Shown here: in pieces, positions 1 to 64,000 of the stretch | Position numbering within the stretch: position 1 is the stretch's first letter | Layout of the letters: each line of letters opens with the position of its first letter | Assembly (NCBI GenBank): GCA_963545205.1 | Contig: CAUUHW010000002.1 | Coordinates: forward strand, 220,409 to 284,408 | Source of the DNA: an uncultured Desulfovibrionales bacterium | GTDB taxonomy: Bacteria > Desulfobacterota > Desulfovibrionia > Desulfovibrionales > Desulfomicrobiaceae | Length of the DNA: 64,000 nt | Reading direction: 5' to 3' | The notes under the pieces: generated by a model | What the model was told of the DNA's origin: nothing | The model's input: only the letters and a program-made list of their open reading frames with translations | Databases searched by the model: none | Made by a program: the position numbers and the translations under genes

Positions 1-28
1 TGACAAAAACAACAATTTTACGAAACAT
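1..28 (-). CDS. 5' end of an unidentified gene running off the left edge (9 codons visible)
   Basis: Reverse complement of 1-40 reads AAGGAGG-TTTT-ATG TTT CGT AAA ATT GTT GTT TTT GTC (MFRKIVVFV...). An SD-like motif precedes the ATG. Too short to identify. Confidence 0.25.
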
Positions 29-352
29 AAAACCTCCTTTCGGAACCGGGTTAAAGAGTTTCCTTTCAGGCATGTGATATATCAACCATAACACGCCACC
101 CATTCAGCCAAAATAATAACCTCATGCTCGTCTGTATGTCAGAATATTCACATGCTGTCAACAACCAACTTTTCTTTCCTTTACGGCAAGATAGCTGTAT
201 AAACCATTTTAACCATATAATTTCTAAATAAAAAATTTTATTTTTGTGTACAACCCTGTCAGAATCACGGGCCGACGTCCGGATCTTTGACGGATAACGA
301 AAAATTTCCTACAAACTGGTCGGCCAGATCATTCTTTGTCAGATATCGCGCT

Positions 353-1120
353 ATGAAAAAGACTGAAAAAACCGCCTGTCTGGACAGGCTGCACATCATT
401 TTGTCTGAACCGAAACTGTCTGAGAACATCGGCTCGGTTGCCCGCGCCTGTGCCAACATGGGCTGCAAACACCTGCATATTGTCCGTTCTGAGCCGCCAG
501 ACCCAGCCCTGGCCAGAAAACTGGCCACCAAACAGGGAGAGCCGATACTGGAAACCATGACCCTGCACCCTGATTTACCGTCCTGCCTGGCTCCCTTTCA
601 TAAGGTGTACGGCACAACAGCCCGCAGTGGCGGCTGGCGGAAAGGGATTAAAACTCCGGCCAGGGTCGCCCCAGACATCATTGACCTGCTGCGGGCCGGA
701 CAGACCGTGGCCATTGTTTTTGGGCCGGAAGACAAGGGGCTGACCAATGCGGAAACCGAGATCTGCTCATCCCTGCTGACAATCCCGACCACGGACGATT
801 CTTCCCTGAATTTATCCCACGCGGTACTTGTCACCCTATATGAATGTTTTAAGCAGGCTCTTGAACAGGATTTTCAGCCCCAACGGGGCAACCGGCAAGC
901 CAGCCCTGTCACCCAGGCCGAGTACGCCCTTTTATTCACAACGATTCAGGAGGCGCTTGAAGGCATTGACTTCTTAAAGGCCGGAACCTCATCGTATTTC
1001 ATGCTGCCTGTCCGCCGCTACCTGAACCGCTTTACCCTGTACCGCAACGAATTTAACATGCTCATGGGCATCTGCCGCCAGATTTTATGGCTGGGCAAAC
1101 GGGAAAGAAAAGACAGATAG
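353..1120 (+). CDS. SpoU/TrmH-family RNA 2'-O-methyltransferase (TrmJ-like)
   Basis: ORF 287-1120. LHIILSEPKLSENIGSVARACANMGC and VAIVFGPEDKGLTNAE...LNLSHAV are typical SPOUT methylase motifs. ATG at 353 (MKKTEK...) is preferred over the TTG at 287 by N-terminal alignment to TrmJ. Confidence 0.8.
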   Translation: MKKTEKTACLDRLHIILSEPKLSENIGSVARACANMGCKHLHIVRSEPPDPALARKLATKQGEPILETMTLHPDLPSCLAPFHKVYGTTARSGGWRKGIKTPARVAPDIIDLLRAGQTVAIVFGPEDKGLTNAETEICSSLLTIPTTDDSSLNLSHAVLVTLYECFKQALEQDFQPQRGNRQASPVTQAEYALLFTTIQEALEGIDFLKAGTSSYFMLPVRRYLNRFTLYRNEFNMLMGICRQILWLGKRERKDR

Positions 1121-1138
1121 CCGGGCGTTGCCAGGGCA

Positions 1139-1801
1139 TCAGCCCTTCACGCTGTTGATATGCTCCTGAATTTTTCGCAGCACACCGGCCAGATCAAGGT
1201 TGGAGGTATCAATCCGGCAGGCGTCAGGTGCAGGACGCAACGGCGCAATCGCGCGGCTAGAATCTCTGGCGTCCCGCTCGGCAATGGTTCGGGTAAGTTC
1301 CTGTATATCAACCTGTTCTCCCAGGGCCTGGAGTTGCGCCCAGCGCCGTTTGGCCCGAACCTCAGGAGAAGCTGTCAGATAAAATTTGAAACGGGCCCGC
1401 GGAAAAACTTCGGTTCCCATGTCCCGCCCTTCCACCACCAGAGAAGACTCCATGCCAATCCGGCGTTGGGCTGTTTTCAGGGCTTCACGCACAAATGGAT
1501 ACTGGGCCAGGCAAGAGGCCCGCACCCCTGTTTCTTCCGTGCGGATTTCCGGCCCAAGAGGGCATCCGTTCACCAGAAGCTGTGAGTCCTGACCGCTGCC
1601 GCGCAATGAAAAACGCATGCTTTCCAGCCTGGCCCTGATTTCTGTTTCCGTATCAGACGGTTCTGTCAGCCAGGCCAGGGCCCGAAACATGGCTCCGGTA
1701 TCCAGATAGGGAATGGCAAGCGTCCGGGCCGTCATCCTGGCCAGTGTTGTCTTGCCCACGCCAGCCGGGCCGTCCAGAGTTACAATATCATGCTCAGGCA
1801 T
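1139..1801 (-). CDS. cmk: cytidylate kinase
   Basis: DGPAGVGKTT P-loop followed by YLDTGAMFRA. 220 aa. Overlaps the hisC stop by 8 nt. Confidence 0.92.
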   Translation of the reverse strand: MPEHDIVTLDGPAGVGKTTLARMTARTLAIPYLDTGAMFRALAWLTEPSDTETEIRARLESMRFSLRGSGQDSQLLVNGCPLGPEIRTEETGVRASCLAQYPFVREALKTAQRRIGMESSLVVEGRDMGTEVFPRARFKFYLTASPEVRAKRRWAQLQALGEQVDIQELTRTIAERDARDSSRAIAPLRPAPDACRIDTSNLDLAGVLRKIQEHINSVKG

Positions 1802-2894
1802 TGAAAATCTCCTCGCAGCAGCCCAGAAAAAAACTGTTTTCTTCCGGCGTGCCGATTGAAACCCGCAAATAATCCGGCAGGTTATAACCGGCAGTCAATG
1901 GCCGGATAATAACGCCCCTGCGCAGCAGTTCCGTAAAAAGCCACTCAGCCGGAACCGGCGGGCGAAACATGACAAAATTGGCCTGAGACGGCAGCACAAC
2001 TGCTCCAAGCCCGCTCAGTTTTTTTGTCACCCGCTCCCGTTCACTTATGCAGAGCAAAATTGTCTGCTCAAGAAAAACTGTATCCTCCAAAGCGGCCAGA
2101 CCGGCTTCTTCTGCCAGCAGGTTGACGCTGAACGGCAGCTTGACCCGTAACAGAAAATCAGCCAGCGCCCGGGGCATAACACCATATCCAAGCCGCAAAC
2201 CAGCCAGACCATAGGCCTTGGAAAAGGTGCGCAAGACCACGATATGAGGGTGACGAGCCAGCAAGGCCAGGGCGTCAAACCTTTCTTTGGGCTGACAGAA
2301 ATCAATATAGGCCTGATCCACAACCAGCAGGCAGTTCGGGGGCAGGGTGGCGGCCAATGCGTCCAGATCGGCAGCCGGGCAGGCATAACCGGACGGATTG
2401 TCAGGCGAGGTCAGAAAAACAAGCCGGGTATTCCCATCAACATATTCCGGCACGTTATGCAAAGGAAAGCTGAAATCAGGGTTCAAATCAATCCGGCGAA
2501 TGGCAACATCGCACAGCTTGGCCTGCAGTTCATACAGATTGAAGCTGGGACGAAAGAGCACAACATTATCCCGCCCGGGCTGTGGCACAATGCGCAACAG
2601 CAGATCAATGATTTCATCTGAGCCATTGCCAACCACAATCTGTTCAGGGCCAACACCCAGCGCCTGCCCCAGTTTCCGCCGCAAACGGGGAGAGGCTGCC
2701 CTGGCGTAACGAAAGGCCGCGGACGCGTGGCGGACAATCGCCTCCTGCACAACAGGAGAAACACCGAGCGCGTTTTCATTGCTGGCCAGTTTGATAATCC
2801 GGTCAAGGCCGTATTGGTCTCGAATCTCTTCAATGGACTTTCCCGGAACATAGGCGGAAAAATCATGGATCAGGTCACGTACGGGGAGTTTCAT
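1794..2894 (-). CDS. hisC: histidinol-phosphate aminotransferase
   Basis: LASNENALGVSP near the N-terminus and the FSKAYGLAGLRLGY PLP-lysine motif. 366 aa. Confidence 0.9.
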   Translation of the reverse strand: MKLPVRDLIHDFSAYVPGKSIEEIRDQYGLDRIIKLASNENALGVSPVVQEAIVRHASAAFRYARAASPRLRRKLGQALGVGPEQIVVGNGSDEIIDLLLRIVPQPGRDNVVLFRPSFNLYELQAKLCDVAIRRIDLNPDFSFPLHNVPEYVDGNTRLVFLTSPDNPSGYACPAADLDALAATLPPNCLLVVDQAYIDFCQPKERFDALALLARHPHIVVLRTFSKAYGLAGLRLGYGVMPRALADFLLRVKLPFSVNLLAEEAGLAALEDTVFLEQTILLCISERERVTKKLSGLGAVVLPSQANFVMFRPPVPAEWLFTELLRRGVIIRPLTAGYNLPDYLRVSIGTPEENSFFLGCCEEIFNA

Positions 2895-2912
2895 TTTTTT
2901 CCTTTTGTTGTA

Positions 2913-4376
2913 TCAGTCCAGAATCTTGGGACGAATAAAAACAAGCAGCTCTGCTTCCTGCCTGTCCTGCTGGCTGTTTCTGAACAGCCAGCCCAGACCG
3001 GGAATCCTGCTCAAACCGGGTACGGCGTACTGCCTGGTCTGGTATTCAACTTTCCGGATACCGCCAATAACAACAGTTTGCCCGTCATCAACCAGCAAAC
3101 GGGTAGTGGCCGAGCGTGTATCAATATCCTGCCCGGTTGTTTTGGCATCATCCTGAATATGCAGATCAAGAATGAGCTTGTTATCCGGCGTGATCTGAGG
3201 CCGGACCTCAAGCAGCAGGACAGCGGGTTTATATTCCACAGCAGGAGCTTTACCCTCTCCTGTTTCAGTTGTCACCTTAATCATTATGCCCTGGCTGATT
3301 CTGGCCTTATGATTATCCAGGGTGGCGATTCGGGGCGCGGAGATGGTTTTGGCTGTATGGTCCTGCTCTCCCAGCTGCAGTTCCAGATCAAGCATGAACA
3401 TATCGCCCAGTCTGGTCACGCTTCCGGCCAGAGAAAATCCCCCTGGATTGGGAAAAAGATTCAAACCGGACAGATGAAGGGAGCGGGAATAGGTTGAACC
3501 CAAAATATTCAGGTAGCGCTGGGACTCGGCCGGAAGATGCGCACCCCATTTCAGACCGAGATTGCGCTGAAAAATATCAGTCGCGTAAACCAGCCGGGCC
3601 TCAATCATCACCTGCCGCTGCGGCCGGTCAAGATAGGCCAGGGCGGTTTGCAGTTTTTTGATATTAACCGGACTGTCAGACACAATAAGCAGGTTGGTAC
3701 GCGGGTCGGGCGTGATTTTCCCGCGAGCGGAAAGAAGCGGCTGCAGGCGTTTGGCCAGATCGTCCGCCTGAGCGTAATGCACCGGGACATAGCTCGTTTC
3801 AAGCGGGAGCAGCGAGTCTGAGCGGGCCTGTTCCTCCATGTTCTTTTTTTGCTCCTCAAAAGCCCGCTGCCGCTCCCGGTCAAAGTCTTCTGCCGGTAAA
3901 ATCCGCAGAATACCGCCCTGCTCAACCTTGACCAGGGATTTCTGCCGCAGCACAATGGACAGAACCTCACTCCATTCCACGTCCCGGACATGCAGAGAAA
4001 TCTTTCCCTGCACATTGTCGCCAAGCACGAGATTACGCCCGCCAATATCAGCCAGCAGACGCAAAACATGCCTGACTTCCGCCTGCTGCAAATCAAGTGA
4101 AATCCCTCTGGACTGCGCCGCCTTTTGGGGCGGCTGCGGCTGTTTCTGCGCCGCTGGCGGCTGTTTTTTATCTTCCGGACGAACAGGGGCAGCCGGAGCC
4201 GCAGGCAGGTTCTGCGCCCGCGTTTGCACCGGCCCGGTATCAGAGAGAAAATCAGGGAGTGGGAGGGAAGAACCGGACAGGGAAGACGGATTGTCCACGC
4301 GCTGGACTGGCGGCTGGCAACCGGGAAAACAAACAAGCACAACCGCCCCGAAAAGCAGCACAGAAAATCTATTCAT
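2913..4376 (-). CDS. pilQ: type IV pilus secretin PilQ
   Basis: Signal/lipobox-like N-terminus and a proline-rich linker. C-terminal secretin motif GQTVVIGGI...VPGLSRIPGLGWLFRN...ELLVFIRPKIL. Last gene of a pilMNOPQ string. Confidence 0.9.
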   Translation of the reverse strand: MNRFSVLLFGAVVLVCFPGCQPPVQRVDNPSSLSGSSLPLPDFLSDTGPVQTRAQNLPAAPAAPVRPEDKKQPPAAQKQPQPPQKAAQSRGISLDLQQAEVRHVLRLLADIGGRNLVLGDNVQGKISLHVRDVEWSEVLSIVLRQKSLVKVEQGGILRILPAEDFDRERQRAFEEQKKNMEEQARSDSLLPLETSYVPVHYAQADDLAKRLQPLLSARGKITPDPRTNLLIVSDSPVNIKKLQTALAYLDRPQRQVMIEARLVYATDIFQRNLGLKWGAHLPAESQRYLNILGSTYSRSLHLSGLNLFPNPGGFSLAGSVTRLGDMFMLDLELQLGEQDHTAKTISAPRIATLDNHKARISQGIMIKVTTETGEGKAPAVEYKPAVLLLEVRPQITPDNKLILDLHIQDDAKTTGQDIDTRSATTRLLVDDGQTVVIGGIRKVEYQTRQYAVPGLSRIPGLGWLFRNSQQDRQEAELLVFIRPKILD

Positions 4377-4797
4377 GGCTTTCCTCCCGGGTCAGGGTTA
4401 AAACCGTCAGTTTTTTTTCAGGTTGGCCCAAAATATCCGGACATAGTTCAACAATCACAATCGACTGATCCCGGATTTCAGTAATTGCGCCCCGGTACGG
4501 TCCAATCAGGGACTGAGGGCCCAAAAGAGCGCTCTTACCGTCAGGCAGTTCAACCAGAATACACAGGTCTGTTTTTTTCGGTTCTGACCAGGCCAGGCCC
4601 AGCAGTTTGAGCTGGTGCGGACGGATATTGGGCAGGGTAACCGTATCCTGAAAGGTCTGCGGAGCAGCCTGCCAGAAAGGAAGAAACGGATCCTGATTCC
4701 GCCCCGCCCAGGCCGGGCAGTCAGCGCCAACCAGGCCCAGAAACAAAAATGCGGCACACATCAGGGGCTTATGGTTTTTTCTCGTGTTCGTATGCAT
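4369..4797 (-). CDS. pilP: pilus assembly protein PilP-like
   Basis: Small signal-peptide protein between pilO and pilQ with overlapping stop/start. Assigned mainly by synteny. Confidence 0.55.
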   Translation of the reverse strand: MHTNTRKNHKPLMCAAFLFLGLVGADCPAWAGRNQDPFLPFWQAAPQTFQDTVTLPNIRPHQLKLLGLAWSEPKKTDLCILVELPDGKSALLGPQSLIGPYRGAITEIRDQSIVIVELCPDILGQPEKKLTVLTLTREESHE

Positions 4798-5332
4798 TGT
4801 GCCCTCCTTCCGGCCTGTTCAAGCCGTAGGTCTGGAAAATAACCTGCATGTTCAGGGCGGTTCCGGTCTGGTCTTTTTGCAGACAAATCCGCTCAAAACT
4901 CAACAGTTTTTCAAACCGGCTCAGGGCCTGTAAAAAAACTGTCTGGGCCTGAAACGGCCCTGTCAGATGCATGGTTACGCTGCGCGCGGTATAAAAATCA
5001 AAGTCTATTTTTTCCCCCGGTTCAAAGGAACGCAGATGAAGACCGGCCTGTTGACAGACCTGTTCACAAAAAGCCAGCATTTCAGCCAGGCTGTTCTCTG
5101 CCGCCCATTTTTTCACCTGGTCAAACTGCTGCCGGGCCGCGGACAGCTGCCGGTCAATACCTTGCAGTTCAGCGAGTTTCCGGGAAAAAAGCGCGTCCTG
5201 CCTGTCCATGGCCAGTATTCTGGACCGCACATCCTCCACTGCCGCGTAATCCGCGCTCAGACAAAAAATCCAGGCCAGCAGACCGGCCACAAGGAAAAAC
5301 AGAACAAACTCAAGCACCTGTCTTTTGGTCAT
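4769..5332 (-). CDS. pilO: pilus assembly protein PilO-like
   Basis: Start taken at MTKRQVLEFVLFFLVAGLL (ATG 5332): one TM helix, then a coiled coil. Lies between pilN and pilP. The ORF-track start at 5458 would overlap pilN by 149 nt. Confidence 0.6.
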   Translation of the reverse strand: MTKRQVLEFVLFFLVAGLLAWIFCLSADYAAVEDVRSRILAMDRQDALFSRKLAELQGIDRQLSAARQQFDQVKKWAAENSLAEMLAFCEQVCQQAGLHLRSFEPGEKIDFDFYTARSVTMHLTGPFQAQTVFLQALSRFEKLLSFERICLQKDQTGTALNMQVIFQTYGLNRPEGGHNAYEHEKKP

Positions 5333-5900
5333 GCCCCCCACTCCGTGAGTTTTCTGTTTTGGGAACAGCGGGCAAAATCCGGCAGACAAAATAGAGAAAG
5401 GTAAATGGTTCAACCTGATGGCTCGCTGTCTCAACAACCCTGACTTCCTGTATCTCACTATGCTGCTTCAGGCGGCGTGTATAAGCGGCCAGAGTCCGGG
5501 CATCAAAGGCCACTCCCCGCACCTGCAATGCGCCTGCAGGCTCCAGTTCCAGAAAACGCAGGGAAATACGCGCCGAACCAATTTCTTCCAGCGCCACTGT
5601 CAGCAAACGGACAGGAAAGTCCTGGGCCTTGCGCGCGTCACGCAGAATCCGGATCTGTTTTTGTACGGTGTTATACGCTGCCGCCTGCTGCCTCCTCCTG
5701 GCCAGTTCTTTTTGTTTCAGGCGCAGCCCGATTTGCTTTTCCGCGTGTATGACCTGCAGCCCGCGCTGGTATCGCGCGAACTGAAAATGAAGAAGGGCTG
5801 TGGCCAGGATAACCAGAGCGCTCCCCAGCAGAAAAAGCAGGGCGCGCGGCTGGAATCTGAAACGGGACGGACGGGACGGCAACAGGTTCAAACGGATCAT
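5310..5900 (-). CDS. pilN: pilus assembly protein PilN
   Basis: The N-terminus MIRLNLLPSR is the characteristic PilN/fimbrial-assembly motif, followed by a single TM helix. ATGA-type overlap with pilM. Confidence 0.8.
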   Translation of the reverse strand: MIRLNLLPSRPSRFRFQPRALLFLLGSALVILATALLHFQFARYQRGLQVIHAEKQIGLRLKQKELARRRQQAAAYNTVQKQIRILRDARKAQDFPVRLLTVALEEIGSARISLRFLELEPAGALQVRGVAFDARTLAAYTRRLKQHSEIQEVRVVETASHQVEPFTFLYFVCRILPAVPKTENSRSGGHDQKTGA

Positions 5901-6892
5901 GCCTGTTCTCCCGCCCCCGGCTTGGTGGCGGCCCGCAAGGCCATACCGCAGGCAACAGCGAACTGCGGGGCAGCCGCTTCCAGATAGGGAAGGTCAAAAA
6001 AAGCAGGATCAATGCGCAGGCCGCGCCAGCAATTCAAGATCCGGACATCAAGTGGCAACCTGGCACGCAAAGCGGCAAGCAGTGAGGGCAGCAGGGCCGA
6101 TCCACCGGAAAGATACATGGTATCGGCATGCTGTCTGGCCCGCAGTACAACAAGAATCTTTTCTATTTCATTTTCCAGGCCATGAGGAGAATTATTTCCG
6201 GCAGTCGAACCGGACAGAGGGAGCGCAGTTTGATACTCACCTGGCGGAGGCTGGGCCAGAAAACCGGCCAGCAGCTCACCGGTGAGTTCCAGACGTTCCA
6301 GCCAGACAGGGATTCCGGCCTGGTAAAAAAGAAGCAGGCAATGCGTGCGGCCAAGATGGAGCAGATAAACAGGTCTGGCTCTCTGGTCGGCGTAGGCAAA
6401 GGCATAGAGATTACAAAGCGCCAGGGCCTTGTTGTCAACAACCCTGACGTTCAGCCCGGCCTGCTGGATCTGACGCCTGGCCTCTTCAACCTGCTCACGG
6501 CTGGCTGAAATACGCAAATGGCGGGAATTGCCATTCTTGTCCCGCAACACTGTACCGGCGCTGTATTCAGCAGGCCGGACGCTTAAAAGGCCGCCGGGTT
6601 TTCGCAACTGCAGCACACTGTGTTCCAGACCAAATGTTTCCGGGGAAGAGGCAAAAAAAGTATTGCCGCCAAGGGCAAGAAAAACATCTTTTTTACCCAG
6701 GCCTAAATGCGCCCACACAGCTTTGAGCAAAGTACCTTTCCCACCCCGCTCATCTGTTGGCCAGCAAAACCGTGCCACCCGGCTCAAGACAAAGGTCTTG
6801 CCGACACGCCGCAGGTGAACCAGCTTTCCCCAACGGCTCCCCCAGTCCAGTCCAACAGGAGGAGCCAGCCAGGAAGAATAAAAGCAGCGCAC
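5897..6892 (-). CDS. pilM: type IV pilus assembly ATPase-fold protein PilM
   Basis: Actin-like fold signature VGLDWGS near the N-terminus and the position ahead of pilN. The ORF track starts at TTG 6934 (overlapping the usp stop). GTG 6892 is the nearest start that avoids the overlap. The start is uncertain. Confidence 0.7.
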   Translation of the reverse strand: MRCFYSSWLAPPVGLDWGSRWGKLVHLRRVGKTFVLSRVARFCWPTDERGGKGTLLKAVWAHLGLGKKDVFLALGGNTFFASSPETFGLEHSVLQLRKPGGLLSVRPAEYSAGTVLRDKNGNSRHLRISASREQVEEARRQIQQAGLNVRVVDNKALALCNLYAFAYADQRARPVYLLHLGRTHCLLLFYQAGIPVWLERLELTGELLAGFLAQPPPGEYQTALPLSGSTAGNNSPHGLENEIEKILVVLRARQHADTMYLSGGSALLPSLLAALRARLPLDVRILNCWRGLRIDPAFFDLPYLEAAAPQFAVACGMALRAATKPGAGEQA

Positions 6893-6897
6893 CGGTT

Positions 6898-7344
6898 CTA
6901 TTCGTCTTGTGGCCGGATGGTCAGCACCGGACAAAGGGCGCTTTTGACCACCCGCTCCGCCACCGAACCGAACAGGAACCGGTCAAAGCCCTTGCGCCCG
7001 TGCGTGCCCATGATGATCAGGTCGGCACGCACCTTTTCAGCGTATGCCAGAATTTCATCCGCAGCATGACCGGACAGCACCTGCCCCTGACTCTGGCAGC
7101 CGAAAAAATTTTCGCTTAAAAACTGCTCCATGCTTTTTTCAGCTCCGCTCGTAATTTCTCCGACAAAGTTGTCAATTGAAGTTGGCGGGACATGGAAGCC
7201 AACATACTGGGTCAGGGTCGGGGCAATGTACACCACATGCACCCTGGCTTCATGCCGTATGGCCATCATCTTGGCAAATTCAGCGACTTCCGGGCTTATT
7301 TCGGAAAAATCAACGGCGCAGACAATTGTTTTAATCTCTTTCAT
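6898..7344 (-). CDS. universal stress protein (UspA family)
   Basis: IVCAVDFSE...VHVVYI...DLIIMGTHGRKGFDRFLFGSVAERVVKSALCPVLTIR is the USP ATP-binding pattern. Confidence 0.9.
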   Translation of the reverse strand: MKEIKTIVCAVDFSEISPEVAEFAKMMAIRHEARVHVVYIAPTLTQYVGFHVPPTSIDNFVGEITSGAEKSMEQFLSENFFGCQSQGQVLSGHAADEILAYAEKVRADLIIMGTHGRKGFDRFLFGSVAERVVKSALCPVLTIRPQDE

Positions 7345-7424
7345 GCTCCTCTCCTTGGTTGCAGATATAACCGCCAGATGCGGAAATAGATAACAAGATA
7401 TATAAAACAGAATTAGTACAATCC

Positions 7425-9443
7425 CTACAGGAAATCAAATCGGGAAAAACTCATATTCAGACCGGCCCGGCCCTGACTCACAGAACGCAGCTGGGTGGAA
7501 AAACCAAAGGTCTGACGCAGCGGCGCCAGGGCCACCACGCGCATAAGGTCTTTTTGTTCATCAATGCGCTGTATTCTGCCCCCTCTGGAGTTGAGCAGGG
7601 CAATGCAGTCCCCCAGAAAATCCTGGGGCACGCTGATTTCAATATCCATGATCGGCTCCAGAAGAGCAGGACGAGCCGCCGCAAGCGCTGATTGCAGGGC
7701 CCTGACTGCCGCCATCCGGTATCCGGCCGGACTCCCGTCCGGCACAGGCCGCAGTTCCTGCAGATACACATGAACGTCCTGCATGGGATAGCCCTTTACC
7801 ACACCGGATTCCAGACCATTTTTCAGTCCGTCAAGCACGGCCTGAAGCACCTGGGCGTCAACTTCCCTGTCGTCCAGTTCCAGACGCAGGGCGTTGCCTG
7901 TTCCGCGCCGGGCACTTTCAACCCGCAACCGGGCATGACCGGCATGGGTTTGCTCCCTGAGCTCCCGGCGGTATTCTTCTTCAGCCTGGGCTGCCCCGCA
8001 AACGGTTTCCTGATAAAAGACCTCCGGGTTGCCAAGCCGGAAATCAATCTTCTGTTCGCGCCGCAAACGCTCAATAACCACTGTCAGATGCAGCTCTCCC
8101 ATACCGGACAGAACAAACTGTTCACTTTCTTCGTCTTCTGTAAAAAATAGGGTGGGATCTTCTTCAACCACCTTGGTCAGCGCCTGGTACAACTCTTTGC
8201 GTTCTTCCATGTTGCGGGCTTCCAGGGCAAAAGAAATAACAGGCTTATACTTCGGGATACGTTCCAGAATAATCGGATTATCCCGCTGACACAGGGTATC
8301 TGCGGTTGTTGTCTGTTTCAGACCTCCAAGCGCGACAATCTGGCCAGCGCCGGCTGTCTCCACCGGCTCCTTACTGCCCGCATGCGGCAAAAAAATCTGA
8401 CCAGCACGTTCCACAATATCCTGGGTTGAATTATACAGACTGGAGCCGGTGCTCAGCTGACCGGAATATAAACGAACAAAGACAAGCTTGCGCGCTCCTT
8501 CCATAACAACCTTGAAAGCCAGGGCGGAAAGCGGCCCGTCACTGCGGTTGGCAAATAAAAGTTCCGCCTGGGTACGGGGGGAAATCCCTTTTGTAGGCGG
8601 CAGGTCCGCCGGAGAGGGAAGAAAATCAACAACAGCATCCAGCAGGGGTTGAATACCGGAATTTTTCAGGGCCGAGCCCAGAAGTACCGGCACAAAGGCG
8701 GAACCAGACGTGCCTTTGCGAATTGCCCTGAGCAGCGCGGCAGGCTCCAGAGACTGTTCGTTCAGGTACGCTTCAAGCAGTTTGTCATCCTGTTCAACAA
8801 TCATTTCCAGAGCCAATTTCCGCCAGGGCTCAGCCCAGGCACGCTCTTCTTCTGTCAGCCGCTCTGTTGTCCAGGAGCTGCCTTTGTCCGCCTGATGAAA
8901 AACCAGCTTTTCCATTTTCAGCAGGTCAAGAATCCCTGTAAATTCCCTGCCCTGTCCCACTGGAAGCTGAAGGAGCAACGGTTTGACGCCCAGGCGCAGA
9001 CGCATACTGTCCAGCACATTTTCAAAATTGGCTCCGGGCCTGTCCAGCTTGTTGATAAAAGCGATTTTCGCAATCCCGTATTTTTCCGACTGCCGCCACA
9101 CAGTCTCACTTTGCGGCTCCACTCCGCCAACAGCGCAAAAAATGCCAATGGCGCCGTCAAGCACCCGCAGGCATCTGTCAACTTCAATCGTAAAATCAAC
9201 ATGGCCGGGAGTGTCCACAACATTGACACTGTGTCCACGCCAGTCACAGGTTGTACAGGCGGCTGAAATGGTAATTCCCCGCTCCTGCTCTTCGGGCATA
9301 AAGTCCATGGTTGCGTTGCCGTCATGCACTTCTCCCATGCGGTGAATACGTCTGCTGTAAAACAGCATGCGTTCAGTCACGGTTGTCTTGCCCGCGTCAA
9401 TATGGGCGATGATGCCAATGTTACGGATGTTGTTCATCTGCAT
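7425..9443 (-). CDS. elongation factor G paralogue (not in a str operon context)
   Basis: NIRNIGIIAHIDAGKTT, DTPGHVDF and full-length EF-G domain order. Start set at ATG 9443 (MQMNNIRN), preceded by GGAGA. Confidence 0.93.
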   Translation of the reverse strand: MQMNNIRNIGIIAHIDAGKTTVTERMLFYSRRIHRMGEVHDGNATMDFMPEEQERGITISAACTTCDWRGHSVNVVDTPGHVDFTIEVDRCLRVLDGAIGIFCAVGGVEPQSETVWRQSEKYGIAKIAFINKLDRPGANFENVLDSMRLRLGVKPLLLQLPVGQGREFTGILDLLKMEKLVFHQADKGSSWTTERLTEEERAWAEPWRKLALEMIVEQDDKLLEAYLNEQSLEPAALLRAIRKGTSGSAFVPVLLGSALKNSGIQPLLDAVVDFLPSPADLPPTKGISPRTQAELLFANRSDGPLSALAFKVVMEGARKLVFVRLYSGQLSTGSSLYNSTQDIVERAGQIFLPHAGSKEPVETAGAGQIVALGGLKQTTTADTLCQRDNPIILERIPKYKPVISFALEARNMEERKELYQALTKVVEEDPTLFFTEDEESEQFVLSGMGELHLTVVIERLRREQKIDFRLGNPEVFYQETVCGAAQAEEEYRRELREQTHAGHARLRVESARRGTGNALRLELDDREVDAQVLQAVLDGLKNGLESGVVKGYPMQDVHVYLQELRPVPDGSPAGYRMAAVRALQSALAAARPALLEPIMDIEISVPQDFLGDCIALLNSRGGRIQRIDEQKDLMRVVALAPLRQTFGFSTQLRSVSQGRAGLNMSFSRFDFL

Positions 9444-9503
9444 GATGTTCTCCGGCCGTAAAAGCAGGCCTTGCACGGACAAAGGCTGTTCTTCCGGCCT
9501 TTC

Positions 9504-10355
9504 TTAAGGACAGGGGGCCAGGGAAAGAACAGTACGAGAGGCAAGAAAAAACGAAAGGCTCAGTTCCGGCCAGTACCAGCTGAGTTCATGGCCGGGAGCC
9601 AGTCCAAGCACAGACTGCCCCGACAACAGGTGAGCCGGAGCAAAAAGAGCGTCACCCCTGAAATCTTCCGGCGCGGCAGAGGCCGGTTGCAGGTCAAGCG
9701 GCGTGTCTGCCGGCGGCTGTCCCCAAAAAGAAAACCCCTGCACTGGGTGGGCCCAGTCCAGAAGGGCTGTTTCCCACTTCCAGTCCTCAGAAAACAGAAT
9801 TCCCATGCGCAGGAACGGCGGGGCCTGCCAGAACAGAATATCCTGGGTAGGTGATGAACCGGACAGGGTCTTTGCGCCAAGGCTTAAACATCTGCCGCTT
9901 CCGCCCGCCTTTTGCCTGGCCTGCAGCAACTGTGACAGGGCCGTGGGCGGAAGTTGACAAACAGTTTCCGCTCCACTCAATTCGCAGGCAGTGAGCAGGG
10001 AAGCAGGAAAAGGGGTACTGTTTTCCTCGCGCAGGACAACAAGTTCTTTTACTCCGGCAACCAGAGCAGGCACAAGAGCGGCGCAGAGCTGAACAGGAGA
10101 GACAAAATCCGGGCCCAGGCAGACGTACACCCAGTCGCAGGCAGCAGTGGATGTACGGACTGTCAAGCCATCAGGCCATGTTTTTTGCGTCAGACTTGAC
10201 AGTTGCGGCAGGCCGCCGGTCAGAGCAAAGGCATGGGCAATGCTTTTTTTCAGCCAGGAACGGCGCACGTCACCCGTTTGTTCGTAGGCGGCGGCCAAAT
10301 CCTCATCCCTGACCAGCCAGTCGTTCACACGGGCAAGAAAATCAAAGTCAGACAC
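9504..10355 (-). CDS. hypothetical protein
   Basis: 283-aa ORF, co-directional with its neighbours, with coding-like composition. I recognise no family motif. Confidence 0.5.
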   Translation of the reverse strand: MSDFDFLARVNDWLVRDEDLAAAYEQTGDVRRSWLKKSIAHAFALTGGLPQLSSLTQKTWPDGLTVRTSTAACDWVYVCLGPDFVSPVQLCAALVPALVAGVKELVVLREENSTPFPASLLTACELSGAETVCQLPPTALSQLLQARQKAGGSGRCLSLGAKTLSGSSPTQDILFWQAPPFLRMGILFSEDWKWETALLDWAHPVQGFSFWGQPPADTPLDLQPASAAPEDFRGDALFAPAHLLSGQSVLGLAPGHELSWYWPELSLSFFLASRTVLSLAPCP

Positions 10356-10394
10356 CTCTCACTCCAGGGTTGGCATGGCCAAAACAAGAACCTG

Positions 10395-11102
10395 CTAGAG
10401 CCAGTCAAACCACTGCCGCCAGCTCCCTTTTTCCTTCTCCTCTGCCAAACGGGATTGCTGTTCAATATCACGCAAATAGGCCACCTGTGCCCGTTCACGG
10501 GCATAAGTCGCTATTTCAGGAAAATCGTCAAAAGCGGAGGCCAGGGCCTGATAACGGCTCCAGGCGGCTTTATACTGGCTTCTGCGCCAATAAAAATCAG
10601 CGACAAAAATCTCATGCCTGGCCTGATGTTCCCGACATTTACGCACATAAGTCCGTGCTCTTTGCGCGTAGGGGGAATCAGGGTATGACTCCTCTACGCG
10701 GTGAAAATACTCCAGCGCCTCGGCCATATGCTCCTGAGGCAGATCAATCGTCACAAGCTGGTTAAAGTTTGCCAGACCGGTCTGAAAAAGCACGTACGCC
10801 ATGTTCTCGTCCCGTGGGTGAAGCGAGGCAAATTCCTTATACGCTTCCGTAGCCATAGCGTATTTTTTGCCCAGGAAATAGGCATCCGCCAGACTGAGTT
10901 CGGCGCTGACGGTATACGGACTGAAAGGAAAACGGTCTTTCAGTTTTTCATACAATTTCACGGCCTTATCATATTTTCCGGACTGCATGGCTTCATAGCC
11001 GGCTTCAGACAATTCGCGGGGCGTATCAAGCGATTGCGAAGCAAATCCGCAGCCGCTGGCCAATAACGCAAGAAAAAGTAAGGGATAAAAAAATCTATTC
11101 AT
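10395..11102 (-). CDS. bamD: outer-membrane protein assembly factor BamD (TPR lipoprotein)
   Basis: Lipobox LLASGCG, TPR-like repeats (YEAMQSGKYDKAVKLYEKL..., ADAYFLGKKYAMATEAYKEF...). Size 235 aa. Confidence 0.8.
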   Translation of the reverse strand: MNRFFYPLLFLALLASGCGFASQSLDTPRELSEAGYEAMQSGKYDKAVKLYEKLKDRFPFSPYTVSAELSLADAYFLGKKYAMATEAYKEFASLHPRDENMAYVLFQTGLANFNQLVTIDLPQEHMAEALEYFHRVEESYPDSPYAQRARTYVRKCREHQARHEIFVADFYWRRSQYKAAWSRYQALASAFDDFPEIATYARERAQVAYLRDIEQQSRLAEEKEKGSWRQWFDWL

Positions 11103-11120
11103 ATTAATCCAAAAAGGCGC

Positions 11121-11437
11121 TCACGCTGTGAGCGGCAACAGCTCCATCGCCAACAGCGCCGGCAATCTGCCGGCAGGACTTTGCCCGGCAGTCTCCACAA
11201 ACCAGTACATATCACAGGAAAACCCGTCCGGTTGACGCTCAAAAAATTCAGCCAGCCTGTATCCTTTGATACCGTCAGGAAAACCAGGAGAATTCTCCAC
11301 CTCTTCGGTCATCAGAACCTGCCCGCCAGCAGCCATCATTTCAACCCAGGCAACCGACAGACCGGACCGGAGCAGAATAGAGCAGTCATCATACCAGCCG
11401 GGCCGCCTCCGACAACAATCGCCTGATACGGACTCAT
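11121..11437 (-). pseudogene. trxB: thioredoxin reductase (trxB) remnant, frameshifted and truncated after about 105 codons
   Basis: ATG at 11437 directly abuts the trxA stop (TAG ATG). Frame 1 reads [23 protein letters not shown], then stops. A second frame continues RSGLSVAWVEMMAAGGQVLMTEEVENSPGFPDGIKGYRLAEFFERQ (TrxR FAD-domain motifs) and ends at 11121. bamD starts 19 nt later, so the NADPH domain and CxxC site are absent. Confidence 0.75.
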
Positions 11438-11755
11438 CTACAGAGCCTTGGCCAGCATCTGCTTCAGGTTGCTTTTGGCGACAGCGCCCGTGACCTGCTC
11501 AATCACTTCTCCCTTGTTGAACAGGATGAGCGTGGGAATCGCCCGGATAGAATATTTTCCGGCAGTGGCCGGATTTTCATCCACATTTATTTTTACAATT
11601 TTAACCTGGCCGGCAAATTCCTCACTCAATTCATCAAGCACAGGAGCAATCGCCCGGCACGGGCCGCACCAGGGAGCCCAGAAATCGACCAGAACCGGAA
11701 GTTCACTTTGCAAGATATCATTTTCAAAACTCTTGTCGCTGACCTGCGTTGCCAT
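11438..11755 (-). CDS. trxA: thioredoxin
   Basis: [13 protein letters not shown] active site. 105 aa from ATG 11755 ([10 protein letters not shown]). Confidence 0.95.
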
Positions 11756-11965
11756 AACAATCTCCTTTTGTATGGGATGGTTTTTAATTGGAAGCCTATC
11801 AATATGATTCACAAAGACAACCTGTCAAGCCTGTTTCTGCAGCCAAAACTGTTCTCCCCAAACCGGCCCCGCCCCCGGCCAGCAGCACACTTGTCTATCA
11901 GCGCGATCTGGCATAGACAGAACCAGTATCAGAATATATTGGCCACAACTGACAAGGACGGCGTT

Positions 11966-12832
11966 ATGAAAGGCATTATCCTGGCAGGCGGTTCAGGCAC
12001 CCGCTTGTATCCGCTCACACTGAGCACCAGTAAACAACTGCTTCCGGTGTATGACAAACCCATGATCTACTATCCGCTTTCAGTCCTGATGCTGGCCGGG
12101 ATTCGTGATATTCTGGTCATTTCCACACCGCGTGACCTGCCCGCCTTTGAATACCTGCTTGGCAGCGGCTCAAGCCTTGGACTGACCATTTCCTATGCTG
12201 TCCAGGCCGAACCCAAAGGTCTGGCCCAGGCCCTGACCATCGGACGCGACTTTCTGGCCGGTCAGAAATGCGCTCTGGTGCTGGGCGACAATATCCTCTA
12301 CGGACAGGGGCTGTCCGGCATTCTGGAACGCTGCGCCGCGCTTGACCAGGGCGCAATTATTTTCGGCTACCTGGTGCGCAATCCCAACCGCTATGGAGTG
12401 GTCAATTTTGACGCTGACAAACGGGTCGTTGGTATTGAAGAAAAACCTGAACAGCCGAAATCACGCTATGCCGTACCGGGCGTGTATTTTTACGACGAAC
12501 AGGCTCCCGCGCTGGCAGCCGGACTTACGCCCTCCCCCAGAGGAGAACTTGAAATCACGGATCTGAACCTGGCCTACCTGCGACAAAAACAGCTGCGGGT
12601 TGAAGTGCTTGGACGTGGCGTGGCCTGGCTGGACGCCGGCACCCACGAATCCCTGCACCAGGCAGGAGCCTTTGTTCAGGCCATTCAGGAACGGCAGGGG
12701 TTCAAAATAGGTTGCGTGGAAGAAATCGCTTACCAGAAAGGATTTATTCACCAAAAAGACCTGCTGAGTCTCGCCGGGGCCTATAAAAATGATTATGGCC
12801 GCTATCTGGAACAGGTCGCTCTTGAGCAGTAA
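11966..12832 (+). CDS. rfbA: glucose-1-phosphate thymidylyltransferase
   Basis: [39 protein letters not shown] is the RmlA N-terminus. ATG 11966 is in frame with the longer track ORF, whose first 86 codons are antisense to trxA. Confidence 0.95.
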
Positions 12833-12966
12833 GCCCCGGGCCCTGACGGGCCTGCGCTGCCACAGACTGCTTGCACGATTTTTTACTTTCCAGCTTGCTT
12901 TTTCACGCAACGCAGTATATTTTTTAGCGAACTTTTTTCCCATACAATCTTTTTCAGGAGAAAGAC

Positions 12967-13395
12967 ATGGCTCTTGCGCAGGAAGAATTTCAACAGATTG
13001 AAACTTTTCTCTATGAAAACCTGCCCCGTATTTTCGCGGAGCACAATATCATCTCTCCGTCCTCTCCCTATGAAGTAGAGATGCGGGAACGGATTGTCAG
13101 GGTGGAAGAAGAACTGAAAAATCAGCGGGAACTGATGAAAGAGCAGTTCAAGCTGACCGAGAAGCGCTTTGAGCAGATAGAAAAACGCTTCGAGCAGATA
13201 GAGAAACGGTTCGAGCAGGTGGACAAACGCTTTGAGCAGATAGAGAAGCGATTCGAACAGATAGACAAGCGCTTTGAGCAGGTGGACAAGCGGTTCGAGG
13301 AGATGAACTCCAGGTTCAACATGATGTTTTCATTCATATCCCTCGGTTTTACCCTGCTGGCCGCAATGATGACTGTGTTCAAATTTTTGAATTGA
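12967..13395 (+). CDS. tail-anchored coiled-coil protein with KRFEQI(E/D) heptad repeats
   Basis: EKRFEQIEKRFEQIEKRFEQVDKRFEQIEKRFEQIDKRFEQVDKRFEEMNSRF is followed by a C-terminal hydrophobic helix, FSFISLGFTLLAAMMTVFKFL. Confidence 0.7.
   Translation: MALAQEEFQQIETFLYENLPRIFAEHNIISPSSPYEVEMRERIVRVEEELKNQRELMKEQFKLTEKRFEQIEKRFEQIEKRFEQVDKRFEQIEKRFEQIDKRFEQVDKRFEEMNSRFNMMFSFISLGFTLLAAMMTVFKFLN
13159..13305 (+). repeat. 7 tandem copies of a 21-bp coding unit
   Basis: The units GAGAAGCGCTTTGAGCAGATA / GAAAAACGCTTCGAGCAGATA / GAGAAACGGTTCGAGCAGGTG ... differ mostly at synonymous positions. Confidence 0.9.
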
Positions 13396-13434
13396 TTCGG
13401 CCGGCAACTGGCCTGCCCCCCTGCGCGCGTCAAT

Positions 13435-14580
13435 TTACTGTAATTTTTTCCAGGGCAGGGCAAAGGCACAGGGCATGGCCAGAAATGACAGGCACGCGCT
13501 GATTAAAAAGGCCTTTTGAAAACCAACCATGTCCGCCATCCAGCCCATAAGCAGCAGGACCAGCGCGGTAATCACAAAATTGAGCCCCATATAAATTCCA
13601 TTGGCCGCGCCGCGATGACCACCAGAAAATTCCTGGGTCAAAGCCATGAGCACCGGCGTACAGGAAAAGGTGAGCAGGCCCAGCAGAACCAGCAGCAGCG
13701 CGCTGGTGAGTCCTGAGCTGAATACAAACAGCAGCAATAAAAACGGACTGACAGCCAGACTGAGCAGCAAAACAGGTTTGCGGCCCAAACGGTCACTGGA
13801 AGAACCGCCCAGAAAGGTACCAACCGTACCGGCCAGCTCAAGCAGGGTTAAGGCCGCTCCGCCCATAAAAATCGTACTGCCCTGACCAACCATGTACACA
13901 GGCAGATAATTGCTCAGACTGTTCAGGATAAAGGCCCTGGCCAGAAGTAACCCGGCCAGCGGCACGACAACCGGCCGCAAAGCCGTCCAGGCAGCCTGCC
14001 ACGATTTTTCCCTGGCCTCGGAAAGTGTTGTCATGCCCGCGCTGAAACGAAACAGTAAAAAAGTGGCAATCAGGGCCAGCAGTGCCAGGGGCCAAAGAGA
14101 GCGCACACCAAAAAGGGCAATCCCCCCCACACAGAGCAACGGCCCTAGACTGCGGGCAATTTCTCCGGCCATCATCCACACACTCATGCCCCGCCCCAGT
14201 TTTTCACCCGCAACACGGGCAACAAGTACCGGCCCGCTCACGTGCAAAACAGCGGAGCTGATTCCGGCCAGAAACATAAGGCAGCAGAGCCAGAAATATC
14301 CGGGAGCGGCCCCCAGCAGGGTCATGCAACACGCTGTTGCCAACGGACAAAACACAAACAGCGGACACAGATTTAATCTGTCCGTGTACAGGCCCATAAA
14401 CGGATTGGCCAGAGACGGCAGCCGAAAAACAACAGTTAAAAACCCGGCCAGGGTCATGGAAAGTGACAGGTTATCAACAAGCAAAGGGAGCAGGGGCGGC
14501 AAAAACGCCGAATACAGGTCATGGGTGAAATGGCCGCAGGAAAGAGTGATGACCTTTGTTGTTTGAAATGAACGAGACAT
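13435..14580 (-). CDS. MFS transporter
   Basis: About 12 hydrophobic segments and a DRLGRKPVL loop motif. ATG 14580 is preceded by GGAGA. The track ORF starts at GTG 14595. Confidence 0.8.
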   Translation of the reverse strand: MSRSFQTTKVITLSCGHFTHDLYSAFLPPLLPLLVDNLSLSMTLAGFLTVVFRLPSLANPFMGLYTDRLNLCPLFVFCPLATACCMTLLGAAPGYFWLCCLMFLAGISSAVLHVSGPVLVARVAGEKLGRGMSVWMMAGEIARSLGPLLCVGGIALFGVRSLWPLALLALIATFLLFRFSAGMTTLSEAREKSWQAAWTALRPVVVPLAGLLLARAFILNSLSNYLPVYMVGQGSTIFMGGAALTLLELAGTVGTFLGGSSSDRLGRKPVLLLSLAVSPFLLLLFVFSSGLTSALLLVLLGLLTFSCTPVLMALTQEFSGGHRGAANGIYMGLNFVITALVLLLMGWMADMVGFQKAFLISACLSFLAMPCAFALPWKKLQ

Positions 14581-14613
14581 ATGTTTCTCCGTCACACAGC
14601 CATATCTGAGAAG

Positions 14614-15447
14614 TTACGAACGGGAAAATTTTTTCACCTGACAATTCGCGCAGAAAGTAGAGGTACGGCCGGCAATTTTCATGGTTTCCAGAGCCCGGGA
14701 ACAACAGGGGCAGGGTTGGCCTTTTTTGCCATAGACCTGAAACTCGTTTTGAAAGGCTCCCGGCTCTCCTGCTGCGTTGCGATAATCCCGGACAGAACTC
14801 CCCCCAAGCAAAATCGCCTTTTGCAATACTGCCCGCAAGGCCGCGTGCAGATGCTGGTATCTGGCCTCGCTCACATCACAGGCCAGACAGGCCGGATGAA
14901 TTCCAGCCATGAACAGGGATTCATCAGCATAGATATTCCCGATTCCGGCCAGGCAGTGCTGGTCAAGCAGCAGGGATTTGATGGCCGCCCTGCGACGGGA
15001 AAAAATCTTCGTAAAATCCCTGTTACCTATTTCCAGAGGTTCCGGCCCGAGCATGGCAAAAAAATCCCACTGACGCAGACCTTCGGGGCTAAAGATAATG
15101 GAATAACCAAATCGGCGTTGATCCTGAAAAAAGAGCTGATTGCCGTCATCAAGAAAAAAGCTGATATGCGTGTGCGCGTCCGGTTCAGTTTCAGCAGTCG
15201 CAATCCAGACCCGGCCTGTCATCTTAAGGTGAAAAACCAGATGCAGCTGTTCATCCAGATCAAAAATAAGCAGTTTGCCCCGCCGCCAGATATTGGTCAC
15301 GGTTTTTCCCAGGATTCCGGCTTGATACCGGACAGGGTCGCCGCTGATGATTTCAGGCGTGAGGATAAACAGATCAACAATCCGCCGGCCTCTCAGGCCC
15401 TGGCGCAAACCACGGGCAATGGTTTCTACTTCAGGCAGTTCAGGCAT
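14614..15447 (-). CDS. mutM: formamidopyrimidine-DNA glycosylase
   Basis: N-terminal MPELPEVE. C-terminal zinc finger CPCCS...CANCQ. Confidence 0.95.
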   Translation of the reverse strand: MPELPEVETIARGLRQGLRGRRIVDLFILTPEIISGDPVRYQAGILGKTVTNIWRRGKLLIFDLDEQLHLVFHLKMTGRVWIATAETEPDAHTHISFFLDDGNQLFFQDQRRFGYSIIFSPEGLRQWDFFAMLGPEPLEIGNRDFTKIFSRRRAAIKSLLLDQHCLAGIGNIYADESLFMAGIHPACLACDVSEARYQHLHAALRAVLQKAILLGGSSVRDYRNAAGEPGAFQNEFQVYGKKGQPCPCCSRALETMKIAGRTSTFCANCQVKKFSRS

Positions 15448-15462
15448 ATATTTTCCCGCCTG

Positions 15463-16356
15463 TCACTTCTCCGCCTGCAAAGGCAGCGAATCTTCCACTG
15501 GACACAAAAAAAAGATTACTGTTGCACCGGGATTAAAATTATCCTGCCGGAACTGATGCAGTTCAGCCATTTTCCGTATGGGAGTAAAGCGAAGAATAGC
15601 GGCTGACTGCTGTAAACAGCGCAAACGGTACTCAATGCCCCAGCCATTTTCCACATGTCCGCTGCCCGCCAGAAGAAGAACAGGGCCATCTTTCCTGGCC
15701 CGCGCGGCGTTCCAGGCCATGACTGAGTCCCACAATGCCTGAGTTTTCAAAAACCGGTTTTCATCAACTCGTTGCCCCAGCATGGCCTTGTGACTGGTGA
15801 AAAACTCCAGCAGCCATTCTTTTTGTCGGGAACAGGCTGGTACAAAAGGAAAATCCACCTGTTCCCCGCCCATGGCCATGCGCCGAATCCGCTCACGGGG
15901 CAGGTTCAGCGGACAAAGCGGCAAACCAGCGGCCCGCACGGCCGCAAACACCGGACGATAAAGAGCAAAAGCGTGTCCCCAGCGTTTTTTCCAGTTAAGA
16001 GCCTCTTCTAAATCATCCACTCCGATTCTTCCCTGAAAAAAAGCATCCAGAACAGGCTGCTGCTCGCCCAGAAGCATTTCCATGCCCACAATAAGATCCG
16101 GTCGTTCCTGACCAGCCAGGCTGACGATACGGGCCTGTACGGCATGATCACAGGCACTGCGATGATTTTCGCCAACCAGGATAAAATCAGCCCCGCGAAA
16201 AAGGGGCAGCAGGTCAGCCTCAGACATGGGCTTTCCCGCCAGGGAATAAAAACGGGGCGCGCTTTTATCCGGCAGTGGAACCTGTTTTTGACAAGCGCAG
16301 AGACTGACAAGCAAAAAACAGCAGGCCCCAAATCCCGCAAGCCGGGCTAATCCCAT
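15463..16356 (-). CDS. ChaN-family (haem-binding/Tiki-like) lipoprotein
   Basis: Lipobox LVSLCAC, and a FILVGENHRSACDH motif typical of the ChaN/DUF399 family. Confidence 0.6.
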   Translation of the reverse strand: MGLARLAGFGACCFLLVSLCACQKQVPLPDKSAPRFYSLAGKPMSEADLLPLFRGADFILVGENHRSACDHAVQARIVSLAGQERPDLIVGMEMLLGEQQPVLDAFFQGRIGVDDLEEALNWKKRWGHAFALYRPVFAAVRAAGLPLCPLNLPRERIRRMAMGGEQVDFPFVPACSRQKEWLLEFFTSHKAMLGQRVDENRFLKTQALWDSVMAWNAARARKDGPVLLLAGSGHVENGWGIEYRLRCLQQSAAILRFTPIRKMAELHQFRQDNFNPGATVIFFLCPVEDSLPLQAEK

Positions 16357-17612
16357 GTCCGCTTGTCCTCAATTGATTTAATCTTGAGCGGAAGCGTTCC
16401 CGGAGCCAGAATCCTGATAATCGGCCGGATTTTGATTTTTTCCCGGAACTCATGCTTGATCTCTTCTTCCCGCTTAAAAGAGCTGGCTTCCAGAAACAGC
16501 GTCATTTCATCAATACCGCCGGGATTGGTGACCTCAATCTGCCAGCGTTTGATTTCTTCGTATCCGGCAATAAGCTGTTCCACCTGATGCGGATAAACAA
16601 ACATGCCCTTGATGCGCGCCGTGGTATCCACCCGGCCGACAATATTGCCCAGACGGGGGGAAGTGCGGCCACAGGCACAGAGAGTACGCTGGATATAGCC
16701 CAGATCACCGGTTGCCAGCCGAATAAGCGGATAGGTCTTGTTAAAAGAGGTAATGACGATTTCCCCGACATCACCGTCTTTGAGCGGGATTCCGGTATCC
16801 GGGTGGCAGATTTCCACATACACGCGGTTGCCGATATGCAGGCCGCTTTTATGAAAACATTCGTATCCGATACAGCCGACATCCGCTGTGCCGTATCCCT
16901 GCCGTAAAATAAGATCAAACTTCTTTTCCAGTGTGGAGCGCATCTTTTCGGAAAACTTTTCTCCGGTAACAAAAGCGACTTCCAGATACAGGTCCTTGCG
17001 CAGATTCAGTCCGCGCTCTTCCGCTTTCTGGGCCAGATGCATAAGATAGCTGGGCGTTCCGACATAACCTGTCACCCGCAGTTTTTGCATAATATCAAGC
17101 TGGGTGTTTGTATTTCCGGGGCCAGCCGGCATAACCGAACAGTTCAGGTTGCGCAGGGGCTCTTCAAACATCAGTCCGGCCGGGGTCATGTGGTAATTAA
17201 AGGTAATCTGGGTGATATCACCGGGACGAAATCCAACCGCGTAAAAGCCCTCTGTCCACCCCCAGTAATCATTTTCACGGTCTTCCGGGTCAAAAATCGG
17301 GCCGGGAGAAAGAAAAATCCGTTTCAGTTCACCAAGATCCTTGGTCAACAGTCCCCCCAGACGAGGCCCCATTGACTGCAAAAAGATAAGTTCCTTTTTT
17401 TTCAGGATTGGAATATGTTTCAAATCGGATAATTTTTTGAAATTATCCAGAGAAAACTGGGCGCGGTCAAAACGCTTTTTTACGTCTTCAGAGTACCGGT
17501 ACGCATAACTCAAAAGCTCTTTCAACTGAATCTGATAAAATTTGGCGCGTTCAGATTCGTCCAACACTTCACGCCGACTGTAAATTCCTTCGGTTCGGTC
17601 TTTGCGGGTCAT
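16347..17612 (-). CDS. phenylacetate-CoA ligase / coenzyme F390 synthetase-family adenylating enzyme
   Basis: The length and motifs (YVGTPSYLMHLA, GYGTADVG, ...GDLG...CGRTSPRL) fit the PaaK-like ANL subfamily. Confidence 0.75.
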   Translation of the reverse strand: MTRKDRTEGIYSRREVLDESERAKFYQIQLKELLSYAYRYSEDVKKRFDRAQFSLDNFKKLSDLKHIPILKKKELIFLQSMGPRLGGLLTKDLGELKRIFLSPGPIFDPEDRENDYWGWTEGFYAVGFRPGDITQITFNYHMTPAGLMFEEPLRNLNCSVMPAGPGNTNTQLDIMQKLRVTGYVGTPSYLMHLAQKAEERGLNLRKDLYLEVAFVTGEKFSEKMRSTLEKKFDLILRQGYGTADVGCIGYECFHKSGLHIGNRVYVEICHPDTGIPLKDGDVGEIVITSFNKTYPLIRLATGDLGYIQRTLCACGRTSPRLGNIVGRVDTTARIKGMFVYPHQVEQLIAGYEEIKRWQIEVTNPGGIDEMTLFLEASSFKREEEIKHEFREKIKIRPIIRILAPGTLPLKIKSIEDKRTWD

Positions 17613-17781
17613 ATTCTCTCCTGCCAGCTGCTTGTCACATATCTAAAAGACCGCCCTGTAAACCGGGCGATTTTACAAGACTTAAAAAGGTGAGGATATG
17701 GAAATTTTTCCAAAATGGCAACACATCTGACTTTGACAATATGACAAAAAACAAGTTGCGCGCAAGAAAATATGAAGCTAT

Positions 17782-18798
17782 ATGCTACTGAAAATTACCT
17801 GTGTAAAGTCAAAGGATATGGACAATTTTTTTCAAGCATATAAGGACCACATCACCCAGGTGGGGGTGTTCAGCCCTCATGATATGCCGGTTCAGGGATA
17901 CCTTACCGGCCTGCGCATGGAAGTTGCCCCTCAAAAAGGGCATGGCTGGGCAGAAATGCTACGCCTTGACAGTGGACTGGGCGTTGGTCTCTGCAATTAT
18001 CGCCTGAAAAGCATGCTGAAAGGAACCCTCCCTCATTTGCGGCTCCCCTTCCACTTCAATATGCTGTTGTCCGGTTCCTTTTATTTTCAAGTCGGCTCTC
18101 AACACCCTCAAATCATCACACCAGGCGGTGTCTGGTGTTCCCGTGGTCTGTACGAAAATGTTTCTTTCTCCCATCCTGGCGATACGAAACTGTGCGGGAT
18201 TTCCTTTCTGCTGCCGGACAATCTGATTGAACACTGGCTGGGAACAGCCTGTTGCCGAAGCCACAGTCTGGAAATATTGGCCCCCAAAAAAAACGGAACC
18301 TTCTTTCCCTTTACCCGGGCTCCAATAAAATTAAACCAGATACTGCGCACTGCTCATGAACTGTTTCATACAGAACGTCTGAGTATCTGCGGGAAACTGG
18401 ATTTTGAATCCCTGTGTTTGAAACTCCTGTCCCTGATACTTTCCCAGCCTGACAGCCAGGACAGTTCCTGCAGGTCGCAAAAGATAAAAAGGGCGGTAGA
18501 CCAGGCGGTTGATATTTTGCAGCAGGAATGGAGCGCGCCGCCAACCATTTCCAGCCTGGCTCAACGGGTAGGCACAAACGAATGTTATCTGAAAAGCGAA
18601 TTTCGCGGGCAGCTGGGCCTGTCTATCGGAGAATATGTACGCCAGCAGCGTATGGCCAGGGCACTTGAATGTATCGAGTCAGGCAACACCATTCTGGAGA
18701 CCGCCCTGTATGTCGGATATTCCAACCCCAGCCATTTTACCTCGGCCTTCAAAAAATTTTACGGGCATACCCCTTCGTATTACGCCGCCCGGCCCTAG
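17782..18798 (+). CDS. AraC-family transcriptional regulator
   Basis: C-terminal double HTH: ...ISSLAQRVGTNECYLKSEFR...ILETALYVGYSNPSHFTSAFKKFYGHTPSYY. Confidence 0.85.
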   Translation: MLLKITCVKSKDMDNFFQAYKDHITQVGVFSPHDMPVQGYLTGLRMEVAPQKGHGWAEMLRLDSGLGVGLCNYRLKSMLKGTLPHLRLPFHFNMLLSGSFYFQVGSQHPQIITPGGVWCSRGLYENVSFSHPGDTKLCGISFLLPDNLIEHWLGTACCRSHSLEILAPKKNGTFFPFTRAPIKLNQILRTAHELFHTERLSICGKLDFESLCLKLLSLILSQPDSQDSSCRSQKIKRAVDQAVDILQQEWSAPPTISSLAQRVGTNECYLKSEFRGQLGLSIGEYVRQQRMARALECIESGNTILETALYVGYSNPSHFTSAFKKFYGHTPSYYAARP

Positions 18799-18816
18799 AA
18801 AACAAAAAAATGCTTA

Positions 18817-20676
18817 TTATCCGGCCTGTACTGGTTGTAAGGCCCGAAAAGAATTGACAACCGCCAGCAGGGTCACGCCAACATCGGCAAAAACAGCGGC
18901 CCACATGGAAACAAACCCCACACAGGCCAGACCAAGTACAACACCTTTCACGCCCAGGGCAAACACGATATTCTGTCTGGCAATACGCAAGGTCTTGCGG
19001 GCAATGCCAATGGCCTGTGGGATTTTTTTCAGCTCGTCTGACAAAAGCACAATATCAGCAGCCTCAATAGCTGCGGCCGAACCCAAACCGCCCATAGCCA
19101 CTCCGACATCAGCCCTGGCCATAGCCACTCCGACATCAGCCCTGGCCAGAGCCGGAGCGTCATTGATGCCGTCACCGACAAACACCAGTTTTTCTTCCGG
19201 ACACAGCAGGTGTTCCACTTCCAGGACCTTGTCTGTTGGCAGCAGCTCACTTTTAACCTCATCAAGCCCCAACGCGGCCCCAAGCTCAAGAGCCGGCGCG
19301 CGCCGGTCTCCGGTCAGCAGAACCAGCCGCCCAACACCCAGATGCCGCAAATCGTTCATAACGGCTGCGGCATCGGACTTGACCTCGTCCACAACCTGAA
19401 AAGAACCGGCATAACAACCGTTAACGGCGATATGCACTCCTTCTTCTGATTCTGAACCAGCAACGCCCTCATCAGCCAATAAACGGCTGTTTCCAACCAG
19501 CACCCTATGACCGTCAATAGTGGCCCGAATACCGAATCCGGCCAGTTCTTCAATTTTTTCAATCCGCTCGGCGCGCAGTTCCTGTTGGCAATATTCCCGC
19601 AGGGCCACACCAACTGGATGATCGGAATAATACTCGGCCAAAGCAGCCAGTTCACTCAGTTCAGCGGGGACAAAACCAGAGGCCGGATGCAGGCTCCGCA
19701 CACTCAACAGCCCCTTGGTCAGCGTGCCGGTTTTATCAAAAACACAGGTTGTTGCCTTGGCCAGTACTTCCAGATAGCTGCCGCCCTTCATCAGGATTCC
19801 CTGTCTGGACGCGCTTCCGATACCGCCAAAAAAGGTCAGGGGCACGGAAATAACCAGGGCGCAGGGGCAGGAAACAACAAGAAAGGTAAGCGCCCGGTAC
19901 ACCCAGACCGCAAAATCATATTTTCCGGTCAGCAGCGGCGGCACAATGCCGATAACCAGGGACAGACCGACAACCGCCGGAGTATAGGAGCGGGCGAAAC
20001 GAGTAATGAACCTTTCCTGGCGCGATTTTTTTTCTGAAGAATTCTCAACCAGATCAAGAATCTTCTGCACAGTTGAATCGGCAAAAACAGCTGTAACATC
20101 ACAAAAGACAGGCGCGCGCAGATTGATTGTGCCGCTTATAAGGTTATCACCCTCAACGCAGGCCACAGGCGCGGATTCTCCGGTCAGGGCCGCGGTATCA
20201 ATAAGCGACTGGCCCTGGACCACACGGCATTCAAGCGGGACCTTTTCTCCGGGTTTAATCATAATCCGTTCGCCCGGCTCCACGTTTTCAGGCAGGACAC
20301 GCTGCCACTTTCCTTCACGCCAGACATTGGCATAATCCGGGCAGATGTCCATAAGTCCGGCAATGGACTGACGGGACTTGCCCACAGCGTAAGCCTGACA
20401 CAGTTCTCCTGTCTGATAGAAAAGCATGACCGCCACGGCCTCATGATACTGCCCAATGGCGATGGCGCCAGCAGTGGCCGCGCTCATCAAAAAATTTTCG
20501 TCCAGGGCATTACCGCGGACAAGGCTTCCAAGCGCGGCCCTGATTACGTCAAGCCCAACAATCAGATAGGCAATCGCCAGCAAGACGAATTTATATACAG
20601 AAAAATTGTCAGCAACCAAAAAAGAAAACGCGAAAAAACACAGGCTGATGCCAATTTTTACCCACTGCCTTTTCAT
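18817..20676 (-). CDS. heavy-metal translocating P1B-type ATPase (Cd/Zn/Pb-type, no fused metal-binding domain)
   Basis: CPC in SCPCALVISVP, the DKTGTLT phosphorylation site and GDGINDAPAL. Start taken at ATG 20676 (MKRQWV), preceded by GGAG. The ArsR/CadC-like neighbour supports the metal assignment. Confidence 0.93.
   Translation of the reverse strand: MKRQWVKIGISLCFFAFSFLVADNFSVYKFVLLAIAYLIVGLDVIRAALGSLVRGNALDENFLMSAATAGAIAIGQYHEAVAVMLFYQTGELCQAYAVGKSRQSIAGLMDICPDYANVWREGKWQRVLPENVEPGERIMIKPGEKVPLECRVVQGQSLIDTAALTGESAPVACVEGDNLISGTINLRAPVFCDVTAVFADSTVQKILDLVENSSEKKSRQERFITRFARSYTPAVVGLSLVIGIVPPLLTGKYDFAVWVYRALTFLVVSCPCALVISVPLTFFGGIGSASRQGILMKGGSYLEVLAKATTCVFDKTGTLTKGLLSVRSLHPASGFVPAELSELAALAEYYSDHPVGVALREYCQQELRAERIEKIEELAGFGIRATIDGHRVLVGNSRLLADEGVAGSESEEGVHIAVNGCYAGSFQVVDEVKSDAAAVMNDLRHLGVGRLVLLTGDRRAPALELGAALGLDEVKSELLPTDKVLEVEHLLCPEEKLVFVGDGINDAPALARADVGVAMARADVGVAMGGLGSAAAIEAADIVLLSDELKKIPQAIGIARKTLRIARQNIVFALGVKGVVLGLACVGFVSMWAAVFADVGVTLLAVVNSFRALQPVQAG
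19093..19146. repeat. perfect 27-bp tandem duplication inside the ATPase gene
   Basis: CATAGCCACTCCGACATCAGCCCTGGC occurs twice back to back (19093-19119 and 19120-19146), giving ...GDGINDAPALARADVGVAMARADVGVAMGG... Confidence 0.95.
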
Positions 20677-20690
20677 CCGCCTTGCTCCTG

Positions 20691-20912
20691 TCAGATCCGC
20701 ACCAATTCGCAATGCGGCTCGTGCTGTTTGACAACCTTTTCCGCTGCCGCGCCAAGCAGGCTGCCGTCATCTTCATCAGCGTCAATAACCAGCTTGGTTG
20801 TCAAAAAATTAATCCTGGCTGAATGAACTCCGGGCAGAGCCTGAATTCCGTCCTGCATCTTGGCCGCGCAACAGGCGCAGCCCAGATTTTTAAGCTTGAA
20901 TGTATGAACCAT
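20691..20912 (-). CDS. stand-alone heavy-metal-associated (HMA) domain protein
   Basis: FKLKNLGCACCAAKMQDGI carries the GxCxxC metal-binding motif. 73 aa. Ends 15 nt inside the ATPase start region, in a different frame. Confidence 0.8.
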   Translation of the reverse strand: MVHTFKLKNLGCACCAAKMQDGIQALPGVHSARINFLTTKLVIDADEDDGSLLGAAAEKVVKQHEPHCELVRI

Positions 20913-20968
20913 GCTTTTCTCCTTGCGCTCAGAATGGGTACAAAAAGGCTCTTGACAGAGCGGTCAAC

Positions 20969-21343
20969 TTAAAACGAATTTTTTCTTTCCAGAATATGTT
21001 CCAGCCCCTGATCAAAGATATGGCGGACATGATCATCATCAAGGGAATAATACACAACCTTGCCCTCCCGCCGGAATTTCACCAGCCGGGCCTGCTTCAG
21101 GGTACGAAGCTGATGCGAAATCGCGGACTGGCTCATGTTCAGTAAAAAAGCGATATCGCACACGCACATTTCTTCCCGTTCCAAAGCCCATAAAATACGG
21201 ATGCGGGTCGAATCGCCAAAGACCTTGAACAGCTCGGCCAGGTCATACAGTTTTTCTTCCTGGGGCATATTCTGTCTGACCTTTTCAATAATATCCTGAT
21301 GAAGAACCGTGCAGTCGCATTTTTCAATGTCAGAGGGGGGCAT
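20969..21343 (-). CDS. ArsR/SmtB-family metalloregulator (CadC/CzrA-like)
   Basis: ELFKVFGDSTRIRILWAL...EMCVCDIAFLLNMSQSAISHQLRTLKQARLVKFRREGKVVYYSL. Confidence 0.9.
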   Translation of the reverse strand: MPPSDIEKCDCTVLHQDIIEKVRQNMPQEEKLYDLAELFKVFGDSTRIRILWALEREEMCVCDIAFLLNMSQSAISHQLRTLKQARLVKFRREGKVVYYSLDDDHVRHIFDQGLEHILERKNSF

Positions 21344-21696
21344 GCTTCACTCCTATATATGAGCAAATGTTCATGTGAATAAATATGGAAATCTGAAAAA
21401 AGAGTCAACCTGTTTTATTTTTGATTGTTGATTTTTGATTGGCGCTTCGCTGATTATTGATGGGTACCGCGTTTTTTCAAGCCAGAATCAGGAGTTCCCA
21501 TCAGACTGCGTACTGATGAAATCAGTCAGCGTAAGCAAATTTTTTGACAGAAACACGAAAAAAAACCGTAAACGGAGCGTTGGAGGACATATCTTTCCTG
21601 GACTGCAAAAAAAAAGGATGTTTCATTGAGAGTTCGCTGATTGTTGAGTTCCGGGTGCTGCCTTCCTGCAAAAATCCAGCTTCAAAAACCAGAAAT

Positions 21697-23238
21697 TCAG
21701 GATTGTTCTTCCTGCAATCCGGCCATAAGCGGGCCGATACGGCCTGGAGTGGTTTCATCTTCCACCGGCAGGACAGCCAGAATCCGGCCCCGGTACATCA
21801 CGGCGATCCTGTCGGCTAACTGAAGCGCCTCGTTCAGGTCGCCGGTAACGAGCAGCACGCCGGCCATTTCCCGCACTTCCAGCAACCGCTTCCAGACCTC
21901 TTCCGTCGCAGCGACATCCAGTCCCTGCGAAGGCTGCTCAGCCACAATCAGTACGGGTTCACGAAACAGCTCACGCGCGAGTACGGTTTTTTGCAGGTTG
22001 CCTCCGGAAAGCTGCCAAGCCAGGGCTGTGATTTTTGGCGGGCGAATATCAAATCTTTTGATCAGGTCACGGGCCTTGTCCGCGGCCTTTTTCTTGTCCA
22101 GCAGCGGACCAAAGACAAAACCCTTGCGGGTCGTGAGCAGCAGATTGTCCACCAGATTGTGATTTTTAAGCGTGGCCAGCCCAAGACGGTCTTCAGGGAT
22201 ATAGGAAAGTGAACGCTTCCATGTTGATTCGGCAAAAAATTTCCGCCACGGCTTTTTACTGATAAACACAGTATTGACCGGAGGCTTACGCAATCCACAA
22301 ATGGCCTCAACAAGAGCCTTCTGGCCATTGCCGGCTACGCCAACCACGGCCAGCACTTCGCCCTGCCGGACAGTCAGGTTGACGTCTTCAAGCCCCATGC
22401 CGGTAAGATGTTCAACCCGAAGCACCTCTTCACCGACTGGAACAACCGGACGGTTGATTTCCAGCAGCACTTCCCTGCCAACCATGCGCCGGGCCAGATC
22501 CGCCTTGGAGGAGACTGAATCAGGATCAATCTCCCCCTCAATGCGCCCCCGCCGTAAAATGGCAATTTCATCGGCCAGGGTAATCACTTCCTCCAGCTTG
22601 TGGCTGATAAACACAATAGCCTTGCCCTGGTCAGCCATCTTCCACAGGGCTTCAAAAAGCCTGGAGCTTTCTTCCGGTGTCAGAACCGCTGTTGGTTCGT
22701 CAAAAATAAGAACCCTGGACTTGCGGTACAAGATCTTCAAAATTTCGACCCGCTGTTTTTCGCCCATGGACAGGTCACACACACGCGCAGCGGGATCAAC
22801 ATCCAAGCCGTACTGCTGCGCAATGCCCTCAACCCGGGCTTCCATTTCTCTTGGGCGGACAAAAAATCCCCCCTCCTGGCCCAGCAGAACATTCTGGGCC
22901 ACGGTCATGGACGGCACAAGCATAAAATGCTGATAGACCATACCAATCCCCGCGTTCAGCGCGTCTTTGGGACTGGCAAAGGCCACCTTGCGCCCACCAA
23001 CCTCGATATACCCTTCATCAGGTTGATAGCGGCCGGAGAGCATGCTCATCATCGTGGATTTACCGGCCCCGTTTTCGCCCAGCAGGGCCTTGATCCGGCC
23101 CGGATAAATACTCAGATTGATATGGTCGTTGGCCACGACCTTGCCAAAGTGCTTGGTCAGCTCAACCAGGCGGACGATCGGATCCATACCAAACCGTTCT
23201 GAAGCGGTCTGAGTCCGGGAAGCAAGGTTATCGCTCAC
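21697..23238 (-). CDS. ABC transporter ATP-binding protein with duplicated ATPase domains
   Basis: Walker A GENGAGKST, the signature LSMGEKQRVEI/LSGGNLQK, and two tandem NBDs in 513 aa. This is typical of BMP/sugar-type importers. Confidence 0.9.
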   Translation of the reverse strand: MSDNLASRTQTASERFGMDPIVRLVELTKHFGKVVANDHINLSIYPGRIKALLGENGAGKSTMMSMLSGRYQPDEGYIEVGGRKVAFASPKDALNAGIGMVYQHFMLVPSMTVAQNVLLGQEGGFFVRPREMEARVEGIAQQYGLDVDPAARVCDLSMGEKQRVEILKILYRKSRVLIFDEPTAVLTPEESSRLFEALWKMADQGKAIVFISHKLEEVITLADEIAILRRGRIEGEIDPDSVSSKADLARRMVGREVLLEINRPVVPVGEEVLRVEHLTGMGLEDVNLTVRQGEVLAVVGVAGNGQKALVEAICGLRKPPVNTVFISKKPWRKFFAESTWKRSLSYIPEDRLGLATLKNHNLVDNLLLTTRKGFVFGPLLDKKKAADKARDLIKRFDIRPPKITALAWQLSGGNLQKTVLARELFREPVLIVAEQPSQGLDVAATEEVWKRLLEVREMAGVLLVTGDLNEALQLADRIAVMYRGRILAVLPVEDETTPGRIGPLMAGLQEEQS

Positions 23239-23243
23239 GCCTA

Positions 23244-24161
23244 CTAACCCTCCGGTTCAATATTGGTTCCAAGAGCTGCCGGAGCCTGCGCTCCCCGCCC
23301 CCTGAAGGCTGAAAGGATTAGCACCATGATGGTCAGGACGTAAGGCAGCATGAGCAGCAGGGAAGACGGCAGATTGGTGCCCGAAGCCTGCAGGCGAAGC
23401 TGAAAGGCCATAACTCCGCCGAACAGATAGGCTCCAACCACGGCCCGACCGGGTTTCCAGAACGCGAAAATAACCAGGGCCACGGCAATCCAGCCCCGGC
23501 CGCCAGAAAGCCCGTTTGTCCACAGATGGGTATAGGCTAGAGAAAGATAGGCTCCGCCCATGCCGATAAGAAATCCGCCCGATGCGGCAGCCAGATAACG
23601 CAGCCGAACCGGTTTCAAACCCGCTGCTGCCGCTGCCCGCGGATATTCACCAGTAGCGATAACCCCAAGGCCCAGGCTGGTGCGGTGAAAGAAAAACCAG
23701 AAAACAAACGGCGCACAATACGAAACATAGACCAAGGGGTCCTGACGGAAAAAGATATCACCCAGCACGGGAATCTGAGCCAGCAGCGGAAAAGCAAACT
23801 TGCCAAATCCGGGAGCGGACAGACCAATAAAGGGCGTACCAAGAAAGGTGGTCAGCCCCAAGCCCAAAATGGTCAGAGCCAGACCGGAAACAACCTGATT
23901 TCCGAGACAGGTAATGCAGACCAGGCCATGCACAAGACTCAGCAACATGCCGGCCAGACCGCCGGCCGCAAATCCCAGCCAGGGCGAACCAGTGGAGAGC
24001 GCGGTCACAAAGGCCGCCAGCGCGGCCACACTCATCATGCCTTCCACGCCAAGATTCAAAATGCCGCCCTTTTCAGTAAACATCTCGCCCAGAGTGGCAA
24101 ACAGAATGGGCGTGCCGGATTGTACAGTGGCCGCCAAAAGAGGAATGAGCAGTTCGGTCAT
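23244..24161 (-). CDS. ABC transporter permease
   Basis: Polytopic membrane protein adjacent to the ATPase. Resembles the BMP-family importer permease (YufQ/NupQ-like). Confidence 0.85.
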   Translation of the reverse strand: MTELLIPLLAATVQSGTPILFATLGEMFTEKGGILNLGVEGMMSVAALAAFVTALSTGSPWLGFAAGGLAGMLLSLVHGLVCITCLGNQVVSGLALTILGLGLTTFLGTPFIGLSAPGFGKFAFPLLAQIPVLGDIFFRQDPLVYVSYCAPFVFWFFFHRTSLGLGVIATGEYPRAAAAAGLKPVRLRYLAAASGGFLIGMGGAYLSLAYTHLWTNGLSGGRGWIAVALVIFAFWKPGRAVVGAYLFGGVMAFQLRLQASGTNLPSSLLLMLPYVLTIMVLILSAFRGRGAQAPAALGTNIEPEG

Positions 24162-24164
24162 GTC

Positions 24165-25244
24165 CTACGCCCCCCGCCCTGAGCCAGTGCTTCGCTCCAG
24201 TCCGTACACCACAAAAAACTGTCCGGCCAGCACGGAAAGCAGAATGACGCCTTCCATGATTTCGCCAAAGGCGGCCGGAATCTGCATTTTGAGCTGCATG
24301 TTTTCCACGCCCACCCGCAAGGCCGCCAGCAAAAAAGCCGCCAGACCGATATTTTTCGGTTCAAGCCGGGCCAGCCAGGCCACGACAATAGCCGTGTACC
24401 CGTACCCAACCATGAGACTGGACTGCAGCCGGCCAAGAATAGCGGAAGTCTCAATGGCTCCGGCCCAGCCGGCCAACCCGCCGGACACGCACATTACAAA
24501 GATAACCAGAAAACCATACGGCATTCCGGCATACCGCGCCATGCGGGAACCTTCACCGCTGGCCTTGAGTTCAAAGCCCATGCGCGTAAAACGCATAAAG
24601 GCCCAGAGCAGGGTGCCGATAGCGGCGCAAAAAACAATGCCCCAGTGATAACGGGTTCCGGCGATACCGGCAATAATACCGCCATCAGAAAATTCAACGG
24701 TCATGGGAAAACCAAAACTGGAAGGATCACGCCAGACACCAAAAACAAGGTATTCCAGCAGCAAGATGGCAATATAGTTAAGCATCAGGGTCGAAATGAT
24801 TTCATTGACGTACAGCCTGAGGCGCAAAAAGGCCGGAATAAAGGCCCACAGACCGCCAGAAATAAAGGCCATACAAAACATCAGCGGGAGCTGACCATAC
24901 CAGGGGAGAGCTGGAAACGTCAGCGCCATCCATGTCGCGCCAATGGCCCCCAGCGCGAACTGCCCCTCGGCTCCGATATTCCAGATCTGCATCCGAAAGG
25001 CCACTGCCACGCCAAGAGAACACATGAAAAGAGGCACGGCTTTTAACAGTGTGCCCTGAAAGGCAAAGGCACTGCCAAACGCCCCTGTCCACAGAAGAAC
25101 AAGGCCGTCACAGGCACTTTTTCCCTGTCCTTCCAGCAACAGGCCGCTGATGAAAAAAGAAAAGAGCAGAGCGCCCACGAAAACAATCGGGGCGCCCCAC
25201 TTCAAGGGTTCATCACGCTTTTTAAGCTTGAATCCGGTTTTCAT
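24165..25244 (-). CDS. ABC transporter permease
   Basis: Second polytopic permease of the same operon (YufP/NupP-like). Confidence 0.85.
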   Translation of the reverse strand: MKTGFKLKKRDEPLKWGAPIVFVGALLFSFFISGLLLEGQGKSACDGLVLLWTGAFGSAFAFQGTLLKAVPLFMCSLGVAVAFRMQIWNIGAEGQFALGAIGATWMALTFPALPWYGQLPLMFCMAFISGGLWAFIPAFLRLRLYVNEIISTLMLNYIAILLLEYLVFGVWRDPSSFGFPMTVEFSDGGIIAGIAGTRYHWGIVFCAAIGTLLWAFMRFTRMGFELKASGEGSRMARYAGMPYGFLVIFVMCVSGGLAGWAGAIETSAILGRLQSSLMVGYGYTAIVVAWLARLEPKNIGLAAFLLAALRVGVENMQLKMQIPAAFGEIMEGVILLSVLAGQFFVVYGLERSTGSGRGA

Positions 25245-25253
25245 TCCGAGTGT

Positions 25254-26381
25254 TTATTCTGTGTTGCCGACAACACCTTCGACAAAGTAGTTCATACCCA
25301 GCAGTTTTTCATCGTCAAGCTGCTGACCTTCTTCAACAACCACCCTGCCCTGCTGATTTTTGACTGGTCCGGCAAAAATCCCGTCTTGTCCGGCGGCCAG
25401 CCGGGCTTTTTTCCCTTCAACCATCTGCCTTACGTTTTCAGGCACCATTTCGCCCAAAGGCGTAATGTCCACAATGCCTTTTTCCATGCCGAACCACAAA
25501 GACTGACCGCCTTTCCAGGAACCGTCCTGAACCTGCCTGACTGTTTCCACATACAGCGGGGCCCAGTTCCATATGGCCGCGGTCAGATGGGCCTTGGGCG
25601 CAAAAGCAGTCATGTCTGAATTATAGCCAACCGAGTAAACACCCCGTTCCTGAGCCGCTTCCTGTGGACCGGGAGAATCCTGATGCTGGGCAATAACATC
25701 ACAGCCGACATCAAGCAGGGAAATGGCCGCGTCTTTTTCCAGGGCCGGATCATACCAGGTCTTTGTCCACACAACCCGAACCTGGGCTTTGGGGTTTACT
25801 TCCCGTACGCCAATGGTAAAAGCATTGATACCACGAATCACTTCGGGGATAGGAAAGGCAGCCACATACCCGATTTCATTGCTTTTGGTCATGGCGCCGG
25901 CCACCAGCCCTGTCAGATAGCGGGCCTGATAAATGCGACCAAAATAGTTGGTCATGTTTTCAGCGGTCTTGAAGCCGGAACAATGCATGAAAGCAATGCC
26001 GGGAAATTCATTGGCCACCCGTTTTGTAGGGTCCATATAGCCAAAGCTGGTGGAAAAAATCAGGTCAAAGCCATCATTGGCCATGTTGCGGATCACCCGC
26101 TCGGAATCTGCGCCTTCCTTGACGGACTCCACAACAGCAGTCTCAACACCGTCAAGAGCGGCCACGGCCTCGCGGCCCAGATTATGCGCGTACGAGTATC
26201 CCGCGTCACCAATGGGAGAAACATAGACAAAACCAACCCTGAAAGCTTTTTTCCGGGCTGGAGTCTCCGCCTTTTTTGCGGCTTTTTCTCCATCGTCTTT
26301 TTTTTCTCCTGAACAGCCGGCCAGGGCCATAAGCAAGGCAGCACAGGCAAGCAGTGCAAACATCTTCAGGAAACGATTCAT
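25254..26381 (-). CDS. BMP-family (basic membrane protein / PnrA-like) substrate-binding lipoprotein
   Basis: MNRFLKMFALLACAALLMALAGCSG lipobox, then FRVGFVYVSPIGDAGYSYAH. Start ATG 26381 is preceded by GGAGGG. Confidence 0.85.
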   Translation of the reverse strand: MNRFLKMFALLACAALLMALAGCSGEKKDDGEKAAKKAETPARKKAFRVGFVYVSPIGDAGYSYAHNLGREAVAALDGVETAVVESVKEGADSERVIRNMANDGFDLIFSTSFGYMDPTKRVANEFPGIAFMHCSGFKTAENMTNYFGRIYQARYLTGLVAGAMTKSNEIGYVAAFPIPEVIRGINAFTIGVREVNPKAQVRVVWTKTWYDPALEKDAAISLLDVGCDVIAQHQDSPGPQEAAQERGVYSVGYNSDMTAFAPKAHLTAAIWNWAPLYVETVRQVQDGSWKGGQSLWFGMEKGIVDITPLGEMVPENVRQMVEGKKARLAAGQDGIFAGPVKNQQGRVVVEEGQQLDDEKLLGMNYFVEGVVGNTE

Positions 26382-26515
26382 AACACCCTCCATGTCTGAA
26401 TGGTTTTTTAATTTTTGATTTGAAGAACATATCCTCCCACCAATCAAAAATCAAAAATTCCAGGCAGCCCGGAACCTGCTTCTTCAAATCAACAATCTGA
26501 AATCAAAAATAATTA

Positions 26516-26995
26516 TTAATCACGCTTGGCAAGTGGCTCAACAAACTGGGGCTGGGAATCCCAGGGGAACAAAATCCAGGTGTCCTGGCTGACTTCCATA
26601 ATAAAGGTATCCACCAGCAGACACCCCTCCGGCTTGGCGTACACAGTGGCAAAACAGGCCTCAGGAACCATGTCGCGGGCCACCTTTGCTGTTTTTCCCG
26701 TGTCAACAAGATCGTCTATCAGCAGCCAGTCCGCTCCGGCATGGGCAACGGGCTTGAGGACATTGGCACTACCCTGACTTTGCCAGTCGTAGCTGGACAG
26801 GCAAATAGTATCAACAAGCCGAATATCAAGTTCACGGGCGATAATGGCCGCTGGAACCAGGCCGCCACGGGTGATGGCAACGATCCCTTTCCAGGGGCCT
26901 TTTTCCATCAACCGCCGCGACAATGTACGGCAGTCGCGGTGGAGCTGCTCCCAGGAGACAGGAAACATTTTTTTATAGCGATCAGCGTTATGCAC
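26516..26995 (-). CDS. gpt: xanthine-guanine phosphoribosyltransferase
   Basis: VSWEQLHRDCRTLSRRLMEKGPWKGIVAITRGGLVPAAIIARELDIRLVDTICLSSYD and LLIDDLVDTGKTA align along the whole length of E. coli Gpt. GTG 26995 has a GAGG 6 nt upstream. ATG 26968 is an alternative start. Confidence 0.9.
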   Translation of the reverse strand: MHNADRYKKMFPVSWEQLHRDCRTLSRRLMEKGPWKGIVAITRGGLVPAAIIARELDIRLVDTICLSSYDWQSQGSANVLKPVAHAGADWLLIDDLVDTGKTAKVARDMVPEACFATVYAKPEGCLLVDTFIMEVSQDTWILFPWDSQPQFVEPLAKRD

Positions 26996-27190
26996 TCTTA
27001 ACCTCTTCGCGCGGGCATTCCTGTAAAAAAGAGCATATATACTTTTTCTCCGGTCTTGGCAAGAAACAGAACATGAAACCGCCCCGCACGGAAACAAAAA
27101 ATAAACCCACAAGGAGAGTTGCCTGCGCCCTTGTCTTTTGTTAGGAGAATCTTTCTGAACGAAAACTTAGAAACAGAATAAACAACTTAA

Positions 27191-29095
<1,905 letters not shown>

Positions 29096-29099
<4 letters not shown>

Positions 29100-29548
29100 T
29101 TGTTTTTTTCTGGTGGTTTTTTTATTCCATTGTTGCAAGCTACGCCCAGTTTTTCTTTGTCAGTTACGACTTTTTTCTTCCCGGCCTGATCCTTTGCCTG
29201 CAGCACCGCAACTGGCATCAGATAGTCTTTCTGCTTCTGGTGTGGACAATAATCGGTGAAGGCTGCCACCGCCTTGTCTTCGGCTCTGTTTTTCTGTCGT
29301 ACCTGGGGGCGCTTGCTTTCTTTTTTATTGGCAGTCGGTTACTTGAATCTCAAAACACCCTTTTTGTTTTTTTTCTGGCCCTGGCCTGCGCGATCTGGCA
29401 ATGGACTGCACTTTTCCTGCAGGCCCGCCTGCAAGGCATTCATTTTTCCTACAGCCTGCACATTATTGCCACTCAATTTCTGATCACCATGGGCGGCTGG
29501 CTGCTCAGCTCGGCTTTTTACCGGAGAATACGGCATGGTACGGCTTGA
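29096..29548 (+). CDS. mreD: rod shape-determining protein MreD
   Basis: 150-aa polytopic membrane protein, translationally coupled (ATGA) between mreC and mrdA. Confidence 0.7.
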
Positions 29549-31340
29549 TCAGGCAAAAAGAGACTATACAATCGGCAACACCTTGCTGCTGGGAGCCATT
29601 TTTCTTCTTTTCTGCGTTATCGGTCTGCGTCTATGGTATTTTCAGATCTTCAAAGGAACGGAACTGGCTGAAAAAGCCAAATCAAACAGGTTGCGCCTGC
29701 AAACGGTATATGCTCCGCGCGGGCTTATTTTCGACCGCAGGGGGGCTCTCCTGGCTTCCAATGAACCGTCATACTCTCTTGCTCTTATCAGAGAGGACTG
29801 CCAAGATATTGATGCAACACTTAAACAAGTCTGTCTCTGGACAGGTGTGCCGGCAAAAGATCTGAAAAAAAAATACCTGGAAGACAAAAAAAAAGTACGC
29901 CCTTTTCAGGAACAGATTCTTGTTTCCAACATCACCCCAAAAACTCTGGCCCGCATAGAAGCGGAACTTATTTACTGGCCCGGAGTGAAAATCGTTGTCA
30001 GCCCCTATCGGCGTTACACGCACGGCCATCTCCTGCCGCATGTCATTGGCTATGTTGCCCTGGCCAATGAAGAAGAACTGCAGAAAGACCCGAATCTGGG
30101 CATGGGTGACAATATTGGCCGCCAGGGGATTGAACTGACCTATGACAAGCATTTACGCGGAAAAAAAGGCCTGGAAGAACAGGAGGTTGACGTTTCAGGA
30201 CGGGTCCTGAGCCGCCGCATTCTTTCCGTCCCTCAAGCGGGAAAAAACCTGACCTTGAGCATAGACCTTGCTCTGCAACAAACAGCGGTCAAGGCGATTG
30301 GCAGCAAAACCGGAGCTATTGTGGTCATGGAAGCGGCAACAGGCCAGCTGCTGGCCCTGGTCAGTTCGCCCGGGTACAACAGCAATGATTTTGCCTGCGG
30401 TATCAGTCTGGATAAATGGCAAAACCTGATCGACAACCCCTTTCACCCCTTACAAAATCGTCCTCTGCAAAGTGTTTACCCTCTTGGTTCCGTATACAAA
30501 CTGGTTGTTGCCGGATGCGCCCTGCGCCACCAGCTGATTACACCAGGCACGCAATTCTTCTGTTCAGGCGCCTACACACTGGGTAACCGGTCTTTTCGCT
30601 GCTGGAAAAAACATGGTCATGGCATGGTCAACCTGCAACGCTCCCTTGTTGAATCCTGCGATGTCTACTATTACAGCCTTGGAGAAAAGCTTGGCATTGA
30701 GAAAATCAGCTCCTTCAGCAGAGACTGTGGTTTTGGCCAGAAAACCGGTATTGATTTGCCGCACGAACGAACAGGCCTGGTTCCTGACCAGCCCTGGAAA
30801 GAAAAACGTTTCCGCCAGCCCTGGCAGGGCGGAGAGACAATCAACCTTTCAATAGGCCAGGGTTTTCTTCAGGTTTCCCCCCTGCAGGTTGCCCGCTTTC
30901 TTGCCGCCCTGCTCAACGGCGGCAAACTGCTCAAGCCGGTGCTGGATAAAAACGAACTCCCAACCGTGCTGGGCGAATTACCGATGAATCCATCCATTCG
31001 GGCTACCCTGCAAAAAGATATGATCGCCACTGTGGAACAGACAAGAGGAACAGCCGGCATACTGCGCACGGACGGAATAGTGATCGGCGGAAAAACAGGT
31101 ACAGCCCAGGTTGTCAAACTGATGGAACAGTTTGAAGAAAAAAAAACAGAGGAAATTCCTTATAAATACAGGGATCACGCCTGGATGGGAAGCTGGGGTC
31201 TGCTGAACGGTAAATACTATGTGGTGGTGGTTTTTCTGGAACATGGCGGTCATGGCGGTTCGGATGCCGGCCCTATTGCCAAGGCTGTATACGATAATAT
31301 ATTGCAACAAGATAGCAGACTACAAACGAAAAAAGAATGA
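29535..31340 (+). CDS. mrdA: penicillin-binding protein 2 (elongasome transpeptidase)
   Basis: N-terminal TM, RG(L)IFDRRG, an SxxK-type motif (GSVYK), and the KTGTAQ motif near the C-terminus. Confidence 0.9.
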   Translation: MVRLDQAKRDYTIGNTLLLGAIFLLFCVIGLRLWYFQIFKGTELAEKAKSNRLRLQTVYAPRGLIFDRRGALLASNEPSYSLALIREDCQDIDATLKQVCLWTGVPAKDLKKKYLEDKKKVRPFQEQILVSNITPKTLARIEAELIYWPGVKIVVSPYRRYTHGHLLPHVIGYVALANEEELQKDPNLGMGDNIGRQGIELTYDKHLRGKKGLEEQEVDVSGRVLSRRILSVPQAGKNLTLSIDLALQQTAVKAIGSKTGAIVVMEAATGQLLALVSSPGYNSNDFACGISLDKWQNLIDNPFHPLQNRPLQSVYPLGSVYKLVVAGCALRHQLITPGTQFFCSGAYTLGNRSFRCWKKHGHGMVNLQRSLVESCDVYYYSLGEKLGIEKISSFSRDCGFGQKTGIDLPHERTGLVPDQPWKEKRFRQPWQGGETINLSIGQGFLQVSPLQVARFLAALLNGGKLLKPVLDKNELPTVLGELPMNPSIRATLQKDMIATVEQTRGTAGILRTDGIVIGGKTGTAQVVKLMEQFEEKKTEEIPYKYRDHAWMGSWGLLNGKYYVVVVFLEHGGHGGSDAGPIAKAVYDNILQQDSRLQTKKE

Positions 31341-32446
31341 TTGACCGCAGAATTTTTTTTCACATTAACTGGTCCCTGCTCCTTTTTACCCTGATTCTGG
31401 CCGGAATCGGGATTATTAACCTCTACTCAGCCAGTGCCCTGCGTCTGGAAGACGGTGTTTCCCTGACTCCCTATTATGCCAGACAGAGCGTGTGGACAGG
31501 AATGGGACTGATCGGCATTCTGCTCTGTACCGCCTTTGACTATCACCGCCTTACTTCCTGGGCCTGGCCGCTGTTTATTTTTTCGCTTCTGCTCCTTTTA
31601 AGCGTTCCTTTTATCGGCAAGAGTATTTACGGTTCCAGGCGCTGGATCGACCTTTACTTTTTCCATATCCAGCCCAGCGAACCAATCAAGATCGCGGTTA
31701 TGATTCTGGGAGCCAAACTGATTTCTGAAGTTCAGGAACCGCTTGACTGGAAAGTATTTCTGCGCATTCTGCCAATAGCTCTTATTCCGGCCGTCATTGT
31801 CATCAAACAGCCGGATCTTGGTTCAGGGCTGACCATTTTATTCATCTTTGGCGGAGTAGTGCTCTATCACGGGCTTGAAAAAAAGCTGTTCAAAATCCTG
31901 CTCATTGTCATTCCTTCTTTGCTGCCCTTGGCTTGGTCATTTCTGCACGACTACCAGAAAAAACGTATTTTGACCTTTCTTGATCCCGGCCAGGATCCTC
32001 TGGGAGACGGCTATCATATTCTGCAATCACAAATTGCCATTGGTTCCGGCCAGATCTGGGGGCAGGGTTTTTTAGGCGGCAGCCAGAGTCACTTACGCTT
32101 TTTGCCGGAAAAACATACTGATTTTGCCTTTGCCGTTTTTAGCGAGGAATGGGGCTTTTTAGGGGCCATTATCCTGCTGCTGCTTTTTTGTGGATTTCTC
32201 TACCAGCTGGCCCAGACAGCCCGTGAAAGCAGGGATAGTTTCGGCATTTTACTTGGGTGCGGCATCTTCTTCTACTTTTTCTGGCAAATACTCATCAATC
32301 TGTCCATGGTTCTTGGCCTGATGCCTGTTGTCGGGATTCCACTGCCTTTTATCAGTTACGGCGGCAGTTCAACCTTGGTCAACTTCTGTCTGATCGGCCT
32401 GTCCCTGAATATCTGTATGCGCCGGTTTCTATTCAAAAAAAATTAA
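31337..32446 (+). CDS. rodA: peptidoglycan glycosyltransferase RodA (SEDS family)
   Basis: QPSEPIKI, DFAFAVFSEEWGF, PLPFISYGGSS. Confidence 0.93.
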   Translation: MIDRRIFFHINWSLLLFTLILAGIGIINLYSASALRLEDGVSLTPYYARQSVWTGMGLIGILLCTAFDYHRLTSWAWPLFIFSLLLLLSVPFIGKSIYGSRRWIDLYFFHIQPSEPIKIAVMILGAKLISEVQEPLDWKVFLRILPIALIPAVIVIKQPDLGSGLTILFIFGGVVLYHGLEKKLFKILLIVIPSLLPLAWSFLHDYQKKRILTFLDPGQDPLGDGYHILQSQIAIGSGQIWGQGFLGGSQSHLRFLPEKHTDFAFAVFSEEWGFLGAIILLLLFCGFLYQLAQTARESRDSFGILLGCGIFFYFFWQILINLSMVLGLMPVVGIPLPFISYGGSSTLVNFCLIGLSLNICMRRFLFKKN

Positions 32447-32571
32447 CAAAACCGCCAAAGATGCCTTTCCCGAAGCGCCCTTCCGACCTGCCAACGAGAA
32501 ACAGGACAGGCAGCGAACCCAAAAAGATATTCATATCATCCCTTGGCTGGGTGCGGAACCTGGAAAATCCG

Positions 32572-32600
32572 TTGACATATAAAAAAAAAGCAGCTAGGTT
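32572..32600 (+). promoter_or_regulatory. possible sigma70-type promoter of the atp operon
   Basis: TTGACA (32572-77), N17, then TAGGTT (32595-600). GGAGGA lies at 32643 before the ATG at 32652. Pattern match only. Confidence 0.3.
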
Positions 32601-32651
32601 GTCTTCACTTGAACAAAAATTCACATATCCATTCAGCCAGATGGAGGAAGC

Positions 32652-33074
32652 ATGATTGAACTGAATATCACCTTTTTCATTCAACTTGTGAACTTTTTAA
32701 TCCTTCTTGCCGTACTCAACCTCATTTTATACCGCCCGATCAGGGAGGTTCTCAGAAAACGGGCCGACCATATCAACCTGGCCCTGCAGGCCACTGAAAA
32801 TTCTGTTCAACAGGCCGGTGAATACCTGAAAAAATATGAGTCTGAACTGGACGAAATACGCAAAAAGGGGCAGACCCTGCGTCAGGAAATAAAAGACCAG
32901 GCCTATGCAGCAGAAAAAAAACTGCTCACTTCAGCTACCAAAAACGCCTCTTCTCAACTGCAAACAGCAAAAGAATCTGTGACCAGACAACAGGGAGAAG
33001 TTCTATCCGCCCTGCAAAACGACATCAAAACATACGCGCAGGCTATCGCGCAAAAAATAATAACCGGGGCGTAA
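32652..33074 (+). CDS. F0F1 ATP synthase subunit b'
   Basis: N-terminal TM (FFIQLVNFLILLAVLNLILYRPI) plus a long charged helix. First of two b-type genes. Confidence 0.75.
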   Translation: MIELNITFFIQLVNFLILLAVLNLILYRPIREVLRKRADHINLALQATENSVQQAGEYLKKYESELDEIRKKGQTLRQEIKDQAYAAEKKLLTSATKNASSQLQTAKESVTRQQGEVLSALQNDIKTYAQAIAQKIITGA

Positions 33075-33092
33075 ACCAGGAAAACAGGAGGT

Positions 33093-33668
33093 ATGTACTT
33101 GCAACAATTCAAAAATATGTGTATCGTTTCTGTCATGCTCATACTGTTTTCCAGCCTGGCCTGGGCTTCAGGAGATGGAGAGGCGGACAGCAGCCAATGG
33201 ATCAACCTGCTGTACAGAGTGATCAATTTCACAATTGTCGCCGGCATCATCTATTATTTCGTGGGCAAAAAGGCCGCTGCGTTTTTTGCGGGACGTTCCA
33301 GGCAGATTGAAACACAGATGCTGGATCTGGACGTAAGACGACAAAAAGCGGAATCTGAACTGCGCAAAGTAGAGGCCAGAATCGCCAACCTTGAAACGGA
33401 AAAAGCCGCTATTTTACAGGACGCTCGGGAACAGGGCGAGGCCGTCAAAGCCGGCATCATTGCCGAGGCGGAAAAAACCGCGGCCAGAATCCAGGCCCAG
33501 GCTGAAATGGCAGCTGAACAGGAAGTGCGCCAGGCACTGACCCTGATCAGGGAGCAGGTTGCGCAGGAGATTGTAACAGAAGCGGAAAAGATCATCACTG
33601 GTCAGCTCAAGGGCAAGGACCATGAAGCTCTTATTCAGGACTCTTTAAGCAAGGTGGTGGTACATTGA
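33093..33668 (+). CDS. atpF: F0F1 ATP synthase subunit b
   Basis: TM helix plus an A/E/K-rich helix. Lies immediately upstream of the delta subunit gene. Confidence 0.75.
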   Translation: MYLQQFKNMCIVSVMLILFSSLAWASGDGEADSSQWINLLYRVINFTIVAGIIYYFVGKKAAAFFAGRSRQIETQMLDLDVRRQKAESELRKVEARIANLETEKAAILQDAREQGEAVKAGIIAEAEKTAARIQAQAEMAAEQEVRQALTLIREQVAQEIVTEAEKIITGQLKGKDHEALIQDSLSKVVVH

Positions 33669-34216
33669 CCGGAAATATTGTATCAAGACGCTACGCTCAG
33701 GCTCTTTTTTCCATAGGTCAGGCCAAAGGGGAAAAACAGCTTGCCCAATACGGCCAAAGTCTGGAACAGCTTGCAGATATGCTGAAAGGGTCGGATGAAT
33801 TTTTCCGTTTTTTCCGCAACCCGGTATTTACAAGCGTGGAAAAAAAGGCCGTGTTGCAGGAAATTTTCAGCAAAAATCCCGCACCGGACGAAGTGAAAAA
33901 TTTTTGTTTTTTACTGGCGGACAAGGACAGACTGCCACTTCTTGCTGAAATACAAGCGCGTTTCACCGAACTCCTGCATACTGCTCAGGGCATCATCTCC
34001 GGCGACCTGACAACAGCCGTTGAACTGTCCGCGGCCCTGCGCGCAAGTATTCAGGACTCACTGAAAAGCAAGCTGAAAAAGGAAGTGCGCCTGTCTTTTT
34101 CCGTTGACAAGGGTCTGCTTGGCGGATTCAAACTCAAGATTGGTGACAAGGTTATGGACGCCAGCATCAGGACACAGCTGGAAAATTTGAAAGAAAACAT
34201 CAAGAGGGGTGAATAG
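33665..34216 (+). CDS. atpH: F0F1 ATP synthase subunit delta
   Basis: [14 protein letters not shown] is the OSCP/delta N-terminal motif. TTG start overlaps the atpF stop. Confidence 0.88.
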
Positions 34217-35730
34217 TGGCTACGCAAATCAGAGCTGAAGAAATCAGCCAAATCATCGAAAGCCAGATCAAAAACTACGAAAAACGGGTTGAGATGAGCG
34301 AGACTGGGGTTGTCCTGTCCGTTGGCGATGGAATCGCCCGCGTGTACGGTGTTGAAAACGCCATGGCCATGGAGCTGCTTGAGTTTCCCGGCGGAGTTAT
34401 GGGCATGGTGCTCAACCTGGAAGAAGACTGTGTTGGAGTGGCGTTGCTTGGAGATGACCGGAAAATCAACGAAGGCGATGAAGTCAAACGGACAGGCAGG
34501 ATTTTTCAGGTTCCGGTTGGCGATGCTGTCATGGGCCGGGTTATTGACCCGCTGGGCAACCCGATTGACGGTCTTGGCCCCATTGAAACAACTGAGACCC
34601 GCCTGGTTGAAATCAAGGCTCCGGGGATTATCGCCCGTAAATCCGTCCATGAACCAATGTATACCGGCTTAAAGGCCATTGACGCCATGACTCCGATTGG
34701 CCGTGGCCAGCGCGAACTGATTATCGGCGACCGGCAGGTTGGAAAAACAGCGGTTGGCATTGACGCCATTCTGGCCCAGAAAGATTCCGGTGTGCGCTGT
34801 TTTTATGTTGCCATTGGCCAGAAAAAATCAACAGTGGCCCAGGTTGTTGAAGTCCTGCGCCAGCACGGAGCAATGGAATACACAACCATCATTTCCGCCA
34901 CAGCAGCGGAACCGGCCTCACTACAGTTTATCTCCGCTTACGCCGGTTGTACCATGGCTGAATACTACCGCGACAACGGCAAACACGCCCTGATTATTTA
35001 TGACGATCTGTCCAAACAGGCTGTTGCCTACCGGCAGATGTCTCTGCTGCTGCGTCGTCCGCCCGGACGTGAGGCATTTCCCGGAGACGTTTTTTATCTT
35101 CACTCCCGTCTGCTGGAACGGGCTTCAAAACTGAATGACAATCTTGGAGCCGGTTCATTGACCGCGCTGCCAATCATTGAGACCCAGGCCGGTGACGTTT
35201 CAGCCTATATCCCGACCAACGTTATTTCCATTACCGACGGTCAGGTGTATCTGGAGCCCAGTCTGTTCATGGCCGGTGTTCGTCCGGCAATTAACGTTGG
35301 TTTGTCCGTTTCCCGTGTTGGCGGCGCCGCCCAGATCAAAGCCATGAAAAAGGTTGCCGGGTCCCTGCGTCTGGATTTAGCCCAATACCGCGAACTGGCT
35401 GCGTTCGCCCAGTTTGGCTCTGACCTTGACAAATCCACGCTGACCAAACTGACCCGTGGAGAACGTCTGGTCGAACTGCTCAAACAAGCCCAGTATAAAC
35501 CAGCTCCGGTTGAAGAGCAGGTCGTGACCCTGTATGCCGGTACACGCGGCTTTCTTGATGAAATTCCCGTAGAAGCGGTACAGCGCTTTGACACGGAACT
35601 CCTGGAATTCATGCGCAGTAAAAAAAGCGCTGTGTTACAGGCCATCAAGGATTCCGGCGACATCAGCCAGGAGACAGACCAGCAGCTCACCGCGGCCATC
35701 GATGAATTTAAGGCCGAATTCAAGGCCTGA
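34216..35730 (+). CDS. atpA: F0F1 ATP synthase subunit alpha
   Basis: GDRQVGKTA Walker A; full-length alpha homology. Confidence 0.97.
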
Positions 35731-35787
35731 TGCAATATGTACAAAGTGAGCTAAACGACCTGGCTGATCATCCGAAAGGAGAAAAAT

Positions 35788-38084
<2,297 letters not shown>

Positions 38085-38104
38085 TGCCTGTTTGAGGGGG
38101 AATT

Positions 38105-38506
38105 ATGGCGCAGACATTCAAACTTGAGGTGGTCACACCCGATAAAAAGGTCCTGAGCGAAGAGGTTCAGTACGCCGGAGTTCCGGGACTGGAAGGTGAA
38201 TTTGGTGTTTTGCCTCAGCATATTCCATTCCTGTCCGCTCTTGGAATCGGGAAATTGCAGTATGACAAAGACGGCCAGCGAAGCAGCCTGTTTGTCTCCG
38301 GCGGTTTTGCCGAAGTTGGTTTTACATCTTTATCCATTCTGGCTGAAGCTGCTGAGAAAACTGAAGATATTGACCGGGCAAGAGCTGAACAGGCACTGAA
38401 ACGGGCTGAAAAACGTCTGGCGCAACCAGAGGAAGGCGTGGATATTGTCCGGGCCAAAATGGCAATGACCAGAGCCCTCGGCCGTCTCCAATGCGTGGGC
38501 CGCTGA
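38105..38506 (+). CDS. atpC: F0F1 ATP synthase subunit epsilon
   Basis: 133 aa. FKLEVVTPDKKVLSEEV...GVLPQHIPFL is the epsilon N-terminal beta-sandwich pattern. Confidence 0.92.
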   Translation: MAQTFKLEVVTPDKKVLSEEVQYAGVPGLEGEFGVLPQHIPFLSALGIGKLQYDKDGQRSSLFVSGGFAEVGFTSLSILAEAAEKTEDIDRARAEQALKRAEKRLAQPEEGVDIVRAKMAMTRALGRLQCVGR

Positions 38507-38530
38507 TTCGGCAAGAAAAGCACGAAACAG

Positions 38531-38564
38531 TCCCGGCAGTGTGTTGACGCTGCCGGGATTTTTT
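38531..38564 (+). terminator. rho-independent terminator after atpC
   Basis: CCCGGCAG (38531-38) pairs with CTGCCGGG (38549-56) around a 10-nt loop, followed by ATTTTTTT. Confidence 0.7.
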
Positions 38565-38627
38565 TAATTTCAGATTGCTGTTCTTTGATTTGGCAACGCT
38601 GCATTTCATCAATCAAAACTCAGCGAA

Positions 38628-40025
38628 GTGAAAATGAAAAATATGATACGAGAAAAAAAAATCGGGGCATTGGTTCTGGCCGCCGGCAAAGGCACCAGAA
38701 TGTATTCAACCACGCCCAAGGTATTGCAGGAACTGCTTGGCCTGCCACTGCTCTGGTATGTGTATGAAAATACGCGCCAGGTTGTAAACAGCGGTATCTG
38801 GACGGTAGTTGGATATGGCCGGGAGCAGATTGTGTCCCGTTTTCCCGACCAGCAATTTCTTGTTCAGGAAAAACAGCTTGGTACAGGACACGCCCTGCAA
38901 GGCGCCTGGGAAACACTGCGCGCGGCCGGACTGGATTATGTCCTGGTTTGCAATGGCGACACGCCACTGGTCAGCCCGGATACACTTCGCTCTTTTATCA
39001 ACCAGGCTCTTGCAACGGAACAGGAACTCGCTTTTTTAAGTCTTCAACTTGAAAATCCGGGCAGTTACGGCCGGGTAATCCGCAATCAGGCTGGCCAGAT
39101 AACAGGCATTGTTGAGGCCAGAGATTTTGATCCCCAAAGATACAAGGGGCAGAAAAATGAGGTCAACAGCGGTATTTATCTGTTGCACTGTGAAAAGACA
39201 GGCCCGCTGCTGGCCAGACTTGATAACCACAACGCGCAGCAGGAATACTATATCACCCAGCTTGTGGAGCTGGCTCTTCAGGCTCAACTTCAGGTTCAGG
39301 CTGTTTACGCTGGAAACAGTGCGGAATTGATGGGCATTAACACTGCCCGCGAACTGATTGAAGCCGAAGAATTTTTACGAAACACCCTTGTTCAGCGCTT
39401 CATTGAGGCCGGAGTCCGTATCCGCAACCACAGCCAGGTGCGCATTTCCCCGCAAACCCGGATTGCGCCCGGCGTTGACATCTGTGGCCCTTGTGAGATC
39501 TACGGCTCAAGCAATATTGAAGCTGGAACGGTCATTGCCTCACATTGCGTACTGAACAACGTTCATCTTGGGGCTTGCCAAATCAGGCCTTTTTCCCATA
39601 TAGATGAAGCTGAAATTGGCACCAAAAGTATAATCGGGCCTTTTTCCCGTATCCGTCCAGGAACATGCCTGGAAGATGATGTCCGGGTCGGTAATTTTGT
39701 TGAAATCAAAAATTCCCGGTTGCGCAGTCGAGCCAAGGCGGGGCATCTGACTTACTTGGGAGACAGTGAAATAGGCACTGATGTCAATATCGGAGCAGGA
39801 ACAATTACCTGTAACTATGATGGCCAGAAAAAGCACAAAACAACCATTGCAAACGGTGCTTTTATTGGCAGCAACACCGCGCTGGTCGCACCTGTGGAAG
39901 TAGGCGAACAGGCAATCATCGGCGCGGGAACAGTGGTGACCCAAAAGGTTCCTGAAAAACATTTATGCATCGCACGGGTGCGGCAGACAAATCTGCCCCA
40001 CAGAAAAAAGAAACAAGACAAGTAA
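38628..40025 (+). CDS. glmU: bifunctional UDP-GlcNAc pyrophosphorylase / GlcN-1-P acetyltransferase
   Basis: LVLAAGKGTRM N-terminal motif and C-terminal left-handed beta-helix hexapeptide repeats (NVNIGAGTITCNYDG). The start is ambiguous among GTG 38628, ATG 38634 and ATG 38643. Confidence 0.95.
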   Translation: MKMKNMIREKKIGALVLAAGKGTRMYSTTPKVLQELLGLPLLWYVYENTRQVVNSGIWTVVGYGREQIVSRFPDQQFLVQEKQLGTGHALQGAWETLRAAGLDYVLVCNGDTPLVSPDTLRSFINQALATEQELAFLSLQLENPGSYGRVIRNQAGQITGIVEARDFDPQRYKGQKNEVNSGIYLLHCEKTGPLLARLDNHNAQQEYYITQLVELALQAQLQVQAVYAGNSAELMGINTARELIEAEEFLRNTLVQRFIEAGVRIRNHSQVRISPQTRIAPGVDICGPCEIYGSSNIEAGTVIASHCVLNNVHLGACQIRPFSHIDEAEIGTKSIIGPFSRIRPGTCLEDDVRVGNFVEIKNSRLRSRAKAGHLTYLGDSEIGTDVNIGAGTITCNYDGQKKHKTTIANGAFIGSNTALVAPVEVGEQAIIGAGTVVTQKVPEKHLCIARVRQTNLPHRKKKQDK

Positions 40026-40034
40026 AGGCAAGGC

Positions 40035-40215
40035 TATGGACGTTCTCAGTCAGTTACACAACAAGATAGAAACTATGCTCCAGAAGCTGGAGCAGTTGGA
40101 GCTGGAAAATATGGAGCTCCGTGAAGAGCTTGCCAAAGAAAAACAAGACAAACAGGACGTTATGGTCAGCATTGACAACCTGTTAGGCCGGATTAAAGAG
40201 GCTATCGGCGACTGA
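40035..40215 (+). pseudogene. small ZapB-like coiled-coil ORF interrupted by an apparent 1-nt frameshift
   Basis: ATG 40035 gives MDVLSQLHNKIETML, then runs out of frame to a TGA at 40122. The +2 frame from 40081 reads QKLEQLELENMELREELAKEKQDKQDVMVSIDNLLGRIKEAIGD*, ending at 40215 and abutting the zapA ATG. Removing one C from the CTCCC run (40077-40081) would give one 59-aa heptad-repeat protein. Confidence 0.4.
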
Positions 40216-40457
40216 TGGCATCTCTTTCAATTCGAGTTCTGGATACAGATCTTGTTTTCAGCACCGACGCAAGTCCGGGTCAGGTTGAAAAAGCCAGAAA
40301 GCTGGTGGAAGACAAATACGCCAGTCTGGGTCTGCAGAACTTTCGTTCAGCTATTGGCGGGGAAAAGCTGATGCTTTCCCTGGCTCTCAGTCTGGCAGAC
40401 GACCTGATACAGATGAACGAACGGCTTGAAGGGCTGATTAAACAACTGGAAGAATAA
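40215..40457 (+). CDS. zapA: cell division protein ZapA
   Basis: 80 aa. SIRVLDTDLVFSTDASPGQVEKARKLVEDKY...LMLSLALSLADDL fits the ZapA fold pattern. Confidence 0.8.
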   Translation: MASLSIRVLDTDLVFSTDASPGQVEKARKLVEDKYASLGLQNFRSAIGGEKLMLSLALSLADDLIQMNERLEGLIKQLEE

Positions 40458-40466
40458 AAAAAGGAG

Positions 40467-40654
40467 CTTACTTCCTGGAAAGTTTGTGTTTGTTGCGCGT
40501 GTTTTTGAACCAATACAAGCAACACGGGAGCCACTTCCAACAAAACCTGTGTGCAAGCCTTTTTCGTAAAAGGAAGCCTGACGGTTCTGCAGCGGCTCCC
40601 ACCTCAACATAAGAGGTTTGAAATTGCCAGCACACGGCTTTCCGGGAAGCAAGG
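40467..40654 (+). ncRNA. ssrS: candidate 6S RNA (ssrS)
   Basis: 188-nt element just 3' of zapA, the classical ssrS neighbourhood. The 5' arm CUUACUUCCUGGAAAGUUUGUGU (40467-89) pairs with the 3' arm ACACGGCUUUCCGGGAAGCAAGG (40632-54), including several G-U pairs that only work on the plus strand. An inner stem GGGAGCC/GGCUCCC and an apical hairpin CCUUUU-UCGU-AAAAGG follow. About 30-nt unpaired tracts on both sides form a central bubble. Confidence 0.6.
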
Positions 40655-40826
40655 ACAACTGTCTTTCTTCTTCCTGTACGGAATATTCTTTTCCGTAAAC
40701 TGTTTCTTTTTCCCCTGCGTAACATACAAGGTGACAAATTTTGTCGCGTCTGCACAAAAAGACACTTTCGTCCTGTCCGGGCAATCAGACTTTTTCTGGC
40801 TTTGGAAAGGCGATTAAGGAGAATGT

Positions 40827-42383
40827 ATGGGGGAAATCATATTTATCGCCTGTGGCTGCCTGATTAGCGGCGGAGCTATGGGCGTTTTCTTGCAACGCTG
40901 GATTACAGCCAGAGAAGTAGAGGGCTCAACCAAACTCAGTGAAAAAATTCTGGATGAAGCCCGCAAGGAAGCCCAGGCCCATAAAAAAGAAATGATATTG
41001 CAGGGCAAGGACGAACTTTTGCAGCAAAGAAAAGAGTTTGAAGCGGAAGTAAAACTCCAGGAAAAGGAACTGAGAAAACAGGAAAACCGTCTGCAAGACA
41101 AGGAAGAACGCCTGGAAAAACGTCTGGAGCAGATGGCGCAAAAAGAAAATGAGACAGCTGCTCTGGAAAAAAAACTGAGCAAAAATGAAAAAAAACTGCA
41201 GGAAGAGCAGGAAAAAATAGAAGAGCTAATCCAAAAGCAAACCCAGAAACTGGAAGAGATATCAGGCCTGACAGTTGAAAATGCCCGGATCAGCCTGATG
41301 CAGGAAATAGAAAGCCGCACCAGACACGAAGCTGCCAAGATGATGCGCCAGATAGAAGAAGAGGCTAGGGAAACCGCCAACCGCCAGGCGCAAAAAATCC
41401 TGGCCACAGCCATGCAGCGCTACTCCGGTGATTATGCCAGTGAACATACCGTCTCCACCGTAGAACTGCCCAGCGATGACATGAAAGGCCGGATTATTGG
41501 ACGGGAAGGGCGCAATATCCGTTCCATTGAAGCCGCAACCGGTGTAGACCTAATTATTGACGACACTCCTGAAACCGTTGTGCTGTCCTCATTCAGTCCC
41601 CTGCGCAGGGAAATTGCCAAACGCTCGCTGGAAAGGCTGATCAGCGACGGCCGTATTCACCCCGCCCGCATCGAAGACATTGTCCACAAGGTTGAACAGG
41701 AAATGGACATCAAACTACGGGAAATCGGTGAACAAGCCACCTTTGACGTTGGCGTGCACGGTATCCACCCGGAGATTGTCCGTTTACTGGGGCAACTGTA
41801 CTACCGCACCAGCTTTTCCCAAAATGTCCTGCACCATTCTCTTGAAGTTTCTTTTTTATGCGGCATCATGGCTGCCGAACTCGGTCTTGATGTCAAAAAA
41901 GCCAAACGGGCCGGCCTGCTGCACGACCTGGGCAAGGCCGTTGACCACGAAGTGGAAGGACCGCACGCGCTCATTGGCGCGGATTTGGCAAAAAAACACA
42001 ATGAATCCAAAGAGATTATCCATGCTATTGCCGCGCACCACGAAGACGTGCCGCCAAAATCAGCCCTTGCCGTCCTGGTGCAGGCCGCGGACAGTCTTTC
42101 CGGTGCCAGACCCGGCGCGAGAAAGGAACTGCTGGAAAGCTATGTCAAGCGCCTTGAAGAACTGGAGAAAATCGCCACCAATTTTAACGGCGTTGACCGG
42201 GCCTATGCCATTCAGGCCGGGCGGGAAATTCGGGTTATGGTCAACAGCGATCAGGTCAATGACGATTCTATTTTTCTGCTCAGCAAGGATATTTCCAAGG
42301 AAATTGAAGAGAACATGAGCTATCCGGGCCAGATCAGGGTCACAGTCATTCGGGAAAAGCGGGCTGTTGGCATTGCCAGATAA
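40827..42383 (+). CDS. rny: ribonuclease Y
   Basis: N-terminal TM, a K/E-rich coiled coil, KH domain ([17 protein letters not shown]) and HD domain ([12 protein letters not shown]). Confidence 0.95.
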
Positions 42384-42399
42384 CAACAAAGAGACAGGC

Positions 42400-43596
42400 A
42401 TGAAATCTTTTGATGAACAGCTGGCCCTTATCCAGCGTGGGTGCAGCGAACTGATAAATGAGCAGGAACTGAAAAAAAAGCTGCAAAAAGGAACACCTCT
42501 GCGGGTAAAGGTCGGTTTTGACCCGACTGCGCCTGATCTGCATCTGGGGCATACGGTTTTACTGCAAAAAATGAAACATTTTCAGGAACTGGGGCATGAC
42601 GTTCTGTTTCTGATCGGTGATTTTACAGGTATGATCGGCGATCCAACCGGCAAATCAGAAACCAGAAAAAAGCTGAGCCGCGAGGATGTGGAACGCAACG
42701 CGCAAACCTATAAGAACCAGCTGTTCAAGATTCTTCACAAGGACAAAACCCAGGTGCTGTTTAATTCCGCCTGGCTGGATAGCTTTACAGCAGTTGACTT
42801 TATTGAACTGTGTTCCAAACATACAGTGGCCAGAATGATGGAACGCGACGATTTTGAAAAACGGTTCAAGGCTGGCCAGCCGATTTCCATTCACGAATTT
42901 CTCTACCCCCTGCTGCAAGGTTATGATTCCGTGGCCATGAAAGCGGACGTGGAACTTGGCGGCACAGACCAGAAATTCAATCTGCTGGTTGGACGCGGCC
43001 TGCAAAGCGCGCACGGTATGGAACCACAGGTTGTGCTCACCATGCCCCTGCTGGTTGGACTTGATGGTGTCCAGAAGATGAGCAAATCACTGGGCAATTA
43101 CGTGGGCATTGATGAAAGCCCCAAGGATATGTTTGGCAAGCTGATGTCCATTTCTGATGAGCTGATGTGGAACTACTATGAGCTGCTTTCTGACCGCAGT
43201 CTGGAGGAAATCAGGAAACTGAAAGCAGATGTCGCGGCAGACCGTGCCCATCCGCGTCAGGTCAAGGAAGATCTGGCCAGGGAAATCATCACCCGTTTTC
43301 ATGACGCGCAGGCGGCCGAGATTGCGGCCCGTGAATTTGCTGCGGTTTTTTCCGCCCAGGGTATTCCCGAAGATATTCAGGAGTACGCGGCCGCAAGTGG
43401 CGATCAGTTACTGGACATTCTGACAGCAAGCGGCCTTTGCGCCTCCAAGGGTGAAGGGCGGCGGCTGTTTACCCAGGGAGCAATTTCCCTTGACGGAAAC
43501 AAAATCAAGGATATGAGCTATTGTTTGCCTGCGGGAGAATACATCCTGAAAGTGGGCAAAAAAAGATTTTTGAAACTCAGGGCCGAGTCTGCCTGA
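42400..43596 (+). CDS. tyrS: tyrosine--tRNA ligase
   Basis: HLGH (PDLHLGH) and KMSKS motifs, with a C-terminal S4-like domain. ATG 42400 (MKSFDEQL). Confidence 0.95.
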
Positions 43597-43628
43597 AAGC
43601 ACAGCAACCAGAGTTGCGGGAGAAAAAA

Positions 43629-45065
43629 ATGAAAACTGACTTTCCAAGCTATCGCGGCGAGATGGAATATTGCTGTCTGGAATGCGGGCAACGTTACAGC
43701 GCGGATCAGCTCCTGTACACCTGTCCACAGTGCAGGGGTGTTTTTTTACTTGAAAACACCTGTCAGGAAGAACTGACCCGGACCAGCGCGAAGCAGTGGC
43801 AAGAGCTGTTTGATAAGCGGGCTGCTACCCGCCAGAACAGCCTGCGCGGTATTTTTCGTTTTTACGAACTTATCGCGCCGGTTATGGAAGCGGACGATAT
43901 TGTGTATCTGGGTGAAGGTAACACCCCGATCATTGACGCCGCGCCGGATTTAAGCCAAAAAATCGGCCAGCCCTTTGCCTATAAAAACGACGGCCAGAAT
44001 CCATCCGCCTCGTTCAAGGACAGAGGCATGGCCTGCGCTTTCAGCTATCTCAAACAGCAGGCCCGCATCCACAACTGGGAGCAGATACTGACCGTGTGCG
44101 CCTCTACCGGCGACACCTCGGCGGCAGCGGCCCAGTACGCGGCTTATGTCGGCAAACCGCTGACCTCTGTTGTTCTGCTCCCGCAGGGCAAGGTCACGCC
44201 GCAGCAACTCAGTCAGCCACTTGGCAGCGGCGCGACAGTTCTGGAGATCCCGGGAGTCTTTGACGACTGCATGAAGGTCGTTGAATTTTTGGCTGATAAT
44301 TTTCGCGTGGCTCTGCTCAATTCCAAAAACGCTTGGCGCATTCTGGGCCAGGAATCTTACGCCTATGAAATCGCGCAGTGGTACGGCTGGCAGGTGGCAG
44401 ACAAGGCTGTTTTTGTCCCCATAGGCAACGCCGGAAACATCACAGCGGTTATGAACGGCTTTCTGAAACTCAGGCAACTGGGCATTATTCAGGAACTGCC
44501 CCGTCTCTTTGGCGTACAGTCCAGTCACGCGGATCCGGTTTTTCGCTACTACGACCAGCCACAAGACTCGCGCCGGTTTGCGCCGGTCAAGGTACGTCCC
44601 AGCGTGGCCCAGGCTGCAATGATCGGCAACCCTGTCTCTTTTCCGCGCGTGCGGCATCTGGTCGAGAAGTATCTGGCCCTGGACGGTGATTTCCATGTTG
44701 TGCAGGTTGAAGAACAGGCGATCATGGACGCCATGCTCCTGGCCAACAAACACGGTCATATCGCCTGTACCCAGGGCGGTGAATGTCTGGCCGGTCTGTT
44801 ACGGGCCAGGGAACTTGGACTGATTAAAGGCAGTGAAACCGCCATTCTGGATGCCACCGCGCACAGCCTGAAATTTTCCGGGTTCCAGCAAATGTATTTT
44901 GAGAACACTTTCCCCCCGGAATATGAGGTCAACCCTGACCCACATGCTGTCAATCAGCCGGAACTGGTTCTGGCCCCTGAACGCAAGGCCAGGCTGAGCG
45001 AAAAAGACTTTATTCAGGCTGCGGCGGAACAGATTGTACATAAACTCGGTTTACAGCATAAATAA
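43629..45065 (+). CDS. thrC: threonine synthase with N-terminal zinc ribbon
   Basis: CLECG...CPQCRG ribbon, the PLP lysine motif (NPSASFKDRG) and the long-form ThrC layout. ATG 43629. Confidence 0.88.
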   Translation: MKTDFPSYRGEMEYCCLECGQRYSADQLLYTCPQCRGVFLLENTCQEELTRTSAKQWQELFDKRAATRQNSLRGIFRFYELIAPVMEADDIVYLGEGNTPIIDAAPDLSQKIGQPFAYKNDGQNPSASFKDRGMACAFSYLKQQARIHNWEQILTVCASTGDTSAAAAQYAAYVGKPLTSVVLLPQGKVTPQQLSQPLGSGATVLEIPGVFDDCMKVVEFLADNFRVALLNSKNAWRILGQESYAYEIAQWYGWQVADKAVFVPIGNAGNITAVMNGFLKLRQLGIIQELPRLFGVQSSHADPVFRYYDQPQDSRRFAPVKVRPSVAQAAMIGNPVSFPRVRHLVEKYLALDGDFHVVQVEEQAIMDAMLLANKHGHIACTQGGECLAGLLRARELGLIKGSETAILDATAHSLKFSGFQQMYFENTFPPEYEVNPDPHAVNQPELVLAPERKARLSEKDFIQAAAEQIVHKLGLQHK

Positions 45066-45073
45066 GGCCGGAC

Positions 45074-45328
45074 ATGGAAGACGAAAAAGGGCTCTACTAT
45101 TATCCCAATCCGGCCAATCGCAAGGAACGCATGTATGTACAGGTAACAGACGGCGTTATCCAGTTCCGGCTCTGGAATCAGGACGTGGCTGAACTGTGGG
45201 AAAAACACGGCTGGCTTGACTACGATCTGGTGAAACGGGCCGCGGCCCTGTATACGGGAGACGGCCCGAATCCACTTGACCTTTACGACTTGGAAAGTGC
45301 CCGCTTTTTATTACAACTCAAAAAATAA
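45074..45328 (+). CDS. small conserved-looking hypothetical protein
   Basis: 84-aa ORF tightly spaced between thrC and pyc. No motif recognised. Confidence 0.5.
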   Translation: MEDEKGLYYYPNPANRKERMYVQVTDGVIQFRLWNQDVAELWEKHGWLDYDLVKRAAALYTGDGPNPLDLYDLESARFLLQLKK

Positions 45329-45358
45329 CACTGCAAACGATCTGGTTGCGAGGACAGT

Positions 45359-48300
45359 ATGAAAAAAGATTTTGCCCAAGTGGTAGAAGAGATTCGGGGA
45401 AAAAAAATTCTGGTGGCCAACCGCGGGATTCCGGCCAGAAGAATTGTGCGCTCCATCAGCGAAATTTTTCAGGCCATTCCACTGGTCACAGCAACTGATG
45501 TAGACAAAACCGCTCCCTTTACCGCCGGGGCACATGAACTGTTCTTGCTTGGAAGCGATCACCGTGCCTACCTGAATGTGGATCAGATTATCCGCATGGC
45601 CAAAGCGCGCGGCGTGGTGGCCATTCATCCCGGCTGGGGTTTTGCTTCCGAAGACGATACCTTCCCTGACAAATGCGTTCAGGCCGACATGCTTTTTATT
45701 GGCCCGCCAGCACAGGCCATGCATATTCTGGGTAACAAGGTGCAGGTGCGTCAGCTGGCACAGAAAATCGGCATTCCGGTTGTACCCGGTTCTGAGGGCG
45801 CGGTCACCCTGGAAGAAGCGCGGGAATGTATCGCCAAAATCGGTCTGCCGGTCATGCTCAAGGCCGAAGGCGGTGGCGGTGGACGCGGTATTTATGAAGT
45901 TTATACCCAGGAACAGCTGGAATCGGCCTTTTCCAAGGCTTCCGCACTCGCTCAGGCCTCTTTTGGCAATCCCAGGCTGTTTGTGGAACGCCTGCTGACA
46001 TCCATTCGGCACATTGAAATTCAGGTCATTGCCGACAGATACGGCAATATCTTTGCCTTTGACGAACGTGACTGCACAGTACAGCGCAATCACCAGAAAC
46101 TGATTGAAATCACCCCGTCACCCTGGCCGCTGATGACACCGCAGCTGCGGGAAAAACTGAAAGGCTACGCCGAACGCCTGGTACGTGAGGTTGCCTACCA
46201 TTCTCTGGCCACGGTTGAATTTCTGGTTGATGAACAGGGCACTCCCTATCTGATTGAAGTCAATACCCGCTTGCAGGTCGAACACGGGATTACAGAATGT
46301 CGTTATGGCATTGACCTGGTGGAAGAACAGATTGCCGTGGCCTTTGGCGCCGAACTGCGCCTCAAAAAAGAAACGACCCTGCCCCATTCACACGCCATGC
46401 AGGTGCGTATCAACTGCGAAGACCCACGGAACAATTTTTCGCCCAACTCCGGGCGCATTACCCGTTACCTGTCTCCGGGCGGGCAGGGTGTGCGCGTTGA
46501 TTCCTGTATTTCCGGCGGCTATGAATTTCCCAGCCATTATGATTCCGCTGCCGCCCTGCTCATTACCTATGGCAAATCCTGGGAAAAGGTGCTGGCGACC
46601 ATGGAACGCGCCCTGCGGGAATATACTGTAAGCGGCGTAAAAACCACCATTCCCTTTCACCGGCAGGTAATCAAACATCCTGTTTTCAGAAGCGGCCTGT
46701 ACCATACCAGATTTATCGCCATGACTTCAGAGTTGCTCCACTACTGGGACAAGGAAGCGGAATCCGTACGCCTGTCCCGCCTGGTCGCCCAGATTTCAGC
46801 CAAAGGATACAACCCCTATCTGCAACTGGGCGAATACCGGCGGCGGGACGGCAAACGAATGGGTCGTTTTGAACCTTCACTGCCGCGCATAGAACCGGAA
46901 TACTGCTCTTCGCTCTATCCGCGCCATGATCGGGACGCGACTCTGGATTACGTGCGGGACAGTGGCTATATCCATTTCACTGATACCAGTACCCGTGACA
47001 ATACCCAGTCAAACAGCAGCAACCGCTTCCGGCTGGCAGAAGACCGTCTGGTTGGTCCCTATCTGGATAACTGCGGCTTTTTTTCCATTGAAAACGGCGG
47101 AGGCGCGCACTTCCATGTGGCCATGATGGCCAATATGACCTATCCGTTTTATGAGGCGGAAGAATGGAACAAGTTTGCCCCTAACACCCTGAAACAACTG
47201 CTTATCCGTTCCACAAACGTGCTGGGCTACAAACCGCAGCCCAAAAATGTCATGCGCCGCACCGGTGAGATGATCTGTGAACACTATGATGTGGTGCGCT
47301 GTTTTGACTTTTTGAACCATATTGAAAACATGCGCCCGTTCGCAGAAGTGGCCATGAACTCGACCCGCAATATTTTTGAACCGGCCATCTCCCTAACCCA
47401 GGCCGCGGGATTTGATATTGCCCACTACATGCGGGTCGTGGAAGAAATCATGGCCATGATCCAGAGTGTCAGTGGATTTTCCGGTGCCAAGACACAAAAA
47501 TCCTTTATTCTGGGCTTAAAAGACATGGCCGGCATGTGTTCTCCAACCTTTATCCGCGAACTTGTCACCGCCATTCGCAAGACTTATCCAGACCTGCTCC
47601 TGCACTATCACCGCCATTACACAGACGGACTCTTTGTTCCGGCGGTTGGCGCGGCAGCCAAGGCTGGGGTCCAGATTCTGGACGTTGCCATGGGCGCGAC
47701 CGTACGCAGCTATGGCCAAGGCGAGGTATTGTCCACAGCAGCCTATCTGGAAGAGCTGGGCCTGAAAACGAATCTGAACAAGGAGATGATTCGTTCCTGT
47801 AATTTTGTGTTCAAACAGATTATGCCCTACTACGACCGCTACGTAGCGCCATATTTTCAGGGCATTGATTATGATGTTGTGGAACATGGAATGCCCGGCG
47901 GAGCAACCTCTTCATCGCAGGAAGGGGCCATGAAGCAGGGATATATCCATCTGCTGCCCTATATGCTCAAATTTCTGGCCGGCACCAGAAAAATCGTCCG
48001 GTACCATGATGTGACACCGGGATCGCAGATTACCTGGAATACGGCTTTTCTGGCCGTAACCGGTGCCTTCAAGCAGGGCGGGCTTCGTTCAGTCAGACAT
48101 TTGCTCCATGTGCTGGATACAGTGGTCAACACGCCGGAAAATGAACTGAGTGAAGCCATCAAGCGGGATCGGCTCATACTCTATCAGAACAGCAATGACG
48201 CGTTTCGGGATTTGCTGCTTGGTAAATATGGCCGTATGCCACTGGGTTTTCCACCCGACTGGGTGTATGAAAGTGTCTTTGGGCCCGAATACCAGACAGA

Positions 48301-49039
48301 TATGAGCACGCGCACGGAAAATTCGCCGCTACTGAACCTTGAACCTGTCAAACTGGAATCAGAACGAAAACAACTGGCAACAACCCTGCAGCGCGACCCC
48401 ACGGACAGCGAATTTGTCATGTACCTCAACCACCCGGGAGACGCGCTCAAGACAATTGAGTTCAACAACAAATTTGGCGAGCCGAACCAGGTTCCGCTTG
48501 ACGTGTGGTTTGAGGGGCTGGAAACAGGTCAGTCCTTGCTTTTCAAGGACTCTACTGGCCGTCTGCATGAAATGACAATGCTGAATATCTCAGCAGCTGA
48601 TGATAACGGCATGTCTGAATGCCGCTACAGCCTTGACTCTGAATTTTTTACCGAGCAGGTCAAAGTCAGTGAGGGAAGCGGCAAAACCCAGAATATCATG
48701 GAGACAGCAGATCCGGCCAACCCGTATCATATTGGATCGCCAAGCGCCGGCGACCTGTGGATTATGCATGTCAAGGCCGGAGATATGGTCAAAAAGGGCG
48801 AGGAAGTCTGCAATGTTTCCATCATGAAGCAGGAAAAGGCTGTTCTGGCGCCCATTGACGCGCGGGTCAAACGGGTATTGAAAACAGCGGACTATGAATG
48901 CGACAAAATCATGGTGCCGGTCAAGGAACGTGAACTGCTTATAGAACTGGAACCGCCGCGCAAACTCTGCTCAACCTGTAAGCAACCGGCTGCAGTTGAA
49001 AACGGTCAGTTCTGCGCCTTCTGCGGGCAGAAAATGTAG
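45359..49039 (+). CDS. pyc: pyruvate carboxylase (single-chain BC-CT-BCCP) with C-terminal Cys4 tail
   Basis: Biotin carboxylase ATP-grasp (KILVANRGIPARRI, MLKAEGGGGGRGI), a carboxyltransferase TIM barrel (HYHRHYTDG) and a biotinyl lysine context (VSIMKQEK). Ends with CSTCK-N10-CAFCGQKM. Confidence 0.93.
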   Translation: MKKDFAQVVEEIRGKKILVANRGIPARRIVRSISEIFQAIPLVTATDVDKTAPFTAGAHELFLLGSDHRAYLNVDQIIRMAKARGVVAIHPGWGFASEDDTFPDKCVQADMLFIGPPAQAMHILGNKVQVRQLAQKIGIPVVPGSEGAVTLEEARECIAKIGLPVMLKAEGGGGGRGIYEVYTQEQLESAFSKASALAQASFGNPRLFVERLLTSIRHIEIQVIADRYGNIFAFDERDCTVQRNHQKLIEITPSPWPLMTPQLREKLKGYAERLVREVAYHSLATVEFLVDEQGTPYLIEVNTRLQVEHGITECRYGIDLVEEQIAVAFGAELRLKKETTLPHSHAMQVRINCEDPRNNFSPNSGRITRYLSPGGQGVRVDSCISGGYEFPSHYDSAAALLITYGKSWEKVLATMERALREYTVSGVKTTIPFHRQVIKHPVFRSGLYHTRFIAMTSELLHYWDKEAESVRLSRLVAQISAKGYNPYLQLGEYRRRDGKRMGRFEPSLPRIEPEYCSSLYPRHDRDATLDYVRDSGYIHFTDTSTRDNTQSNSSNRFRLAEDRLVGPYLDNCGFFSIENGGGAHFHVAMMANMTYPFYEAEEWNKFAPNTLKQLLIRSTNVLGYKPQPKNVMRRTGEMICEHYDVVRCFDFLNHIENMRPFAEVAMNSTRNIFEPAISLTQAAGFDIAHYMRVVEEIMAMIQSVSGFSGAKTQKSFILGLKDMAGMCSPTFIRELVTAIRKTYPDLLLHYHRHYTDGLFVPAVGAAAKAGVQILDVAMGATVRSYGQGEVLSTAAYLEELGLKTNLNKEMIRSCNFVFKQIMPYYDRYVAPYFQGIDYDVVEHGMPGGATSSSQEGAMKQGYIHLLPYMLKFLAGTRKIVRYHDVTPGSQITWNTAFLAVTGAFKQGGLRSVRHLLHVLDTVVNTPENELSEAIKRDRLILYQNSNDAFRDLLLGKYGRMPLGFPPDWVYESVFGPEYQTDMSTRTENSPLLNLEPVKLESERKQLATTLQRDPTDSEFVMYLNHPGDALKTIEFNNKFGEPNQVPLDVWFEGLETGQSLLFKDSTGRLHEMTMLNISAADDNGMSECRYSLDSEFFTEQVKVSEGSGKTQNIMETADPANPYHIGSPSAGDLWIMHVKAGDMVKKGEEVCNVSIMKQEKAVLAPIDARVKRVLKTADYECDKIMVPVKERELLIELEPPRKLCSTCKQPAAVENGQFCAFCGQKM

Positions 49040-49648
49040 GTCATTTTAATCTGCGAGAAGCGAGGCATGACAAGGAAAGACAAGTATTGTTGCCGTCTGT
49101 AAAGCTTTTTGTCATTAATTTAGAGAGATTCATGGTTGCAAAAATTATAATTGGAATTGCTATTAGTCTTGTGAGCGTTTTTTTCTGCCAGAAGGATGAT
49201 ACCAAGAAGAAAGGATTGCAAGAAACATGGCAATCACATTTATAGCATCTATTGGTTCTTCATTTATGTACGGGGGATTTTTGGGTGTAATGGCTATTGG
49301 AGAGATTGCCATAGAACATGGCATTCCTTCTTGTATTTTTGGAAGCACTGAATAAGCGATCAAATCTCCTAACAAATGGCTAGTAAAAAGTGTTTGTTTC
49401 TAGCTATTGCATTTTTCTCTACCGTTTTTGCAATTTTTGAAAGTGTTGCGTCTGGAACGATAACTAAATCATAAAGAAAAATAACATGAAAAAAGTTTTT
49501 TTAACTTGTTGCTTACTTGTGATATATGCCATCGACTATTTTCTGAGCTTCGGCATAATCAATAGTCATGGCTTTTAACGTATAAATTTCATTGTTGTTT
49601 GGTATTGGGACGGACACTTCGGCCTACTTAGGAGGTAGGACTGGAGGT

Positions 49649-49933
49649 ATGACGAGACATGGTGTTAATGAGTACCCAACGGTGGAGTTGGTAACCAGTG
49701 TCCAGTGTCGACGCTGGACACTGGATGAGAAGCTTCGAATCGTGGAGGAGTCTTCCCGCTCAGGGATGAACGTGTCCTAATGTGGCCCGCAAAACGGGAT
49801 TGCTCCAATCCTTTTATTTCGCTGGAGGAAGCTTATGAGTGAAGGCGGTAGAGCGGCAGTAAAGGCCAATGTTCAGATCTCAAAGGCTGAAACAGAAGCC
49901 ATGGAAAAACGCATCAATGATTTGCGACAGTAA
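49649..49933 (+). pseudogene. IS3/IS66-type transposase orfA (HTH) remnant with no catalytic ORF
   Basis: ...RRWTLDEKLRIVEESSRSGMNVS*CGPQNGIAPILLFRWRKLMSEGGRAAVKA...EKRINDLRQ*. There is an in-frame TAA at 49778, and the expected VARK segment is readable only in the +1 frame. This implies one inserted and one deleted base. No transposase follows. Confidence 0.65.
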
Positions 49934-50085
49934 CGATTCGCCTTTAATTTTCCCCCCCCTTTCTTCTATACAATAAAAATCACTTCTTATTTCAACTCAT
50001 TAAAAAATGAGAAAAAATAAAAGGGAAAAAATCATACTACCGGATCCCCTGAGACATACAACGAGTTGTAATGGAGCATCTAGAG

Positions 50086-50113
50086 GATTACTGCCGCACA
50101 AGCAGATTAAAAC
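50086..50113 (+). repeat. solitary degenerate type I-F CRISPR repeat
   Basis: GATTACTGCCGCACAAGCAGATTAAAAC matches the array repeat GATTACTGCCGCATAGGCAGATTAGAAA at 24/28 positions. One change weakens the Cas6f hairpin. No convincing neighbouring repeat lies at a 60-nt period. Confidence 0.6.
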
Positions 50114-50192
50114 GCATCAACATCTTTATTAAATTAAGCAAGAAAGCATACTCCGAAAACAGAATTCCTCCCACACAGAAGCAATCAACAAT

Positions 50193-50606
50193 CTAAAATC
50201 TAAAACATGTGACCGCTTCTTCTGTGCGTTCAAACATTTCCGGCCCGTGCTCCAGCCCGGCCAGATGAAGCAGACCATGCGCGAGCAAACGGACAAGGTG
50301 TTCACCAACGGACTGGCCGTATAGCACACATTCCCGTGCCAAAGCCGCGCGGCTGAGTACCAGTTCGCCCAGCGTGTCTTCCGCTCCGGCCTGCTCTGCT
50401 GCCGGAAAACTCAAAATATTGGTCGGGCCGATACAGCCCAGAAACCGCTCATTCAACCCCGCGATTTCCTGGTCATCAACGCAGCTCAGGCTGACATCTC
50501 CGGTCAGCGCCAAAAAATCGGTCAAGGAGGCAAGCAGCCCTTCAAGCTCCCGCGCGCACAGGGGAAAAAATGGCAACAAATTGCCGCGAACGCTTATCCC
50601 GCTCAT
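50193..50606 (-). CDS. ybeY: rRNA maturation endoribonuclease YbeY
   Basis: HGLLHLAGLEH zinc-binding motif. 137 aa. Overlaps the phoH stop. Confidence 0.9.
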   Translation of the reverse strand: MSGISVRGNLLPFFPLCARELEGLLASLTDFLALTGDVSLSCVDDQEIAGLNERFLGCIGPTNILSFPAAEQAGAEDTLGELVLSRAALARECVLYGQSVGEHLVRLLAHGLLHLAGLEHGPEMFERTEEAVTCFRF

Positions 50607-51601
50607 TTTTTATCCTGTTCAAAACGGTCATAGGCCCGCACAATCCTGCTCACCAAAGGGTGACGAATGACGTCCGCCTCACTGAACTGAATAAAGGTCA
50701 CTCCTTCAACACGGGACAGAACACGCTGGGCCTCAATCAGACCGGAAACTGAACGCTGCGGCAAATCAACCTGGGTTACGTCGCCGGTTACGACCACCTG
50801 GGAACCGCTTCCCATACGGGTCAAGAGCATTTTCATCTGCTCACGGGTTGTATTCTGGGCTTCGTCCAAAATAACAAAGGCCTTATTCAGAGTACGTCCG
50901 CGCATAAAGGCCAGGGGAGCGATTTCAATGGTTCCGTCTTCCAGCATTTCCTGCACCTTTGCCGCGTCAAGCATATCGTACAGCGCGTCATATAATGGGC
51001 GCAGATAAGGATTGATTTTTTCTGCCAGATCGCCGGGTAAAAATCCGAGCTTTTCACCCGCTTCCACTGCCGGACGGGTCAGAACAATGCGCCTGACCTC
51101 TTTTTTCAGCAACCTGGCAACCGCCATGGCCACCGCCAGATAAGTCTTACCAGTTCCAGCCGGGCCGATACCAAAGGTCAGGTCACATTCGCGCATTGAA
51201 CGCAGGTACTCACTCTGACTCAGATTTCTCGCACTCAAGGTTTTTTTGGGAGAAACCGTAAAAATATTTTTTTTGAAAAAGGCGGCAATGTCTGTATCCG
51301 GTTCACGGCTTAAAACCTGCATGGCGCACTGAATATCATGGCTATGGAGACTATGCCCGCGCGCAACCAGGCTGTACAGCTGTTCAAGCAGCACTCTGAC
51401 CAGCTCACGCTGGACCTTGTCAGTGCTTCGCAGAACAAGCGTGTTGCCCCTGCTTTCAAGTTCCACTCCTGTCGCGGCGTGAATGGCAAGCAAATGGCGG
51501 CCTTGTGAGCCAATCAGCTCTCGGACATAATCACTTTCTTCAAAAGATAAAACTATGGACTCGGACATGCCCTTCCCTGCAGTTTTTTTGCTCACGTCCA
51601 T
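50603..51601 (-). CDS. PhoH-family ATPase (YbeZ-like)
   Basis: GPAGTGKTYLAVA Walker A, FVILDEAQN, and an N-terminal KH-like region. Classical ybeZ-ybeY pairing. Confidence 0.9.
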   Translation of the reverse strand: MDVSKKTAGKGMSESIVLSFEESDYVRELIGSQGRHLLAIHAATGVELESRGNTLVLRSTDKVQRELVRVLLEQLYSLVARGHSLHSHDIQCAMQVLSREPDTDIAAFFKKNIFTVSPKKTLSARNLSQSEYLRSMRECDLTFGIGPAGTGKTYLAVAMAVARLLKKEVRRIVLTRPAVEAGEKLGFLPGDLAEKINPYLRPLYDALYDMLDAAKVQEMLEDGTIEIAPLAFMRGRTLNKAFVILDEAQNTTREQMKMLLTRMGSGSQVVVTGDVTQVDLPQRSVSGLIEAQRVLSRVEGVTFIQFSEADVIRHPLVSRIVRAYDRFEQDKK

Positions 51602-51615
51602 AACAAACAGACGAA

Positions 51616-53091
51616 TCAGTCAACACGAAACTGTTCGACCTGCTCCTGATGAAGTGGAACCAGCAAACTGGCCCGGATTTCATCGACCACAACCTGGCCC
51701 AGGCCGGCTCCTTTATTTTTTCGCACATGCCTGACCAGAGCGCAGATGATTTCTGCCCTGTCAGACTGTTTTTGCCAGCTGTACACTCCGGCCAGACAAG
51801 CGGCCTGTTCCAGACTGGGCGGGTCAACTTCCTGATCAGGAAAATCACGTTTCAAAATAATATGCGCTCCCGGACCGTTTGCGGCATGAAACCAGAGATC
51901 AAACGGACTGGCCAGCTGCGAAAGCAGTTTGTGATTAGCCTGAGCGTCTTTGCCGCGCAAAACAGTCCACCCTGCCGGAAGCCGGTACACAGCCAGAGCC
52001 GAGTATTTTTGTTTCCCCTTTCTGCCCCCGCTGGTTTCCTGTTTTTTTTGCGGCACTGGAAAAGCAGGCACAGCCTTGTCAAGAGCTGCCAGTTCGGCCA
52101 GCAGCATTACCCGACGCTCAGTAACAAATGAAAGTCCGCGCTGGCCTTTTTTACTGCGCCGAAAAAAAATATCCATATTTTCACGCAAGGTGAAACGAGC
52201 ATCAAGCGCCAGAGAGATTTGTTCAGGCCCGCATGCAATAACAATTTCGGCTTGTTTGGTTTGGGGCGGGTACAGGTATAACACGGTCTTAAGTAACTCC
52301 CCGCTGGTTTTCAGCTCAACCAGGCCGCGTAAACGCTTTTCATCGGCGTCAATCCTGGCCAGATTGCGCTGCAAGTGCTTTTTTGGGAGCTCCAGTGCTT
52401 TTTCTTTTTCAGCAATCTTCAGGGAGCACTGCCCGGCCAAACCGGCATAACAGGTTTCAGCCGCTTGCAGGGCGGAAGAAAAAGAACGATCCGCAGTAGA
52501 AACCGGCCAGCAAAGAGGTGAAATATTTTCAGACGACAGCCAAAAAGTTTTTATCGTGCCAAGCTGTATGTTCCGGTACAGCTCATTTTGAGCAGAACTG
52601 TCCAACTGTTCAAGATGCCCCAAAAACGCCTTTGAAAGATATGGATTTTTCTGTGGGGCAGCTAAAATATCCGCCAGCAGCGGCCATTCTGGGGCGGGCG
52701 CAGGGGAACAGGCGGTTTGAATGGTCGGGCCGGTTTTACTGTCCAGCACGAGACAATCATCTCCACCGGACAGGGAAAACACCAGACAACGACGGGGCCA
52801 GGCTGAAATCAGGCCTGTGATCTGCCGGCCACACAATCTTTTGCGCAGCCACATGACCTGCGCGGGAGGAGCAGCCGGATTGGCCGGCTTGGTCAGGGAA
52901 AGGTAAAAATAAAAAGCAGAGGGGGCAAGATGGACAACCAGATAACCGATTGGTCCCAAATCGAACGTCCACAACCCGGGAGCCGGAGAATAGATCTTCT
53001 GGATACGGCGCGAAACAACCAGCTTCCCTAGTTCTGCCAGAGCAAAAGAGTAAAACAGAACCTCCATGCCTGCTGCGGATTGCCGCGTCAT
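51616..53091 (-). CDS. NFACT-family protein (FbpA/RqcH-like, DUF814)
   Basis: NFACT-N-like N-terminus (L..EL...L.G.RIQKIYSP) and the C-terminal DLWFHAANGPGAHIILK motif of the NFACT-R/DUF814 domain. Confidence 0.7.
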   Translation of the reverse strand: MTRQSAAGMEVLFYSFALAELGKLVVSRRIQKIYSPAPGLWTFDLGPIGYLVVHLAPSAFYFYLSLTKPANPAAPPAQVMWLRKRLCGRQITGLISAWPRRCLVFSLSGGDDCLVLDSKTGPTIQTACSPAPAPEWPLLADILAAPQKNPYLSKAFLGHLEQLDSSAQNELYRNIQLGTIKTFWLSSENISPLCWPVSTADRSFSSALQAAETCYAGLAGQCSLKIAEKEKALELPKKHLQRNLARIDADEKRLRGLVELKTSGELLKTVLYLYPPQTKQAEIVIACGPEQISLALDARFTLRENMDIFFRRSKKGQRGLSFVTERRVMLLAELAALDKAVPAFPVPQKKQETSGGRKGKQKYSALAVYRLPAGWTVLRGKDAQANHKLLSQLASPFDLWFHAANGPGAHIILKRDFPDQEVDPPSLEQAACLAGVYSWQKQSDRAEIICALVRHVRKNKGAGLGQVVVDEIRASLLVPLHQEQVEQFRVD

Positions 53092-53093
53092 GA

Positions 53094-53465
53094 CTATTCC
53101 TTATTGTACAGTTTTTCCTCTTCTTCCTGAACGCTTTTACAATGAATACACAATGTGGTTATCGGCCTGGCCTTCAAACGAGCCAGCCCGATTTCCTCGC
53201 CGCATTCTTCACAAATGCCGAATTCTCCGCTCTCTATCCTGTCCAGTGTCTGGCGGATTTTCTTGATCACCTTTCTGTCCCGGTCACGCAAACGCAAAAT
53301 AAAAGCCCGATCTGATTCCGCTGTTGCCCGATCAGCCGGATCCGCGAAGAACTCACTTTTTTCCGACATGGTGTCCAGGGTTTCCTGGCCTTGCGTCAAA
53401 ATAGAATCAAGCTGCTGATTCAGTTCCTGCCGGAAATATTCAATATCCTTATTGTCCATACTCAT
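53094..53465 (-). CDS. DksA/TraR-family C4 zinc-finger protein
   Basis: CEECGEEIGLARLKARPITTLCIHCK, preceded by a coiled-coil region with ADPADRA. The start is ambiguous (53489, 53465 or 53459). Confidence 0.8.
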   Translation of the reverse strand: MSMDNKDIEYFRQELNQQLDSILTQGQETLDTMSEKSEFFADPADRATAESDRAFILRLRDRDRKVIKKIRQTLDRIESGEFGICEECGEEIGLARLKARPITTLCIHCKSVQEEEEKLYNKE

Positions 53466-53571
53466 CTTCTCCACAACGAGAAAAAACACATAATGTATTC
53501 AGCCTGCAGCTCTTGCAAGTTTCAAAAAGAGTTACAATATCCAAGAGAACCAAAAAAGTAAAGCTCTCTTT

Positions 53572-54657
53572 TCAACCCCAGGCGGTCAATCCCGACATTT
53601 TTGCTCCCAGCCGAAGATATGCCTCGGTCAACTCAGGCGGCAGAGGGAGCAAAGAATCCGTTCCCAGAAAGGTAAAAACCTTGGCCAGCTCACGGGCCAC
53701 AAAATCCCGATTGGCAATCCGCCACTTCCAGGCCTTGTTTTGGCACAACTGTTCGCCTAAGCGAACAATATGTCGGGCGCGGGCAACCAGACAGTGCTCA
53801 CGCAGCACCCGGCGCTGTCCGGCTTTGGCCATCTCCCGCACGCGCTCAGGTTGACTGAGCAGTTCGCGGCACACCCGAATCGCGTCCAGGGCGTTACCAC
53901 GCTCATACAGGGCCACTTCCTCCTGCGGAACAAGCAGTTCTTCCAGTCCGTTGTCCGTCCGCTCTGTGAGCAATAACGCGCCGCAACCAGGCCCCTCAAA
54001 AAAACGAAAATTGATTTCTCCGGCCGCGCTCTGGTTGAGCACAATCTGAGAGCGCCCGTAAATCGGCATAAAATCGCCGCTGCGAACCAACAGCGGGACA
54101 CTCCGGCCAACCTCAGTTAAAAACGCCTGCCGTGGAGTATTGATTGTTGCGCCAACCGTGCCGACAAAGGAAACAGGAATATCACGGGTGGCAGGCTCTG
54201 ATGGACGAGCGGCCGGTTTGAAAAAAAGCGGAAACCACTCTACAGCGCGGGGAGCATGAGCAGAAGCGAACAAGGGCAGGTAATCCTTTTGGGCCACCAA
54301 AAAAGCATCAAAACAAAAAGACCAGGGCACATGCCACGGATTGCAATACTGGTCGATGGAAAAACCGATTACCGGACAGGGCAGCATTTCAAAGCCAAGC
54401 ACGCCTGGTGGCTGGCAACCATCAGCCCAAAGTATCAAGTCTGGCCGAAACTGGTGCTGGTCGAGCAGATTGACCAGACCATCTCCGGCAATTGGCTCGC
54501 TGAGGCGAATCTCGCAATCACTGCGGCTCCCAACTGACAAGACAGTATGCCCCATTTTCCGAAAGCAGGAAACAAAGTACGAGGCTTCAAGACTTACAAT
54601 ACGCACAGCTTTTCCCTTCCTTGTCCGCTTTTTACCTGCTGAAAGAGAAACAGGCAA
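53572..54657 (-). CDS. CgeB-like glycosyltransferase-family protein (DUF3880-type)
   Basis: PVSFVGT...R..FL, RFFEGPGCGALLLTE and LLSQPERVREMAKAGQRRVLREH resemble the CgeB / Glyco_trans_1_2 C-terminal domain. Assigned from memory of the family only. Confidence 0.45.
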   Translation of the reverse strand: MPVSLSAGKKRTRKGKAVRIVSLEASYFVSCFRKMGHTVLSVGSRSDCEIRLSEPIAGDGLVNLLDQHQFRPDLILWADGCQPPGVLGFEMLPCPVIGFSIDQYCNPWHVPWSFCFDAFLVAQKDYLPLFASAHAPRAVEWFPLFFKPAARPSEPATRDIPVSFVGTVGATINTPRQAFLTEVGRSVPLLVRSGDFMPIYGRSQIVLNQSAAGEINFRFFEGPGCGALLLTERTDNGLEELLVPQEEVALYERGNALDAIRVCRELLSQPERVREMAKAGQRRVLREHCLVARARHIVRLGEQLCQNKAWKWRIANRDFVARELAKVFTFLGTDSLLPLPPELTEAYLRLGAKMSGLTAWG

Positions 54658-54816
54658 TGCTTTTAACCAGCCAAGAGCAGGGATAAGAGTTTCTTACGCC
54701 CGGCAAACGTTATGGATTGTTCTTGTAAAACCATTTCATGTCTGCCATGCTTTTTTCGCTTTCTCCTGATATTTTCCAGAGTCATGACAAATCCGGTTCA
54801 AAAAAGGCAGGACATT

Positions 54817-55797
54817 ATGGACTATATTCCTTCTTCTGATCTGAAAACCATTTTGCATTCCAAACGGGCCAATATCTATTATCTGGAACATTGCCGGGTT
54901 CTGGTCAAAGGCGGGCGGGTGGAATATGTAACAGACGCGGGAAAAGAGCGCCTGTACTGGAACATTCCCATCGCCAATACAACAAGTATTCTGCTTGGAA
55001 CCGGCACCTCGGTTACCCAGGCCGCCATGCGGGAACTGGGAAAGGCCGGAGTACTGGTCGGATTTTGTGGCGGAGGAGGAACACCTCTGTTTACGGCCAC
55101 AGAACCACCTCTTGATGTGCTTTGGTTTTCCCCGCAAAGTGAATACCGCCCCACATCTTATTTGCAAAAATGGGTCAGCTTCTGGTTTGATGATGCCCTT
55201 CGACTGGCAGCAGCCAAAAAATTTCAGTACTCCCGCCTTGCATTTCTTGCCCAAACCTGGACGCGGGACAAGCAGCTCAGGGAAGTCGGATTCAGTGACA
55301 CACTCCTCGTGCCGCTGCTTGAAACAGCTCAAAACGACATGCAGTCTGTAAAAGATGTTACCAACCTGTTAACACTGGAGGGCAGGCTGACCAAAACCCT
55401 GTACCGTCTGGCCGCCGAAACAACAGGTTATGGGCATTTCAGCCGGGGAGAACGCGGAAGCGGCGTGGACGCGGCGAACAAATTCCTTGACCACGGCAAT
55501 TATCTGGCCTACGGACTTGGCGCCACTGCAACCTGGGTGCTGGGTATCCCGCACGGGCTGGCAGTATTGCACGGCAAAACCCGTCGCGGCGGCCTGGTCT
55601 TTGATGTAGCAGACCTGGTTAAAGACGCGCTTGTTCTGCCACTGGCCTTTATCGCCGCTATGCAAGGGCAAAACGAACAGGAATTCAGACAAAGCTGCGT
55701 GGAAATATGTACCCGCCATGAAGCGCTTGATTTTATGGTTGAAACCATAAAGCAGGTTGCGCAGGAAACAGCTTCGCTGCAAGGAAATGCTCCATGA
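54817..55797 (+). CDS. cas1: CRISPR integrase Cas1, type I-F
   Basis: MDYIPSSDLKTILHSKRANIYYLEHCRVLVKGGRVEYV...NIPIANTTSILLGTGTSVTQAAMRELGKAGVLVGFCGGGGTPLF is near-collinear with Pseudomonas aeruginosa Cas1f. The start is chosen by that alignment. Confidence 0.97.
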   Translation: MDYIPSSDLKTILHSKRANIYYLEHCRVLVKGGRVEYVTDAGKERLYWNIPIANTTSILLGTGTSVTQAAMRELGKAGVLVGFCGGGGTPLFTATEPPLDVLWFSPQSEYRPTSYLQKWVSFWFDDALRLAAAKKFQYSRLAFLAQTWTRDKQLREVGFSDTLLVPLLETAQNDMQSVKDVTNLLTLEGRLTKTLYRLAAETTGYGHFSRGERGSGVDAANKFLDHGNYLAYGLGATATWVLGIPHGLAVLHGKTRRGGLVFDVADLVKDALVLPLAFIAAMQGQNEQEFRQSCVEICTRHEALDFMVETIKQVAQETASLQGNAP

Positions 55798-58700
55798 ATA
55801 TTTTGCTTGTCTCGGAGTGTTCAGGCAATGCGCTGGCCCAGACCAGACGTATTCTGGATCAATTTTCCGAACGCCGGGGCGAACGGGTCTGGCAAACCAC
55901 TATCACGCTGGCCGGGCTTGAAACCTTACGCCGCATGCTGCGCCAAAAAGCCCGTAAAAACACGGCGGTGGCCTGTTATCGGATGTACGGCAGCCAGACC
56001 GAACTTTTGTGGATAGTGGGCACTGCCAGCCGTTTCAACGAACATGGAGCAGTGCCTACCAATCGCACAAAACGTGATGTATTGCGCGCAGAAGATGAAA
56101 ACACCTGGCACAGCCGCGAAACAATTTTGCTTTTATCCCGTCTGGCAGCCTTATGGCATGATATGGGCAAATCCTGCGCTCAGTTTCAACGTGTCCTGCG
56201 CTCCACAACTCCTGAGCGTAACCTGATCCGGCACGAATGGATTTCCCTGCGCCTTTTTGAGGCCTTTGTCGGCAATGATGAAAAAGATGAAAACTGGCTG
56301 CAACGCATGGCAGATTTTCAACCTGACTCGGCCGCCAAAACGCTTCAGCGTGTTCAGCAGGATGTGCTGGACAAACTGCCAGACTCGACACTCAAACCCT
56401 TTAAAAAGGATATGCCGCCTTTGGCCAGAGCTATTAGCTGGCTGATTGTCAGCCACCACCGACTGCCAACAAACCCTGAACATGGCTGCACGACTTCCCA
56501 TCTTCAGGCCCTGCCGGAAAGTATTGTCAGAAGATGGAATGAAAGCGGAACTCCGCAACAGCAAGACGCAAAAGAATACTGGAAAATTCCGGCCACTCTT
56601 TTTACCCGCCTTGGCCCGGACTGGCAAAAAGAAGTGCGCAAATGCGCGGCGCGCTTTCTCAAGCATCCGGCGGCAAAAGAGCAGTGTCAGGATACCTTTG
56701 TCCTGCATCTGTCCCGCCTGACTCTGATGCTGGCTGACCATAAGGTCTCTGCACAGGAAACCGGACAGTCCTGCAAGCCCAACAAAACCACCTTGTTTGC
56801 CAATACCGGACGCGACAAAAAACTCAAACAAACACTGGAGGAACATCTTGTGCGCGTGGCGCAGATGTGTGGTCAGATAGCATACGCCCTGCCTGCTGTT
56901 GGGATGGATTTGCCGCGTCTGGCGCATCATCGTGGTCTGCGCCGCCGCTGCAATGATTCCCGTTTTCGCTGGCAGGACAAGGCGGTAGATACTTGCAATG
57001 CTGTTCGTCAGCAACCGGATACGGGTGGTGTTTTTTTACTGAATATGGCTTCAACCGGTTGCGGCAAAACCCTGGCCAATATCCGCATGCTCTATGCCCT
57101 TCAACCGCCAGAACAAGGCATGCGGGCAACATTCGCTCTGGGCCTGCGCGTTTTGACCACCCAAACCGGACGGGAATATCAAAAACGTCTGCATCTCAGT
57201 GATGATGAACTGGCAGTGCGTGTGGGCGGTCTGGCGGCTCAAGAGCTGTACGACCTTTTTTCCGGCGACAGCGCAGCAGGCAAAGAACAGATTGCTGTTC
57301 CTGACCAGCAAAAAATATTTGAAAAAAACTGGCAGAATCTGGCGGAACAGGGTCAGGAATCCGCCCGCGCGCTTTTTACAGATGACGCCCATGTTCTCTT
57401 TGAAGGCAATATGGAAAACCCTGTTCTCAAAAAAATCATTGAGGATGGACAAGCCCGAAAATTTTTATCTGCTCCGATTCTGGCCTGTACTGTAGATCAT
57501 CTGGTTCCGGCTACGGAATCCCTGCGCGGCGGCCATCAGATTCTGCCCATGCTCCGTCTGCTGGGCAGCGATCTGGTTTTAGACGAAATTGATGATTACG
57601 GCCTGGAAGACCTGCCAGCCATTGCCCGCCTGACATATTGGGCGGGTATGCTCGGCTGCCGGGTGCTTGTTTCTTCAGCCACACTACCACCTGCTCTGGC
57701 GACCGGGCTGTTTACAGCCTACAGGGAAGGGCGGGCTGTTTTTGAACGCAATCTGGGTCAAAATCCAGAGACACCTCAACCAATAACCTGTGTATGGGCA
57801 GATGAATTTGGCACGCAGGTAACACAAGCTGATGAACAGAATTTTGCTCCAAAACATAATGAATTTGCCAGCAACAGGGCAGACAGAATAGGCAGAAACG
57901 AGCACCGCAGAAGAGCCAGCCTGCTTGATGTGGAAGCTCTTACCTCGTGTACCTCTAAAGAACTGCCCAAAAAACTGGCCTCTGTATTGCTTGAAGCTGC
58001 CTGCCGCCTGCACGCGGGCAACCATACCTGCGTGGGCAGTCAGCGCGTCAGTTTTGGTTTGCTGCGCATGGCTAATATCAAACATCTTCGCCAGATTGCA
58101 AAGGCATTGGCCAGCCTGGACGCGCCTCAAAACACCCGTATTCATCTGCTGGCCTATCACTCCCGTTTTCCTCTGGCCCTGCGTACAAAAACAGAAAAAC
58201 TGCTCGACCGCTGTCTGAACCGTAAAGACCTGCTGGCGGTATTTAACGAGCCAGAAATTCGCGCCCATTTGCAACAAGCCCCGCACGCCGAGCATATCTT
58301 TCTGGTAATAGCCAGCCCGATCTGCGAGGTCGGCAGAGACTGGGACGCAGACTGGGCGATTGTGGAGCCATCGTCCATGCGCTCATTCATCCAGCTTGTC
58401 GGTCGCATTCGCCGCCACCGCCCGGAGAAATGGGACATCACCAATGTGCTTCTCTGGTCACGTAATTTTAAAGGACTGACAAATTCAAAAGACCCTGCCT
58501 TTTCCCGCCCTGGTTTTGAAACCCGAAAAGGCGGTTCTTTTCCCCTGACCTCTCATAGCCTTCACAACCTGCTTATGCGGGAAGAATATGAACAGCCGGA
58601 CTCCAGACCCCGCCTGCTGGAACGGAAAAATCCCAACCCCAAAGGGAACCTGACAGATCTGGAACACGCCAGGCTGCACCATTTGTTTGTGCCTGAGCCG

Positions 58701-59147
58701 GAACGAAAATTGACCGAACGGGAAAAAAGGGCCGGAAAAACGGCTCAAACAACCCTGGGAGCCTTTTCCTGGTGGCAATACCCGCAAAGTATGCTTACAG
58801 GGCTTTTGCAACAAACCCAGATGTTTCGGCGGTCGAGTCTGCCGGAAATCGAATGCCTGCTGCTCCCTGATGAGAATGAAGAAAAATGGGTACTCACTGC
58901 TGTTCACAAAAACGGTGAAAGTAAGCAGGAAAAAATGCTGAAACGATTAGAAATTGATTGGGGACAGGGAACAGATGCCTGGCTGAACATAGATATTATG
59001 GAAGAACTGCATTCCATTGCAGAACAAACAGACCTGCCCCCTGAAACCTGCGCCCGCAAGTTTTTTACCCTTACCCTACCCCAGCCCAAAGACGAAGGTA
59101 GCGGATGGACATTTAACCCGTTATTGGGTTTTGACAGGAAGAGCTGA
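55794..59147 (+). CDS. cas3: Cas2-Cas3 fusion nuclease/helicase, type I-F
   Basis: Cas2-like N-terminus MNILLVSECSGNALAQTRRILDQFSERRGERVWQT, HD motif (LWHDMGK, LIVSHHRLP), and helicase motifs (ASTGCGKT, LDEIDD, VSSATLP, EVGRDWDADWAIVEPSSMRSFIQLVGRIRRH). ATGA overlap with cas1. Confidence 0.97.
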   Translation: MNILLVSECSGNALAQTRRILDQFSERRGERVWQTTITLAGLETLRRMLRQKARKNTAVACYRMYGSQTELLWIVGTASRFNEHGAVPTNRTKRDVLRAEDENTWHSRETILLLSRLAALWHDMGKSCAQFQRVLRSTTPERNLIRHEWISLRLFEAFVGNDEKDENWLQRMADFQPDSAAKTLQRVQQDVLDKLPDSTLKPFKKDMPPLARAISWLIVSHHRLPTNPEHGCTTSHLQALPESIVRRWNESGTPQQQDAKEYWKIPATLFTRLGPDWQKEVRKCAARFLKHPAAKEQCQDTFVLHLSRLTLMLADHKVSAQETGQSCKPNKTTLFANTGRDKKLKQTLEEHLVRVAQMCGQIAYALPAVGMDLPRLAHHRGLRRRCNDSRFRWQDKAVDTCNAVRQQPDTGGVFLLNMASTGCGKTLANIRMLYALQPPEQGMRATFALGLRVLTTQTGREYQKRLHLSDDELAVRVGGLAAQELYDLFSGDSAAGKEQIAVPDQQKIFEKNWQNLAEQGQESARALFTDDAHVLFEGNMENPVLKKIIEDGQARKFLSAPILACTVDHLVPATESLRGGHQILPMLRLLGSDLVLDEIDDYGLEDLPAIARLTYWAGMLGCRVLVSSATLPPALATGLFTAYREGRAVFERNLGQNPETPQPITCVWADEFGTQVTQADEQNFAPKHNEFASNRADRIGRNEHRRRASLLDVEALTSCTSKELPKKLASVLLEAACRLHAGNHTCVGSQRVSFGLLRMANIKHLRQIAKALASLDAPQNTRIHLLAYHSRFPLALRTKTEKLLDRCLNRKDLLAVFNEPEIRAHLQQAPHAEHIFLVIASPICEVGRDWDADWAIVEPSSMRSFIQLVGRIRRHRPEKWDITNVLLWSRNFKGLTNSKDPAFSRPGFETRKGGSFPLTSHSLHNLLMREEYEQPDSRPRLLERKNPNPKGNLTDLEHARLHHLFVPEPERKLTEREKRAGKTAQTTLGAFSWWQYPQSMLTGLLQQTQMFRRSSLPEIECLLLPDENEEKWVLTAVHKNGESKQEKMLKRLEIDWGQGTDAWLNIDIMEELHSIAEQTDLPPETCARKFFTLTLPQPKDEGSGWTFNPLLGFDRKS

Positions 59148-59159
59148 AAACACTATCTT
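59131..59159 (+). promoter_or_regulatory. possible promoter for the mini-CRISPR, inside the last codons of cas2/3
   Basis: TTGACA (59131-36), N17, then TATCTT (59154-59), about 30 nt upstream of the first pseudo-repeat. Pattern match only. Confidence 0.3.
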
Positions 59160-59187
59160 TCTCACGAAGCAAAAAGCGCGTATGAAC

Positions 59188-59268
59188 CTATTCTGCCGTA
59201 CAGGCAGCTCAGAAAATTAGAGGAAATAAAATTTTCCAAAACCAACTGCCGAATAGGCAGAAAAAGAA
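59188..59268 (+). ncRNA. degenerate two-repeat mini-CRISPR (CreR/CreA-like crRNA-resembling RNA gene)
   Basis: psiR1 is CTATTCTGCCGTACAGGCAGCTCAGAAA (59188-215). The 25-nt pseudo-spacer is ATTAGAGGAAATAAAATTTTCCAAA (59216-240). psiR2 is ACCAACTGCCGAATAGGCAGAAAAAGAA (59241-268). Both pseudo-repeats retain the CTGCC-N5-GGCAG Cas6f hairpin. Confidence 0.7.
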
Positions 59269-59269
59269 T

Positions 59270-59300
59270 TTGACCATTAGAGGGAATAAAATTATATACA
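59270..59300 (+). promoter_or_regulatory. predicted cas8f (csy operon) promoter overlapping a PAM-flanked partial protospacer for the mini-CRISPR
   Basis: TTGACC (59270-75), N17, then TATATA (59293-98). CC at 59274-75 is followed by ATTAGAGGGAATAAAATTATATACA, which matches the pseudo-spacer at 17 of the first 18 nt. AGGAGG at 59311 and ATG at 59323 follow. Confidence 0.55.
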
Positions 59301-59322
59301 TAAACAACAAAGGAGGATGCTT

Positions 59323-60636
59323 ATGCCTGAAAAACAAAACCTTGTTCGCCAGTTACGCAAAATCATTGATGATTTTTTGGCAGCTCGTCTGGCAACAAAA
59401 ACTGAAAAACTCGCCCCAGACGACCCGGCGAGAGAAAACTGGGAAGAAAAATTTTCCCGACCGGTCTGGATTGCCGATGCGGCTCGGAGGGTGAGCTGGA
59501 TACAGGCTGCAACCCATACCATAAAAGCAATCCATCCCGGAGCAAAAGGATCGAACCTGTTCTGCCCGTCACAACGTCTTGTCAGACATGACAATCTGGT
59601 GGGCAGCCATCTTCTTGCCCCGGATTGTGCAACAGACGTGGTCGGCAATGCCGCAGCCCTTGACGTCAACAAATTTCTTACCTTGCGATGTGAGGATAAG
59701 ACACTGTTGCAATGGATGCAAGATGAGAAACAGGCTGTTATTGATGCTCTGGCAAACGAAGCCGCTGAAGCATGGGTAGATGCTTTCCTTGATTTTATCC
59801 GCGAGCCAGAAACATTTGCCACCCATACCCTGGCCAAACAAATCTACTGGCTGGAGGGCAGCGACCCTGCATGCGATGAGCATTTTGTACTGCTCGCACC
59901 TTTGTATCCCAGTTCTCTGGCCCATGCTATATACACGGAAATCCAGGAAGATCGCTTCGGAGAGGCTGCAAAAACAGCCCGCAAAGCCCGAAAAGAAAAT
60001 ATATACTGTGAACAGCCCCTGCACGAATATCCTGATCTGGCAGTTCAGAAACTGGGCGGGACAAAACCACAAAATATCAGCCAGTTAAACAGCGAGCGTA
60101 GCGGTACAAATTATCTTTTCAGCTCTTGCCCGCCGCCTTGGCGCTCACGTCAGATACGCCCGGTTTTCTATCAAGAATCCGCTTTGTCTGCTTTTGCCAA
60201 TCGTCCGGCTATACAGGAGCGGCTTACAAACCTGCGCTTATTTCTGGAAAGCGATCCAGCTCCAATCCTGGCCACCAGAAAAAAACGAGATGCATATGTT
60301 TTGACCATTATCGGTGAACTGCGCCAATATGTAGAGGAATTGCTCTCGCTTGCCCCTGGCTGGACATCCGATCGACGCTGCCGTCTTGCAGACGAGGAAC
60401 GCTGCTGGCTGGATCCCTTTGCCACTGCTACAGACCCGGATTTTTCTGAGCTGTGGACGGACCTGAACTGGGCCCCTGCAATAGAACGGCGCTTTGCCAA
60501 CTGGCTCAATCGCCAATTAGGGCAAGACCTGCCTTTAGGAGATACAGAACACCGCCACTGGGTAGACCTGTTTGATTACCATGTCTGGCGGCAGGCACTC
60601 AAAAAATTCAAAAAAAAGGAGGCTGAGCATGCCTGA
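59323..60636 (+). CDS. cas8f: Csy1 / Cas8f (type I-F large subunit)
   Basis: VWIADAARRVSWIQAATHTIKAIHPGAKGSNLF, DVVGNAAALDVNKFL, QKLGGTKPQNISQLNSER and FANWLNRQL are collinear with P. aeruginosa Csy1. ATG 59323 lies 6 nt after AGGAGG. Confidence 0.95.
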   Translation: MPEKQNLVRQLRKIIDDFLAARLATKTEKLAPDDPARENWEEKFSRPVWIADAARRVSWIQAATHTIKAIHPGAKGSNLFCPSQRLVRHDNLVGSHLLAPDCATDVVGNAAALDVNKFLTLRCEDKTLLQWMQDEKQAVIDALANEAAEAWVDAFLDFIREPETFATHTLAKQIYWLEGSDPACDEHFVLLAPLYPSSLAHAIYTEIQEDRFGEAAKTARKARKENIYCEQPLHEYPDLAVQKLGGTKPQNISQLNSERSGTNYLFSSCPPPWRSRQIRPVFYQESALSAFANRPAIQERLTNLRLFLESDPAPILATRKKRDAYVLTIIGELRQYVEELLSLAPGWTSDRRCRLADEERCWLDPFATATDPDFSELWTDLNWAPAIERRFANWLNRQLGQDLPLGDTEHRHWVDLFDYHVWRQALKKFKKKEAEHA

Positions 60637-61600
60637 TCTTCCTACCTCTGAAGGTTTACTCCTTTTGCCCCATATTCAGATACAAAATGCCAATGCCATT
60701 TCTTCTTCCCTAACCTGGGGATTTCCGTCCATAACCGCATTTGCGGGGCTGATGTGGGCTTTGGAACGGCGCTGCCAGTGCTTGGAACTGCCATTAATTT
60801 TTGAAAGTGTGGGTGTGGTCTGCCATTCGTTTCAAACACAAGTCAGCCATACGGGCTTTCATAATATTTTTTGCCTGACTCGAAATCCACTGGACAAGGA
60901 CGGCAGCTCTGCTTCCATTATTGAGGAAGGCCGAATGCATCTTGATATCAGTCTGCTTTTTGGAGTCAGCGGAACATTCTTAACTGAACCCGAAGAAACA
61001 AAAGCCAGAATCGCGCAAACCATTATGGACATACTTTCCGCCATGCGTATTGCCGGAGGCAGTGTGTTGCCGTCCCGTAGATATTCCCGTTTGCAACCAT
61101 ACTTTTTTTCTATACCAGAAAATGAGGAAAACTCTTTTTTTGACAAACTTCGTTACCAACTCTTGCCGGGATTTACTTTGGTAGAACGCCCAGACTTGCT
61201 TGAAAAACGGCTTGACCTTCTGCGCCAGGAACGACCTGAGGCAACGCCCCTTGATGCCTGGCTGTCTCTTTCCCGTTTTAACTGGAAAGCGACCCAAGAG
61301 AACAGTCCGTCTGATGATAGCGATAGCGCGCCAAAGGTGAAATGGCAACATGACCGAAAAAACGCGGGCTGGATTGTACCCATTCCCTTGGGTTACACAG
61401 CCTTAACCCAAAAACAGGAGGCAGGCACAGTAGAGAGGACCCGCGACCCGAACATTCCGTTTTATTTCGTTGAAAGCGTGTATGGCATCGGAGAATGGAT
61501 TGCCCCGCACAGACTGAACACTATCAAACAGCTTCTCTGGTACGCCAAAAACGAAGAGGGGTTGTTTCGCTGTTACAATTCATACATAAATTTTTTATAG
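60629..61600 (+). CDS. cas5f: Csy2 / Cas5f
   Basis: LLLLPHIQIQNANAISSSLTWGFPSITAFAGL, NPLDKDGSSASIIEEGRMHLDISLLFGV, RLLPGFTLV and GWIVPIPLGYTAL are collinear with Csy2. Overlaps csy1 by 8 nt. Confidence 0.95.
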   Translation: MPDLPTSEGLLLLPHIQIQNANAISSSLTWGFPSITAFAGLMWALERRCQCLELPLIFESVGVVCHSFQTQVSHTGFHNIFCLTRNPLDKDGSSASIIEEGRMHLDISLLFGVSGTFLTEPEETKARIAQTIMDILSAMRIAGGSVLPSRRYSRLQPYFFSIPENEENSFFDKLRYQLLPGFTLVERPDLLEKRLDLLRQERPEATPLDAWLSLSRFNWKATQENSPSDDSDSAPKVKWQHDRKNAGWIVPIPLGYTALTQKQEAGTVERTRDPNIPFYFVESVYGIGEWIAPHRLNTIKQLLWYAKNEEGLFRCYNSYINFL

Positions 61601-61612
61601 GAGGTTTTAATT

Positions 61613-62641
61613 ATGACCACGACATTGAAAACTGCATCTGTTTTGGCTTTTGAACGCAAACTGGATCCTTCTGATGCCCTGTTTTTTTCCGGCAACTGGA
61701 ACGACAGTGACAACGAATCAGCTTGGAATCCTGTTAAGATTCGGGAAAAATCCGTTCGGGGAACAATTTCCAACCGTTTGAAAGCGAAAGAGCAAGACCC
61801 GACCAAGCTTGATTCAGCTATTGAAAATCCCAACTTACAGACTGTCGATATCTGTGCCTTACCCGCAAATGCCGACACCCTGAAAACCGTCTTTTCCCTG
61901 CGCATACTGGAAGGAACAGGCCAGCCTTCGGCCTGTAATTCCCCTGAATACAGGAACAGGCTGACAAAAGTTGTCAACAGCTACTCCCAGAAATACGGCT
62001 TTGAAGAACTGGCCCGGCGGTATGCCTTTAATCTGGCCAATGGCCGTTTCCTCTGGCGTAACCGTATTGGCGCCGAAGATATAAAAATCAGAATTGACCA
62101 TCTGGAGCAAGGAACGACCAGGGATTCATGGACATTTTCTGCTCTGGATATACCGCTTCGTTCATTTACTGCCCCTGATTCTGTACAAAAGGACGTGGAA
62201 TCTCTTGGCAAACTGATAGCTCAAGGATTACGCGATGAAAAGCACGTTCTGCTTCAGATAACGGCATTTGTTCGTGTAGGGAAAGGGCTGGAAGTCTATC
62301 CGTCTCAGGAGCTGATTATGGATCGTGGCCGTGGCAATAAAAGCAAAACACTCTATGCAGTTGAAGACGTGGCTGCCATTCATTCCCAAAAAATAGGCAA
62401 TGCCATTCGGACCGTAGATAACTGGTACCCTGATGCCGCAGAAACAGGCCCTATTGCTGTTGAACCTTACGGTGCAGTAACAACGCAAGGAAAAGCCTAC
62501 AGACAGCCCAAAGCCAAAACAGATTTTTACTCACTATTTGACAACTGGATGATGAAAGACATTGCCCCGTCTAGTGAACAACAGCACTATGTTATGGCGG
62601 TTTTGATTCGTGGCGGCGTCTTTGGAGACAAAAATGACTAA
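61613..62641 (+). CDS. cas7f: Csy3 / Cas7f backbone subunit
   Basis: TASVLAFERKLDPSDALFFSG...VREKSVRGTISNRLK...ELARRYAFNLANGRFLWRNRIGAE...IAVEPYGAVTTQGKAYRQPK is near-collinear with Csy3. Confidence 0.96.
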   Translation: MTTTLKTASVLAFERKLDPSDALFFSGNWNDSDNESAWNPVKIREKSVRGTISNRLKAKEQDPTKLDSAIENPNLQTVDICALPANADTLKTVFSLRILEGTGQPSACNSPEYRNRLTKVVNSYSQKYGFEELARRYAFNLANGRFLWRNRIGAEDIKIRIDHLEQGTTRDSWTFSALDIPLRSFTAPDSVQKDVESLGKLIAQGLRDEKHVLLQITAFVRVGKGLEVYPSQELIMDRGRGNKSKTLYAVEDVAAIHSQKIGNAIRTVDNWYPDAAETGPIAVEPYGAVTTQGKAYRQPKAKTDFYSLFDNWMMKDIAPSSEQQHYVMAVLIRGGVFGDKND

Positions 62642-63209
62642 TATTGACCATTATCTGGATATTACCATCTTGCCGAATACAGAGATTTCCGGCAACCAGA
62701 TTATGAGTATCCTGTTTGAAAAATTGCATTTAGCGCTGGTCAGCTATGGCCAAAAAGATATTGGCGTCAGCTTTCCAGATGCCAATATAGAGGCGCAGCA
62801 AACAGGATCGCAGTTGCGGTTGCACGGACAACAAAAAAGCCTTGCAACCCTTATGGCAAGTGGCTGGGCAACACGTTTTCATGATTATGCGCTTATTTCC
62901 GACATACTGCAGGTACCGGAACATACCATGTTCCGAACAGTTTTCAGGGTACAGGAAAAACAAAGCAACCCTGAACGGTTACGCCGCAGAGCCATGAAAC
63001 GGCATGGATTTGATGAGGAAGAAGCAAAAAAACGTATCCCTGATCAGGCACAAAAACATCTGCGCTTGCCCTTTATTGAAATGAAAAGCTACAGCAGTGC
63101 CCAACGGTTCAGACTTTTTTTTGATTATGGACAGTTGGAGGCAATCTCTCATGAGGGAAAATTTAATACGTATGGATTTTCCCGTACAACAACGGTTCCC
63201 TGGTTTTAA
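62634..63209 (+). CDS. cas6f: Csy4 / Cas6f crRNA endoribonuclease
   Basis: DHYLDITILP...IMSILFEKLHLALV...IGVSFPD...SNPERLRRRAMKRHGFDEEEAKKRIPD...FNTYGFSRTTTVPWF is collinear with Csy4. Overlaps the csy3 stop. Confidence 0.96.
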   Translation: MTNIDHYLDITILPNTEISGNQIMSILFEKLHLALVSYGQKDIGVSFPDANIEAQQTGSQLRLHGQQKSLATLMASGWATRFHDYALISDILQVPEHTMFRTVFRVQEKQSNPERLRRRAMKRHGFDEEEAKKRIPDQAQKHLRLPFIEMKSYSSAQRFRLFFDYGQLEAISHEGKFNTYGFSRTTTVPWF

Positions 63210-63337
63210 CCCTTTCAGGAAAACATAAAAAATATTTTTAAATTCCAATAGGTTAAAAAACACAAAAAACTTTAGGAATGCAACTGTACAACCAGATAAC
63301 AATTTAATATAAAAAAGTTTATGAAAAATTATCTGGA
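63210..63337 (+). promoter_or_regulatory. AT-rich CRISPR leader
   Basis: 128-nt A/T-rich non-coding stretch between the cas6f stop and the first repeat. Repeat orientation (...GGCAGATTAGAAA) indicates plus-strand transcription. Confidence 0.6.
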
Positions 63338-63425
63338 GATTACTGCCGCATAGGCAGATTAGAAATACAACCAGCTCCCCCACAGATACGAAAAACGGAT
63401 TACTGCCGCATAGGCAGATTAGAGA
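63338..63425 (+). CRISPR. minimal type I-F CRISPR array: 2 repeats, 1 spacer
   Basis: R1 is GATTACTGCCGCATAGGCAGATTAGAAA (63338-365). The 32-nt spacer is TACAACCAGCTCCCCCACAGATACGAAAAACG (63366-397). R2 is identical except ...TTAGAGA (63398-425). The repeat aligns with the canonical I-F GTTCACTGCCGTATAGGCAGCTAAGAAA. Confidence 0.9.
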
Positions 63426-63446
63426 GGTTTAACAATCGACATCCGA

Positions 63447-63474
63447 GATTTGCCGCATATAGAACAATATACTT
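63447..63474 (+). repeat. eroded third repeat at the trailer end of the array
   Basis: GATTTGCCGCATATAGAACAATAT... keeps GATT..TGCCGCATA but has lost the hairpin 3' half. It lies only 21 nt after R2. Confidence 0.45.
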
Positions 63475-63557
63475 TCAACAGAGGAGGCCTCTATATTTAA
63501 GAGATAACATGAAATCGCTGCAATACGCGCTTATACTTTTTTTAAAAAATTACATGG

Positions 63558-63761
63558 TTGTGTCGGACTTTTGTCAAGACAGTCTTTTGCCTGTTTGTGA
63601 TTCTGGCAACCTTTGCATATTTATTTCTGATTGTTGTCAGATTCATATTCGACTTGATTCTGGCTGCAGGTGAGCTGGTTATGGGCATCATCTTTTTTGT
63701 GTCTGTTGTTATCCTGATAGCCGCACTCATTATCGCAGCTGTCAGGGCATGCACATTGTAA
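63558..63761 (+). CDS. possible small two-TM membrane protein
   Basis: 67-aa TTG-initiated ORF, very hydrophobic (FCLFVILATFAYLFLIVV..., GIIFFVSVVILIAALIIAAV), in AT-rich DNA. No homology recognised. Confidence 0.3.
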   Translation: MCRTFVKTVFCLFVILATFAYLFLIVVRFIFDLILAAGELVMGIIFFVSVVILIAALIIAAVRACTL

Positions 63762-64000
63762 AGCTGCTGTCCCTTTTGCCCTCTCAAGAGCAACGATTTG
63801 AGCCCGCCCCCAACAGCTGTTATTCCATACCTACCCGATTAAAGACCGAAAAATAGCTTCCTCCATCCAAAACCAATTCCCCCAATTCTTAATTTTGTCC
63901 ACTTCATTGACAAAGGAAAGAACAACCATATAAGCAGAAAAAAGAAAACATTCGCTATCACTTTGTGTTTTTTATGGTTTATATTGCCAATAAGCTGTAT

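Follow-up and report, generated by a model that had tools for sequence, protein, structure and literature searches.

[quoted passage not shown] The question raised by this locus is whether the unit encodes a guide-like RNA and, if so, which promoter that RNA would address. We examined it in the whole stretch of 64,000 nucleotides that was analysed (the window), whose host is an uncultured Desulfovibrionales-like bacterium. The genes of the system and its array are as follows.

54712-55797, + strand: cas1 (type I-F); NCBIfam TIGR03637 Cas1f, E=7e-150
55794-59147, + strand: cas2/3 fusion (Cas3f); NCBIfam TIGR02562 Cas3f, 1097 bits, full length
59323-60636, + strand: cas8f (csy1), gene 1 of the effector operon; NCBIfam TIGR02564 Csy1, E=5.9e-103
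60629-61600, + strand: cas5f (csy2); NCBIfam TIGR02565
61613-62641, + strand: cas7f (csy3); NCBIfam TIGR02566
62610-63209, + strand: cas6f (csy4); NCBIfam TIGR02563
63338-63425, + strand: genuine CRISPR array, two 28-nt repeats and one 32-nt spacer

The genuine repeats scored 29.8 and 25.3 bits against Rfam CRISPR-DR4. A lone degenerate repeat was also seen in the same locus, at 50086-50113. The intergenic spacer between cas2/3 and cas8f is 175 nt long and houses the unit, denoted psiR1-psiS-psiR2, on the strand of the cas genes. No + strand terminator was called between the two genes; psiR2 itself was considered as a terminator and this was rejected, the sole terminator-like call there being on the minus strand. 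The parts of the mini-array are listed below.

59131-59159, + strand: candidate mini-array promoter TTGACA-N17-TATCTT, overlapping the cas2/3 stop codon
59188-59215, + strand: psiR1, first pseudo-repeat, CTATTCTGCCGTACAGGCAGCTCAGAAA (Rfam CRISPR-DR4)
59193-59207, + strand: Cas6f hairpin of psiR1, CTGCC-GTACA-GGCAG
59208-59215, + strand: 8-nt 5' handle of psiR1, CTCAGAAA
59208-59260, + strand: predicted mature crRNA-like RNA of 53 nt (8-nt handle, 25-nt psiS, 5 nt, 15-nt hairpin)
59216-59240, + strand: psiS, 25-nt pseudo-spacer (guide), ATTAGAGGAAATAAAATTTTCCAAA
59241-59268, + strand: psiR2, second pseudo-repeat, ACCAACTGCCGAATAGGCAGAAAAAGAA, with a degenerate handle
59246-59260, + strand: hairpin of psiR2, CTGCC-GAATA-GGCAG

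By its CRISPR-DR4 score (30.4 bits, positions 1-28, + strand), psiR1 qualifies as an I-F repeat just as well as the genuine ones do, while psiR2 matched that family in its hairpin portion only (15.8 bits). At the Rfam gathering threshold nothing was returned in the region, the repeat family surfacing only at the E-value threshold. The motif CTGCCG-N3-AGGCAG occurs exactly four times in the 64 kb, once in each of the pseudo-repeats and genuine repeats. When folded alone, each pseudo-repeat gave a 5-bp/5-nt hairpin, local in psiR1 at -8.0 kcal/mol and in psiR2 at -8.6 kcal/mol (z = -5.0). When the precursor was folded as a whole, its minimum-free-energy structure lacked the two local hairpins, the 5' arm of psiR1 being paired with the 3' arm of psiR2; such long-range pairing between repeats is common when repeat arrays are folded in silico, and this fold is uninformative on the mini-array.

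A canonical type I-F array was rejected for the mini-array on the basis of its 25-nt spacer, its hairpin-to-hairpin period of 53 nt (60 nt in the genuine array) and the identity of its repeats to the genuine one, which is 20/28 for psiR1 and 19/28 for psiR2 (68-71%). A canonical I-F crRNA is 60 nt long. Cas6f is known to cut the repeat hairpin at its 3' base, and the ends of the crRNA-like RNA were placed accordingly, which gives the predicted 53-nt species; processing of the transcript is expected from the cas6f (csy4) endoribonuclease. As for the source of that transcript, TTGACA-N17-TATCTT was the only sigma-70-like site that the promoter scan called in 58900-59500 (10/12 matches). Its TTGAC coincides with conserved Gly-Phe-Asp codons of Cas3, so that conservation of this motif in orthologues is not independent evidence of a promoter. 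The alternative source is read-through from cas2/3.

Downstream of psiR2, the DNA leading into cas8f contains the following.

59270-59275, + strand: -35-like hexamer TTGACC, whose final two bases (59274-59275) are the I-F PAM, 5'-CC-3'
59276-59300, + strand: protospacer-like target of psiS, ATTAGAGGGAATAAAATTATATACA
59293-59298, + strand: -10-like hexamer TATATA, inside the target and exactly 17 nt after TTGACC
59311-59316, + strand: Shine-Dalgarno sequence of cas8f, AGGAGG

The target agrees with psiS at 17 of the first 18 positions (1-8 and 10-18) and at 20/25 overall, with mismatches at 9, 19, 21, 22 and 24; pairing is lost beyond position 18. The mismatch at position 9, due to a G at 59284, comes after the 8-nt seed region and could weaken binding in the window strain. 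TTGACC-N17-TATATA surrounds the target upstream of the cas8f ATG (59323) and is a putative promoter, recognized from sequence alone; it went uncalled in the promoter scan, the rule of which demands T at the last -10 position. A preliminary description of this stretch had placed the two pseudo-repeats, the 25-nt pseudo-spacer (against 32 nt for the genuine spacer), the target and the CC directly before it where they are listed here, and had counted 17/18 and 20/25 matches. All of this was borne out base for base. The promoter-like hexamers that it described are likewise present, but its distance of about 25 nt to both AGGAGG and the ATG needs a small correction, as the end of TATATA lies 12 nt from AGGAGG and 24 nt from the ATG.

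The match between psiS and the target is far beyond chance. When the 54-nt downstream stretch was shuffled 2,000,000 times, CC followed by the seed (positions 1-5, 7 and 8) appeared in 91 shuffles, and a match of at least 17/18 beside CC in none, the analytic estimate for the latter being about 3.5e-8. PAM plus seed occurs only once within the 64-kb window.

The preliminary description had proposed that pseudo-spacer and promoter be compared in related loci for co-variation. This comparison was carried out, and pseudo-spacer and target do co-vary. Orthologues were available from three further lineages (L002, L004 and L006), in which Cas8f is 71%, 67% and 65% identical, respectively, to that of the window. 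In all three, the mini-array is co-directional and a partial match flanked by CC comes after it. The layout common to the four lineages is psiR1 with a CUYAGAAA handle, a short psiS, the psiR2 hairpin, CC within a -35-like TTGaCC, and the target, which in every case starts 59-61 nt after psiS and 43-54 nt before cas8f. The -35-like hexamer reads TTGACC in L004, TTTACC in L002 and TTGCC in L006, always ending in the CC that flanks the target. L004 carries TTGACC-N16-TATATA, and in L002 and L006 the -10 is not clearly conserved. The psiR2 hairpin is kept in all four lineages; in L006 the psiR1 stem is altered to CTATC/GATAG with pairing retained.

Across the four lineages, psiS and target co-vary at positions 3, 7, 8, 13 and 14, while positions 6 and 12 vary independently in the two. 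In I-F complexes the guide does not base-pair at positions 6 and 12. The guide positions found to be constrained were 1-5, 7-11 and 13-15/16, those found to be free were 6 and 12, and pairing ended by about position 15-21. When 15 positions were scored, cognate psiS-target pairs matched at 13-14 and non-cognate pairs at 9-12, and the cognate assignment was the best among all 24 permutations. Among close relatives (L166-L169) psiS is invariant, and variation in the target is confined to two positions: position 9, which is A in L167-L169, giving an 18/18 match, and differs in the window; and the non-base-paired position 12, the only one at which L166 differs. Guide and self-target were found intact together in no fewer than 8 independent contigs, drawn from four lineages, which lends indirect support to repression without cleavage of the target.

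Mini-arrays were detected on both strands by anchoring on the CTGCC/GGCAG hairpin, and an internal control set was formed from the distinct cas3-cas8f gaps of the window, its orthologues and metagenome loci. The 89 hairpin-anchored readings yielded 7 PAM-plus-seed matches, all of them from the reading with a handle ending in AGAAA. A match in L066, obtained when detection was run on the + strand only, was dropped as mis-registered. The element is absent from P0005-P0007, where the cas3-cas8f gap is only 14-18 nt, and from L170, where the intergenic region differs; it is thus dispensable. The Cas8f of the window is 100% identical to P0001. Exact look-up of these two gave no contig, and the cluster member P0121 gave one; a Cas8f search of genome contigs returned a single Aeromonas locus, at 34% identity and irrelevant here.

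Mobile elements were searched as well. A handle-plus-seed pattern for Cracr-like viral mimics gave 67 viral matches, of which the 2 lying beside I-F hairpins were both ordinary arrays. The target-like pattern gave at least 120 viral matches, and among the matches listed none lay beside an I-F hairpin. By BLAST the intergenic region had no match in phages and, in plasmids, a single one in Legionella longbeachae, which was an ordinary I-F CRISPR array.

Taken together, the observations make it very probable that the mini-CRISPR encodes a guide-like RNA through which the type I-F complex represses its own csy1-4 production. A degenerate mini-CRISPR (repeat-like, spacer-like, repeat-like) lies inside the cas operon region at 59188-59268; its spacer has PAM-proximal partial complementarity beside the cognate PAM; and the putative promoter so addressed has no toxin gene, which is what separates CreR from CreTA. 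On the proposed course of events, the mini-array would be transcribed from TTGACA-N17-TATCTT at the end of cas2/3 or through cas2/3 read-through, and Cas6f would cut after each hairpin to release a crRNA-like RNA of ~53 nt, with CUCAGAAA as handle, a 25-nt guide and a 3' hairpin. This RNA would be loaded into the Csy complex (Cas8f-Cas5f-Cas7f-Cas6f), and the complex would recognize the CC that ends the -35-like TTGACC, 8 nt downstream of the mini-array. A partial R-loop of ~18 bp would then form 24-47 nt upstream of the cas8f ATG, covering the -10 box and the spacer between it and the -35, and would block RNA polymerase, repressing csy1-4. Because pairing ends at about position 18 of the normal 32, Cas2/3 would presumably not be licensed and the chromosome would stay uncut. 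The loop would act as negative feedback: a drop in free or active Csy, whether by dilution, crRNA competition or anti-CRISPRs, would release the promoter.

Other explanations have to be weighed against this autorepression. The similarity could be a duplication relic in AT-rich DNA, the unit being a decaying CRISPR remnant or local duplication that is now functionless. The pseudo-repeats share, after all, only 68-71% of their positions with the genuine repeat, the starts of psiS and target lie ~60 nt apart (one CRISPR unit), relatives lacking the element exist (P0005-P0007, L170), and the solitary repeat at 50086-50113 indicates that repeat debris does occur at this locus. A relic, however, would not keep its complementarity register-exact beside CC in four lineages with Cas8f identities of only 65-71%, nor co-vary at five positions and drift freely at exactly 6 and 12; both hairpins are preserved as well, including the compensatory stem change in L006, and the target is off the register of a second spacer, starting 7 nt after the position expected from psiR2. 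We regard this as the least probable of the explanations considered. It is quite improbable, too, that the element works at the RNA level only, with the Cas6f hairpins cutting a cas1-cas2/3-csy read-through transcript, so as to uncouple or stabilize the adaptation and effector mRNAs or to insulate them, and with the DNA match being non-regulatory. Read-through is plausible, as no + strand terminator was called between cas2/3 and cas8f; cas3 and csy must be co-transcribed in those relatives that lack the intergenic region, and a read-through transcript would inevitably be severed if Cas6f cut it at both hairpins. Yet the PAM-flanked complementarity and its co-variation are left unexplained, and cutting of the transcript is better viewed as something that the element would bring about in addition, and not as a rival to autorepression.

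A CreTA-type addiction module would have the crRNA-like RNA serve as a CreA antitoxin that represses the promoter of a small toxin (CreT/CreP) and not primarily cas. The I-F cas3-csy1 intergenic regions of P. aeruginosa and Acinetobacter are now described in this way, the experimentally dissected I-F examples in the literature consulted (P. aeruginosa, A. baylyi and Acinetobacter WCHA45) all carry a toxin, and in the distant I-F loci L026, L035 and L061 the target lies 260-277 nt from cas8f with SD-like and GC-hairpin elements. In the window, by contrast, only 22 nt (59301-59322) separate the end of the target from the cas8f ATG, and the spacing from target start to cas8f is tight (43-54 nt) in all four lineages. 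GC-rich hairpins in the region are limited to the two repeat hairpins, and the start of Cas8f has no consecutive proline codons, its first codons differing among lineages. A search of either strand of 59148-59345 for a second SD-preceded start codon found none, that of cas8f being the only one. CreTA membership was rejected in that no SD/mini-ORF/hairpin unit or small-protein toxin fits 59301-59322, and we consider such a module highly improbable here. The co-variation and the lack of a toxin ORF therefore favour a CreR-type autorepressor over a CreTA module; the preliminary description had read the element as a CreR-like autoregulatory RNA and had judged the space too small for a toxin gene, and both views gain support from these results.

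If CreR-type autorepression is correct, the system would sense its own effector level and overproduce Csy once anti-CRISPRs or decoy RNAs have put the complex out of action. The case would also bring sulfate-reducer-like Desulfovibrionales into the range of this phenomenon. A more specific proposal, which we put forward only tentatively, is that this clade represents a natural toxin-free type I-F CreR with the PAM in the -35 box, a co-directional guide and tuning target polymorphisms. On this view the guide would possibly arise by Cas6f cleavage of cas1-cas2/3 read-through RNA, which would separate the effector mRNA from the adaptation mRNA and tie guide supply to cas2/3 transcription; the polymorphisms in the target, at position 9 (window) and at position 12 (L166), might tune the set-point of repression; and CreR-type regulation would be extended to Desulfobacterota. 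A locus so compact and toxin-free could help to separate autorepression from toxin control, which are confounded in the best-studied I-F loci of P. aeruginosa and Acinetobacter. The four-lineage co-variation also offers a purely comparative read-out of the guide positions that the I-F complex pairs.

The closest published relatives are the I-F1 mini-arrays that target cas8 promoters, of which that of P. aeruginosa YL84 was validated: with a short-spacer mini-array and mismatches at 6/12, Cascade alone repressed the target promoter without interference (Shmakov et al. 2023, bioRxiv 10.1101/2023.03.03.530964 / PMC10120712). Those mini-arrays and that of the window share two repeat-like units, the downstream one more degraded, a shortened spacer, and a partial match, at a CC PAM, to the region that precedes the Cascade operon, with mismatches at 6/12 tolerated. 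They differ in that those examined by Shmakov et al. are transcribed opposite to cas3, whereas that of the window is co-directional with cas2/3 and cas8f; further differences are, in the window, the PAM inside the -35-like hexamer and a host that is Desulfovibrionales-like and not a gammaproteobacterium. The P. aeruginosa element of Shmakov et al. has since been reinterpreted as toxin-carrying.

CreR was named, and its response to Acr proteins described, by Liu et al. (2023, bioRxiv 10.1101/2023.03.10.532045), who found autorepression to be relieved upon titration or inhibition of the effector. CreR of types I-B, I-E and V-A has in common with the window element a degenerate mini-CRISPR and partial complementarity to an effector-gene promoter (a putative one in the window) without a toxin. 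The experimental cases of CreR belong to those three types, I-F being represented by supplementary-figure candidates only (Liu et al. 2023), and the window element is known from its DNA. Bacterial I-F CreA/CreR pseudo-spacers are typically 23-27 nt long with a median of 25, which the psiS of the window equals.

The toxin-bearing I-F modules are the CreA1/2-CreT1/2 of P. aeruginosa, with a minimal proline-codon CreT (10.64898/2026.06.02.729485), the CreA-CreP module of A. baylyi ADP1 (10.1101/2024.01.05.574328) and a CreTA of Acinetobacter WCHA45 (PMC10097628). The cas2/3-csy1 slot, the psiR1-psiS-psiR2 design, a psiS within 20-30 nt and the CC-flanked partial match are common to these and the window. 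Downstream of the target, however, they have a toxin, either an SD with a 15-nt mini-ORF and a GC hairpin or a 324-bp ORF ~120 bp downstream, while in the window the putative targeted promoter leads straight into cas8f without a second SD, ORF or hairpin. Four antisense metagenomic mini-arrays (L026, L035, L061 and L093) share the I-F hairpin, a CTYAGAAA handle, the CC-flanked match and mismatches at 6, 12 and 18 with the class of the window element. Unlike in the window, these mini-arrays and their targets lie on the strand opposite cas3/cas8f, and in 3 of the 4 loci the 260-277 nt from target to cas8f leave room for a toxin. The class of element is thus already published, and that of the window is a well-supported new example of it, not a new mechanism.

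The region 58900-59500 of the window was read, and the positions in the preliminary description for the two pseudo-repeats (psiR1 and psiR2), the pseudo-spacer or guide (psiS), the CC, the target, the TTGACC/TATATA pair, the SD and the cas8f (csy1) start codon were all borne out. The elements, read from sequence, are:

59188-59215, +, psiR1, CTATTCTGCCGTACAGGCAGCTCAGAAA
59216-59240, +, psiS, 25-nt pseudo-spacer, ATTAGAGGAAATAAAATTTTCCAAA
59241-59268, +, psiR2, ACCAACTGCCGAATAGGCAGAAAAAGAA
59270-59275, +, -35-like TTGACC, ending in CC
59276-59300, +, target, ATTAGAGGGAATAAAATTATATACA
59293-59298, +, TATATA, 17 nt 3' of TTGACC
59311-59316, +, AGGAGG (SD)
59323, +, cas8f ATG

psiS was identical to the target at 17 of the first 18 positions, the mismatch being at position 9, and at 20 of 25 over the full length. 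Judged by NCBIfam, the genes around the mini-array are a complete type I-F1 set, followed by a genuine array:

54712-55797, +, Cas1f (NCBIfam)
55794-59147, +, Cas3f, a cas2/3 fusion (NCBIfam)
59323-60636, +, Csy1 (NCBIfam)
60629-61600, +, Csy2 (NCBIfam)
61613-62641, +, Csy3 (NCBIfam)
62610-63209, +, Cas6f/Csy4 (NCBIfam)
63338-63425, +, genuine CRISPR array, two 28-nt repeats and one 32-nt spacer, TACAACCAGCTCCCCCACAGATACGAAAAACG

Since the genuine array has a single spacer, a cr-like RNA would have one crRNA species as its sole competitor. About 500 nt 3' of this array, 63921-63942 reads AACAACCATATAAGCAGAAAAA, which is 77% like psiR2 with the stem absent. A lone repeat unit, GATTACTGCCGCACAAGCAGATTAAAAC, was found at 50086-50113 (+), 4.6 kb 5' of cas1 and past three minus-strand genes. 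It is identical to the genuine repeat at 24/28 positions, and the uppermost pair of its hairpin stem is disrupted. It could be left over from a second I-F array that lay upstream, or be a repeat unit that stands alone. For the sequence 3' of it, the window has a single CC-plus-seed match (44063), a chance-level result. The window also carries a 6S RNA (40469-40652, +; Rfam RF00013, 88.9 bits) just 5' of the RNase Y gene (40827-42383), and its AtpA is 84-86% identical to those of Desulfovulcanus, Desulfoplanes, Desulfomicrobium and Desulfonauticus. From AtpA and RNase Y, the host is placed as an uncultured Desulfovibrionales-like bacterium.

The window has exactly four copies of CTGCCG-N3-AGGCAG, one in each pseudo-repeat and one in each genuine repeat. 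CRISPR-DR4, the Rfam model of I-F-type repeats, matched the whole of psiR1 on the + strand with 30.4 bits, so that psiR1 scores as well as the genuine repeats (29.8 and 25.3 bits); its orientation and boundaries are thereby set independently of the preliminary description. For psiR2 the match was confined to the hairpin. Each pseudo-repeat folded alone gave the expected 5-bp stem and 5-nt loop, and in a fold of the whole precursor psiR1 and psiR2 paired with one another. psiS holds a 5-bp hairpin of its own (GGAAA-TAAAAT-TTTCC, 59222-59237), which is predicted for the mature RNA, and the pseudo-spacer of locus L004 has an analogous AGAAT...ATTCT. In DNA this rich in A and T such a hairpin may have arisen by chance, or it may influence how available the guide is.

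When the 54-nt stretch that separates psiR2 from cas8f was shuffled 2,000,000 times, CC plus the I-F seed (positions 1-5, 7 and 8) was reached in 91 shuffles and at least 17/18 matches in none (analytic expectation ~3.5e-8). PAM plus seed occurs once within the 64-kb window, at the target upstream of cas8f. Phage-borne mimics and similar annotated DNA were searched for, and nothing relevant was present among the matches listed.

Cas8f homologues of the window and their contigs were then compared. Three further lineages have a cas3-cas8f spacer of 159-165 nt with the co-directional layout of the window:

P0002, Cas8f 71% identical, loci L002, L003 and L019; L002 guide ATTAGGATAAAGATA, target ATTAGAATAAACATA, mismatches at 6 and 12 only
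P0003, Cas8f 67% identical, loci L004 and L005; L004 guide ATAAGAATAAAATAATTCTAT, target ATAAGAATATAATAATTATAT, mismatches at 10 and 18
P0004, Cas8f 65% identical, loci L006-L011; L006 guide ATAAGGGTGAAGAAAT, target ATAAGAGTGAATAAAT, mismatches at 6 and 12 only

The common layout is a hairpin, a CTYAGAAA handle, the pseudo-spacer and a second hairpin beginning 25-32 nt past the handle end, compared with the canonical 37 nt. There follows a CC that closes a -35-like hexamer (TTGACC, TTTACC or TTGCC), with the partial match directly 3' of it, 43-54 nt upstream of cas8f. The psiR1 stem of L006 is altered to CTATC/GATAG with pairing kept. As a control for the handle, every repeat-like hairpin in the distinct cas3-cas8f gaps of the window, the orthologues and distant I-F loci found by scanning a metagenome was read in both orientations. 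PAM-plus-seed matches appeared at 7/89 anchors, all seven in the orientation with a handle ending AGAAA.

The comparison for guide-promoter co-variation that the preliminary description had proposed was run on the four lineages. Five positions (3, 7, 8, 13 and 14) change in guide and target alike, while positions 6 and 12, reported as adding nothing to base-pairing in I-F complexes (Shmakov et al. 2023, PMC10120712), drift independently. Guides matched their own targets at 13-14 of 15 pairing positions against 9-12 of 15 for foreign targets, and the cognate assignment was the best among all 24 permutations. Pairing stops at position 15-21 in each lineage. In the close relatives L166-L169 (the window's 90% cluster) the guide is invariant; the target of L167-L169 has A at position 9 and a perfect 18/18 match, and that of L166 differs solely by T to C at the unpaired position 12. 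Hence, G59284 of the window is a strain-specific target polymorphism, and this mismatch may weaken repression. The natural variation here falls in the target, the guide being unchanged.

In homologues P0005-P0007 (Cas8f 63-65% identical; L012-L018) the cas3-cas8f gap is just 14-18 nt, so there is no mini-array, and the mini-array and putative internal promoter come or go together as one ~160-nt module. The same presence/absence contrast is found in the literature between P. aeruginosa PA14 and YL84. By pairwise Cas8f identities P0003 and P0004 group with P0005-P0007, with P0001 and P0002 outside, which makes a single loss in the P0005-P0007 branch the most economical history. From this distribution, we infer that the element is older than the divergence of these Cas8f proteins to ~65% identity. 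Locus L170 has flanks like those of the window (cas3 3' end and cas8f 5' end nearly identical), an unrelated 128-nt intergenic region (1278-1405) with I-F hairpins absent, and a cas8f broken into two ORFs, one of 125 aa and one of 306 aa. The locus may be in decay or have recombined.

Toxins occupy the same cas2/3-csy1 slot in the I-F examples that have been dissected to date. In P. aeruginosa CreA1/2 the minimal CreT consists of an SD, an ORF of 15 nt that includes two proline codons, and a GC hairpin (10.64898/2026.06.02.729485); in A. baylyi, CreP is a 324-bp ORF ~120 bp 3' of the CreA target (10.1101/2024.01.05.574328). Both have the toxin 3' of the target, whereas the window element has none there. 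The target ends just 22 nt short of the cas8f ATG; the preliminary description had called the space between promoter and cas8f too small for a toxin gene. On both strands of 59148-59345 no SD-preceded start codon was found besides that of cas8f, the cas2/3-cas8f region has no extra GC hairpin, and target-cas8f spacing is equally tight in the orthologues. On these grounds a toxin (CreTA) reading was rejected for this clade. In four I-F loci further removed from the window (Cas8f 46-49% identical), the mini-array is antisense to cas3 and cas8f: L026 (1078-1200), L035 and L061, with gaps of 430-470 nt, and L093, with a gap of 178 nt. Their CC-flanked targets are mismatched only at 6, 12 and 18, and three of the four sit 260-277 nt upstream of cas8f. 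L026, the single antisense locus read, has an SD-like motif and GC-rich hairpins between target and cas8f. The layout of these loci looks like the CreTA type.

For the toxin-free element of the window, autorepression of csy1-4 is proposed. The transcript could start from TTGACA-N17-TATCTT (59131-59159), which overlaps the cas2/3 stop codon and was the sole sigma-70-like site called by the promoter scan. Alternatively, it could arise by read-through from cas2/3, as no + strand terminator was called between cas2/3 and cas8f. Cas6f cuts at the 3' base of the repeat hairpin, and cutting at each hairpin would give a ~53-nt RNA made of the CUCAGAAA handle, the 25-nt guide, ACCAA and the hairpin. I-F systems use a 5'-CC PAM, read on the protospacer strand (PMC10120712; 10.1101/2024.01.05.574328; 10.64898/2026.06.02.729485), and the target would be recognized via the CC that ends the -35-like hexamer. 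A heteroduplex of ~18 bp would then span the -10-like box and the spacer between it and the -35-like hexamer. This -10-like TATATA lacks the final T, does not satisfy the tool's promoter rule and shows no clear conservation in L002 and L006. Such short, partial pairing would not lead to target cleavage; I-F Cas2/3 recruitment requires a complete R-loop. With the YL84 I-F1 guide, also short and partially matched, the promoter is repressed by Cascade alone and there is no interference (PMC10120712). Repression would be lifted once Csy is depleted or blocked, a relief shown for CreR of other subtypes (10.1101/2023.03.10.532045; 2026 preprint).

Shmakov et al. 2023 (PMC10120712) described repeat-like sequences that adjoin cas3 in 25-29% of the I-E, I-D and I-F1 flanks they examined, with mini-array spacers that partially match the cas8 promoter beside CC and have position-6 mismatches, and validated one I-F1 case. 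Liu et al. 2023 (10.1101/2023.03.10.532045) coined the term CreR and listed I-F candidates. The 25-nt psiS equals the median length given for bacterial I-F CreA/CreR in a 2026 preprint. The window element is therefore a further member of an already published class, and the mechanism class is unchanged by its particular features. These, as read from the DNA, are the co-directional layout, an extreme compactness with the PAM in the -35-like hexamer, the lack of a toxin and the Desulfobacterota host. The mini-arrays of Shmakov et al. are transcribed opposite to cas3 (PMC10120712) and those of L026, L035, L061 and L093 are antisense, whereas the window element is co-directional.
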